Shown here one piece after another: positions 1-64,000 of a stretch of DNA of 64,000 nucleotides. The position numbers and the translations under genes are program-made. Origin of the DNA: the human T2T-CHM13v2.0 reference genome, Homo sapiens. The stretch is taken from positions 31,232,001 through 31,296,000 of the forward strand of contig CP068257.2 of assembly GCA_009914755.4 (NCBI GenBank), written 5' to 3'. Within the stretch, counting starts at the first letter, position 1. The number at the start of each line of letters is the position of its first letter. The notes below the pieces were generated by a model that saw only the letters and a program-made list of their open reading frames with translations, searched no databases and was not told the DNA's origin.

Positions 1-54
1 TAATTTTTAAATGCCAGTTTCATTTCATCATTTACTCTTGTTTTATGGAAATTA

Positions 55-690
<636 letters not shown>

Positions 691-775
691 ACAAATAATA
701 AATAAATAAATAAATAAATAAATAAAATAATACAACAAAATAAAAATAAAAAAGTGAAAAAGGAATAAAGAAATA
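691..775. repeat. (AAAT)n / A-rich simple repeat derived from the Alu tail
   Basis: aaaacaaataataaataaataaataaataaataaaataatacaac... Confidence 0.85.
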
Positions 776-1298
776 GGAAGAAAGGTATAGAAAGAAGAAG
801 GAAGCATAGAAACAAGCTAGCTATTGTTACAGCCGTGTTTCTTGAGTGTTGGAGTAGGGAATGATACCGTGATGAAAGCTTTCTGATGCATGGCGACTCC
901 TGGGAGCCTCACAGTCCCTTCCTTCCTTCCACTGTTCTCCCAGTTTCACCTCCCTTCCTTCCCTCCAATATTTTCTTTTCCTTTCAACTTTGCTTCTCCC
1001 ATTCTCCAATTTCCCTGCTATTTGCTACAATGTGCCTGTTGCTCAGGATACAGTGGTGACAATATGGACAGGAGGGCACACACCTGCAGCTGATCCTCTT
1101 CTTGGGGAAGACAGAGACAAAGCACGTAATCACACAAACCAGTGAAATGATAAATTCTGATAAATGCTGTGACAAAGATGACAAGGAGAGAGTCTAACAG
1201 GGGGACTAATTTAGACTGATGGTCAGCAAAGACCTCTCTGAAGAAATAAAATATTAAAATGAGACTCGAAGGATTAGTAGAAGTTATCCAGAACCAAG

Positions 1299-1382
1299 GG
1301 GTGCGTGTGCACGTGTGCGTGCGTATGTGTGTGCGTGTGTGAGTGTGTGTGTATGCATGTGTGTGTGTATGTGAGTGTGTTG
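1299..1382. repeat. (GT)n/(TG)n dinucleotide microsatellite, imperfect
   Basis: gtgcgtgtgcacgtgtgcgtgcgtatgtgtgtgcgtgtgtgagtgtgtgtgtatg...; this creates the HTHTH-type artefact ORFs at 1018-1548. Confidence 0.9.
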
Positions 1383-1683
1383 GAGAGGGTGGAGAAGCAC
1401 ATGCAAAGGCTCTGAGACAGAAGAGGCAGAAAGTGTTAAAGGAGCAGAGAGAAGGCCAGTAGGAGGTGGGCAGGGCTGGAAATGACAGGGGGAGGAGGCT
1501 GTGGATATAATCACTTTGATATAATCTAGAACATCCATTGGAATCCACTGAAGGGCATTGGGTAGCAGGTTAACGAGATTTAAGTCTTAAGGAGGTTGTA
1601 ATGGTTTTAAGAAGACTTTTCTGACCACCCTATAGAATGTGGGTTGCAGTTATTTGAACTAAGGAATGCCGCAATGCACCTCA

Positions 1684-1915
1684 CCAAAGCATAGCTGCCG
1701 AGTATAATGGTAGGAGCCGACTGTTCAGGTTCGAATCCCAGCCCTAGGTGTTATTAGCTGTATGACCTTGGACAAGTAAATGAAACGTTTTGTGGCCTAT
1801 TTCTTTGTTTGTAAAGGGAGAATGAAAGTAGTATCACCCAAGGGCTCTTGTGAGGATTCACTGAGCACAATACCATGAGTAAGTGCTCAAGAAACAGTAG
1901 ACATTGTTTTTACCT
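1684..1915 (+). mobile_element. MIR SINE
   Basis: Carries the tRNA-like ggttcgaatccc motif, then gctgtatgaccttggacaagt ... ttgtgaggatt ... agtaagtgctcaa, matching the MIR core and tail consensus. Confidence 0.75.
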
Positions 1916-2660
1916 ATTCCTGAATGTTGCTCTTGTAAGACACAGGTTTGTAAAAAGGTAAAACTCAATAAAACTTTGTAAATGGAAAAACATTTAAAAA
2001 GTTTTCTGGGAAAAGTAGCCCTTAGAAAATCCTTTAATAAAGCCAGCAAGCAAACAAAAAACCAAAACACCATTACCTTTCTTCTTGGAAAATACCGTTT
2101 CCTATGTGAAGTTGCTTAGCACAGGGGACAGTTGTCACGCTGCCTGCTGAGCCTCTGGGCACAGTGAACCAGCCCCATCTTCCTGCTTGAATTCAATCCG
2201 GCAAATTTCAGATGATCTTCTACCTGCAAAATACTGTTATGAGTTAAACTGGTTTTGGCTTCAAGAAACAGAAAATTCCTACTCAATCAGCTGGAGTGTT
2301 GAGGGCACTTTATATTTCACATGGCAGGAGATCTAAAGCAAGGGTGGCCTGGTTTCTGGCTCTGCCTCTCTGGGTCCTTTGACTCTGTCTTTTTCTGATA
2401 CTAGCTTAATCCTCAGGCTGGTGCCAGCATGGACGAGTGGAGAAGGAGACTTACTAAGCAAAATTAGGACTCTGTCAAGAAGGAGGAGAGAAGATGGCCT
2501 GAGGGAAGGCAGCCGACAGCATCACCTGCAGCTCTGCAGGACATCAACCACTGCCCTCAAAACCTCACGCCGTAGGGAGGGACGTGGAGACAGTCACAAG
2601 GAATCTGATCATCAACTAGAATGTCACACTTAGCAGATCAGAGTTTCTTTGTAAAACGCT

Positions 2661-2947
2661 TTTTATTTGAGACAGAATCTTGCTTTGTTACCCAGGCTGG
2701 AGGGCAGTGGTGCCATCTTGGCTCACTGCAACCTCCGCCTCCAGGTTCAAGCCATTCTTGTGCCTCAGCCTCCCAAGTGGGACCACTGGCATGTACCACC
2801 ACACCCAATTAATTTTTCAATTATTTGTAGAGACAGGGTCTCCCTATGTTGTCCAGGCTGGTCTTGAACTCCTGGCCTCAAGTGATCCACTGCCTCAGCC
2901 TCCCAAAGTGCTGGGATTACAGGTGTGAGCCACCACACCCATCCTGG
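2661..2947 (-). mobile_element. Alu SINE (reverse complement)
   Basis: ttttatttgagacagaatcttgctttgttacccaggctggagggcagtgg ... cctcccaaagtgctgggattacaggtgtgagccaccacaccc. Confidence 0.9.
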
Positions 2948-3114
2948 AATGGAGTTTCCATCAAAAGATGTGAGACTATGAAGAAAGATGGATTAATTAT
3001 TTCCTGACTGGTGCCAGAGCTGGCGATATCTGATTAGCTCCTTGAAGAATCAAGAAGAATTGGCTAAAATATAGCTTTCTTTACAGAAAAAAAATATTTT
3101 TTACAATGTCCCTA

Positions 3115-3725
3115 AAACCAATTTTTAAAAAATTTTATTTTATATATGTTGGGGAAAATGATGGTAAAATACAAGAACATAACATAAAATTTACCATCCT
3201 AACCATTTTTAAATGTACCATTCAGTAGTGCCAAGTATATTTACATTGTTGTGTAACCCATTTCCAGAACTTTTTCATCCTGAAAGAGTGAAACTCTATA
3301 TGCATTAAACAACCCTCCATTTCCCCTCTACCCAACCCCTGGCTATCACCATTCTTCTTTCTGTCTCTACGAACTTGATTACTCTAGGGATCTCATATAA
3401 GTGGATCCATACAGTGTTTATCCTTCTGTGACTGTCTAATTTCACTCAACATAATATTTCTAAGTCCCATCCATGTCACAGCATGTCCCAGAATTTCCTT
3501 CCTTTTTCCAGCTGAATAATATTTCATTGTATGGATGTCTACATCACATTTTGTTTATCTACCCACCCGTCAATGGATAATAACTTCCACTTCTTGGCTA
3601 TTGAAGTGGGTTGCTTCCACTTCCTGGCTATTGTGAATAATGCTGCTATGAACATGCATGTTGCATAAACATCTCTTCAAGACTCTGAGTTCAGTTCTTT
3701 TGGATTAATACTCAGAAGGGAAATT
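3115..3725 (-). mobile_element. LINE-1 3' end (older L1M/L1P-type, ORF2 C-terminus plus 3' UTR), antisense
   Basis: Reverse complement of the L1 3' consensus: ggtaaaatacaagaacataacataaaatttaccatcctaaccatttttaaatgtaccattcagt ... gctgaataatatttcattgtatg ... ggctattgtgaataatgctgctatgaacatg. Confidence 0.7.
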
Positions 3726-5689
3726 GTCAAGCTTGATTTTTAAATCTCTTAGTGGAAAAGTGTGTTTTATTGTAAAAATAATAGTTGAAGGTAGAGGTAT
3801 GATATGTATTTTATTTTATTTTACTTTTTCTTGTTTCCAGTGGAGTTGGTTGATATACATTTTAGAGCTGGACTGCTCAATGTGGTACCCAGGCTAGCAG
3901 CCACAATAGCAGCACCTGAGAGATGGTTCGACCCACAGCAGCTCAGTCAGTAGGGTACTCACTAAACCAGTGTGTACGAGTCATAGGATCCCCAGGTGAT
4001 TCACGTGCATGCTCAGGGTTGAGAAGCTCCGCTCTAGCATTCACATTGCTTTCCTTCCAGGAGTTTACCATCACGAGTATCTCGCCCTCTTTAGTTTTAC
4101 CTTCATTAAAAAATTTTGTCTTCTCTCCTTTTTTAGCTACATACAAATCATTCCTTTTCAATGACTGTGTTAGAAGTCAATATTTAACACTGCAGCTGCA
4201 GAGATCATTTTTTTCTTTCTTTTTCCTATTAACTGTTTCATCTGCTTCTAAAAGAGTCAGGAATTAGAAAAGAAGGCCCACGTTGAGGTGACTGCTAATT
4301 AAGTCCCATCTTGAAGATGATTAGTTTAATACAGCAACAAAACAAACAAGCAAAAAGAGCATATTTTAGTTTTGGTTGAGAAGGGTAGGACAGAGGAAAA
4401 CAGAAGTATGTGAAAAGAATTGCTAAGTGACTGATAAATAGGCTTAAGTTATTTAAACTGGCACTGAGCGCAACTTAAACAGTATGTTTTGCATCATCTA
4501 AATTTCTAAATACCTGGAGTATATTTGTAAACATGGCAATCTAACATGTTATTGAACAGCACATTCATATTCAAATTAGCATAAACGAGGATTTAACAGC
4601 TGATTGCACAGCGTGAATGATAGTAACTAATTGTCAAGTTGGAAAGTTGCACAGATAATAGTACTAATGCGATCAGCACACAGCAATATGACTTACAGTA
4701 GCAAATTCACAAATTTTCAGCTTGCTGCCCAAGTCCTGTACATAAAAGAAGATTCTGAATTAAGGCAATGTGGCCAAAATGGGCAGTCAGAAGGGAAAAG
4801 AAGAGAGAGAAGGAAGAATCGAGCTAGGTTTGAGGGGCGGTGTGAAACTTTTCTTTCCTCCATGCAAGCCTTCACCTCTTTTATAACAGTCATCAATGGG
4901 GCTCCCTGGCCATTCAGTGCTGTCCCTCTTATAGGAAGCAATTGTTCAGAGGTGTGGCTCATTTCAGGCATTAATCTCTGATGAATGGCGGCTGTGCCTG
5001 GAGCCTGCAGGCAGCTGGTCAGTGGAATGTAACAATGACCACAGGAGGAGAATGGGCAAATGCTTCACTGCAGATGCTGCATCCCCAACATTGACCTTGG
5101 TCATTTCCCTCCCAGGGTGGCGTGGCCCCTCGCAGCAGGAGCCTGGCTTTCTGAACAACTGCCATTGTGGGCAAGGTGGCAGCTACCTGCGGGATTTGTC
5201 CCCTCCTAATAACATTTAGACCCAACAGGTGGTCACAATGAGGGGTGGAAATTGAGGCAAACGTGGACAAGACTGCAGAAGGCAAAACACAAAAACAAAA
5301 CCCCTAATTTTCAGGGAGGAACTTTGTTGCAGAGATTAGCGACTACATGCTCAGCAGGTCTGGTCGGAGGATCTGAAGTCCGGGTGTTGAGCAGCCATCA
5401 GGGGAAGTGGCTGTTCTTTCAGCCCAGGGCTTGCCTCCGGCATGTCCTCCATCCACTGGTCACCAGCCTGCAATGTTAGCCAGGAGTACTAGGGACACTT
5501 TGCCCCAAGGTATTTGCAGAACAGTGGGAGGAGGAGAAATGTGACAAATAATTTGGGTCTCTGCCCACTCCTAGTGCCTTCTATGCCTTTAAATCCCTCT
5601 ACACCCCACCAGGAAATATATGTCCCTATCCTTATCCCTTCTCCCCATCCCGATCTCCATCCCCATCCCCATCTCCACCTCTCTGTACC

Positions 5690-5815
5690 TTCACCTCTAC
5701 CTCCATCAGTCTATCATACCTATCTATTATCTATCTATCCATCTATCATACCTGTCTCTATGATCTCTATCATTGCTATCTCTATCATATCTATCTCTAT
5801 AATCTCTATCATTGC

Positions 5816-5857
<42 letters not shown>
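5690..5857. repeat. (TATC)n / (GATA)n-type degenerate tetranucleotide block
   Basis: ctatcatacctatctattatctatctatccatctatc ... a perfect (ATCT)10 run at 5818-5857. Confidence 0.85.
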
Positions 5858-5858
<1 letters not shown>

Positions 5859-6236
5859 GATATAGTTGGGCTGTGTGTCCCCCTCCCAAATCTCATCTCA
5901 AATTGTAATCCCCATAATCCCCACGTGTCAAGGGAGGACCTGGTGGGAGGTGATTGGATCTTGAGGGCAGTTTCCCCCATGCTGTTCTCATGACAGTGAG
6001 TGAGTTCTCACGAGAGTGAATGGTTTCATAAGTGTTTGGCAGTTCCTCCTGATCTCTCTCTTTCCTGCCTCCTTGTGAAGAAGGTTGCCTGCTTCTCCTT
6101 CTCCTTCCGCCATGATTGTAAGTTTCCTGAAGACTCCCCAGCTATGCAGAACTGTGAGTCAATTAAATCTCTTTCCTTTATAAATTATCCAGTTTTAGGT
6201 ATTTCTTTGTAGCAGTGTGGAAATGGAATGATACAC
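5858..6236 (+). mobile_element. ERVL-MaLR solo LTR (THE1/MST-type), near full length
   Basis: tgatatagttgggctgtgtgtccccctcccaaatctcatctcaaattgtaatccccataatccccacgtgtcaagggaggacctggtgggaggtgattgg ... ttataaattatccagttttaggtatttctttgtagcagtgtggaaatggaatgatacac. Confidence 0.8.
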
Positions 6237-6450
6237 TATATATCAATCTCTATCATCTATCTCTATTTATCATGCTTATCTGTCTACCTATCTACCATAT
6301 CTATGATATCTATCATTATCTATCTATCTGTAGCTACTATCTATTGATCTATTTATCTATATCTACTATCTATCTATCATTTATGTATCTCTGCCATCTC
6401 TACCTATCTGTCTATCATCTATCTGTTTCTATTATCTACTATCTACCTAT
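6237..6450. repeat. (TATC)n-type degenerate tetranucleotide block, continuing the block upstream of the LTR
   Basis: tatatatcaatctctatcatctatctctatttatc ... ctatctgtctatcatctatctg. Confidence 0.8.
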
Positions 6451-7074
6451 CTAACACAGAAACATAGATTTGGTCATGTACTACTTATTACTTCTATGCC
6501 TTTAATGACTCTAACCATTATTGACTCTGCGTTGACAACAAAAAGTCTGAACTTTTAACAAGGATTGAAAGTCTTTCACAATCTGTCTTCACCTTGGCTT
6601 TTTAGCATCTTCTTTCCCTCTCCACTCCCCACAACAGGTGACAGATACTGTGCTAGGTACAGTATGTCCTGTACTTCCTCCCTCTCCACTAACCACCCTC
6701 ATCACCCCTCTCACTGCCTCCGATTTCCTTCCCCCCAGGGCCTGGTCTCAGAGCCACACTAGGCCATGGGACTCTTGTGTCCCTGCCCCAACTCTGCTCT
6801 TCCCCCTCTGGCCGCCATCCTTGCGGTCTCCTCTCGAGACTTCTTTTCTCTGTGAACCCCTGTCTCGCTGCACTAATGGCTTCTTCTTCAGAGCTCCCGC
6901 CTGTCGAGAGCCAAACATGGCTGCCTGTCTGCTGGTCTGAGGATTCCTTTCTCACTGTACCCCAGGGCCCAGGAGCATTTCCAGTAGAACAATGTGTGTG
7001 TGGGGGGCAGGGGTAGGTCGGGGGATGAGTGTAGATTGCCTTGCCTGCCTGCAGGGAAGCCAAGGCCTCAGGCT

Positions 7075-7300
7075 GTAGAGCCAGGCAGCTGCTGGTCCTA
7101 GCTGCACCACTTACCAGCTGTGTCCTCTGGGGCCAGTGTCCTCATCTCTCTGAACCTCTTTCGTCAACTGTACAGTGGAGCTCATAACAGCGCCTTCCTC
7201 ACAAGGTTGCTCTGAGGAGTGAAGGAATGAATGCAGGTGCAGGGCTTAGAAGAGAGCTTAGCACACCGTAGGTGCTCAGTTGGCAGAATGTATGTGAACT
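7075..7300 (+). mobile_element. MIR SINE
   Basis: ctgcaccacttaccagctgtgtcctctggggccagtgtcctcatctctctgaacctct ... ggttgctctgaggagtgaaggaatgaatgcag ... cacaccgtaggtgctcagt. Confidence 0.65.
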
Positions 7301-9206
7301 CCCTGAGGGCAGGTACCTTGATTGACTCACTCATAGGCTCTCAGCTCCTAAGACCAGGCCTGGCATGACAAAGAATTGAGTGACAGTGATGACCAAGTGT
7401 GAGGATTGGAGTTGGCAGATTCCACAGGGATTTCATCCATGTGGGGCTGAAACAAGCCTCAGGTGACCAGCAAGCCTCTCTCTCCTCTGCATTTGGAAAT
7501 ACTGTGCCTGGGTCATTACTCTTTTGTTACTGTTGCTCCAACTCATCGGGAACCACATACCCTGCCATATTGTCATTCCTGGCCAGACCTGGGGACCAGC
7601 ACTATCCAGCCTCACTGCACGATTTGAAACTGTCTTCAAGAGCATCCTCTACCAGCTTTCCACACTGAAGGTGATTCCATTTTCTCTGCTGCTGCACAGT
7701 TGGCAAGTCACCTGGTCGTGAGGTCTTGACCTATCCCATGTTTGGCTTGGTGCGTTCTCCTGCATGGCTTTGCCGTACCCTGTTGCATGCAGGGAACTTG
7801 CAGCACTTTTGTTTCCCTCACTTTTATATATGTTAGCTTCCCCTGACCTAGCCAAGCTTCTTTTGGATGCAAGTGCCCAAAACAAACTCAAGAAACTGTG
7901 AGAAAGACAAATGGGGTGTGAGTGGTAAGTAAGGGTGGTTTTTCCAAGGAATCAGGGATTGCTCTCGGGAAAGGCTGGAGACAGGCACAGAGGCTACCGT
8001 CTCCACCCCACAGAGCCTGGAACCAGTGTGCCAGAGGGTGGATGTGGGGCAATGGCTTCAGATACAGGTTGTCTGGGAGCAGGTTCCACCCCAGGGCAGG
8101 CCAGAGGAGAGGTTTTGGCCTTGGACAGTCCTTGCTCTGGTGAGCAGTTTGGAGAGAGTTCATTTCCTGAGGTAGGTTACTTTGGGGCTGAGTGAGATGG
8201 GACCTTTATCCAATTTTCCAGGCATTCCTGGGGGACATGTCAGGAAAAGAGCTTCTCAGGGAATGACTCTTAGGGCCTGGTATGACTGGGATTCTCTGAT
8301 GTGGGAGATGGGACCCCACTTCAGCACAGGAAGAAGGTCTGTGCTAAGTCTACCCTTGCACATAGTGAATCATTGGCTTAACTCAGAGACCAAAAGATAC
8401 AGGTGGGCTGGAATTGGAGTGGGAATTGGGGATGGTGTCAGGAGACAATTTATGAGGATTTTTGAGAGATTCTGGGGATTCATCATCTATTTCTCAAAAT
8501 CAAGTCACATATTTCGTAGACAATTTTCATTCCCAAGTTATAAAAGGATGATTCTTAATCCCAGGATAAAATTTGTCATTTTAGGATTTGTGCATTGCTA
8601 AAGACAAGCATTGTTACAAGGAACAAACAGCCAGGTTTCTCAGTATTACTCAGTTACAGAGAAAGTAGGATCTGGTTTTGGTCTCACTTTGCTAATTCAA
8701 ATAGAATTTGTTTTTGTTATGGCTTTTAGATGATCCCTATTTCACAGAAAATGTCTACAGTCTATACATTTTTATTTGTGCCATGGCAAATTCAATTCAG
8801 TTTTACTTTTTAAAATTTTTCACAAGGAAGAGTAAAAATGAGAGGTTAAAAAAAATCTGTATTTCATGAAAGGCTTGTATGACGACAACGAAGCTATTGA
8901 ATTTGGGATGTGAAGACCCTCTTTTCAACACAATGAGAACAGTTTGTTGTTCAGATTAGACTAGTTCCTGAAATTTACCAAAACCCCAAACAAAATATTA
9001 GCAAATACAATACAGCAATATATAAAAAGAAGAATTTATCTTGACGAAGTGTGGTTTTTACAAGGTACAGAAAATTGGTTGAACATTCAATAAACAATTA
9101 TATCATAAAGAAGCAAAACGTTGTACCATCTCAGTAAATCCAAAGGAATCCCTCAGTGAAATTCAACATCCATCCAAGATTTTAAAAAGCAAACAATCAC
9201 TCCTGA

Positions 9207-9578
<372 letters not shown>

Positions 9579-10285
9579 CTATCTACCAAACACAGAACTA
9601 AAATAATATTTAATGGTTAAATATTAAATGCTTTTCCCCTATAGCGAGGGCAAGAATGTCCACGCTCATCACTTCTATTCAACAATGTAGTAGAGGGCAA
9701 AGCCAGTGCAATAAGGCAAGAACAAGAAATTAAAGGCCTAAAAATCTGAAAGGAAGGAGTAAAACTATCTTTGTTCACAAATGACATCATTGTGTACATG
9801 AAATGTCCAAAGGAATCTACAAACAAGCTACTAGAATTTTAAAAATAAATTCAGCAAGGTTATAAAATAAAAGGTCAATGTACAAATATTGAAATATATT
9901 TCTATATACAGGCAACAAACAATGAGAGAATAAAATTAAAATATACTACTTAAAGTAGTATAAGAATCATATATTCAGAATACACTTAAATTTAGTGAAA
10001 GATATGCAAGATCACTACATGAGAATTTATAAAATATTGCTGAAAAAGTTAAAGAAGTTTTCAATAAATGGACAGTTATGCCATGTTCATGTATTGGACA
10101 ACTTAGCATGTTAAGATATCAGCTTTCCTCACATTTATCTACAGATTCAATTTAATCCCAATCCAACTGTAGAAATGGACATGCTGATTCTAGAATATAT
10201 CTGCAAAGGATCTAAAATAGCCGAAACAGCTACAGAAAAGAAGAGCAAAGTTGGACGAGTTATACTAGCTGATTTGAAGAGTTAT

Positions 10286-12574
10286 TGTATTAGTCCATTT
10301 TCACACTGCTAATAAAGACATACCCAAGACTGAGAAGAAAAAGAGGTTTAATTAGACTTACAGTTACACATGGCTGGGGAGGCCTCAGAATCATGACGGA
10401 AGGCAAAAGGCACTTCTTTCATGTTGGCAGCAAGAGAAAATGAGGAAAAAGCAAAAGCGAAAACCTCTGATAAACCCATCCAATCCCTTGAGACTTATTC
10501 ACTATCACAAGAATAGCATGGGAAAGACCGGCCCCCATGATTCAATTACCCGCCCCCCCCCCGGGTCCCTCCCACAACATATGGGAATTCTGGGAGATAG
10601 AATTCAAGTTGAGATTTGGCTGGGGACACAGTCAAACCATATCATTCCGCCCCTGGCCCTTCCAAATCTTATGTCCTCACATTTCAAAACCAATCATGCC
10701 TTCCCAACAGTTCCCCAAAGTCTTAACTCATTTCAGCATTAACCCAAAAGTCCACAGTCCAAAGTCTCATCTGAGACAAGGCAAGTCCCTTCTGCTTATG
10801 AGCCTGTAAAATCAAAAACAAGTTAGTTACTTCCTAGATACAATGAGGGTACAGGTATTGGGTAAATACAGCTGTTCCAATTGGGAGAAATTGGCCAAAA
10901 CGAAGGGGTTACAGGGCCCATGCAAGTCCAAAATCCAGTGGGGCAGTCAATTTTAAAGCTCCAAAATGATCTCCTTTGACTCTCGGTCTCACATCCAGGT
11001 CACATTGATGCAAGAGGTGGGTTCCCATGGTCTTGGGCAGATCTACCCCTGTGGCTTTGCAGGATATAGCCTCCCTCCCAGCTGCTTTTATGGGCTGGCA
11101 TTGTTTGTGGCTTTTCCACGTGCACGGTGCAAGCTGTTGGTGGATCTACTATTCTGGGGTCTGGAGTATGGCGGCCCTCTTCTCACAGCTTCACTAGGCA
11201 GTGCCCCAGTAGGGACTCTGTGTGGAAGCTCTGACCTGATATTTCCCTTCTGCACTGCCCTAGCAGAGATTCTCCATGAATGCCCTGCCCCTGCAGCAAA
11301 CTTCTGCCTGGGCATCCAGGCATTTCCATGCATCCTCTGAAATCTAGGCGGAGGCTCTCAAACCTCAATTCTTGACTTCTGTGTACCTGCAGGCTCAATA
11401 CCACATGGAAGCTGCCAAGGCTTGGGACTTCCACCCTCTGAAGCCACAGCCCATGCTGTTACATTGGCCCCTTTCAGCCGCGGCTGGAGTGGCTGAGACA
11501 CAGGGCACCAAGTCCACAGCATGGGGATCCTGTGCTGGGCAACGAAACCACTTTTTCTTCCTGGGTCTCCGGGTCTGTGATGACCTGGTGATGTGATGTT
11601 CCGTGTTGCCATGAACGTCTCTGACATGGCCTGGAAACATTTTCCCCATGGTCTTGGGGATTAACATTAGGCTCCTTGCTACTAGTGCAAATTTCTGCAG
11701 CCAGCTTGAATTTCTCCCCAGAAAATGGGTTTTTCATTTCTGTTGCATAGTCAGGCTGCAAATTTTCCCAACTTTTATGCTCTGCTTCTCTTATAAAACT
11801 GAATGCCCTTAACAGCATCCAAATCACTCTTGAATGCTTTGCTGCTTAGACATTTCTTCTGTCAGATACCCTAAATCATCTCTCTGAAGTTCAAAGTTCC
11901 ACAAATCTCTAGGGCAGGGGCAAAATGCTACCAGTTTCTTTGCTTAAACATAACAAGAGTCACCTTTGCTCCAGTTCCCAACAAATTTCTCATCTCCATT
12001 TGAGACCACCTCAGCCTGGATTTTATTGTCCATATTGCTATCAGCATTTTGGGCAAAGCCCTTCAACAAGTCTCTAGGAAGTTCCAAACTTTCCCACATT
12101 TTCCTATCTTCTTCTGAGCCCTCCAAACTGTTCCAATCTCTCCCTGTTACCCAGGTCCAAACTCACTTCCACATTTTTGGGTATCTTTTCAGCAATGCCC
12201 CACTCTACTTGTACCAATTTACTGTATTAGTCCATTTCCACACTGCTTATAAAGACATACCCAAGACTGAGAAGAAAAAGAGATTTAATTGGACTTACAG
12301 TTCCACATGGCTGGGGAGGCCTCAGAATCATGGAGGAAGGCAAAAGGCACTTCTTACATGGCGGCAGCAAGAGAAAATTAGGAAGAAGCAAAAGCGAAAA
12401 CCTCTGATAAACCCATCAGATCTCATGAGACTTATTCACTATCATGAAAATAGCATAGGAAAGACTGGCCCCCATGATTCAATTACCTCCCCTGGGTCCC
12501 TCCCACAACACATGGAATTCTGGGAGATAAAATTCAAGCCAAGATTTGGGTGAGGACACAGCCAAACCATATCA
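10286..12574 (-). mobile_element. Full-length THE1-class ERVL-MaLR element (LTR, 1.58-kb internal region, LTR), antisense
   Basis: Two same-orientation LTR copies at 10286-10644 and 12233-12574. Both read tgtattagtccatttcacactgct(a/t)ataaagacatacccaagactgagaagaaaaagag ... gggacacagccaaaccatatca. They bracket non-coding internal sequence. Total length is 2.29 kb, the canonical THE1 size. Near-identical 5-bp flanks GTTAT and CTTAT. Confidence 0.8.
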
Positions 12575-13348
12575 CTTATTAAAAAGCTATAGTAATCAAG
12601 ACAGTGTGGTATTGGTATGTTGACCAATAAAGTTATAATATTTTATACATTTAAAATGGAGAGCTTTATTCCTGAAAGGTATCACAACCTGCAGGCAGGA
12701 AGCAGAGACTCTGGCAGATGCTGGAAAAACAGCACTTCAAGGGAGGAGTAAAAGGAACAGGAATTTATACTGAGTGGGGTGGCTGCATATACATATTTAA
12801 TAAGCTGCATAGGGAGTGCTGAATATTTATGAAAGGAGAAACACACACATGTGCAATTGAGTTGTACACCTCTCCTTGTATCACATGTACAAAAAGAATG
12901 GCACCATTAGCATGATCTGAGGGTCAAGTTTTCAGCCCCGTGGCATCAAAAGGTGAAGCAGAGGACACAAACGCTGTCATTGCATTGTGCGTCCTCTGTA
13001 GACGTCCCAGAACCACCATGGTTGGTGGCTTCTCATCAGGAAAGGATGTGTTGCAAAACTGGTGACTGTCAATGTAAAAGCGACAAAGGGGGTGTGGGGT
13101 GGGGGTAGTGGTGTCGGGGGAGTCTGGCTGCAGCCTCAGATGATTGGCCAAAGGTGATAAAGGAATGAGATGTCCATTTCTTGTTTTTCACAGCCTGTTT
13201 CTGCTTACTCCTTAGGAAAGAATTCTGGTTAAAGGTTAATAAGGAAGGGGTATGTTGAGGCATAACTAGTTCCCATTCTGCCCTAGCCAGCAACTCAATG
13301 AACTTTTTCTTAGCTTTTAGGATTTCTTAAGCCAAGGGGGTCCATTTA

Positions 13349-13753
<405 letters not shown>

Positions 13754-25729: not shown

Positions 25730-26220
25730 ACCTATGTTCACAGCAGCATTATTCACAACAGCCAAAGGTGGAAACAACCCAAGGGTTCATTGATGGATGA
25801 ATGGATCCAACAAAATACGGTATGTACATACAACGGGATATTATTCAGCCTTAAATAAGGACTACAATTTTGGCACAGGCTACAGCATGATGAATCTTGA
25901 GGGTAGAATGCTAAATGAAATAAGTCAGACACAAAATGACAAATGCTGTATGATTCAACTTATTTGAGGAATGTAGAGTAGTCAAATTCATAGAGACAGA
26001 AGGCAGAATTGTGGTTACCAGGGACTAGGGGAAGAGGAATGGGGAGTTAGTGTTGAACGAGTACAGAGTTTCAGTTCTGTGAGATGAAAAAGTTCTGGAG
26101 ATGGATGGGGGTGATGGTTGCCCAACAATGTCAATGCAGTTAATGCCACTGAATTGTACATTTAAAATGGTTAAAATGGCAAATTTTACATTATGTGTAG
26201 TTTACTACAAAAAAAAAGTT
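25730..26220 (+). mobile_element. LINE-1 3' end (L1MA/L1MB-like), sense, ending in poly(A)
   Basis: tgttcacagcagcattattcacaacagccaaaggtggaaacaacccaagg ... gaatggatccaacaaaatacggtatgtacatacaacgggatattattcagcc ... ggggaagaggaatggggagttagtgttgaacgagtacagagtttcagttctgtgagatgaaaaagttctggagatggatggg ... actacaaaaaaaaag. Confidence 0.85.
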
Positions 26221-26224
26221 CTGC

Positions 26225-26781
26225 CAAAGAAGAAATCAATATTCCAGTGACACACTTGATTTTCAGAAACTTTGGTATCGGTGGCTTTTCTTTTAGCAGA
26301 TTGAAAAAAAAATTCATAAATTTGGTGATAGGCTGGGGGGAAACAAGACAAACTTATGCAAGGCTGGTGAGAATGTAAATTTGTGCGACCCCTACAGTGG
26401 GTAGTGGAGCGATAGATATGAAAGCAGAAATTCATAGATCCTTTTGCCCAACAATCTCAATCCTGGGAACAGCCCTGATAAGAGTGAAAGATTGACAAAT
26501 AACCCAACTGTCCATCAATATTAGTAAAGGACTGTTGAATCGATCAGTACATCTCCACAATGGAAGACCATGTGGCTGTAAGTAAAGAATGAGCAGTGTT
26601 GTATGGACTGCTGTGGAATAATCTCTAGGATATGTTGTAATGTGCAAAAAAGCAGAGGCAAGTACCATGTGTACTTAACTCGCACAGTGAGTTCACCATG
26701 TGAGTGAACTCTTGTATTAAGAAAAAATAATGTCTATATATTTGCTTACACATACCCTGAAATGTACATAAGAAACTTGCT
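26225..26781 (+). mobile_element. Older LINE-1 ORF2-end/3' fragment, sense, directly downstream of the previous L1
   Basis: ggctggtgagaatgtaaatttgtgcgacccctacagtgggtagtggagcgatagatatgaaagcag ... cccaacaatctcaatcctgggaacagccc ... caactgtccatcaatattagtaaaggactg. Confidence 0.55.
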
Positions 26782-27243
<462 letters not shown>

Positions 27244-27299
27244 TTATCTATCTGTGAGCATATGTGTGATGGGAGGACAAGAATTGAGAAGATGGGATC

Positions 27300-27400
27300 A
27301 GGAAGAGGAGGGAGGACATATGATTATCTATCTATCTATCTACACACATGCATATATACATATATATACACACACATACATATGCACTATGTGTATGTAA
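27300..27400. repeat. Compound simple repeat (TATC)n / (TA)n / (CA)n
   Basis: gattatctatctatctatctacacacatgcatatatacatatatatacacacacatacatatgcac. Confidence 0.8.
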
Positions 27401-28789
27401 CTCCCTGTGAAAATATTTTCTATTCAACAAATTAAAAAAAAAAAACTTTAGTCAGAAGTGAAATTACATAGAATTTGGGATGCCTTGCCATAAATGGCCT
27501 CTCCATAGTACCTCATCCTGGCATCACCTAAATGGGAGGGTTCTACCCCAATAGCTGAAAGCCCTGCCTGAGCCTTGGGGGCTCTGTGCTGTGGCCAGTG
27601 CTGGACCATGCAGCTCTGGATGCCCCCGACCTGCCGTTCCTCTGACCACTCATGAGAAGCCCACAGGGGCAGCTCTGCCCCCTCACCTTCTACTTCCATT
27701 GTTCCCACTTTTAGAGACCAGAATTTTCCCCAAACAAGTCAACATCTTGCTGTGTTTGCAGAAAACATCCTAGCATTGGAGGGACTGCCAGATGGAAAAA
27801 TAGCTCCCCTTTTCCATTTAGAAGTGGCTTGTTTGATTTCAAAATATAAACCCTGTCCTAATAATAAAAATTACTTTTTTTCTCAGAGATGTGCCAAAGA
27901 CCCTCACCATCTATCCACAGGAGAATGTTCCATTTTTTTGGATGCCTCATAGTCACCTGGTGTGGGGGACAGACCCTGTGGTGGCCCCACGGTCCGCACC
28001 TCCTGGTATTCACACCCTTGTGTGCTGCCCTCCCCTTGAGTGTGGGCAGACCCTGTGACTTGCTTCATAGTAGAATGTGACAAAGATGATGGGCTGTCAC
28101 TCCTGGGCTTACGTTACATCGTGCGAAACCCGACTTACAAACAGATTTGCTTTTGTGCTCTTGCTGGCCTTGAAGAAGCAGGCTGCCATGTCGCGAATTG
28201 TCCATGCAGAGGCCACATGGCACATGAAGTGTGAACCATAAAAGAAAAGTTGACAAATGGTAATGATGCCTAGGAAAGAAAGATAAAGAAAAAGGGGTGC
28301 AGGAAAAACAAGAGGCCCAGCACCACAGAGTTAAAAGCAGTGTTTTGCTGGCTAATGCCAAACATGGACAACCAAGCCACAGATTTTTCCATAGCCCGAG
28401 AAGTTTTGTTTTTCTCAATGAAAAATCAGAAGACTTTGCATTAAAGCATATCAGTGATATAGATAGCCTCAAATAATCAAAAAGAATTTACAAAGCTGTA
28501 CAACTCTGGTGTCAGTTAGCTTGGTGGAATGACACTGTTGCTCTCTTTTCTGTCTAATGGGCATTTCCTTCTAAGATATTAGTTCTGCCTCCCACGTATT
28601 GCTGCTACTGGATGCTTGACGGCTGTGAGTCTCAGGCATGGGGGACTGACGGTTTTGGTGTGTGTCTGGGTGAGCACAAATTACCTGAATGCTGATGTGG
28701 TAGGCGTCTCCTGGAAAGAACACTGTCTTTAATTGACTTAATGTTATTTTCACCTGGATAAAAATTTCAAATTTTTATACTATTTGTAT

Positions 28790-29184
28790 TTTCTTTCCTT
28801 CTTTCTTCTTTTTTCTTTCTCTTTCCTTTCTTCTTTTCTTTCTTTCTTTCTTTCTTTCTCTCTTTCTTTCTTTCTTGCTCCCTGTCTCTCTCTCTCTCCC
28901 TTCCTTCCTTCCTAACTTCCTTTCTTCCCTCCTTCCTTCTTTCTTCCTTTTTCTTTCTTCTTTCTTTCCTTTCTTTTCCTCTTTCTTTCTTTTCTTTTTT
29001 CTTTCTCCTTTCTTTCTTTCTTTTTTCTTTCTTTCTTTCTTACTTTCTCTTCCTTCCTTCTCTCTTCCTTCCTTTTCTTCCTTCTTTATTTCTCTCTGTC
29101 TCTCTCTTTCTGTCTCTCTCTGTCTCTCTCCCTCTCTTTCTGTCTCCCCCTTTTTTTCTTCCTTTTCTCTTTTCTTCCTTTCAT
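28790..29184. repeat. Long (TTTC)n/(CTTT)n/(TC)n polypyrimidine-polypurine microsatellite, about 400 bp
   Basis: ttctttccttctttcttcttttttctttctctttcctttcttcttttctttctttctttctttctttctctc ... tctctctgtctctctccctctctttctgtctc. The run is continuous with the poly(T) end of the minus-strand Alu at 29185. Confidence 0.95.
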
Positions 29185-29455
29185 GGGTCTCGTTCTGTCA
29201 CCCAGGCTGGAGTGCAGTGGTGCAATCCTCGCTCACTGCAGCCTCAAACTCCTGGGGCTCAAATGATCCTCTCACCTCAGCCTCCTGAGTAACTGGAACT
29301 ACAGGTTTACGCTATCACACCTGACTAATTTTTAAATTTTTTGTAGAGATGGGATCTCACTATGTTGCCTAGGCTAGTCTTGAACTCTTGGCCTCAAGCA
29401 ATCCTCCTGCCTCAGCCTCTCAAAGTGCTGGGATTACAGTCACCCTGCCTGGCCC
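29185..29455 (-). mobile_element. Alu SINE (reverse complement); its A-tail side abuts the (TTTC)n tract
   Basis: gggtctcgttctgtcacccaggctggagtgcagtggtgcaatcctcgctcactgcagcctcaaactcctggggctcaaatgatcctc ... caaagtgctgggattacagtcaccctgcctggccc. Confidence 0.85.
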
Positions 29456-29980
29456 ATTTTTTTTTCTTTAGGGAGCTAGGGGTGAGTGTTTTGCATTTTC
29501 GTTTCCTCTCTTGTACTGTCAGCCTGGCTTCTGTTAGCACTCCTGTGTCTGGAGGACCAGGAAATCCCAGCCTAGAAGACTACCTAGAAGCTCCTTCCTG
29601 GCCAGAGAGGAGGACTGAGAACACCATAGCAAAGGGCTGCTGTTCTGAGCATGAGCAGAACCCCCCTTAGACCTAACTTCCTGCTTTTCCTCTATGACAG
29701 CCTCGAGGTCTTTAGGAAAACGGTGACTCTGGAGCACAGCCCTGGATCCCTGATGGCAGGTGGATGAATCTGCTCCCCACCTGGATGCTGCTAGTCCTTT
29801 CTCCAGGCTCCGTGACTGAAAATGTGCTTTACTTGGCAAAAGCTGTTTCTCCTCAGAACTCTAGAAATCAGATCTTGGCCCACCTCTTTCAGGTAAGGAC
29901 CTTCTTAAAATTGATGCTTGACCCAACTAAATTTGAATTACACCCTATCCCTCTTGGCCTTGTAAAATCGTATGTATATA

Positions 29981-30268
29981 TTTTGAGACGAAGTCTTGCT
30001 CTGTTGCCTAGGCTGGCATACAGTGGTGTGAGCTCAGCTCACTGCAACCTCTAACTCTGAGGTTCAAGTGATTCTCCTGCCTCAGCCTCCCAAGTAGCTG
30101 GGACTTACAGGCACACACCATCACGCCCAGATAATTTTTCTATTTTTAGTAGAGATGGGGTTTCACCGTGTCGCCCAGACTGGTCTCGAACTCCTGAGCT
30201 CAAGTGATCCGCCCGCTTCAGCCTCCCAAAGTGCTGGGATTACAAATGTTAGCCACCACCCCTGGCCC
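29981..30268 (-). mobile_element. Alu SINE (reverse complement)
   Basis: ttttgagacgaagtcttgctctgttgcctaggctggcatacagtggtgtgagctcagctcactgcaacctctaactctgaggttcaagtgattctcctgcctcagcctcccaagtagctggga ... ccaccacccctggccc. Confidence 0.9.
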
Positions 30269-30289
30269 ATATAGAATTACTGTAGAGTT

Positions 30290-30420
30290 CAAATTCTGGT
30301 TCTTGCATGTCCTGGCTGTATGACCTTGTGCAAGTTACTTAACATCTATGTGCCTCATTTTCCTCATCTGCAAAATTACCTCTCCTTGGTGTCAGCATGA
30401 GGATTAAATAAGAAAATGAA
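30290..30420 (+). mobile_element. MIR SINE core fragment
   Basis: ggctgtatgaccttgtgcaagttacttaacatctatgtgcctcattttcctcatctgcaaaattacctctccttggtgtcagcatgaggattaaataag. Confidence 0.8.
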
Positions 30421-31018
30421 GTCTAAAGTTAGTATCATTGGAAAAAGATAAATCAGGTTCCCATACTCATGGCTTACTAAGTATTAATTGGGGGGAGGAG
30501 GTTAATTCATTGTGTGGTCAGGAATTCCTTTCATGGATCAGTAATCAACGCATAAGTCCACCTTCATCTGGTTGGAAACAGTGTTGGTGATGGTGGGGAG
30601 GGGTCATTTGTAGGAGGAGATATTTAGTCATGTGACTCATCACTGTTCTACCACATATCCACAGGAGGCAGCCTTTAGGCTAGAACTATGAAAGCAGTTA
30701 GGATGGAAAATTGGAAAGTGGTTCCAGGGGACAGCCTAGGATAGATACAGATTTTCAAAAATTGAGATTTAAATGTCAGCAACATTGCTCATTAATTAAC
30801 TTGTTTGACAAACATTGAGTGCCATATCCTACCTTCTGGTCCCATCAAAAGGAGTAAAACTCAGCCCTCATCCTCAAGGAGCACTTAGATCAAGCCAACT
30901 TGTTGGTTTTTAAATTGTATTTGATAATGCATTGGACTTTGCTAAATTCTAGAGAATACTTACAAAATCAAATGCATGTCTAATCATGTAAAATGAGGGA
31001 CACGTAAGAATAACCGGG

Positions 31019-31396
31019 TGTATTAGTTCATTCTCATGCTGCTATAAAGAACTGCCTGAGATTAGGTAATTTATAAAAGAAAGAGGTTTAATTAACTCAC
31101 AGTTCTGAATGGCTGGGGAGGCCTCAGGAACCTTACAATCATGGTGGAAGGGGAAGCAAACACATCCTTCTTCACATGCTAGCAGGAAGGATAAGTGCTG
31201 AGCAAAAGGGGGAAAAGCCTCTTATAAAACCATCAGATCTTGTGAGAACTCATTTACTATCACAAAAATAGCAGCATGAGGGTAACCGCCACCATGATTC
31301 AATTACCTCCCACTGGGTCCCTCCCATGAAATGGGGGGATTATGGGAACTACAATTCAAGATGAGATTCGGGTGGGGACGCAGCCAAACCATATCA
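31019..31396 (-). mobile_element. ERVL-MaLR solo LTR (THE1/MST-type), antisense
   Basis: tgtattagttcattctcatgctgctataaagaactgcctgagattaggtaatttataaaagaaagaggtttaattaactcacagttctgaatggctggggaggcctcagg ... catgattcaattacctcccactgggtccctcccatg ... gacgcagccaaaccatatca. Confidence 0.85.
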
Positions 31397-32279
31397 CTGG
31401 AAGTGAATAGAATTTGTTGAGACAAATTGAAGAGTAATTTGTTTTATTGAAGTGAGTGCAACTCATTGGTATTTTACTGTGTTCTGGGATCCAGGAGCCC
31501 AGTTTTTAGAACCTCCTCCAACCAAGACCACTTCATTATTCCAGCAGACTCACTGACCCTTTCTTATGTACAGTTTTCACTACTTTCCCAGATCCCTTGT
31601 GTTTAGATCTGGCAAAAAAACTAGTTCTAGCCAAAGAAATATGCACCCTGACCAAACTTAGACAATTGAGTATCTGCTTTCCACAGGCTCTTTCTATTTC
31701 ACAGCAACCTTGCAGGCCATGTGTTAAAAATGGTGCTATACAAGATGAAAGGAGTCTGGGATCCTGAGTTACTGCTTGGGAGGGAAATTTTCAATCTAAA
31801 ATGGATTGTGGTACAAGCAGAAATAAACCTGTCATGTGTTAAACCACAGAGGTTTGGGGGATGTTTGTTACTGCAGCTTGTGTAATTTACCCTGACTAAT
31901 ATACTCTGTTACCATCCTTGACAGGGCATATCTGGTCTTTCTATCTAATGCTACCTCTGGGTTTTAGTGGGAAAGAGGCCTCAAGGAAAGGGATTCTGTA
32001 TATCAATGTTGACATTTCTTCTTCCTATATATAGCTGAACATTGGAGAGATTATGTTTGTTTAGAAAAGTTTTCACAAATCCTTTGTCATGAAGATTTCA
32101 GAGAAAGGTGACCATGAATTGTGTTAAGGTGACTTTTTATACACCAATTAAATAACCTGATTCAATGATTGCAGGGCATGAAGAGAAACGACAACAGTCT
32201 TGGGTGTTCTGATCTGAGTAGCTTGTCAGTGCCTAATAGCTCCTTTGCTGCATGTAGATACAAATGACCAATCTTACAC

Positions 32280-32280
<1 letters not shown>

Positions 32281-32306
<26 letters not shown>
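32281..32306. repeat. Poly(T) homopolymer run, about 26 nt
   Basis: cacttttttttttttttttttttttttttaccc. Confidence 0.9.
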
Positions 32307-32310
<4 letters not shown>

Positions 32311-33217
32311 CTCAAGCTAGATTTTCTTTCCTCAAGAAAATGTGAAAATGTCACTGGTCACAACCTCTAAGCCCTATAAGTTTATGTCTTTATTTTATGT
32401 TCTGGAGAGAAAAAAAAATTCACAATCAGAGAGAAAAGTAATTTTTCCGTTACTAATAAGCTACGTATGTGCAAAAGGTTAGTTTTGGAATTTCTTTCAA
32501 AGATCCTGTGATTCAAAGTAAAATATTTGGTAAACTATAATGAGGTAATTGTGAGAAATGAGACATTAAAGTGTGTTTGGAGCCTTTTATATATTTCAAC
32601 TTTAAAAACAATTTGGTGTCTCCATCATTAAAACTAAACTTTCACCTGCTACAGATCTCCTTCTTTGCTCCAAAGACTATTGTTTGTTTGAACAGGGTGG
32701 AAAGGAGGTTGTCAGAGGCCTTTTACACAGTGCAAATGAGAGCAGAAATCAGCGGGGCCACAAGTGTTAATGAGAGAATGGCTGCTGATCAGAGCGTGGA
32801 CTTGGCCACAGAAAGTTTATCTTGAATTTTAGAAGTTTTTCAGTTGGTTATTGGTGGTTGCAATAAAATAAATTACTTCTAAAATATAAATATTGAGTGA
32901 GTCATAATGTCTTAAATGATTATGACCACAGTTTGCAGACCTTGTGTTGTAACTTAAACTTGACATTTAAGCATTCAGCCTGCATTTAGAATTTCTAAAT
33001 CTTAATATGTATTACTGCACACACATTTTGAAAAATATATAGATGAATATATAGCATTTATACCAATACATATAAACACATATTTCTTTTAAAAGATAGG
33101 CAAATACCATCATTTCTTCACTGGTCAACTCATGGAAGTCATGCTTACTAATCAACTTTTCATGGATCTAACATTTTATGCATTCATCTATAACACAGCT
33201 TTTCCATTGGATAATAA

Positions 33218-33561
<344 letters not shown>

Positions 33562-33857
33562 ATCCTCGTTTTCTAGATGAGGAAACTGAGGCTCAGCAAA
33601 TGACATTGTTACTGAGACAAATGTTTGAGCCAGGGAGGTGCTTGGAAAGACTATGGGGCTCTGAAGAGGGCAATTAAATTAAAATAAAGGGTGAGTTATT
33701 GTGAATATATGAACTACTCTAAAAAGATGAGAAATGTCACTCTCCCACTCAAAGTAGGGGAACTGGATGAGTGCAGGACCCTGAAATGTGGAAAGGCATT
33801 TAATGTAGGGAATGATGCTTATAAGAGGGTTTGAAGAGCTAGAGCAGAAGGCAGAGG

Positions 33858-34235
33858 GCATCCCCTGTAACTATTAGCCAATAACTCCCCACTCTTCCTC
33901 TTCCAAGCCACTGGTAGCTTCTAACCTACTTTCTCTCTCTAGAAACTTGCCTATTCTAAAAATTTCATACAAGTGGAATAATACAATCATACAACATTTG
34001 TCATTTTGTGCCTGGATTATTTCACTTTATATAATATTTCCAACATGTTACATGTTGTAGCATGCACAGAACTTTCTTTCTTTCCATGTCTGAATAATAT
34101 TCCGTTGTATGGATATGCCACATTTTCTTTATCAATTCATCTGTTGATAGATGCTTGGGTTGTTTCCATCGGATTGTCTTTTGATATGACACATACTATC
34201 CTCAGATCTACCTCCCTCCCTTCCTCTTCCCCAAA
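33858..34235 (-). mobile_element. LINE-1 3'-region fragment (older L1M/L1P-type), antisense
   Basis: ccaataactccccactcttcctcttccaagccactggtagcttctaacctactttctctctctagaaacttgcc ... catacaagtggaataatacaatcatacaacatttgtc ... tgaataatattccgttgtatggatatgccacattttctttatcaattcatctgttgatagatgcttgggttgtttccatc. Confidence 0.7.
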
Positions 34236-36387
34236 GCTGCTCAACCAGAGGCTTGGGTAACAATTGGCCACACCCAACTTATCTAAGTCTGTTCTGTCCT
34301 CCATTCAGATGGGAGCCCACCCTTCAAGACGACTATATAGAAAATAAAACTATTGTCCTGAGAGACCATCTTTCTTGCTATTTGGCACCCACTATAAATC
34401 CTCATGGGCTATATCCTTTTGAGAGACACCATCATTTTAAATTTGAAGATGTGCTATTTATTGTTGTTTTTCAGCTCCAGACTCACCCTTCTAAATTCTG
34501 CTCTATGCTATTGGATTGGAGCAGAGGTTTTACAAACCACATGTTCACTTTCCCTGCAGGCTCCATGTTAGGCTCTGCCAAGAGGGTGTACTGAAGAGAA
34601 GCTAAAAGATTGGAGCAGAAAAAAGGAACCTGCTCCTTCTTGTTTGCTTCCTGTCCCTCTCTGCATCACCCAAGCATGCTTCTTCACCCCAGCAGCAGCA
34701 GTTCTTTCACACAGTAGGAGCTGCATGCAGTGAGCGGTGTTTCCAACAGTTATAGATCCTACCTCATTGTACCACTCCCCCACCTTGAGGACCAGCACTA
34801 GCTGGCAGGAGCATCTTCCTCACAGAACTGAATTTAAGCCCTACAAGGTCCCTCTTGTTAGCCCAGAAACATCATCAGCAGTTGGGCAGGGCCCTGTCCT
34901 CTGAGATCTGAGTTTCTGTTCCTCAGAGTCATTACATTATATGTTTTAAACATACCTCTTCCCTTTGTTTCTGCCAGCCCTAAGGTGGTGCTGCTTCTTG
35001 TAGTTGCTACTTCCATCTGTGACTTTCCAGTTAACTTTTAAACAATTTTATAACTAGTTAACAGCTATTTGTGTTAAATTCTCACTTTAAGTCCTTGGTT
35101 ATAAGGTGTCTTCTCCCCGTCCTCTCCCAGACCATACACAATACATGGACATCGCACACATACTGCATGTGCATATGGAGTAGGAACATTCCCAATCAAG
35201 ATAGTGAATATACTGTGGAGGGCTTTAGAGTGAGGCCAGACCCCATGGATCCAGGGACCTTCCCTGAAAAGGACTGAAGCCCACTGTGGTCATTGAAGAA
35301 CAGTGGAAAGCTCTGGTGGGAACTGCGCAAGTAGAAGTTCCTCCAGATCAGGAACCTTTTCTGTCTCTTGACAAGGTAATATTGAGGAGTCTAAGAGAGG
35401 GTGGTCAAGGTCAGGCAGTCCCAGGTGATGGAAGAAAGGTGGCTTCTGAGGAATGGTATCAGACCTTCATGTCTCCTTTCTTCTGTGGTGCCCATAAACA
35501 AAGATTGGCTTAAACATACCAACTTAGTTCTACTAGGGCAGATTAGGTGATGGGTCCTGTACCCATCTAACATTAGATACCAGAATCAAATGTTAGAAGG
35601 GAGCAGTGACTCCCTCCCCCAGGGGTGAGTGGCAGCTATAATTCATAAGAACTTTCCACTGGGGAAGGTGAATCGGTCCAAGACTGACTTGCAATAAGGC
35701 TTGGAGCTGAAGACAAGAAACACTGATGGACATGAAAACTATTGGATAAAAGTTTGAAGAGGGACAAGGTATTAAATTCTCTGAAAGTATTTCTCCACAG
35801 ATTATTTATTAATTACAAAGGGAATTATAGTAATCAGGTGAAGAAACTTGGCAGACCCCACCCTATGGAAGTGATCAAAGTTGACACCACTCGCAATGGG
35901 ACAAACTGACATCATTTGGCTCCTGATATGATGCACTGAGAAGGGCACAGCATTGCTTATGTAATACACCTGTCAAATGCACAATTAAGCAGCTTGAATT
36001 CACATTGTGGAATAGTCTGCAAAGCCACTGGCCGGCACTCTTCAAGAATGTTATGACTTGAAAGACAAAGAAAGGCTAAGGAACTTTTCCAGATTAACAG
36101 AGACTAAAGAGACATGGCAACAAGCTGCAATACGTGATCAAGATTGGAGCCTGGGTCAGGGGAAAATTGTCCCAAAGGACATTTTTAGGATGATAGGCAA
36201 AAATTAAATATGGGCTATCTATTAGATAATGGTATTATATTAACATTACATTTTCTGAGTTTGATTAATTGTGCTATGATCAGAGACTCTCCATGCCATG
36301 TTCTTGGGAAACATACACTAAAGTGTTTGGGGGTAAAGAAAGGGGTTGAGAATAGCCAGAGCAAGCCTAAGCACACACACAAAAAAA

Positions 36388-37804
36388 AGCTGGAGGCATC
36401 ATACTACCTGACTTCAAACTATACTATAAGCCTATAGTAACCAGAACAGCATGATACTGGCACCAAAATGGACACATAGACCAATGGAATAAAATAGAAA
36501 ACTCAGAAATAAAGCCACACACTTACAACCATCTGATCTTCGATAAGGCCAACAAAAACAAGCAATGGTGAAAGGACTTCCTATTTAATAGATGTTGCTG
36601 GGATAGCTGGCTAGCCATATGCGGAAGATTGAAACTGGACCCTTACATATCACCACATACAAAAATTAACCCAAGGTGCATTAAAGATTTAAATGTAAGA
36701 CCTCAAACAATAGAAATCCTACCAGAAAACCTAGGAAATACCCTTCTTGACATCGGCCTTGACAAAGAATTTTTGGCCAAGACCCCCAAAACAACTGCAA
36801 CAAAAACAAAAATTGGCAAGTGAGATGTAATCAAACTAAAGACATTGTGCACAACAAAAGAAACTATCAATAGAGTAATGGACAACCTACAGAGGGGGAG
36901 AAAATATTCACAAATTATTCATCTGACAAAGGTCTAAAATCCAGAATCTATAAGGGACTTAAATCAACAAGCAAAAACCAAATAACCGCATTAACAGATG
37001 GGGAATGGACACAAACAGACACTTCTTAAAAGAAGACGTGCAAGTGGCCAAAAAACATATGAAAAAATTCTCATCATCACTAACCATCAGAGAATGCAAA
37101 ACCAAAACCACAATGAGATACCACCTCACACCAGTCAGGATGGCTGTTACTAAAAAGTCAAAAACCAACAGATGCTTCTGAGGCTGTGGAGAAAAGGGGA
37201 CAGTTATACACTGTTGGTGGAAAGGTAAATTGGTTCAGCCACCGTGGAAAGCAGTTTGGAGATTTCTCGAATAACTTAAAACAGAGCTATCATTCAACCC
37301 AACAATTCCATTAGTGGGTATATACCCAAGGGAAGATAGATCATTATACCAAAAAATATATATACTCATATGTTCATCGCCATGCTATTCACAATAGCAA
37401 AGACATGGAATCAACCCAGGTGCCCATCAATAGGCAATTGGATGAAGAAAATGTGGTACCATGGAATACTATGCAGTCATAAAAAGAATGAAATCATGTT
37501 CTTTATGTCAACATGGATGGAGCTGGAGGGTGTGATCCTAAGCAAACTAATGCAAGAACAGAAAACCAAATACTACTTATTCTCATTTATAAGTGGGAGC
37601 TGATCATTGAGCACATAGGGACATAAACATGGGAATAATAGATGCTGCAGAATACTAGAGGGGAGAGGGAGGGAGGGGGCATGGGCTGAAAAACTACCTA
37701 CTGGGTGCTATGCTGACTACCTGGATGAAATATACCCATGTCGCTAACTTGCACATGTACCCACCCCTATATCTAAAATAGAAGTTGAAGGTTTAAAAAA
37801 AAAG
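36388..37804 (+). mobile_element. LINE-1 (L1P-type, L1PB-like) 3' 1.4 kb, sense: ORF2 C-terminal third plus 3' UTR plus poly(A)
   Basis: aaagctggaggcatcatactacctgacttcaaactatactataagcctatagtaaccagaacagcatgatactggcaccaaaatggacacatagaccaatggaataaaatag ... caccacaatgagataccacctcacaccagtcaggatggctgttactaaaaagtc ... ggggagagggagggagggggcatgggctgaaaaactacctactgggtgctatgc ... gaagttgaaggttt(A)10. The track ORFs at 36629-36823 and 37370-37603 are ORF2 debris. Confidence 0.9.
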
Positions 37805-37990
37805 AAGAAAGAAAGAAAGGGGTTGAGGATGCAATGAACTCTCAAACAGTTTAGGAAAATAAAGTGAGAAGGTGAATCTCAGGATACACATGAGAAAGAG
37901 AGATAGGGAGATTGAGAGACTGTGGGAGAAAGAGAGACAGAGAGAGATGGGGGAGAGGACTTATACTATGAGAGTTTTTGTATTATTCTG
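37805..37990. repeat. GA-rich low-complexity / (GA)n-like block following the L1 tail
   Basis: gaagaaagaaagaaagg ... gagaaagagagatagggagattgagagactgtgggagaaagagagacagagagagatggggg. Confidence 0.7.
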
Positions 37991-40671
37991 GCGACTCTTC
38001 TGGAAATTTGGAATCATTTCAAAGTAAACAACATGAAAAAAAAAAAAAGAATTGGGGCTGAAAGATGCAAGCAGCCTTAAGACATTTCCCATGTTTGTAT
38101 GGTTTCCTCTCTACTGTGTTGCCCCCGCACTTGACAGGACAAAAATGGAGTAGCGCTAAGAGGGTGGAGATGGAGAGGAATAAAAGTATAAGGTGGAAAA
38201 AAGAAAAGAAACCAGCCAAGTCCTTGTGCCCACCATGGCTTCCAGCCTGAAAAAGGTCTGAGCTGGGGTTGAGGAGAAAGATGAACACCACTTCCAGGTT
38301 GGAACTGTTATCTATATATGTCACAGATGTCCTAATAGCAGAAATAAGACAGTATTTTTGACTTAAAGTGCATGTCGAACTCCTGAGACCTGCGGAAACT
38401 TTTACCTAAAGCAGGGGAAGATGATTACCACTGAATATTCAAGTGGTGAGAGGCCAGAAATACAGTTTCATCTTTAATCGTGTCCCATAAGTAAAGTTCT
38501 CTCCTGTTGCCAGTCTGGGAGAAAGAGGTCGTTTTAGTTAAGGAAGCCTGCTGTTTCTTTGCACTCTCATTACATAATTACTTGTAGAAACCCATGCTTG
38601 ACAGAGTTTCTCACTTATTGTAAACAGCGTGGATAATGCCTTAGAAAATCTGTTAACTTCCCAGTTGTCAGGTGACATCTTGAATAGGGGTGCTTAAGAA
38701 TGGGGCATTGAGCAGCAGCTGGCGAGGGCTAAGGAGACAGCTTCCCCAGCCTCGCAGTTTGGGCGTGGCTTGACTTAGAACCCACAGACTTCCACAGAGC
38801 ACCTCCGTGATGGGGCCCTGCATATATAGTTTTATTCCTGGTATGATTTGAAGGTCCTTGCTATGGGATTGCAAGGCAGGTGTTACTTTCTTCACCTCAG
38901 GAAGGATTTACAAAGGACTCCTTACACTTAGATGGCCTGAGAGTCATTCACAGAGCCTGAGACAGACAGAAGGAAGGGTCAGGTACTGCAGTACATGGGC
39001 CCAGGAGATCTGAGATGGGTCCCTGCCCTGCCCCTGCTTGGCTAAAGGACCTTGGATTTCTCACTTCACCACTCTCGACCTTGGCGGCTTGTCTCATCTG
39101 GAAATGGAACATGAGAGTTGTCAGAATTAAAATGGAGTCACTATGTTAAAAACCCAACCTCACAAATAGAGCCAGGGAAAGCCATGAAGAGAGGGCTCTT
39201 ACGTTTGTGTGCTTGATAACACAAACTGTCACAAAAGACTGCAAAAGCCGCAACCCTGCACAGAGGCCATCACAACCTTACACAAAGAGTACTTCTGCAG
39301 GAACATCTGCGCAGCAACTGTCTGCCCAACCTTGACTGGAATCACCCTTGGTATTGATATTTGTAGCCAAAGATAGTTACCTCAAAACAATGATGTGCTC
39401 ACCTCAGTTCTTCCTCTAAAAACCTTTGTATTCCTTCACCTCCCTAACTATGCATGTAATTTACTGTGGCACATGTATTCTCATTGCAATGCTGTGTTCC
39501 CAAATCAATATCTTATTCTTTTACAGAGCCTCTCTCTGTTTGTTATCTAGGTTGGCTGGAAAGTGGTCTCAACTCTACCCACAGTCCCTTCTCATCCATG
39601 AGTCTCTGATTATCTTCTTTGGAGAGATGCTCAGAGCTCAATAAGCCCAAATAGTCCTTTATCACTCAGGGTACAGCAGGCAACAGACAGCATGCTCAAA
39701 TTGTGTTATTTGAGGAAAGTGTAATAAAGGGACCCTTTACAATGATGTGGGCAGGTTACAGGGCAGCCACAAGGAGTACTGTGGTGTTTCTGGGCTAGTA
39801 ATCATGGTGGGCACTTACCCTCTTCAGGCCTAAGAGCGCAGGAGCCTGAGACACAGAGGGCTGGGGTTGGAGGGATTTGGCCAGCCTGCAGTGACCCCAG
39901 AGAGGGATCAGGAGAGGACATGGACTGATCTCACATTTCTATCCCCATCTCTTCTGCAGCCCATGACGTCCCCATTGACTGGAGACAACCAGAAGTTGGA
40001 GAGCAGGGGAGCCCATTGATGTGGCCCTTTGAGGTCAGACCCATGGCATAGAGCAGGGGTGGAAGCAGGGCTGGAGGGGCAAATGAGAGACATCCAGCAC
40101 AGGGTACCCTTCATCCCCCAGTGTTTATGTTTGTCCTTTACCCAGGTTATAAATGTGTGTCCCCAAAAAGGACAAAGTCATTCAAAGTCCCAAAACCTAA
40201 AATATTAGCCACCTTCATTCAAGGTAATGAGGGGAAAGGGAAAGGAATGGCTGATGTGTATAACCACCATAGTACCTGATGGAGCAGGTTACAAGTCCAG
40301 GTTGGCCATCACAGCTGCCTTCTTCCTACCACCCTTCTACAGTTCCCTTTGTCTTATGCCAGTTTCGGTTTGCCTAAGTTCTTTACCTAGAGGGATGAGC
40401 TAAGCCTTCATTCTGGAAGTATCTCTGTCCTTGGAGATCTTTTCTCCATTGTCTAAGCCTACTGGGCAAGGAAGTACTAAGAAAGTTCCCAGTGTATCTC
40501 TGGGGATCCACACATAGAACTCCATTCCCCCATTAGGTAACTTGCTCCTTGGTTATTGGAATCAATTACTGTGTTCAACACAGTGACCCTTTCTCTGCTT
40601 GCTGATTAAGCAGCAGGCAGATTTCTCCCCAAAACGCATGACTTGGAAAGCATGTTCCCCTTGGACACTGT

Positions 40672-41080
40672 ATCAGTCAGGGTTCCAGCAAAAAACAAAA
40701 CAAACAAACACAGAACAAGTAGCATATATACATCAAGAGATATATTGCAAGGAATTGGCTTATGAGGTTGTGGCAGCCACCTAGGCAAGTCTAAAATCCA
40801 GAGGGTAGGCCATCAGGAAGGGCCACCTGGAACTCTAGGGCAGGAGCTGATGCTGCAGGTCAAAGGCAGACTTTCTTCCTCAGGGAAGCCTCAGCTCTGC
40901 TCTTAAGGCCTTTCCACTGATTGGAAATCTCCACCCAGAGTGTAGAGGACAATCTCCATTCCTTAAAGCTAGTGATTGTAGATGCCAATCACATCTGCAG
41001 GATACCTTCACAGCAACACCCAGATTCGTACTTGATTGAATAACTGGGTATTACAGCCTTGCCAAGTTGACACTTCAAAC
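40672..41080 (-). mobile_element. MLT1-like ERVL-MaLR solo LTR, antisense
   Basis: ctgtatcagtcagggttccagcaaaaaac ... gcaaggaattggcttatgaggttgtggcagccacctaggcaagtctaaaatccagagggtagg ... ccttgccaagttgacac. Reverse orientation of the tgtgtcaacttgg...ctgactaatacag LTR family. Confidence 0.6.
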
Positions 41081-41553
41081 TGACCATTACAGGCACTAAG
41101 ATCTCCACACCCTCCCAGTCTAAGAAGATAGGGATGGGATGCAAACATCCCTCCAAAGAGTTTCACGACATGATAGTGACAGGGATACTCTTATCTCCCC
41201 CACTCACCCCCCAGTCCCATGGATTCTGACTAAAGGAAAGACAGCACCAAACCTTAGATATCTTTAAGGACACATGGGGCAGAGGTAGACAGCTCTCTGA
41301 CCTCCCAGCATCTTGTCTCCCACCTAGAACTATACCCGAGCCATCCTCAGGCCACTCCACTTTTTATTAAACCAGAAGTTTCTGGGTGATGTGGCCCTTT
41401 GGGTTAATCTGGGCATGAGTTCATTGCCACACTTCCTTTGCCCTAAAATATGTCACCTGATCAGAGGTGATAATATAGGATACTATGGCAATGATGGAGG
41501 AATTCTGCAAGTGCGGGAATAGTGGTACTGATCAAAGCATTATGAATAGGCAT

Positions 41554-41760
41554 GTTAGTCCATTTTGTGTTGCTATAAAGGAATACTTGAGGCTGGGTAA
41601 TTTATTTTTAAAAAGAGGTTTATTTGGCTTATGGTTTTGCAGACTGTACAAGAGGCATGGCACCAGCATCTGCTTCTGGTGAGGCCTCAGGAAGCTTTTA
41701 CTCGTGGTAGAAGGTGGAAAGTGAGCCAGTGTGTCACAGGCTGGGAAAGGGTGGGGGGGT

Positions 41761-41791
<31 letters not shown>

Positions 41792-41989
41792 TGATGCTAG
41801 GCTCTTTTAAACAATCAGATCTCACGTGAACTAAAAGAGCAAGAGTGCACTCCTTACCTCAGGGAGGGCACCAAACCATTCATGAGGATCTGCCTCGTGA
41901 CCAAAACACGTCCCACTAGGCCCCACCTTCAACATTGAGATCACATTTTAACATGAGATTTGGAGGGGACAAACATCCAAACTATATCA
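41554..41989 (-). mobile_element. MST-type ERVL-MaLR solo LTR, antisense
   Basis: tgttagtccattttgtgttgctataaaggaatacttgaggctgggtaatttatttttaaaaagaggtttatttggcttatggttttgcagactgtacaagaggcatggcaccagcatctgcttctggtgaggcctcaggaagc ... gagatttggaggggacaaacatccaaactatatca; internal (GA)n-like gagagagagagagagagggagagagaga. Confidence 0.8.
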
Positions 41990-42074
41990 ATAGGGAAGAC
42001 AAATCTGTATCAGAGATATATCTATCTCTGTGAAGAATAAGTTCTACCACATTCATGATGGAAGGGCCCTGTGG

Positions 42075-42478
42075 GGGTTACTTTCATGTGTCAGCTTGGC
42101 TGGAACATGGTGGCCAATTGTTTGGTCAAGCACCGGACTAGATGTTCCGGTGAGAAGATATTTTAGATACGACTGGTATTTAAATCCATGGACTTTATTA
42201 AAGCAGATTGTTCTCCGTGATGCATGTTGGCTTCATCCAGTCCACTGAAGGCCTTAAGAGCAAAGACTGAGGTTTCCTGAGGAAGAAGGAGTTTCCAGCC
42301 TGCTGCCCTATGGAATTCATACTCAATACTGCAGCATCAACTCTTACATAGGTTCAGATTTTGGACTTGCCAGTTTCCACAGTTTCGTGAGCCAATTCCT
42401 TAAAATAAATCTCTTTCTCTCTCTTCTATTGGTTAAGTTTCTCTGGAGAACTCCCATTAATACAGGGTTCAATATAAT
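42075..42478 (+). mobile_element. MLT1-like ERVL-MaLR solo LTR, sense
   Basis: tgtgtcagcttggctggaacatggtggccaattgtttggtcaagcaccgg ... gtttccacagtttcgtgagccaattccttaaaataaatctctttctctctcttctattggttaagtttctctggagaactcccattaatacag. Confidence 0.65.
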
Positions 42479-42699
42479 CAACTTGCTGGTATCCCTGGGA
42501 AATAGTAACAGCTTAGAGGCTCAGATACAGTCTCTGCTGTTGACAAATTGGAAACTCATCAATAGCTGTAGCTAAATCAGCCCTGGCGAGGAAAAGTCCA
42601 TAGTGATGAACCCATGTATAAACCTCCACCCCTGCCATATGGCCACTTTGTATCTGAGCCCATTGAGTGAGCCACATGGTTAGTCAACCTCTACAGGAC

Positions 42700-43090
42700 A
42701 GGTCAACTTAACCACCTCAATTATTCTGCTCAAGCTGCTGTAGCGAGATACCACTGACTGGTTAGCTTAAACCATAGACATTTAGTTTCTCAAAGTTCTG
42801 GAGGCTGGAAGTCCAAGATCAAGGTGTCAGCAAGGTTAATTTCTGGTGAGGACTCTATTCGTTACTTGCAGATGGCTACCTTCTTTGCTGTGTCCTCACT
42901 TATCCTCTTTTCTGTGTGTGCAGAGAAAGAGCTCTCTGGTGTCTTTTCCTTTTCTTATCAGGACACCAGTCCTACCGGATTAGGGCCACACTCTTATGAC
43001 CTCATTTAACCTTAATTACCTCCTTAAAGGCCCCATCTCTGAATATAGTCACATTGAAGAGTTAGGGCTTCAACATGTGAATTTGGGGGG
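42700..43090 (+). mobile_element. Ancient interspersed repeat (LTR/MER-like; same family as 15650-15850)
   Basis: ttctcaaagttctggaggctggaagtccaagatcaaggtgtcagcaaggttaatttctggtgaggactc ... cttatcaggacaccagtcctaccggattagggccacactcttatgacctcatttaaccttaattacctccttaaaggccccatctctgaatatagtcacattgaagagttagggcttcaacatgtgaatttggggggcgggg. Confidence 0.55.
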
Positions 43091-43839
43091 CGGGGTTAGA
43101 CACAATTCAGTCCATAACACCACCTGATTTTTGAGAACCTCCTCCACAGTGAATGCCCTGTAGTGAAGAAGGCATGAATATCCATGCCCATTCTAAGAGA
43201 TCCATCCACATACTCCCAGACCTCTTTATCATCAATTTTCAAGTCTTGTTCCAAGTCACTGACTGGCTAACCAATCCATCAGTCACTCACCATGGATTGG
43301 ACTGGATCTACACCTCTGGCCACCTTTCCTGATTGCTTCCTGGATCTGCATAGATATCAGCACCTCATCCTCAGCCTTCCTCACCGCCTGATTTTCAAGC
43401 TTTCTGGCCTAGGCTATGACCTCAGCTCAGATGTTGAATTTAAGTGTAAGCTTGCAGAGCAAAATAAACTAATGAGGATTCCCTGAGTAACAATGAGTGA
43501 ATAGGCAGGAGCCCAGTGGTGGGCTTGCAGATGGCTACCTTCTTTGCTGCGTCCTCACTTAGCCCCCATTCCCCAAAGCATGTGCCATAGGACCATCAGA
43601 AGCCAGCTGGCTCCCAAATGTTTAGAATCACTATAGGATCAAAGTCTCTTTACACTTTGCCCTCAACTTGAACTTTATCTCATGCCAGCACTGTTCATAA
43701 TTTGAGTAATAACACATCACAGTGTGCCACGGATTACCTGTGTGCCATTTCCCCTTGGCAAGATAGGTATTACGGGGCAATGCAAATAGATGAGCAACTA
43801 GTGGCTTGCTGGTAAGTGTTGAACAACTGATTCTTAAAA

Positions 43840-43935
43840 AGAAAGGAGGAAGGTGAGGAAGGTTAGAAAGGAAAGGAGGGAGAAAGGTAGGGAGGGGAGA
43901 AACAAAGAAAGAAACAAAAAAGAGAAAAGAAAGAA
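43840..43935. repeat. GA-rich purine tract
   Basis: gaaaggaggaaggtgaggaaggttagaaaggaaaggagggagaaaggtagggaggggagaaacaaagaaagaaacaaaaaagagaaaagaaagaag. Confidence 0.8.
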
Positions 43936-44157
43936 GCCCTCATTGGTAGCATTTGCAAATTTCTATGGTATAAATATTCCCTACTATGGCTGATTTCAAT
44001 CTACCAACATAATTTCACTGAACACGTAGTTGGAAAGAGATGTACACAGTCAGCTCTTGTAAGCCAGTCATAGCTGGCTCCAGCACACCACGTGGCTATC
44101 TCAATCTTCAGAGTCTGTTCTGAGGGTCTGTTTCCTGGGGCTACTCCTGGAACCCAT

Positions 44158-45000
44158 TACTGTATCAGTCAGGGACCTAGCAACAAATAGATGGCCCACT
44201 AATAGGGAGTAATTTGAGAAAATTTTAACAAAGTAATTATTTACAAATAGTATTTTATAATTATTTAATTATCAGTTAATTTAATAATTATTCATTATAA
44301 TTAATAATATATACAATGTATAATATATAAATTATATAATATATTTATTATAATTAATAATTATAGAAATATATTTTTATATTATATTGTATATATAGAT
44401 GTATAAAATATTTAATATATAAATTGCATATTATATAAAATTTAAATGAGATTTATAAGATATATAAATTAATTAATTATATTTATAATTTATAAGTATG
44501 CATTTATAAATTTATATACATTATTTATAATGTATATACTTAATTATTATCTTATTAATTATATAATTATATTATTAGTTGCCTAATTACACTTATATAA
44601 TTAATTTATATAGTTATATTTATATAATTATAACAAATATAACTATATAACTTATAATTATATTTTATCTATATATGGAAATATTTTATATATTATAACA
44701 TATAAATAGTATAATTATAATGAAAATATATGAAAATATAAATAATAAATAATTATTCATTTAATAACTATTTAATTATTATTTACGAGTTAAGAGTGGG
44801 TAGGGTCTAGAGAAACCACAAAGGACAGTGAAGGTTTCTTGGGCTAGTAAGAGCAGGGCTCTGTTACAGTCCCTGGGCCTGAAGTGCAGAGGGAAAGAGC
44901 AGTTACTGGAACATGGAGACAGAGAGAAAGCCACGTGACAAGTCCTGGGTGCTTTGGTCAAGGAATGAAGCCAGCCTTATATCAATTCCTTAGGGAGGGA
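44158..45000 (-). mobile_element. MLT1-like LTR remnant containing a 590-bp A/T-only expansion
   Basis: Starts ctgtatcagtcagggacctagcaacaaatagatggcccac (the LTR end motif) and resumes gagaaaccacaa ... ggaatgaagccagccttatatcaattccttaggg. In between, 44200-44790 is about 99% A/T (taattat, tataatt, atatata words). Confidence 0.5.
44200..44790. repeat. Extended A/T-only low-complexity tract (TA-rich, many short palindromic words)
   Basis: About 590 bp with almost no G/C: attatttaattatcagttaatttaataattattcattataattaataatatatacaatgtataatatataaattatataatatatttattataattaataattatag ... Confidence 0.95.
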
Positions 45001-46194
45001 GCTGTAATTTCTTTTCCTCCTGCCCTCCAAACTACAATTTTTCCTCGTTGGTAGGGTGACCAATCGTCTCAGATTGCCTGGGATTATCCTGGTTTTAGCA
45101 GTTAAAGTCCTAAATCCTGGAAAATCAATTCGGTGATATGCACAGAAGCTTGGGGGAAATGTGTAAAAACCATATGGTGGCCCAAAAAATAGGGGCTGAA
45201 TGCAATACTGTTTTGGCTGTAAATGGGTACAGTGCAGATGATCCACCTTCCATAACCCCTGTTGCTGTTTCTCCCCTGACTGCTCAGGTTGGGGACCACA
45301 ACTTGTCATTCAGAATAGTGGATCATCCACGGTTGCAACTTTCCCAAGGTTGCAACTAAGTGTGCGTCACAAGTACACTGCAATCACAGGCATTAAGAGT
45401 CTGTCTTTGACTTTACCTGTGAACTAACTGTTGTCCTTTGTATCAAGATAGTACTCATTTAATTTTTAGCAGTTGTAAATATTGTGGCCATATTTTCTAA
45501 GAGTTCGGATAATTAAAAAAGATAGTGATTACAATACCAATGCTGGCGTAAACCAAGGCATCACTGGAAAAGAAGGCTAACCAACTGTGTTATCTTAATG
45601 ACATATGGAAGGACATGTACAACCAGATTAGAGAGGTAAATAATCAAAACAGAGCACGCTGCTCAATATGCAGAAAAGAGTTTTGAGCCAGGCACAGTGG
45701 AGAAGGGGATGTGAAAGTGCATGTGGAGACGACATCTCACAATTCTAAGATGAAACCGATATCCCTAAGTCAATCAAAAAACGTTGTCTACCAAAAAATG
45801 TCCAGTCAAAAATAGCAGCTGCTGCATTAGCTCAGTCATACCACACAAATCACTTTATCAAATCACTCTTTTGATCATTTTATAGGATTCAGTAAGGCTA
45901 TATTTCCTGATTCAGAGGTTACAACTGAAATGTCTTGCAAACAAACAAAAGAGATGAATAAAAACAATAAGAGATGTGTTGGTCCCTTACATGGTAGAAC
46001 TGATCTTTTCCTATCTTCCCCACAATCATGCTTTCTGCAGCTCTGAGTTTATAAGCTCTTATAAACTCAGAATATAAACAGCACTTATCAGAATATAAAC
46101 AGTGTTTCTGCAGCACTCAGTTTATAAACTCAGAAAATGTAAACCAAAAGATTACTGATACCTTATCTGAATAAAAACTAGACATTTACATCTC

Positions 46195-46281
46195 TAACCC
46201 CAGTGCCTTGGGAGGCTGAGGTGGGAACCTTTCCTGAGGCCAGGAGTTCAAGACAAGCCTGGGCAAAATGGTGAGACCCCC
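46195..46281 (+). mobile_element. Alu left-arm fragment
   Basis: cccagtgccttgggaggctgaggtgggaacctttcctgaggccaggagttcaagacaagcctgggcaaaatggtgagacccc. Confidence 0.75.
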
Positions 46282-46624
46282 TGTATTAGTCTGTTTTCAT
46301 GCTGCTGATAAAGACATACCTGAGACTGGGCAATTTACAAAAGAAAGAGGTTTAATGAACTTACAACTCCACGTTGCTGGGGAGGCCTCACAATCATGGT
46401 GGAAGGTGAAAGGCATGTCTTACAGGGCAGCAGGCAAGAGAAAAGAGCTTGTGCAGGGAAGCACCCCTTTATAAAACCATCAGATCTCATGAGACTTATT
46501 CACTATCATGAGAACAGCATGGGAAAGACCTGTCCCCATGATTCAATTACCTCCCACCTGGTCCCTCCCACAGCACATGGGAATTCAAGATGAGATTTGA
46601 GTGGGGACACAGCCAAACCATATC
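46282..46624 (-). mobile_element. ERVL-MaLR solo LTR (THE1-type), antisense, inserted into or abutting the Alu fragment
   Basis: tgtattagtctgttttcatgctgctgataaagacatacctgagactgggcaatttacaaaagaaagaggtttaatgaacttacaactccacgttgctggggaggcctcacaatcatggtggaaggtgaaaggcatgtcttacagggcagcaggcaagag ... gggacacagccaaaccatatca. Confidence 0.85.
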
Positions 46625-47774
46625 ACCCCCCATCACTACAAAATATATATATATAAATACATAAAAAGAATAAAAATAAAAACTAGACTTTGTTAATCTA
46701 CCTACAGATATGACTGAGAATGCAAAGGTAAATTTTGGCAAATTATTTTCAGTCTATAAACTTCTTACCAATGAAAATGGAAAACTCTTATCTGCTAATT
46801 GTCATATATTTAGGGGGTGTGATTTGCTTATCTGGGATATTGATGATTTCATAATGAAAGCTTTTGGTCAGCTTTCATTTCTTTCAAAATGTGTAGAAAC
46901 AATGAGACTTTTGACTTTGTAGAAATGGTAGGAGGTAGTCTCCTTAGACGCATGCCTACAAGGTGGCTATTATCATTGCCTGCCATAGAGAAAATATTAA
47001 ATTGTTGGTCTATTGCAAAGTAATATTTTCAAAGTTTGGGATAAGAAGGATGTCCCTGTTTAATTTGGAAATACACTGAGGCTGATAATGGAGACAAGGA
47101 CAGAACTTATGTGCTCTTTCTCCAAAACTGTTTGGTGGTATTTGAAGAGCCCATAAGGAGCATAGAAAAGGATGGGCAGACTGGACTTCAGTTATTTGAT
47201 GTTATGTGGACATTGTGAAAAAACTCACTAAAAAAAGGACTTAGCAGATGAGGACAATAAGGCTTAGATTCATTCTAAAAAGTGATACTTTAAAAAATAA
47301 TAATAAAGCAGGTTTAAAACTATAAAAAACAGAAAATGGCAACAGAGCTTTCTTAATTTCTCTACTAAATTGGTAGTTTATTTGTAATCCAATTTAAGAT
47401 TTTAAAACTTAAAATTATCTCTGTGCTTTAATACCATTTTCTGTGAGAAACAAAGGTTTAACTTATAATGCCATCCAATGTACTTCAGACTAGGTAAAAT
47501 GATGGCCGTTTTGGACATGACTAACTCATATAACTAATTTATTGATACAAAGAATCTCACTGAGAAACACCTGGTTTTTCAAAATAAGTCTTTAGATACA
47601 AAGTGGATGGACAATCTTGGAGAGCTGCAAACTAATTCTTGCTTGTCTAAAAACTTGTTCTTGCTAGCGGATTACATGGCAAAATTTTAAAAGGGTTTCA
47701 CAGAATGTATGTGTTTACTATACATTATTATTACCCTTTCTCCAGAGAAACAGAAGCAATAAAAAAGCTATCAT

Positions 47775-47830
47775 CTTATTGTCTATCTATCATCTATCTA
47801 TCTATCTATCTATCTATCCATCCATCCACT
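47775..47830. repeat. (TATC)n / (ATCC)n microsatellite
   Basis: tctatctatcatctatctatctatctatctatctatccatccatccac. Confidence 0.9.
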
Positions 47831-48215
47831 GAGAAATTTATTTGAAGGAATTAGTCCACACAATTGGGGCTGCAAGGCTGAGATCTGCAGGGCAGGTGTC
47901 AGGCTGGAGACTCAGGGAAGAGTAGATGTTGCAAACCTGAGTCCAAAATCCACTGGAAACTCAGGCAGGGTTTCTATATTGCAGTCTGGAAACAGAGCTC
48001 CTTCTTCCCTGGGAAACCTCAGTCTTTGCTCTGAAGGCCTTTGACTGTTTGGAAGAGGCTCATTCACATTAAGGAAGGTCATCCGCTTTACTCAAAGTCT
48101 GCTGATTTATGTGTTAATCATATCTAAAACATACCCTCACAGCAACATCTAGAGTAGTGTTTGACCAGACAACTGGGCACCGTAGCCTGGATGACACATA
48201 TAATTAACCATTAAT
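47830..48215 (-). mobile_element. MLT1-like ERVL-MaLR LTR, antisense, its end replaced by the microsatellite
   Basis: gaaggaattagtccacacaattggggctgcaaggctgagatctgcagggcaggtgtcaggctggagactcagggaag ... ggcaccgtagcctggatgacacataaaattaaccatt. Confidence 0.55.
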
Positions 48216-48331
48216 TCCTGTAGGGGCGCCACATTAAAATGCTTTTTTTGAGAACATTGTTAGCTCAATGTCATCACCTTGGGCTGACACCAGGGCTCAG
48301 TGTAATATGGGCTTGATAAGAGGACAGCTGT

Positions 48332-48624
48332 GGCCGGGTGCGGTGGCTCACGCCTGTAATCCCAGCACTTTGGGAGGCTGAGGCAGGCAGATCACTTAAG
48401 GTCAGTAGTTTGAGACGAGCCTGGCCAACATGATGAAACCCCGACTCTACTAAAAGTACAAAAATTACCTAAGCGTGGTGGCAGACACCTGTAATTCCAG
48501 CTACTCAGGAGGCTGAGGCGGGAGAATTGCTTGAACCCAGGAAGCAGAAGTTGCAGTGGGCCAAGATCACGTCACTGCACTCCAGCCTGGGTGACAGAGC
48601 AAAACTCCATCTCAGAAAAAAAAA
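48332..48624 (+). mobile_element. Alu SINE
   Basis: ggccgggtgcggtggctcacgcctgtaatcccagcactttgggaggctgaggcaggcagatcacttaaggtcagtagtttgagacgagcctggccaacatgatgaaaccccgactctac ... Confidence 0.9.
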
Positions 48625-49244
48625 GAAGACAGCTTTAAGACGAAGTGAATTTTACATTTGACTATGTTGAGTTTTTCTACTACATGCAAGAGAAATAAGG
48701 ATGTACTAAAGGCTCTTGAAAGTTCAGAGAAGTATTAGCAGAAAAGGAAACAGAAGGAGCAAAAATATCCTACTGTATCATTGAATAGAAAAAAACATAT
48801 TATTGCTATTTTTTATTAAATCTAGATAATATCTACTTAATTAGTCCTATTGTATTTATGTTTTCTTTTAAAGGGCTTACATTTATGTATCTTAGAGATA
48901 TACAACAATGTAGCATACAAAATTTAAGAATCCAATAAACAGTTAAAATAAATTTCTGGTATCAGAGGACAGAAAGAAACATAAAAATATTGTTTTCTCA
49001 TATATTATTTGTTAATTAATCCTGCTATGAATTACTCTTAATTGCCACTATTACCTAGTACTACTATTATTTTGTTTAAATAATAGCATTTATATAACAG
49101 AAAATATTGAGTAACATATATAAATTTTAAACAAATACCTATTTTTCATATCTTCATGTTAAAGTAATAACACGTGTATATAAGTACTTATCATATATTA
49201 TGTTACTGCGGGGGGTGGTGGTTGTTTTTTAGTCTTTTAAAAAT

Positions 49245-49784
<540 letters not shown>

Positions 49785-50446
49785 TAGTCTTATATGGCCC
49801 TGTCCCAGGTTGATTCTCTAAATCATTGGTCATTCTGCCATTGGTCAGACATAGCCAGGAGCCAGAGAGTAGGGAACCTGTTGCTATAACCCATGCAGAT
49901 AAAGGACACAGAACAGAGCAGAGGTAAGTGAAGAATGGGTTTGGAGAAGCAAATGGCAGCCCTCTGAGTTGCTGGCTTGTTGTTGGTATTAATATGATCT
50001 CGGTGGTCCAAGACCACCAACAGCACGGCAACACTGACAGTTCAGCAGGGAAATGGAGAGTGCCGATTTCCACAGAGGTACCAGGGTTTCCCAGGGCTGC
50101 TTCCTAATCTCCTTTCAAGAAATGGTAGCACTTCTTATATCCCAGAGAGTGTCAAGTGAGTGCGACTTTTTGTCCCTGTGTCTATGGCCAAAAGCATGCA
50201 GTCATCTTGTGCTTCAGTTTTCTCTTCATCCTATGGCTCAGTTTTCTCTTCATCTGTAAAATGAAAAAAAAAAAAATACAGATTTGTTGAGGGATTAGGG
50301 ATAAAAGATATGAAGGTACTTTGAAAAATGTAAGAAGTGAATGATTTACTGGCATTTCTCTCTTCTGCCATTCAGGCCACTGGAGCACTTTTCAAAAAAT
50401 AATGCTATTCTAAAGTTGGATATTTGGTTCTAACCAGGAAGTAATA

Positions 50447-50725
50447 ACTATCATAATAATGGAAGACATTTATTGAGGGCTGACTGTGTGCCCTCACAGT
50501 CAATTCTCACAGAGAATCTGTGGGACATGTTTTCCCATGGCTTATCTTCTTTAATCCTCAGAACAACTGCAGGAAGTTATGCTATTGATGTATGTTGCAG
50601 ATGAGGAAAATAAGGCTTAAAGCATTAAATAACTTGGCCCAAGTTTCCATAACAAATAAGTAATAGATCTGGGACTTGAACCCAGGCAGTCTTTAGACCA
50701 CTAAGCACTCTGACTTCCTAATCAT
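50447..50725 (-). mobile_element. MIR SINE, antisense, near full length
   Basis: gacatttattgagggctgactgtgtgccctcacag ... ttaatcctcagaacaactgcaggaagttatgctattgatgtatgttgcagatgaggaaaataaggcttaaagcattaaataacttggcccaag ... ctgggacttgaacccaggcagtctttagaccactaagcactctgacttc. Confidence 0.85.
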
Positions 50726-51944
50726 AGCACTTTGTAAAGCCAAGGTAACAACTAGGCGACTATTTCCTGTAGGGAGATTGTTTTGATAAAATATTGCAGA
50801 ATGGTCATGAGAAATATACACAACGGGGAAAGTTAAACCCCATCAAGATTTATGCTTTGAGCCCCCCATCTGTATCAATGCAGAGTAATGGTAGAGTTTT
50901 TAAAAATGACCATGCTGAAAAAAAAGATAACATCTCTGTGGGCTAGAAACTCAAAACGGAAATCAGCTACTGAAGCTAGCAGCCTACTGGGTTGTGAATC
51001 TGCAAGCAGTCAAAGGAAGCAGAGAGTTCATTTTCTGCAGTGATTGGAAGGCAGAAGAACAGAGCCAGGGTGGAATGTGGCTCCCTCTTATAAGAGAATA
51101 TAAAATGCTTACATCAACCCCTGCATAACTGAAAATACAAGATGAGAGAAGGCAAATACAGCCTTGTATCCAGCATCTGGCCATTTTACTAAGTGGCTCA
51201 GTGACTAGAACTAAAATATCCCCAGTTATCTCTGTAAGATGAGCACTCTGAAAGCCCACTGTAAGATGTGATTCTGAACCAGAGACTCTAAGAGGGCACA
51301 TAGACACAAGAAACCACTAGAAAAGGAATGGTGAGTACAGGGCCACTGCAACAAAATGAAATAAAACAAAAATAAACTAATTAAAAAAAATTAAAAGTCA
51401 AGAGATGAAATCACTTAAGAGAAAATGAAATCAATGATGTAATCTGAAAATGATTTAAAAAGTCACTATGCTGAATATCTTCTAAGAGTTAAAGGAAAGA
51501 TGAACAGGATGTTTTTTTAAAAAAAGGACAAGAAATTAAGAACTTGAACCAGGCAGAAATGAAAAAAAGACAGATAGATATGAAAAAGAATCATTTAGAA
51601 ATCTTGGATTAAAAGGAGAAAGCAGCTAATTACTGAAATTTACAAAGCCCAATAGATGGGATAAACTTTAGATTGGATAGCTAAAGAGAAAATTGACAAA
51701 CTGGAAGATGATTATGGAGGAACTCATCTAGAATGTAGCACAGAGTGATAAATTATCCAAAAGGCCAACAATGAAAGAATATGTTTGACATCATTAGTCT
51801 CAGATTACATTTTTAAGAAACATACATATTGGTTGCATACATATTGGTTACAAGTCAGTCCTAAAGCAAAATGAAACAGAAATGCTGAAAATGTGGGGAT
51901 ATAAGAAGCTGCCATGTGTAAAAGCTGAACAAATGCTGTATTAG

Positions 51945-52425
51945 TCAGGGTTCTCCAGATAAACAGAACTAATACAATGTATACAGAGATAGACAGAGAT
52001 TTCGTATAAGGAATTGGTTCACATGATTATGGAAGCCAAGTTCAAAAATCCGCAGGGTGAGTTGGCAAGCTGGAGACCCAGTGGAGCCCCAGCAGCCTCC
52101 AGACCCAGGAAGAGCTGATGTTTCAGTTTGCATCTGAAGAGAGGAAAAAGTTGATGTCCTAGTTTGCAGGCAGTCAGGCAGGAGGAATTGTCTCTTACTT
52201 GGGGGAGGGTTGGCTTTTTTGTTCTATTCAGGCCTCCAGTTGATTAGATGAAGCCAACCCACATGAGAAAGGATAATCTGCTCTGCTGGGTCTCCTGATT
52301 TAAAAATGAATACCATTCAAAAACACCCGCACATAAAAAACCATAATAATGTTAATCAAATATCTGGGCATCCTGTGGCCCAGTCAAGTTGACACACAAA
52401 GTTAACCATCACAATTGGCCTTGGG
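51945..52425 (-). mobile_element. MLT1-like ERVL-MaLR solo LTR, antisense
   Basis: gctgtattagtcagggttctccagataaacagaactaatacaatgtatacagagatagacagagatttcgtataaggaattggttcacatgattatggaagccaagttcaaaaatccgcagggtgagttggcaagctggagacccag ... cagtcaagttgacacacaaagttaaccatcacaat. Confidence 0.65.
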
Positions 52426-53260
52426 GAACTTAACAGGCACAGCACCCTGGTCAGCCAGGGAAATAGAGGGAGGAAGTGCTTGCTCCTTCTTGGCAAGAAA
52501 AGAGAATAGATCCTAAGCATGGAGGTCTCTAGGTGCAGATGGCTGGAGTTCTGGGTGCTGTGTTAGAAAACACTTGTGCTTTGAAGCCAGAGATGCCTGA
52601 GTGAGACTCTCTCCTATCAGCCGTTTGTCTTTGGATGTGTTACTTAATTCCTGAGTTTCAGTTTCCTCATCTTTTAAAAGAGACTAATAATAGTACCTAT
52701 CTCAAAGGGATATTGAGAGGATTTTAAAAGATGATATATAAAATCCTTAGCAAACATCTGACATATGTTAGATCTCTGATGGTCAGCACTGGAATGTGGA
52801 CAGCTGAGCCACCACTGGTGACACCATGACTGGGGAGGACTGTGAAGAGGAATGAGCCAGGACATAAGAGCCAACAGACAGCAGGTCTAAGTCCTGCTCT
52901 GCCTCCTACTAGCTGTGAAGCTTCCATTCCTCTTTCACAGGGTGTTTGCCTCTCATCTACAAACTGAGGGTGGTACACCTACCTCCAGACCCGTGTTTCT
53001 GAACTGAGGGACACTCCCCCTGCTGGATGTCCAGTGACATTCGGCTATGTCTGGAGACATTTTTGGTTATCACAGCTGGGTTGGGGGTGTGAATGGCACC
53101 TAGTAGGTAGAGGCTAGGGATGCAGCTCAGCATCCCACATTACCCAAGACAGTCCCTTACAACAAAGAATTATTCAGGCCAATGTGTCAGTTGTGCTGAA
53201 ATTGAGAAACCCTGGGGTGAAAAACTTAAATGAGATCATGTTTATAAAAGGCTCGGCTTA

Positions 53261-53485
<225 letters not shown>

Positions 53486-54282
53486 TGGAGGGGGGAAAGA
53501 AAGAGGGATTAGATAGACAGTAGGTAGGTTCCTGCTCTTCTTCCCCATGCTTTCTTCCTGCCATGGCTGGGGACTAGCGAGGAGAAGGAAGTGTGACTGT
53601 CCCACTGCAGCATTCCCCCTGCTCAGAGCCCAGGAGGAAGGGAACTCACTTGCAGCTTTGCATAAAGAGAGTCTGCCAGCTGCAAGCCAAGTTCTGGAAC
53701 ACAGCTTCCGGGCAGCGGCCTCTGGAATGCTTTCTGGCTCTCTCTGCAGACTCAGCCTCCTGCAGCTCCTTGGCTAACCTGGCAGGAACCTCAGCCCAGG
53801 CCAAGGAGGCTGCAGCCAACCCGAGCCCCCTGATGGGCTTCCACCCCGACCTCCACAGCTGCTGGTGAGATTTGGCTCAGCCCTTAGTCATGACCCTTCC
53901 ATAGACTGACTTCTTTAAAATTCACGAAGCCTTTTCTTTACAATTATGATTATGCCTGTCCTGTGTGCAGGCACCGAAGGAGGAGGAGATACTAGGAATG
54001 AAAGGTTAAGGGACAGAAAAGGAACATCCAGTCCTCCTGTAAAAGCTATCTCTCTGTGTTGTCCTTGGACTTGAGTCTTCCTGTGGCCTGTGACTAATGC
54101 TCACATCCCTGAAATTTCCCAGGACAGAAAAGACCCAATCACACAACCCCAGAAGAAAAACACCAACAAAACCAATTTTCTCTACAAACGTGCATGTGAT
54201 AGCTCCGACCAGTTCTCTAAGCCATTCCCATCAGCCCAGGGTTCACAATCCAGCCCTCGGCTGGATTTCAAAGGTGGGAACA

Positions 54283-54585
54283 GGCTGGGTTCATGTCTGT
54301 AATCCCAACACTTTGGGAAGCCAAGGTGGAAGGATCACTTGAGGCCAGGAGTTCCAGACCAGCTTGGGCAACATAGCGAGACCCTGTTTCTAAAACAAAA
54401 ACAAACCCAAAAAACAAAAAACAAAAATTAGGCAAGCTTGGTGTTACACGTCTATAGTCTCAACTACTTGCTTGAGGATGGGAGGATCACTGGAGCCCAG
54501 GAGTTGAAGGCTGCTGTGAGCTATGATGGTGCCACTCCAGCCTAGAGCCTAGGTGACAGAGAAAGACCCTGTCAAAAAAAAAAAG
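54283..54585 (+). mobile_element. Alu SINE (AluJ-like, diverged)
   Basis: ggctgggttcatgtctgtaatcccaacactttgggaagccaaggtggaaggatcacttgaggccaggagttccagaccagcttgggcaacatagcgagaccctgtttc ... ggtgccactccagcctagagcctaggtgacagagaaagaccctgtc(A)n. Confidence 0.85.
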
Positions 54586-55331
54586 GGGGGGGGGTGGGGG
54601 GAGCAGACAGACCACACTCAATTCATCAAAAGGAGAATTGCTACTTTTCATTTGTTTAGCTACAGTAGAAAAAGTCTAATCACATAACTTTCCCTGGGGC
54701 TGCGGAAGATTTCTCCTTTGAGGCAGTTCCTCACAGTAACACTGTAATCGAAACAAAGCCTGCTCTTCTCATGCGGAGCATATTTTCTCCTGGAGAACCA
54801 CAACTGGGTTTGCAAGGGTAGAGCCAGGCTCCTTCCCATAACATGCTTGCCTTGCCTGCCTGGGGTTGAACTTTTTTTTTTTTTCCACAAGAGAGCCATA
54901 AACACATAGATACCAAAGAGTTAATTTGCGTTTTTTAAACCTTCTTCCCAAAGCCTGCTCTCATTCCTGCATAAAATCCCCATGTCCAGACATCAAATCA
55001 GTAAGCCCTGTTGCCTGTCAGAGAATACAATGTCAGGCCATTAGTATGTTAATAAGTCCGGAGGGCGACAGGTGGCCTACTAGACAGCTCAATTAAGCTG
55101 CTCATTAAACACACGCTAACGAACAGCCGAGGCAGGGCCTGAACAGCACCATTCTGTAATGACATGATGTCAGAGTGAACAAATGAGGAAAAATAACAAA
55201 AACATTACAGCAGGGACAGACGCCACTAATAAGGACCCCTCGCACTACATCAGCCCGCAAATCAATGAGTCACCGGGATCAAAAAACTCGACCCAACATT
55301 CTCAGGAGACTGAGTGCAGCAAGATTTTTTT

Positions 55332-55355
55332 GGTCACTACTAAAAAAAAAAAAAA
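55332..55355. repeat. Poly(A) run, about 24 nt, inside a CpG-retaining unique block
   Basis: ggtcactactaaaaaaaaaaaaaaaaaaaaaagcccaaaccc. Confidence 0.9.
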
Positions 55356-56130
55356 AAAAAAAAGCCCAAACCCAACCCTAAAATTATTGCAAAATATCGC
55401 AAATTAACTGCTTTAAAAAAATGAAAAAGAGCAAAGTTTATTTGACACGGAACTAATCACGAAGTCTGAGAAATCTGTATTGCTGGGTTTAAATGAAAAT
55501 CATTATTTAATGGGATCATCATTTACATTTGATTGGCATCCTCTTTTTATAAGCCCACAGGTTTGAACCATTTCTCTGCTCTGGTACCCAGGCAGTAGAA
55601 GGGCACAGTGGAACGGAAGGAGCGTGTAGCCAAATTTCTTAGGTGAAGATTCTGCTTGTCATTATTTTAAGAGAAGGGACTTCCAGCAGCTGCTAGAGGT
55701 TTCTCTCATTTTCAAGTAAGGCGCTTCCTGAATAATAAAAAATCAAACCTCCGCCAGGCATGGCTCTGACATTGGAGACATATATTGCTAAACTAATAGG
55801 CTGGCTGGCCATTAGGAGATCACGACCTCGGCTCTTATCTTTTGTCAAGTTAACAGCTGACACCTCCTCTGCATGTAGACCTTCTTCTAGGCCTAAGGTA
55901 GATGCTGCTCCTCTAGCTAAGCTGGTGAGCTGAAGGCAGGCAGGAAACCAGTGCAGTTGGGCTTAAGGAGCTGATGCAGAGTCCCTCGGAAGCATGGTTC
56001 TTTCCATATTGGTTGAACTTTCTCTGCACAAATCTATGGTCCAAATCTATGAGTGAGGCAGATAAGGCTCTCACCTGAGTGACCCTGAGCAGGTCCCCTT
56101 AATCCCTGGCTCTGTTTCCTTATTCATATT

Positions 56131-56427
56131 TATTTTATTTTTAGAGACAGAGTCTCTCTCTGTTGCCCAGGCAGGAGTGCTGTGGCGTGATCATGGCTCA
56201 CTGTAACTTCAAACTCCTGGGCTCATGTGATCCTTTGGCCTCAGCCACTGGTGTAGCTGGGACCACAGGCATGTGCTGCCATGGCTGGTTAATTTTCAGA
56301 ATTTTTTTTGTAGAGATGGGGTCTCGCTATGTTGCCCAGGCTGGTCTTGAACTTTTGGGCTCATGTGATCCTCCTGCCTCTGCCTCCCACAGTGTTGGGA
56401 TTACAGGCGTGAGCCACTGCACTCAGC
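56131..56427 (-). mobile_element. Alu SINE (reverse complement, AluJ-like)
   Basis: ttttagagacagagtctctctctgttgcccaggcaggagtgctgtggcgtgatcatggctcactgtaacttcaaactcctgggctcatgtgatcc ... gtgttgggattacaggcgtgagccactgcactcagc. Confidence 0.9.
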
Positions 56428-57387
56428 TCTTTATTTATAAAATGTGATTGGACTGGGATTTCGCCTTGCCTTTTCCATTCTAGAAAGGACTTCAGCACAA
56501 AATAAGAGTAAAATCCTCATGGAATTTGCCATCTGGTTGAAAAGAAAAACTAGTGGCTGAAAATAGTCACGAAGAATTCAAGAACACAGTATAGTGTGTT
56601 ACCTAGAATTATAAGAAGAATTTAAAAAAGGGAGACATTGGGGATTTGTAAGGGCTCCAGGCCAATTCCCTGAAATCAGCTGGGCCTGAGTGGGTGGAGC
56701 AGACGCAGGGAGAGGGCGGAGCTTCTGCCGACCTTGCAGAGTGAGTAGGATGGAAGGGCAGGAGGAGGTCCAAGCGACAAAGGCAGGCATGAGCATGGGG
56801 CCTGCATGCGTCTGGGTGTATGTGGACAGTGGGATGGGAGCTACCTGTGATCAGACCTGCTACATGGAGGCAAGCTGGGGGGTGCAAAGCCAGAGGAGAC
56901 AGATGTGCAGGGGCAGAGGCAAGAGACATTTGGTGAGTGCAGAGGCCACAGCAATCTGGCTTTTTATCTCAGTGACTCTAAGGTCTGTCTTCAGGCTGAT
57001 GGATGTGACAGCATGCCATCACTCGACAGATATTTACTGAGGTTCCCTCTTTGCTTGAGGAACTGTGGGGAATACAAAAATCAGAATATTCTGGACCTGC
57101 CCTCAGGGAGTTTATAATCGAGTCATTCCTTCAACTAATATTTCTTCAAGGACTTCTCTTTGCCAGGCTCTGCTAAGAATAATGGCAAATAATGGTTTCT
57201 TGGTCCCAGCCCTCGTGAGTTTATGGTCAAAGAGAAGAGACAGGCATATTATTTGACTAACTCCATTTCAAGTCAGACTGTGATGAATGTTGTGGCCAAG
57301 GTGGGAACAGAGACTTGTAGGAACACAGATAAGGGTGTGCTTAAGTCTGTCTGTGAGAATCACAGAAACTTCCAGGCACCTTCAAGG

Positions 57388-57600
57388 GCTCTAGAGCAGC
57401 ACTGTCCAGTAGAACTTGCTGGAATGACAGGAATGTTCTTTACCTGCATTGTCCAGTGTGGTAGCCACATATGGCTGTTGAGCACTTGAGATGTGGCTAG
57501 AGTGACTGAGAAGCTGAATTCCTCATTTTAATCCATTGGAATTTAAATAGTCACATGTGATTAGTGGCCACCATATTGGATAGTGCAGCTGTAAAATGGT
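57388..57600. mobile_element. Short non-autonomous DNA-transposon-like element (MER-type MITE) with imperfect terminal inverted repeats and a palindromic core
   Basis: Ends cagcactgtccagtagaac ... ttggatagtgcagctg are imperfect inverted repeats. The core gtggtagccacatatggctgttgagcacttgagatgtggctagagt is the hallmark palindromic gccacat(a/g)tggct motif of a known human MER family. I cannot name the exact family. Confidence 0.45.
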
Positions 57601-58499
57601 TAATAAAATGGTAGTGCGGATGACATGACTGGTGGTGCGATTTATTGGAATGACATGTCTTCTTCCTTACAAAGGGCACTTTCCTTCTGTGCAAGGGTAG
57701 CAACATCCTAGAAGCCAGAGAAATAGCTGTTCCTTCAGTAATGCTATATCCCTTTGACCAACATCTCACTATCTTCATAGGCCACACACAGTGGGTGTAT
57801 TGATTGATGCTGGCATAGACACACTGATAGGTAAAAAATGAAAAAGAATTTTAGATATAGAACGTCTTTTCTCCTCTTCTCTTCTAGTCTGAGTTCAAAT
57901 CTCTCCTCTTCTGGCAATGTTTGGTCTTCCCTGGACCATCTTGGAGAGCTGAGAACCCTAAAAGCAGCACCAGCCTGCCCACCAGGGGGCAGCGCACGCA
58001 CCATGAGGTTGTTCACTGGGCTTATCAAGATCTATCTGGCTAGGGTTGTTTTCCAAGGATTGGGAAGAATCGCTTCGGTCCTTCTTTGGAATTTGCTCTG
58101 AAGTCTTCTTCCCTTCATTGCTCCTGTTAGATTCTCCACAACAAGTGAAGAAATGAGGAAATAGATTTCTCTTCCCACATTAAAGCAAAGTTAATAAAAT
58201 GGTCATGGGCACTGGAGAAGTCTTTGGCTTTGGTTTTGTTTATGCGATCATTTTTATGATAAAGATAGGAAAGGAAGAGTCCCAAAGCCAAGGCCATTGA
58301 GAGGAGATGAGTGGGGATTTCCACTCAAGGATGGCGAGTTGAATGCAGGGGTTAGCCTCCAGTCCCTCCTGAAACCCCACTAAAGCAACAACAGGGGAGG
58401 TATTTTGGAAGACATATAAACCTACGGAATGAAGAGAACAGAAGCAATGATAATAGCAATAAAATCTGAAAGTTTGGAAAGCAAATGTAAGTTTGGTAA

Positions 58500-59088
58500 C
58501 TGTGATGGTGAATATTAGGTGTCAACTTGATGGGATTGAGGGTGGCTGGTAAGGTATTGTTTCTGGATGTGTCTGTGAGGGTATTGCCAGAGGAAATTGA
58601 CATTGAAGTTGGTGGGCTGGGAGAGGAAAACCCACCCTTTATGTGGGTGGGCACCATCCAATCAGCTGCCAGCAAGGCTAGAGCAGAGCAGACGCAGAAG
58701 GAGAAGGTGCAATGAGCTGGCTTGCTGAAGCTTCTGGCCCTCCTTCTTCTTCCCATGCCAGACACTTGCTTCTGCTCCTCCTGCCCTTGGATATCAGACT
58801 CCAGGTTCTTTGGCCTTTGGACTCTGGGACTTGCATCAACAGTTTCCCTGAGGGTTCTCAGGCCTTTGGCTTAAAGGTTGCAATGTTGGCTTCCCTGGCT
58901 TTGAGGTTTTCGGACTTGAAGTGAGCCACTACCAGCTTCTCACTTTCCCCAGCTTGCAGATGGCCTATTGTGGGACTTTGCCTTGTAATCATGTGAGCCA
59001 ATTCTCCCTAATAAACTCCCTTTTATATATACATGCATCCTATTGGTTCTGACCTCTGGAGAACCTGGACTAATACAGTAACTGATGC
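58500..59088 (+). mobile_element. MLT1-like ERVL-MaLR solo LTR, sense, near full length
   Basis: tgtgatggtgaatattaggtgtcaacttgatgggattgagggtggctggtaaggtattgtttctggatgtgtctgtgagggtattgccagaggaaattgacattgaagttggtgggctgggagaggaaaacccaccctttatgtgggtgggcaccatccaatcagctgcc ... gtgagccaattctccctaataaactcccttttatatatacatgcatcctattggttctgacctctggagaacctggactaatacag. The track ORF at 58352-58765 is LTR-derived. Confidence 0.7.
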
Positions 59089-59759
59089 AACAGGGCTGAG
59101 AAAGCGGAACCATAAGCAGCCAGTGGGGCAAGCTAAAGTCAACCCAGTTGCTCATAAACTGGTGACACCAGAGACCTATGGAAGTGGGAATCAAGGTGGA
59201 TCTACAAGCAGAAGGACAGATTAAACATCCTTCAGGTCCTTTTAAGAAGTAGTTAGATCTCCAGCCTTCCTCGCTTATTCTTCGATGTCAGGCGAGAGAA
59301 ATGTTCGCATTCCAAACGTTGAGATCACTGGTCATTTTCCTGATCATGTTTCCAGAATAATGGTAATAAGGACTATAGCTTCCACGGGAGAGCCGTGAAG
59401 CCTTCACTGCAGCTCTTCCAATAGTATGAGAGGAAAGAGTCATACATACTGCCATCCAAGATTCCCCAGGGAAACGGCCCAAGCAGGTCACTGTGCTGAA
59501 GCCCAGACAAGCCCCATGTAAACGCACAGAGCTTACCATCAGCTGTTAGTGACCCATTATTCAATACGGGGAGATAGTTAAAGACCATTTGGTATTTGAG
59601 AACAGCCTCTAAGGCAGAACCAGAGAAAGGTGGAAAGTAACTCAGAGCTAACATAAGTTATAGAAGCTATGAAGGGAGAAGAAATGTTTAAAAATTATTA
59701 ATCATTACTATTCTAAGAATAAGCTATTGCATCCATGGAATAAGAATAAGATACTAATT

Positions 59760-60900
59760 TTATTTTTAATTGACAAATGATAATTGTATTTATTTTATGA
59801 GCTACAAGGTGATGTTTCAGTACATGTATACATTGTGAAGTGATCAGTTCAAGCTAATTAACATATTCATCACCTCAAATAGTTATCATTTCTTTGTGGT
59901 GAGAACATTTAAAATCTACTCTGTTTCCTATTCTTAAATATAATGTATATTAACTATAGTCACCATGCTATGCAACAGATAACCAGAACCTATTTCTCCT
60001 GTCTTTGTACCCTTTGACCAGTATCTCCCCTTTCTCCATTCTCCTTTTCTCCCCTGCCCCAGCATCTGACAATCGCCATTCTTCTCCCTGTTTTCATGAA
60101 TTTGACTTTTTAAGATTCAACATATAAATAAGATCATGTGGTGTTTCTGCTCCAAACCAGTTCTCTCGAACTTAGCCAAATGTCCTCCAGGTTCATCTAT
60201 GTTGTAGTAAATGACAGATGTCCCCTTCTTTTTTTTAAGGCTGAGTAGTATTGCATTTGTGTGTGCGTGTGTGTGTATAAAATATTTTTTATATCAGGCA
60301 CTTTGGTTGTTTCCATATCTTGGCTATTGTGAAGAATGCTGCAGTGAACATGGAAGTGCAGACATCTCTTTAACATACTGACTTCAGTTCCTTTGGATAT
60401 ATACCCAGAAGTGGGGTTGCTGGATCATATGATAATTCTATTTTTAGTTTTTTCAGGAACCTCCATACTGTTTTCCATAATAACTGTACTAATTTACATT
60501 CCTGCCAGCAATATACAAGGGTTCCTTTTCTCCATATCCTCGCCAATACTTATCTTTCAACTTTTTGCTAATAGCCAGTTGAACATGTATAAGGTAATAT
60601 CTCATTGTGGTTTTAATTTTCATTTCTCTAATGATTAGAGATGTTGAGCATTTTTCATATATCTTTTGCTCATTGTATGTCTTCTTTCGAGAAATGTCTA
60701 TTTGTCTTTGGCCATTTTTTAAAGGGGTTATTTGTTTTCTTGTTTTTCAGTAGTTCGAGTTCTTTGTATATTTTGGATGTTAGCTCCTTATGCAATGTGT
60801 AATTTGAAGATATTTTCTCCCGATCTGTAGGTTGCCTCTTCACTCCACTAATTGTTTCCTTTGCTTTGCAGAAGTTTTTTTAGTTTGATGCAATCCATTT
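59760..60900 (-). mobile_element. LINE-1 (older L1M/L1P-type) 3' 1.1 kb, antisense (ORF2 C-terminal region plus 3' UTR, poly(T) end near 59760)
   Basis: ccagaacctatttctcctgtctttgtaccctttgaccagtatctcccctttctccattctcc ... tgaatttgactttttaagattcaacatataaataagatcatgtggtgtttc ... ggatatatacccagaagtggggttgctggatcatatgataattctatttttagttttttcaggaacctccatactgttttccataataactgtactaatttacattcctgccagcaatatacaagggttcc ... ctcattgtggttttaattttcatttctctaatgattagagatgttgagcattttt. Confidence 0.85.
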
Positions 60901-60939
60901 GTCTATTTTTGCTTTTGTTGCTTGTGTAAGATACTAATT

Positions 60940-61980
60940 TTAAACAAACATTCAGAGAACAAACAAAAGTGCTTGGAAACAGGAGAAGTAAAAAAGTTAA
61001 GAAAATCTCTCAGGATATAGAGTAAAAACACGGAAAATAGGAGAGAAGAAATAATGAATTTATAGAACCACACCAGAATGTCAAACATCCAAATATGGAA
61101 AGTAGATTTAGAGACAATGGAAGGCAATTTTCCAAAGAAGCAATTCATGAAAACTTCCCAGGTATCAAGTTCCTGAATCAAGTTCCCAAGGTATCAAGTT
61201 TCACAATTGTACCTAGCACTATGGATGGATGAAAATTTATTCACTGAGACAAATCATTGTGAAATTTCATCATGATGAGAATAAAGAGAAGATCCTACAT
61301 GTTTCCAGAGAGAAAAAAGATAACATGCTTTATACAAAGGATCAACAATCAGAATGTCATTGGACTTCTCCAAAGCAATATGGTGGAAGACAACAGAGAA
61401 ATATTTCACTATTTGAAGAAAAAATATTTCTAAAGGCAGAATTTTATACCCAGCAAAACTATTAATCAAATGTAAGGGTATAAAAAATAGGTTTTCAGAC
61501 ATTCCAGGCCTTATACTAAAGCTATTGGAAGTTTTTTTTTTTTAAATAAAAAAGGAGTAAAATTTTAAAAGAGGAAGATGTATGGTCCAGGAAACAGAGA
61601 CTCCATCATAGAAGGGAGGTGAAGGAAATCTGCACTAATATAATAACTGCATAGTAGACTTATAGGACAACAATCCAGAAGGTTCCAGAAGAGACTGCTT
61701 CAAAAAGATGGAATTATTGTGCTTGAACAAATTGAGAGGAGGGCACAGTTTGGGGACAAATGATTAAAACAAACAAAAAAATTGTCTTTGTTTATAAAAA
61801 ACAAAATATCTACCTATATGGATTAGAGAAAGTAAGTCAGGTAAAAAAGGGAATTTTTAACCTCAGGAAAAGCATAAGTTGTTCAGAAATGGAAAAATAA
61901 ATGTAGTATTTATGGTTCAGTGATTCACAGTATTTAAAGAATTATAACAATGTAAACATTGTTAAAAAGTAAATTGAAGC
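60940..61980 (+). mobile_element. LINE-1 (L1M-type) ORF1 C-terminal / inter-ORF / ORF2-start fragment, sense, in opposite orientation to the adjacent L1 piece
   Basis: gaaaacttcccaggtatcaag ... gacaaatcattgtgaaatttcatcatgatgagaataaagagaagatcctacatgtttccagagagaaaaaagataacatgctttatacaaaggatcaacaatcagaatgtcattggacttctccaaagcaatatggtggaagacaacagagaaatatttcactatttgaagaaaaaatatttctaaaggcagaattttatacccagcaaaactattaatcaaatgtaagggtataaaaaatag. Confidence 0.7.
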
Positions 61981-62283
61981 TGGTTGCTCCAGCTTACCCC
62001 TGTAATTTCAGTACTTTGGGAAGCCAAGGTGGAAGGATCACTTGAGGCCAGGAATTTGAGACCAGCCTGGGCAACATAGCGAGACCCTGACTATACAAAA
62101 ACCTTTTTTTAATTAGCCAGGAGTTGCGGTGCACACCTGTAGTCCAGCTACTTGGGAGGCTGAGGCAGGAGGATCCTTTGAGCCCAGGACATTAAGAATT
62201 CAGTGAGCTATAATCGTGCCACTGTACTCTAGTCTGGGTGACAGAGCAAGATCCTGTCTCTAAAAGAAAAATAAAATAAATTG
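61979..62283 (+). mobile_element. Alu SINE (AluJ-like)
   Basis: cccctgtaatttcagtactttgggaagccaaggtggaaggatcacttgaggccaggaatttgagaccagcctgggcaacatagcgagaccctgactatac ... gtgccactgtactctagtctgggtgacagagcaagatcctgtctc. Confidence 0.85.
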
Positions 62284-62467
62284 AAGCACAACTTTAAAGA
62301 ATATATTTGAGCAAACAATGATTCATTAATCAGACAGCTCCAAACGAGGAGTATTCAAGAGCTCCACCAACAGACCACAAAGCAGGAGACTTTTATAGGA
62401 CAGATACAGAAGTAAAGCAAAGAAAAATTTGATTGGATATAGTTATCCAGTTGCCTTATTTGGTCTA

Positions 62468-62883
62468 TGTCCGTTAGTCCATTCTTGCATTGCTATAAAG
62501 AAATACTTGAAGCTGGGTAATTTATAAAGAAAAGAGGTTTAATTGGCTCATGGTTCTGCAGGCTGCACAGGAAGTGTTGTACTGACATCTGCTTCTGGTG
62601 AGGCCTCAGGAAGCTTCCACTGGTGGCGGAAGGTGAAGAGGAAGCCAGTAAGTCATATGACAAGAGCAGGCATGGCGGCGGGGGAGGAGGGCAGGTGCAC
62701 ACACTTTTCAACAACCAGAGTTCACGTGAACTTATAGTGAGAACTCACTCATCACCAAGGGGATGGCTATTCATGAAGGATTCGCCCTCATGATCCAATA
62801 CCTCCCACCAAGCCCCACCTCCAGCACTGGGAATTACATTTCAACATGAGATTTCGGTGGGGACAAACATCCAAACCATATCA
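62468..62883 (-). mobile_element. MST-type ERVL-MaLR solo LTR, antisense
   Basis: tgtccgttagtccattcttgcattgctataaagaaatacttgaagctgggtaatttataaagaaaagaggtttaattggctcatggttctgcaggctgcacaggaagtgttgtactgacatctgcttctggtgaggcctcaggaagc ... gagatttcggtggggacaaacatccaaaccatatca. Confidence 0.85.
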
Positions 62884-63159
62884 GTCCCACTGGAAAATCC
62901 CTAATTAAATAATTACAAGTTTTTGGCTACTTCTGATTGTTTGGGCTTAAATTATGTTTTTCTTTAATACAGGCATTTGCAAGAAAAATCTGAAGTTAAG
63001 TTTTGCTTATGTTTGCAATCAAGCAAGGTTTAGGTCACTTAAGAGGCCTAACTTGTTTTGTCTGCTCAGAGATTCTTCAGGCCTGACCTCCACTTTAATT
63101 TACTTGAAGAGCATCGAATATGAATCTGCAGAATTTCAGTGAAACTATAGAGGAAGAAT

Positions 63160-63250
63160 GGAGGTAAGGGGTGTGTGTGTGTGTATGTGTGTGTGTGCGC
63201 CCACAAGCACTTGTGCATGCTCTTGTGTGTATATGTTGTATGTTATGTGA
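63160..63250. repeat. (GT)n-rich imperfect microsatellite
   Basis: ggggtgtgtgtgtgtgtatgtgtgtgtgtgcgcccacaagcacttgtgcatgctcttgtgtgtatatgttgtatgttatgtg. Confidence 0.85.
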
Positions 63251-63471
63251 AACAGTAAAATCCTTTTTTATCTGTAGAGGAAGTCAATGTTCAATGCATA
63301 AGATGAAAACACCAAGAAATAGTAATGAAGTCATGTTATTATAGATATATGGATGTAAATATCAAAAGAATCCATTAAAATGAAAGTGATTGCTTTAGAA
63401 TTAGAAAATGGCAGAGGGAAAATGGAGAGTTGAGGAACTGCTCTCTATCATAAGCTTTAAATCTATCTTCC

Positions 63472-63780
<309 letters not shown>

Positions 63781-64000
63781 AAAATACCCACAAACAATCT
63801 AACCCTAAACTCTGTGGATTTACAACTTTCATTTTAAAAAATTTTAATAAAAGGAAGAGATCAATGGTCAAAATTATAGAGTAGTATAGCAGAATGAGAA
63901 TTAACTAAAAATCACTTCCAGGGACCAGCAGGCTACTATTTGGCAATGGAACAGTTCTGGGTTGGTCCACCCTAAGTGCTAGAGTCTGCCTCTATTCTAG

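What the first reader, a model, noticed from the sequence alone, without database searches (positions are those of the whole stretch)
44158..45000. 590-bp almost G/C-free tract embedded in an old MaLR LTR: PATRR-like, potentially cruciform-forming and fragile
Positions 44200-44790 contain essentially only A and T, built from short palindromic words (taattat, ataattat, tatatat, aattaatt). The tract sits where the MLT1-like LTR consensus has only a short tatatatagatatatag motif, and the LTR resumes on both sides. So the tract is an in-place expansion of an AT-dinucleotide seed. Long AT-rich palindromic tracts of this kind extrude cruciforms. They underlie recurrent translocation breakpoints and common-fragile-site flexibility peaks. 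The ORF-track protein at 44779-44961 just downstream is spurious.
Basis: seen in the sequence. Interest (0 to 1): 0.5.

Follow-up and report, generated by a model that had tools for sequence, protein, structure and literature searches.

The report
Ordinary AT-rich tract, not a palindrome
A 567-bp stretch of about 92% A+T sits next to the start of an ancient retroviral-type LTR in a primate genome; it is a very easily melted "flexibility peak" of a well-known kind, but it is not a palindrome and so lacks what makes PATRRs extrude cruciforms and break.

Summary
The tract is real. It spans 44219-44785 (567 bp, 7.8% G+C) and is by far the largest A/T segment in the window. It meets the published criteria for an AT-dinucleotide-rich "flexibility peak" and is the least stable duplex in the 64 kb.

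It is not PATRR-like. Complementarity about its midpoint is 0.42, against 0.43 expected from composition. The longest perfect inverted repeats have 12-16-bp arms. The number and size of inverted repeats, the local hairpins, the tandem arrays and the periodicities all match composition-preserving shuffles. Folding each strand on itself recovers 29% of the duplex energy, against 97% for a perfect palindrome of the same composition and 17-18% for ordinary DNA.

Only the whole-tract single-strand folding energy exceeds shuffles (z about -3.2 to -4.6, roughly 20-25% more stable).

The left flank (44161-44204) aligns with the 5' end of five MLT1-type LTRs in the window. The tract lies at or within about 30 bp of their hypervariable simple-repeat slot. 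The right flank shows no LTR similarity.

Polymorphism and fragile-site location could not be tested.

Verdict: an ordinary, old, degenerate AT-rich low-complexity tract. Low interest.

The parts
44161..44218 (+). 5' end of an old MLT1-type (MaLR) LTR (TGTATCAGTCAGGG...ACTAATAGG), followed by about 15 bp of transition into the tract
   Evidence: nhmmer profile of five in-window LTR copies hits 44156-44204 at profile positions 10-53. MAFFT alignment with the 5' ends of the five copies. 86% identity over 29 nt to the copy at 40667-40695.
44219..44785 (.). AT-rich low-complexity tract (567 bp, 92.2% A+T, 54% AT+TA dinucleotide steps). It is a continuous twist-flexibility peak and the least stable duplex in the window.
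   Evidence: There is no dyad symmetry. Tandem-repeat content and periodicity do not exceed shuffles.
44307..44397 (.). Most stable local imperfect hairpin (91 nt, -15.1 kcal/mol as ssDNA); not better than chance for this composition
   Evidence: 30 of 150 dinucleotide shuffles have a local structure at least as stable; also (I3).
44513..44538 (.). Longest perfect short-loop inverted repeat: 12-bp arms with a 2-nt loop (TATATACATTAT TT ATAATGTATATA)
   Evidence: 74 of 300 shuffles have a stem at least as long.
44606..44650 (.). Longest perfect inverted repeat with loop up to 100: 16-bp arms with a 13-nt loop
   Evidence: 19 of 200 shuffles have a best score at least as high.
44786..45000 (.). 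Right flank of ordinary composition; not recognisable as a continuation of the LTR
   Evidence: no significant similarity to the five LTR copies or to two recalled MLT1 consensus sequences that do match those five copies strongly.
44779..44961 (-). Spurious 60-aa ORF (TTG start)
   Evidence: no Pfam family; not on record as a gene product.

Best explanation
This is an ordinary, evolutionarily old, degenerate AT-rich low-complexity tract in a primate genome. The fragile-site literature calls this kind of sequence an AT-dinucleotide-rich sequence or flexibility peak.

Origin (inferred). It lies at or within about 30 bp of the simple-repeat slot near the 5' end of an ancient MLT1-type LTR fragment. 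It most likely grew there by slippage and small duplications of short A/T words. TAATTA and ATAATTAT are still 3-4 fold enriched. Mutation has since erased any regular repeat structure.

Physical behaviour.
(a) Shown by calculation: it is the weakest duplex and the most twist-flexible segment of the window.
(b) Rough calculation: under negative superhelical stress it would be the place where the surrounding 5 kb melts.
(c) Shown by calculation: when single-stranded it collapses into many weak, alternative, imperfect hairpins. Their summed stability (-75 to -79 kcal/mol) is like that of ordinary 45-50% G+C DNA and about 20-25% above shuffled controls.
(d) Shown: it has no dyad symmetry, so a long PATRR-type cruciform cannot form. 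At most, small 10-16-bp-arm cruciforms could form in competition with simple melting.

Consequence (inferred). It is probably neutral. At most it is a mild, replication-stress-dependent slow zone and a candidate for length polymorphism. It is not a recurrent translocation hotspot.
For: Size and composition.

Flexibility: a continuous peak above 13.7 degrees over 44227-44791, maximum 15.3, against a window mean of 10.74+-0.74. AT+TA steps are 54% against 13.4% for the window. The criteria come from PMC6765107.

Duplex stability: -0.88 kcal/mol/bp against -1.31+-0.086 for the window.

Stress-induced melting: 98-100% of predicted melting in 42000-46999 falls in the tract (approximate).

No palindrome: midpoint complementarity 0.385-0.459 against 0.428 expected. 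Intrastrand folding recovers 29% of the duplex energy, against 97% for an artificial perfect palindrome of the same composition and 17-18% for ordinary DNA.

Inverted repeats at chance level:
- 14 short-loop perfect inverted repeats against 13.3-14.0 in shuffles; longest stem 12 bp.
- 17 IRF-type inverted repeats against 11.3+-3.8 in shuffles (15 of 200 shuffles reach 17).
- Best local hairpin -15.1 kcal/mol against -13.5+-2.1.

Whole-tract folding energy does exceed shuffles: z -4.6 and -3.2 to -3.75 for 2- to 5-let shuffles, with 0 of 80 reaching the observed value. Twelve control segments give z -0.52+-1.05.

No minisatellite: TRF rows, coverage and scores, autocorrelation, and direct or inverted k-mer pairs all lie within the shuffle range.

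Enriched words.

LTR context. Five other copies carry different simple repeats in the same slot; one carries a (TATC)n array.

Primate origin: nine Alu matches.
Against: - The whole-tract folding energy really does exceed every composition-preserving control, so there is some self-complementarity that I could not localise to particular helices.
- The right flank is not LTR-like. The 'growth inside an intact LTR' picture is therefore incomplete: a deletion, or an insertion of unrelated DNA, at this junction is not excluded.
- No orthologous or allelic sequence could be obtained. Age, mode of growth and present-day stability are therefore inferred, not shown.
- The twist table, the nearest-neighbour table and the SIDD parameters were taken from my memory of the primary literature.
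Confidence: 0.8

Rival explanations
1. PATRR-like palindromic AT-rich repeat. A long palindrome extrudes a cruciform, its tip is cleaved, and the site becomes a recurrent translocation or breakage point.
For: Length (567 bp) and A+T content (92%) match the PATRR range given in PMC4940405. Single strands fold better than shuffles.
Against: There is no dyad symmetry (0.42 against 0.43 expected). The best centred ungapped palindrome has 40-nt arms with 32 matches, and 9 of 200 shuffles do as well. The longest perfect arms are 12-16 bp. Only 29% of the duplex energy is recovered, against 97% for a true palindrome. Published PATRR11 alleles that translocate have 98.4-98.9% arm match. Alleles at 95.7% match hardly extrude and prefer to melt (PMC3834812). 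A 9-bp spacer plus four mismatches abolishes extrusion of PATRR22 (PMC1851657).
Confidence: 0.03
2. AT-rich minisatellite of the FRA16B/FRA10B type, or an (AT)n microsatellite of the FRA16D-Flex1 type. Such repeats are capable of expansion and of length-dependent fork stalling.
For: The composition is similar. TRF lists arrays with periods 7-30.
Against: TRF rows, coverage and scores are no higher than in shuffles (14 rows against 14.1; maximum score 88 against 101). No lag stands out in the autocorrelation. The longest pure alternating AT run is 8 bp. Flex1 carries 11-88 perfect AT copies (PMC10754330). Pol delta stalls only transiently at [AT/TA]9 and strongly at [AT/TA]24 (PMC2831333).
Confidence: 0.03
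3. Functional unwinding element: a base-unpairing region or scaffold/matrix attachment region, or a replication-origin DNA-unwinding element. It would act as a sink for superhelical stress.
For: It is the least stable duplex in the window. 98-100% of predicted stress-induced melting in the 5-kb domain falls in it. It contains long one-strand G-free or C-free 'ATC-type' stretches of 63 and 112 nt, and 10 copies of ATATAT. PMC3371707 cites the idea that flexible AT-rich regions act as sinks for superhelical density.
Against: There is no direct evidence of any kind. These properties follow automatically from composition, and such tracts are common. Conservation could not be examined.
Confidence: 0.1
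4. The tract did not grow inside an intact LTR. It marks a rearrangement junction. Either the 3' four-fifths of the LTR were deleted with one breakpoint in or at the tract, or an unrelated AT-rich block was inserted.
For: Five other MLT1-type copies in the same window are recognisable along their full length (E 1e-95 to 1e-115). Here only profile positions 10-53 are found and nothing to the right. No orphan 3' LTR part lies downstream.
Against: The right flank could belong to a MaLR subfamily that differs 3' of the slot; no repeat library was available to check this. The tract begins at or within about 30 bp of the slot where LTR copies carry simple repeats, which fits local growth. This reading is compatible with the main explanation for what the tract is now.
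Confidence: 0.2

Closest known systems
AT-dinucleotide-rich sequences (AT-DRS) / TwistFlex flexibility peaks of common fragile sites (Kerem laboratory; PMC6765107, PMC10754330)
   Same: It shows interrupted runs of AT/TA steps and a continuous peak above 13.7 degrees across 565 bp. Its length exceeds the 200-400 bp said to fold readily or to stall forks. Its ssDNA folds more stably than neighbouring DNA.
   Different: AT+TA steps are 54%, against 61-71% in the FRA16C fragments. It is 567 bp long, while the element shown to create a fragile site was 3.4 kb, and genome-wide association was reported for elements of at least 3 kb. It is a single peak, not a cluster. The 300-nt segments reach -39 kcal/mol, not below -40, and there is no run of seven such segments (the energy parameters differ from Mfold's). 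Location in a fragile site is unknown.
PATRR11 / PATRR22 / PATRR17 / PATRR8 (palindromic AT-rich repeats; PMC4940405, PMC1851657, PMC3834812)
   Same: It is several hundred bp long with more than 90% A+T.
   Different: There is no palindrome. Arm complementarity is at the composition expectation, against 95-99% in PATRRs. There is no central symmetry and no known translocation.
FRA16D Flex1 (AT)n and the (TA)n repeats cleaved in WRN-deficient MSI cancers (PMC10754330)
   Same: It is A/T-only sequence able to self-pair.
   Different: Those depend on long uninterrupted alternating AT (11-88 copies and more). Here the longest alternating run is 8 bp, and TATATAT is depleted relative to the dinucleotide expectation.
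Simple repeats born inside transposable elements (PMC3389668, PMC3812793)
   Same: The tract lies at or next to a low-complexity slot of an MLT1-type LTR. That slot carries a different short simple repeat in each of five other copies, including a (TATC)n array in one.
   Different: It is far longer than in the other copies, no repeat unit is recognisable any more, and the rest of the LTR is not detectable.

Membership tests
PATRR | Several hundred bp long | tested here: met
   567 bp. Definition from PMC4940405.
PATRR | More than 90% A+T | tested here: met
   92.2% A+T over 44219-44785.
PATRR | Nearly perfect palindrome without spacer (arm match about 95-99%, central symmetry) | tested here: not met
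   Midpoint complementarity is 0.42 against 0.43 expected. The best centred palindrome has 40-nt arms at 80% match, which 9 of 200 shuffles equal or beat. Folding recovers 29% of the duplex energy against 97% for a perfect palindrome. Criteria from PMC1851657 and PMC3834812.
PATRR | Breakpoint of recurrent or non-recurrent constitutional translocations; size and symmetry polymorphism in the population | not testable with these tools
   No human assemblies or variant data were available. Flank scans of metagenome and genome contigs found nothing.
AT-DRS / flexibility peak | 100-bp windows with mean twist-angle fluctuation above 13.7 degrees | tested here: met
   A continuous peak over 44227-44791, maximum 15.3, against a window mean of 10.74+-0.74. 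The threshold comes from PMC6765107. The dinucleotide table (Sarai 1989) was recalled from memory.
AT-DRS / flexibility peak | Very high AT/TA dinucleotide content (61-71% in the FRA16C fragments; below 16% in a non-fragile locus) | tested here: inconclusive
   54% against 13.4% in the window. This is far above background but below the published examples.
AT-DRS / flexibility peak | Length above 200-400 bp | tested here: met
   565-567 bp.
AT-DRS / flexibility peak | Mfold fragility criterion: at least 7 consecutive 300-nt segments below -40 kcal/mol | tested here: not met
   Tract segments give -39.3 and -39.0 kcal/mol. There is no run of seven anywhere in the window. ViennaRNA DNA parameters were used rather than Mfold's, so the threshold is only approximately comparable.
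AT-DRS / flexibility peak | Lies in a cytogenetically mapped common fragile site | not testable with these tools
   The genomic coordinates of the window are unknown.
AT-rich minisatellite (FRA16B / FRA10B type) | Tandem array of a 33-42-bp AT-rich unit | tested here: not met
   TRF output and autocorrelation are indistinguishable from shuffles. The unit lengths are from my own knowledge of Yu 1997 and Hewett 1998.
(AT)n microsatellite (Flex1 type) | Uninterrupted alternating AT of tens of bp | tested here: not met
   The longest run is 8 bp.
MaLR MLT1-type LTR | 5' terminus TGTAT.AGTCAGGGTTCTCCAGA.AAACAGAAC.AATAGG | tested here: met
   44161-44204 aligns to five in-window copies. The hit is weak (E 0.02 for the window, 3.5e-4 for the region) but lies at the correct profile position.
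MaLR MLT1-type LTR | Colinear remainder of the LTR (about 380 bp) after the simple-repeat slot | tested here: not met
   There is no similarity in 44786-45250 to the profile, to the copies or to recalled consensus sequences. No repeat library (Dfam/Repbase) was available, so other subfamilies are not excluded.

The most novel reading that the evidence does not exclude
The tract could be an unrecognised instability site on an evolutionary or population scale. Its hairpin-prone, easily melted DNA may have caused the loss of the 3' part of the LTR. If so, it might still be length-polymorphic and a mild replication-stress break or deletion hotspot, or act as a base-unpairing or unwinding element.
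Probability: 0.1. Interest if true: 0.3.

Novelty: already known. Interest (0 to 1): 0.12.

Why it matters
It matters little in itself. AT-rich low-complexity tracts of this kind are common in primate genomes, and their physical properties follow from composition.

The useful result is negative. High A+T content plus many short palindromic words does not make a PATRR. In a two-letter sequence such words and short inverted repeats arise automatically: about 30 inverted repeats per kb here against 0.2 per kb in ordinary DNA, yet no more than in shuffles. The property that drives cruciform extrusion and recurrent translocation, long-range dyad symmetry, is absent.

If long-read population data showed the site to be length-polymorphic or a breakpoint, it would be one more example of a mid-sized AT-DRS. 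It would not be a new phenomenon.

Tried and rejected
1. Looking for other assemblies of the locus. Exact-product look-ups of the two neighbouring ORFs found nothing. Polymorphism is therefore untested.

2. Right flank as LTR. I tried blastn and Smith-Waterman against five in-window copies, two MLT1 consensus sequences recalled from memory (both match the five copies at E 1e-15 to 1e-70, which validates them as leads), and an nhmmer profile. Nothing consistent emerged.

3. Tandem or minisatellite structure. TRF, gap-free direct-repeat families, autocorrelation and k-mer pair counts are all at shuffle level. The 68% 'self reverse-complement alignment' from blastn is one of many overlapping direct and inverted self-alignments at 66-71% identity. 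I take it for a low-complexity artefact, although it was not itself tested against shuffles.

4. Rfam scan of the window: no family.

5. Competition between small cruciforms and melting. A single-transition Benham-type estimate gave opposite answers for assumed initiation energies of 13 and 18 kcal/mol at sigma -0.04 to -0.05. Only the localisation of melting to the tract is robust.

6. Two papers could not be read (PMC20943 and PMC2144737). The twist-angle table therefore rests on memory.

Full report
**1. What is there**

Reading 43500-45600 and profiling composition shows a sharp drop from about 45-50% G+C to 5-13% G+C between roughly 44200 and 44790. The next largest A/T segment in the whole 64 kb is 74 bp, a (TAAAA)n run at 14214-14287. 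The tract is therefore real and far beyond chance, but 'essentially only A and T' overstates it. Nine close matches to the Alu consensus show that the window is primate. Rfam finds nothing in the window.

**2. Is it a palindrome?**

[quoted passage not shown] Central symmetry is critical: a 9-bp spacer plus four mismatches stops PATRR22 from extruding under physiological conditions (PMC1851657). Translocation-prone PATRR11 alleles have 98.4-98.9% arm match and loops of 4-11 bp. Alleles at 95.7% match rarely extrude and, being AT-rich, 'prefer to denature' (PMC3834812).

This tract passes the size and composition criteria but fails the symmetry criterion outright.
- Complementarity of positions mirrored about the midpoint (offsets up to +-40) is 0.385-0.459, against 0.428 expected from base frequencies.
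- The best centred ungapped palindrome has 40-nt arms with 32 matches, centred at 44324. Nine of 200 dinucleotide shuffles do as well.
- Perfect inverted repeats with stem of at least 7 and loop of at most 8 number 14, against 13.3-14.0 in shuffles. The longest is a 12-bp stem at 44513-44538, and 74 of 300 shuffles match or exceed that length.
- Using the search criteria of PMC3834812 (+2/-10, loop up to 100, score at least 20) there are 17 inverted repeats with arms of 10-18 bp. The best has 16-bp arms and a 13-nt loop at 44606-44650. Shuffles give 11.3+-3.8, and 15 of 200 reach 17.
- The density of such repeats is about 30 per kb, against 0.2 per kb in the first 20 kb of the window. That 150-fold enrichment is almost entirely a property of a two-letter alphabet.
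- The most stable local structure (span up to 120) is -15.1 kcal/mol at 44307-44397. Shuffles give -13.5+-2.1, and 30 of 150 are as good.

As an energy benchmark, I joined the left or right half of the tract to its own reverse complement. These artificial palindromes fold at -254 to -256 kcal/mol. The real tract folds at -74.9 (+ strand) and -78.6 (- strand). Evaluated with one parameter set, intrastrand folding of both strands recovers 29% of the duplex energy, at a cost of 370 kcal/mol. The artificial palindrome recovers 97%, at a cost of 15 kcal/mol. Two ordinary 567-bp controls recover 17-18%.

**3.

The whole tract does exceed its controls.
- The tool's fold of 44200-44790 gives -76.4 kcal/mol against -58.8+-3.8, z -4.6, with 0 of 100 shuffles as stable.
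- My folds of 44219-44785 against shuffles preserving 2-, 3-, 4- and 5-mer counts give z -3.75, -3.53, -3.18 and -3.34, with 0 of 80 each.
- Twelve ordinary 567-bp segments of the window give z -0.52+-1.05, minimum -2.26.

So there is a genuine but modest excess, about 12-15 kcal/mol or 20-25%. It is not attributable to any outstanding helix or to an excess of exact inverted words.

In absolute terms the 300-nt segments inside the tract fold at -39.3 and -39.0 kcal/mol. The window mean is -30.1+-8.3. This is remarkable for 7-9% G+C. [quoted passage not shown] No such run exists anywhere in the window. My energies use ViennaRNA DNA parameters, not Mfold's.

**4. Flexibility and duplex stability**

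I used the TwistFlex procedure (100-bp windows, peak above 13.7 degrees; PMC6765107, PMC4393290) with the Sarai dinucleotide table as I recall it. The window mean is 10.74+-0.74 degrees. The tract is one continuous peak from 44227 to 44791, maximum 15.3. The only other peaks are marginal: 13.8-14.3 at 6228-6389 and 27292-27433.

AT+TA steps make up 54% of the tract, against 13.4% for the window. The FRA16C AT-DRS fragments have 61-71%, and the non-fragile HPRT locus has below 16% (PMC6765107).

The longest purely alternating AT run is 8 bp. For comparison, Flex1 holds 11-88 perfect AT copies and its fragility depends on length (PMC10754330). Pol delta stalls only transiently at [AT/TA]9 but strongly at [AT/TA]24, and a 75% A+T control without repeats was copied freely (PMC2831333).

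Nearest-neighbour duplex stability (SantaLucia table, from memory) is -0.88 kcal/mol/bp in the tract against -1.31+-0.086 for the window. This is the weakest 200 bp of the window by a wide margin.

I also made a rough single-transition Benham-type calculation on 42000-46999, with parameters from memory. It places 98-100% of stress-induced melting inside the tract at sigma -0.03 to -0.07. Whether 10-16-bp-arm cruciforms compete with melting depends on the assumed initiation energy of 13 or 18 kcal/mol. That point is therefore inconclusive.

**5. Internal organisation and origin**

TRF lists degenerate arrays with periods 7, 8, 14, 16, 20, 24 and 30 at 60-92% match. Run on shuffles of the tract, TRF gives the same number of rows (14 against 14.1), similar coverage and higher maximum scores (88 against 101). 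No lag stands out in the autocorrelation: maximum z is 3.2, and 31-42 of 400 shuffles do as well. Exact direct and inverted 8-, 10- and 12-mer pairs are at shuffle level. The tract is therefore not a minisatellite.

What does deviate is word usage. TAATTA, ATAATTAT and TAATTAT are 3-4 fold over-represented and TATATAT is 2.5-fold under-represented, relative to dinucleotide shuffles. The total fraction of palindromic words is as expected.

My inference is as follows. The tract grew by slippage or small duplications of short A/T words and has since decayed. It cannot be a point-mutated (TA)n, because randomising (TA)n by substitutions would have introduced far more G/C than 8%.

**6. LTR context**

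An MLT1 consensus recalled from memory (a lead, not a database entry) matches five places in the window at E 1e-15 to 1e-70, so five MLT1-type LTRs are present. The same search gave no match in the finding region. As delimited by the nhmmer profile, the five copies are:
- 40655-41101 (+)
- 42063-42473 (-)
- 47773-48224 (+)
- 51931-52422 (+)
- 58493-59086 (-)

A profile built only from those five window copies hits 44156-44204 at profile positions 10-53 (E 0.02 for the whole window, 3.5e-4 for the region). In the MAFFT alignment the candidate's TGTATCAGTCAGGGACCTAGCAACAAATAGA...ACTAATAGG lines up with the LTR 5' termini.

Immediately after the ...CCAATAGG block, each of the five copies has a different short simple sequence: GA-rich, TA/CA-rich, and in the 47.7-kb copy a roughly 45-bp (TATC)n array. 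The conserved ATTTATTTTAAGGAATTGG block follows. MAFFT also tentatively aligns the tract's first bases (TAATTATTTAC, 44235-44245) with that conserved block. The exact start of the tract relative to the slot is therefore uncertain by about 30 bp.

The right flank (44786-45250) shows no similarity to the profile (no hit at E<=100), to the individual copies (z -0.6 to 2.5, with one isolated and inconsistent z 4.8) or to the recalled consensus sequences. The five other copies are recognisable end to end. Either the remainder of this LTR has been lost, so that the tract marks a junction, or it belongs to a subfamily I cannot recognise without a repeat library.

**7. The ORF**

44779-44961 (minus strand, TTG start, 60 aa) has no Pfam match and is not on record as a gene product. 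Its neighbours are the same.

**8. What could not be tested**

Length or structural polymorphism, orthologues, and fragile-site location could not be tested. No human or primate assembly collection is available here. Exact flank scans of the metagenome and genome contig collections found nothing.

**9. Verdict**

This is a known kind of sequence: an AT-dinucleotide-rich flexibility peak, or AT-rich low-complexity tract, probably seeded at a TE-internal simple repeat. It resembles a PATRR only in length and A+T content and fails the defining symmetry test. It works, if at all, like a mid-sized AT-DRS: easy melting, multiple weak hairpins on single strands, and possibly mild slowing of replication under stress.

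The element shown experimentally to create a fragile site was 3.4 kb with 66% AT/TA steps, and the genome-wide association was reported for elements of at least 3 kb (PMC6765107). Genome-wide, twist flexibility is only a minor predictor of fragile regions, contributing about 8% in the optimal model (PMC3371707). Interest is low.

Noticed in passing
window 28789-29182: A roughly 400-bp polypyrimidine (CT-rich) tract on the + strand, with pure pyrimidine runs of 126 nt (28916-29041), 88 nt (28789-28876), 45 nt and 40 nt. It is a much stronger candidate for a non-B (H-DNA/triplex) structure than anything in the finding.
   Followed up: no
window 43836-43936: A 101-bp tract of 94% purine (GA-rich) lies about 280 bp upstream of the AT tract. 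It is the highest-scoring purine segment in the window, so two different non-B-prone motifs lie side by side.
   Followed up: partly
window 40655-41101 (+), 42063-42473 (-), 47773-48224 (+), 51931-52422 (+), 58493-59086 (-): Five old MLT1-type MaLR LTR copies lie within about 18.5 kb (40.6-59.1 kb), plus the fragment at 44161. Each carries a different simple repeat in the same slot after ...CCAATAGG, so the slot behaves as a microsatellite nursery. The copy at 47.7 kb has a (TATC)n array at about 47780-47830.
   Followed up: partly
window 6228-6389 and 27292-27433: These are the only other, marginal, twist-flexibility peaks (13.8-14.3 degrees). Both are compound TATC/TA/CA-type microsatellite regions.
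   Followed up: no
window 99-132, 397-430, 2898-2931, 13410-13443, 26794-26827, 33515-33548, 48345-48378, 49731-49764, 56382-56415: Nine Alu elements identify the window as primate. No ORF of at least 130 aa looks like a coding exon (they are low-complexity or repeat-derived translations), and there is no Rfam family in the window.
   Followed up: partly
window 44235-44245 and 44773-44786: The two ends of the tract carry similar words ending in the rare C: TAATTATTTAC on the left and TAATTATTATTTAC on the right. Both resemble the LTR's conserved ATTTATTTTAAGG block. This may be a trace of a duplication that started the tract, or it may be chance in A/T-only sequence.
   Followed up: no

What the first reader, a model, noticed from the sequence alone, without database searches (positions are those of the whole stretch)
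54950..55950. CpG-retaining, AT-rich unique block dense in TAAT/TGAT homeobox-like motifs, interrupted by an A24 run: candidate conserved enhancer or young retro-inserted RNA copy
This 1-kb stretch is non-repetitive and AT-rich, yet keeps about 18 CpGs (cgacagg, acgctaacgaacagccgagg, gacgcc, ctcgcac, cccgcaa, accggga, ctcgaccc, atcgcaa, acacggaac, cacgaag, aacggaagg, gagcgtg, ggcgctt, ccgccagg, cacgacctcgg). That is roughly twice what neutral methylated human DNA of this base composition retains. It is packed with motifs typical of developmental enhancers (gctcattaaacacacgctaacgaacagc; ctgtaatgacatgatgtcagagtgaacaaatgag; taatgggatcatcatttacatttgattggcatcc; ctaatcacgaag; gccattaggagatcacgacc; ttgtcaagttaacagctgacacc). 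Two explanations fit. It may be a deeply conserved noncoding element in a gene desert, or a hypomethylated regulatory element. Alternatively, the A24 run at 55332-55355 ends a CpG-rich segment of about 300-400 bp (54953-55355), which would fit a recent retrocopy of a small RNA or a 3' UTR fragment.
Basis: partly seen in the sequence, partly recalled or inferred. Interest (0 to 1): 0.55.

Follow-up and report, generated by a model that had tools for sequence, protein, structure and literature searches.

The report
Mammal-conserved noncoding element, likely enhancer
This 1-kb stretch is a cluster of non-coding DNA blocks that several distantly related mammals have kept almost unchanged, which makes it most likely an ordinary distal gene-regulatory element (enhancer) and not a recently inserted RNA copy.

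Summary
The CpG excess is real: 19 CpGs in 1001 bp, observed/expected 0.42 against 0.18 for the window. Some details are wrong. The run is A22 at 55342-55363. GC (42.6%) equals the window mean. TAAT is only modestly enriched and TGAT is not.

I recovered orthologous contigs from Old World-monkey-like primates and from at least 5 non-primate lineages. They show three conserved blocks:
- a core at 54952-55327 (about 95% identity, 97% over 54972-55226, no indels over 54962-55260 against L004, 378/441 columns of 54898-55338 invariant)
- 55491-55549 (86%)
- 55630-55873 (84%, peak 95%)

Neutral-like flanks are about 64-65% identical.

Nothing indicates coding sequence: no protein or Pfam homologues, no codon periodicity, frame-breaking indels and an unconserved stop. 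Nothing indicates structured RNA either: no Rfam hit, z-scores +0.85 and -0.88, no covariation.

In the core, 5 of 11 CpGs are invariant in all lineages, so selection explains the retention there. Right-half CpGs are mostly TG/CA in other mammals and are decaying.

The recent-retrocopy reading is refuted. The segment and the A tract (A11-A23) occur in distant mammals, conservation runs through 54953, and there is no target-site duplication.

Best reading: an ordinary conserved non-coding element, probably a developmental enhancer. Enhancer activity is inferred, not shown.

The parts
54620..54890 (.). Weakly conserved left shoulder. It includes a T-rich tract (T13 at 54872-54884) whose position is shared with other mammals, but not its length.
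   Evidence: Lineage-weighted identity is 65% over 3 non-primate lineages. Bins 54650-54799 are about 80% identical to L004. The T tract is T4 in L004, TTTTCTTTCC in L007 and T8CT4 in L010.
54893..54940 (.). Small conserved block just left of the core.
   Evidence: About 90% lineage-weighted identity. The CpG at 54929 is kept in L004, L007 and L010.
54952..55327 (.). Core conserved non-coding element.
   Evidence: 94.6% lineage-weighted identity, rising to 97% over 54972-55226. 290/299 identical to L004 over 54962-55260, with no indel. Identical runs are 148 bp with L010, 79 bp with L007, 60 bp with L004 and 56 bp in all four lineages. Four TGACA/TGTCA sites (55016, 55031, 55160, 55168) are invariant. 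Five of 11 CpGs are invariant in all lineages.
55342..55363 (+). A22 homopolymer. It is a length-variable poly(dA:dT) tract at the right edge of the core, followed by a C-rich tract at 55364-55378.
   Evidence: One search gives the coordinates. The tract lies at the same position in other species: at least 21-23 in monkeys (contig ends), A17 in L007, A12 in L010, A11 in L005 and at least 16 in L013. In L004 it is replaced by T6...C15 at the contig end.
55491..55549 (.). Second conserved block (taatgggatcatcatttacatttgattggcatcc region).
   Evidence: 86% lineage-weighted identity, 93% over 55495-55542. It is 100% identical between the window and the monkey in the 55500-55549 bin.
55630..55873 (.). 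Third conserved block. It overlaps an 89-codon open frame on the minus strand (55696-55962) that is not a gene.
   Evidence: 84% lineage-weighted identity over 4 lineages, with a peak of 95% at 55696-55732. Substitutions fall 38/52/46 on codon positions 1/2/3, and there are 1-, 4-, 5- and 7-nt indels. The stop TAG reads as CAG in three lineages. No Pfam hit.

Best explanation
The interval is a cluster of conserved non-coding blocks held by purifying selection across placental-level divergences. The blocks are a core of about 430 bp at 54893-55327 and two weaker blocks at 55491-55549 and 55630-55873.

It most likely works as a distal cis-regulatory module, that is, a developmental enhancer. On this reading, tightly packed and overlapping transcription-factor sites are read as DNA in particular embryonic tissues. 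These include invariant TGACA/TGTCA half-sites of the TALE-homeodomain type, TAAT-type homeodomain cores and a CAGGTG E-box. The bound module then acts on a distant promoter.

The CpG excess in the core is a by-product of this constraint: CpGs embedded in constrained sites cannot decay. In the right half the excess is a mix of surviving ancestral CpGs and primate-lineage gains.

The A22 run is a slippage-prone poly(dA:dT) tract at the edge of the core. Its position is old, but its length is not conserved.

Shown here: conservation, the non-coding nature of the sequence, absence of an RNA-structure signal, and conservation of the motifs. Inferred: factor binding, enhancer activity, tissue and target gene.
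For: Orthologues were recovered from unrelated sources.
- L004 came from a JGI metagenome contig found by a 22-mer scan.
- L001-L003 and L005-L013 are Logan/ENA contigs reached through spurious ORF calls.
- They represent at least 5 non-primate lineages that are 71-78% identical to one another in the flank.

Identity to the window by segment:
- 54620-54890: 65%
- 54898-55338: 93.5%, with 378/441 columns invariant
- 54972-55226: 97%
- 55450-55549: 83%
- 55650-55860: 84.5%
- 55861-56129: 64%

Further flank at 56427-57590 aligns at only 66-72%. Between primates, 55425-55950 diverges 3.25% against 6.0% in the flank. For non-CpG sites the figures are 2.2% against 5.0%, P about 0.03-0.04.

Evidence that it is non-coding:
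- No Pfam hit.
- No protein homologue for any frame of either half beyond the orthologous spurious ORFs.
- No third-position excess, and frame-breaking indels.

Evidence that it is not a structured RNA:
- No Rfam hit.
- Folding z-scores of +0.85 and -0.88.
- Alifold covariation term of +2.81, with 1 compensatory pair out of 104.

Motifs and CpGs:
- TGACA/TGTCA occurs 9 times against 1.9 expected. All 4 core sites and 55443 are invariant across lineages.
- Five of 11 core CpGs are invariant and 4 more are kept in some lineages.

Published descriptions of CNEs match the anatomy. They are reported to cluster near developmental regulators, to be enriched in the TAAT homeodomain core and to contain runs of identical nucleotides (PMC5728398). 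Meis TGACAG/A sites occur in CNE enhancers validated by mutagenesis (PMC3261376).
Against: - No functional data of any kind could be consulted: no chromatin marks, reporter assays or target gene.
- The TGACA enrichment was tested post hoc.
- The canonical Pbx-Hox TGATNNAT motif and TAATTA are absent.
- The species behind the contigs are unknown, so the depth of conservation is calibrated only by flank identity. It cannot be said to reach beyond placental-like distances.
- The core is covered by only 3 non-primate lineages.
- Conservation alone does not distinguish an enhancer from a silencer, an insulator, a chromatin-architecture element or an unstructured lncRNA exon.
Confidence: 0.62

Rival explanations
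1. Recent (primate-age) retrocopy of a small RNA or 3' UTR fragment on the + strand, spanning 54953-55341, with the A run as its tail.
For: An A22 run directly follows a CpG-richer segment.
Against: - The same segment is present at 91-97% identity in three mutually divergent non-primate lineages.
- Conservation continues across 54953: the 54900-54949 bin is 94% identical to L004 and the 54950-54999 bin is 90%.
- No direct repeat pairs the two junctions.
- No Rfam family matches.
- No AATAAA lies upstream of the run.
Confidence: 0.01
2. Ancient exapted retroposon. On this reading the core began as a retroposed RNA or SINE copy in an early mammalian ancestor, its poly(A) tail survives as the A tract, and the body was later recruited as a regulatory element, as with LF-SINE or AmnSINE1-derived CNEs. 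This concerns origin only and is compatible with the best explanation.
For: The A tract sits exactly at the 3' edge of the most conserved block. It is present in primates and in at least 3 non-primate contigs at A11-A23.
Against: - There is no target-site duplication.
- The left edge is gradual rather than sharp.
- There is no second copy in 64 kb.
- The 22-mer from the core occurs once in 241 million metagenome records and not at all in the genome or viral collections.
- There is no tRNA, 7SL or 5S-like match.
- L004 lacks the A tract.
- A neutral tail would not stay a pure homopolymer in several lineages for this long.
Confidence: 0.07
3. Conserved exon or 3' end of a long non-coding RNA or mRNA on the minus strand. 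On this reading the conservation reflects RNA-level function.
For: The minus strand carries AATAAA at 55442-55437 with a U-rich stretch downstream. It also has a cag|ctcacc acceptor-like site near 55930 and an 89-codon open frame.
Against: - The AATAAA is missing in all non-primate contigs because of a 3-bp gap.
- The open frame has no codon periodicity, has frame-breaking indels and has an unconserved stop.
- No structure signal or covariation was found in the core, the only part tested.
- No known RNA family matches.
- Conservation is strongest in the core, which has no transcript-like features.
Confidence: 0.1
4. Conserved non-coding element with a non-enhancer role, such as a silencer, an insulator or boundary element, or a nucleosome-positioning/architectural element. 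The flanking poly(dA:dT) tracts would be part of the design.
For: The conservation evidence is the same as for the best explanation. T-rich and A-rich tracts bracket the core at conserved positions. A partial CTCF-like/E-box core, GACAGGTGGCC, is invariant.
Against: - The CTCF match is partial, about 9 of 15 positions by eye.
- From established knowledge, most CNEs of this type that show any activity in reporter assays behave as tissue-specific enhancers.
- The homopolymer lengths are not conserved, and L004 lacks the A tract.
Confidence: 0.17
5. Hypomethylated island-like region. On this reading the CpGs survive because the region escapes germline methylation, not because of selection on the sequence.
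For: CpG o/e of 0.42 is the highest of any 1-kb stretch in the window.
Against: - It is far below CpG-island criteria: o/e 0.42 and GC 42.6%.
- Between primates, 6 of 20 CpG-context sites in 55425-55950 differ, against 2.2% of other sites. This is typical methylated-CpG decay and similar to the flank, at 4-5 of 10.
- Right-half CpGs are TG/CA in most other mammals.
- In the core, non-CpG bases are conserved just as strongly as the CpGs.
Confidence: 0.03

Closest known systems
Vertebrate/mammalian conserved non-coding elements (CNEs; phastCons-type elements, UCNE/CONDOR-type sets)
   Same: Identity is far above the neutral flanks: 94-97% against about 64%. The sequence is non-coding, has no RNA-family match, carries homeodomain-type TAAT cores and is bordered by homopolymer runs. 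The core is indel-free over 54962-55260 against L004. These are the features reviewed in PMC5728398.
   Different: Conservation beyond placental-like distances is not demonstrated. GC is not below the local mean. TAATTA itself is absent. Genomic clustering around a developmental gene could not be checked.
Ultraconserved elements (at least 200 bp, 100% identical in human, mouse and rat)
   Same: There are long perfectly identical runs: 148 bp with one non-primate lineage and 56 bp across all four lineages.
   Different: No run reaches 200 bp in the species available. The defining species (mouse, rat) could not be identified among the contigs.
Pbx-Hox/Meis-signature CNE enhancers (hindbrain and pharyngeal arch; PMC3261376, PMC4489388)
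   Same: There is a cluster of invariant TGACA/TGTCA (Meis/Prep/TGIF-type) half-sites inside a CNE, including an inverted pair, TGACATGATGTCA, at 55160-55172.
   Different: The defining TGATNNAT Pbx-Hox motif does not occur in the interval. Only 55016 (TGTCAG; CTGACA on the other strand) forms the full TGACAG/A motif. No expression data exist.
Processed pseudogenes and SINE/L1-mediated retrocopies
   Same: A pure poly(A) run lies at the 3' side of a unique segment.
   Different: There is no target-site duplication, no sharp 5' boundary and no source-RNA match. The segment and the A tract are both shared with distant mammals.

Membership tests
Conserved non-coding element (CNE) | Cross-species identity well above that of flanking, neutrally evolving DNA | tested here: met
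   54898-55338 is 93.5% identical and 54972-55226 is 97%, against 64-65% in 54620-54890 and 55861-56129, over 3-4 non-primate lineages. Flank alignments are 66-72%.
Conserved non-coding element (CNE) | Not protein-coding | tested here: met
   No Pfam hit. No protein homologues for six-frame segments of either half. The only relatives of the 89-codon frame are orthologous spurious ORFs with unconserved stops and frameshifts. Substitutions fall 38/52/46 by codon position.
Conserved non-coding element (CNE) | Not a known structural or small RNA gene | tested here: met
   No Rfam match at gathering score anywhere in the window. The only match at E<=1 is a chance 14-bit hit. Folding z-scores are +0.85 and -0.88. 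The covariation term is unfavourable.
Conserved non-coding element (CNE) | Lies in a cluster of CNEs around a developmental regulator gene (genomic regulatory block) | not testable with these tools
   The genomic address is unknown. The only hints are that three further unique blocks of the window are shared collinearly with L004 and that no Pfam-recognisable ORF of 88 aa or more occurs in 64 kb.
Ultraconserved element (Bejerano definition) | At least 200 bp with 100% identity between human, mouse and rat | tested here: inconclusive
   The longest identical runs are 148 bp (L010), 79 bp (L007) and 60 bp (L004). The contig species are unknown, so the definition cannot be applied strictly. None of the available species meets it.
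Developmental enhancer | Tissue-specific reporter activity, and accessible chromatin with H3K27ac/H3K4me1/p300 | not testable with these tools
   No epigenomic or VISTA data are available. A literal search of papers, and of one CNE paper's supplements, for core 16- to 22-mers found nothing.
Developmental enhancer | Clustered, evolutionarily conserved transcription-factor motifs | tested here: met
   TGACA/TGTCA occurs 9 times against 1.9 expected (post hoc). YTAATKR occurs 5 times against 1.5 (P=0.02). Core motif instances are invariant in all lineages.
Retrocopy / processed pseudogene | Target-site duplications flanking the body plus tail | tested here: not met
   No direct repeat of 9 nt or more pairs about 54940-54960 with about 55364-55380. 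An 11-mer GGTTGAACTTT (54864 and 56011) that suggested a minus-strand insertion lies in sequence whose left junction is continuous in other mammals.
Retrocopy / processed pseudogene | For a young copy: absence of the insert at the orthologous site of outgroup species | tested here: not met
   The body is present in L004, L007 and L010. The A tract is present in L005, L007, L010, L013 and the monkeys.
Retrocopy / processed pseudogene | End-to-end match to an expressed source RNA | not testable with these tools
   No transcriptome database was available. Rfam and protein searches were negative.
CpG island / hypomethylated region | CpG o/e of at least 0.6 and GC of at least 50% over at least 200 bp, with CpGs that do not decay | tested here: not met
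   o/e is 0.42 (0.49 in the left part) and GC is 42.6-46%. Thirty per cent of CpG-context sites differ between primates in the right half.

The most novel reading that the evidence does not exclude
The poly(dA:dT) tracts bracketing the core may be functional parts of the element rather than slippage debris. These are the T-rich tract at 54872-54884 and the A tract at 55342-55363, both positionally shared among mammals. They could act as nucleosome-excluding borders that keep a roughly 450-bp ultra-constrained factor platform exposed, in which case their lineage-specific lengths (A11 to A23) would tune its activity. Alternatively, the core plus A tract could be an unrecognised ancient retroposon family exapted as an enhancer.
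Probability: 0.08. Interest if true: 0.45.

Novelty: already known. Interest (0 to 1): 0.22.

Why it matters
The finding is an ordinary example of a well-known class. Strongly conserved non-coding elements are routinely listed by genome-wide conservation tracks, and many act as developmental enhancers. Its practical value is local. Variants inside 54952-55327 hit sequence that has tolerated almost no change across mammalian orders. That makes the element a reasonable candidate when interpreting non-coding variants or deletions near whichever regulator gene it serves.

There is also a methodological point. A CpG surplus in unique, non-island DNA can flag constraint, as in the core. It can equally arise from stochastic retention and lineage-specific gains, as in the right half. 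CpG counts alone should therefore not be read as evidence of conservation or of youth.

Tried and rejected
1. Minus-strand retro-insertion.
   - An exact 11-mer, GGTTGAACTTT, lies at 54864 (abutting the T13 run) and again at 56011. It looked like a target-site duplication around a 1.1-kb minus-strand retrocopy.
   - Rejected. Other mammals carry a T-rich tract (T4 to T8CT4) in continuous conserved sequence at the left junction. One exact 11-mer pair is about what chance gives in 1.5 kb.

2. A-run as a primate-specific expansion.
   - I inferred this from L004 alone.
   - Withdrawn after L005, L007, L010 and L013 showed A11-A17 at the same position.

3. Coding exon. The 89-codon minus-strand frame looked protein-like and had been called as a gene in several assemblies. 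Rejected.

4. NUMT or known repeat. These ideas rested on composition or memory. There was no Rfam or SINE-consensus hit.

5. Searches that found nothing:
   - Word-indexed protein searches with concatenated six-frame segments of both halves.
   - Exact look-up of 9 window ORFs.
   - Two genome-contig scans and two viral-contig scans.
   - Literal sequence searches in papers and in the supplements of PMC3261376.

6. Identifying the species of the contigs. This failed: there were no lineage-specific SINEs, tRNA-like elements or source names.

7. P0007, a 1288-aa bacterial repeat protein returned, is a chance match to a 23-residue stretch and was ignored.
Full report
**Setting.**
- The window is primate DNA: there are 26 Alu-consensus HSPs.
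- GC is 42% and CpG observed/expected is 0.18.
- The finding lies in a unique stretch between an Alu at about 54288-54585 and an inverted Alu at 56138-56417.

**Checking the observation.**
- The interval holds 19 CpGs in 1001 bp (o/e 0.42). The window median is 8 per kb, and this is the highest 1-kb value in the window.
- The left part, 54953-55341, has 10 CpGs (o/e 0.49). The right part, 55364-55950, has 9 (o/e 0.35).
- The homopolymer is A22 at 55342-55363, about 10 bp away from and 2 bp shorter than stated.
- The block is not AT-rich relative to the window (42.6% against 42.2% GC).
- TAAT/ATTA is modestly over-represented: 16 against 9.4 in dinucleotide shuffles (P=0.02), but 13% of other windows reach that count.
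- TGAT is not enriched, and TAATTA and TGATNNAT are absent.
- No other copy of the block exists in the 64 kb.

**Getting comparative data without a genome browser.** None of the tools holds vertebrate genomes, so I used two indirect routes.
- Route 1, spurious ORF calls.
  - Gene callers sometimes predict 'proteins' in non-coding DNA of public assemblies.
  - The 89-codon open frame on the minus strand (55696-55962) retrieved one such product. That product and its cluster mate led to three primate contigs, L001-L003.
  - A full HMMER scan of 1.84 billion representatives retrieved six more products at 57-78% identity.
  - Their contigs, L005-L013, were then fetched.
- Route 2, an exact 22-mer scan.
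  - A 22-mer from the core was scanned against JGI metagenome contigs.
  - It hit a single 16-kb contig of vertebrate-like DNA, L004 (CpG o/e 0.23).

**What the contigs represent.**
- L001-L003 differ from the window by 4-6%, so they are Old World-monkey-like.
- The others fall into at least five lineages: L004; L007=L008=L009; L010/L005/L013; L011=L012; and L006.
- These lineages are 71-78% identical to one another in the flank. They are 66-72% identical to the window in flanking DNA at 56427-57590.
- That level is what different placental orders show. The species themselves could not be identified.
- L004 is collinear with the window at three more unique blocks. This supports orthology rather than a dispersed repeat.

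**Conservation profile.** Lineage-weighted identity to the window:

| Segment | Identity | Note |
|---|---|---|
| 54620-54890 | 65% | left shoulder |
| 54893-54940 | about 90% | small block |
| 54952-55327 | 94.6% | core; 97% over 54972-55226 |
| 55364-55449 | 72% | |
| 55491-55549 | 86% | 93% over 55495-55542 |
| 55550-55649 | 73% | |
| 55630-55873 | 84% | 95% over 55696-55732 |
| 55861-56129 | 64% | right flank |

- In 54898-55338, 378 of 441 columns are invariant in the primate plus three non-primate lineages.
- 54962-55260 has no indel against L004 and is 290/299 identical to it.
- Identical runs reach 148 bp with L010 and 56 bp in all four lineages.
- Between primates, 55425-55950 diverges 3.25% against 6.0% for the flank. 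For non-CpG sites the figures are 2.2% against 5.0%, P about 0.03-0.04.
The strongest block starts about 60 bp left of the box.

**Coding sequence and RNA.**
- No frame of either half has a Pfam match or a protein homologue other than the orthologous spurious ORFs.
- In the 89-codon frame, substitutions fall 38/52/46 on codon positions 1, 2 and 3.
- Indels of 1, 4, 5 and 7 nt break the frame, and the stop TAG reads as CAG in three lineages.
- Rfam gives nothing at gathering score, and only a 14-bit chance hit at E<=1.
- The core folds no better than shuffled sequence on either strand: z is +0.85 and -0.88.
- A four-lineage alifold has an unfavourable covariation term, with one compensatory pair in 104.
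- The minus-strand AATAAA at 55442-55437 is missing in all non-primates. It does not mark a conserved transcript end.

**The CpGs.**
- In the core, 5 of 11 CpGs are CpG in every lineage (54929, 55059, 55114, 55120, 55221). Four more are kept in some lineages, and two look primate-specific.
- This is retention by purifying selection on the surrounding sequence.
- In the right half, most of the 9 CpGs are TG, CA or GG in other mammals.
  - Some sites show a TG/CA mixture (55614, 55623, 55829). That pattern marks an ancestral CpG which decayed independently elsewhere.
  - Others look like primate gains (55448, 55722, probably 55823).
- Between the window and the monkey, 6 of 20 CpG-context sites differ. 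That is ordinary methylated-CpG decay.
- The single explanation of 'CpG-retaining' therefore holds only for the core, and hypomethylation is not indicated.

**The A run and the retrocopy idea.**
- I first concluded from L004 that the run was primate-specific. The later contigs overturned this.
- An A tract sits at the same position in L007 (A17), L010 (A12), L005 (A11), L013 (at least 16) and the monkeys (at least 21-23). In each it is followed by a C-rich tract.
- L004 instead has T6...C15 at its contig end.
- The T13 run at 54872-54884 also has T-rich counterparts.
- These are old, length-unstable poly(dA:dT) tracts at the edges of the core. [quoted passage not shown]
- A recent retrocopy is excluded.
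  - The body is shared with distant mammals.
  - There is no boundary at 54953 (94% and 90% identity in the bins on either side).
  - There is no target-site duplication and no poly(A) signal.
- An ancient retroposon origin cannot be excluded, but nothing supports it beyond the tract itself.

**Mechanism.**
- The pattern is near-invariant primary sequence over hundreds of bases, an indel-free stretch, and no coding or RNA-structure signal. This is the signature of a DNA-level element packed with overlapping binding sites.
- The motif content points to homeodomain-class readers.
  - TGACA/TGTCA half-sites occur 9 times against 1.9 expected. This was a post hoc test.
  - All four core sites are invariant, including the inverted pair TGACATGATGTCA at 55160-55172.
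  - YTAATKR occurs 5 times against 1.5 expected.
- Meis-type TGACAG/A sites in CNEs have been shown by mutagenesis to be required for enhancer output (PMC3261376).
- I therefore rate 'distal developmental enhancer' as the most likely function, at about 0.6.
- About 0.17 goes to other DNA-level roles (silencer, insulator, architectural) and about 0.1 to an unstructured lncRNA exon.
- Binding, activity, tissue and target gene are all inferred.

**Verdict.**
- The element is an ordinary member of a very well-known class, of the kind that standard conservation tracks of the human genome already list.
- Interest is low to moderate and novelty is low.

Noticed in passing
window 16365-16539, 20572-21191 and 53885-54287: Three further unique blocks align to the metagenome-derived vertebrate contig L004 in collinear order, at 72%, about 66% (inverted) and 65% identity. 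About 39 kb of window corresponds to about 11 kb of L004. The window may therefore hold more conserved non-coding blocks, and possibly a small inversion between lineages.
   Followed up: partly
window 54861-54884 and 55351-55374: Inverted-repeat-like arms bracket the core: TGGGGTTGAAC+T13 and A13+GCCCAAACCCA, 24 nt and 88% complementary. More than half of each arm is homopolymer, and L010 shows a similar G-rich+T-run / A-run+C-rich arrangement. This is probably compositional, but it is an odd symmetry.
   Followed up: partly
window 54754-54766 and 54949-54961: An exact 13-mer direct repeat, CAAAGCCTGCTCT, occurs 195 bp apart. About 0.02 such pairs are expected by chance in 1.5 kb. In L004 only the left copy is recognisable (TAAAGCCTGCTCT); the right one reads CAATATCCTCTCT. 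It has no retroelement-like context.
   Followed up: partly
window 55696-55962 (minus strand); P0001-P0006, P0008-P0011: An open frame in conserved non-coding DNA has been called as a 'protein' of 80-272 aa in Logan/ENA assemblies of several mammals. It forms small clusters in the public protein collection and is a clear example of spurious ORFs there. These calls were nevertheless what made the comparative analysis possible.
   Followed up: yes
window 55437-55442 (minus strand AATAAA): A canonical poly(A) signal with a U-rich downstream stretch exists in the window and in the monkeys. It is created by 3 bases that all non-primate contigs lack. It could be a primate-specific cryptic polyadenylation site.
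   Followed up: partly
L004 (JGI metagenome contig Ga0065711_1041178, 16.4 kb): A contig filed as metagenomic is vertebrate nuclear DNA. It has CpG o/e 0.23, a (CA)n microsatellite and orthology to this primate locus, so it is host or contaminant sequence. Over the 13 kb read it contains no recognisable SINE, tRNA-like element or poly(A) run.
   Followed up: partly
window 44255-44630; 28790-29119; 5710-5858 and 6249-6453; 14216-14287: Low-complexity arrays lie elsewhere in the window: an AT-only block (GC 25% over 44001-45000), a roughly 330-bp (TTTC)n array, two (TCTA)n arrays and an (AATAA)n array.
   Followed up: no
window 1-1000: This is the second-highest CpG count in the window: 18 CpGs, o/e 0.36. 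It overlaps Alu-like sequence (tandem-repeat consensus AGCCAGATGCGGTGGCTCACACCTGTA at 60-113), so it is probably young Alu CpGs rather than constraint.
   Followed up: no
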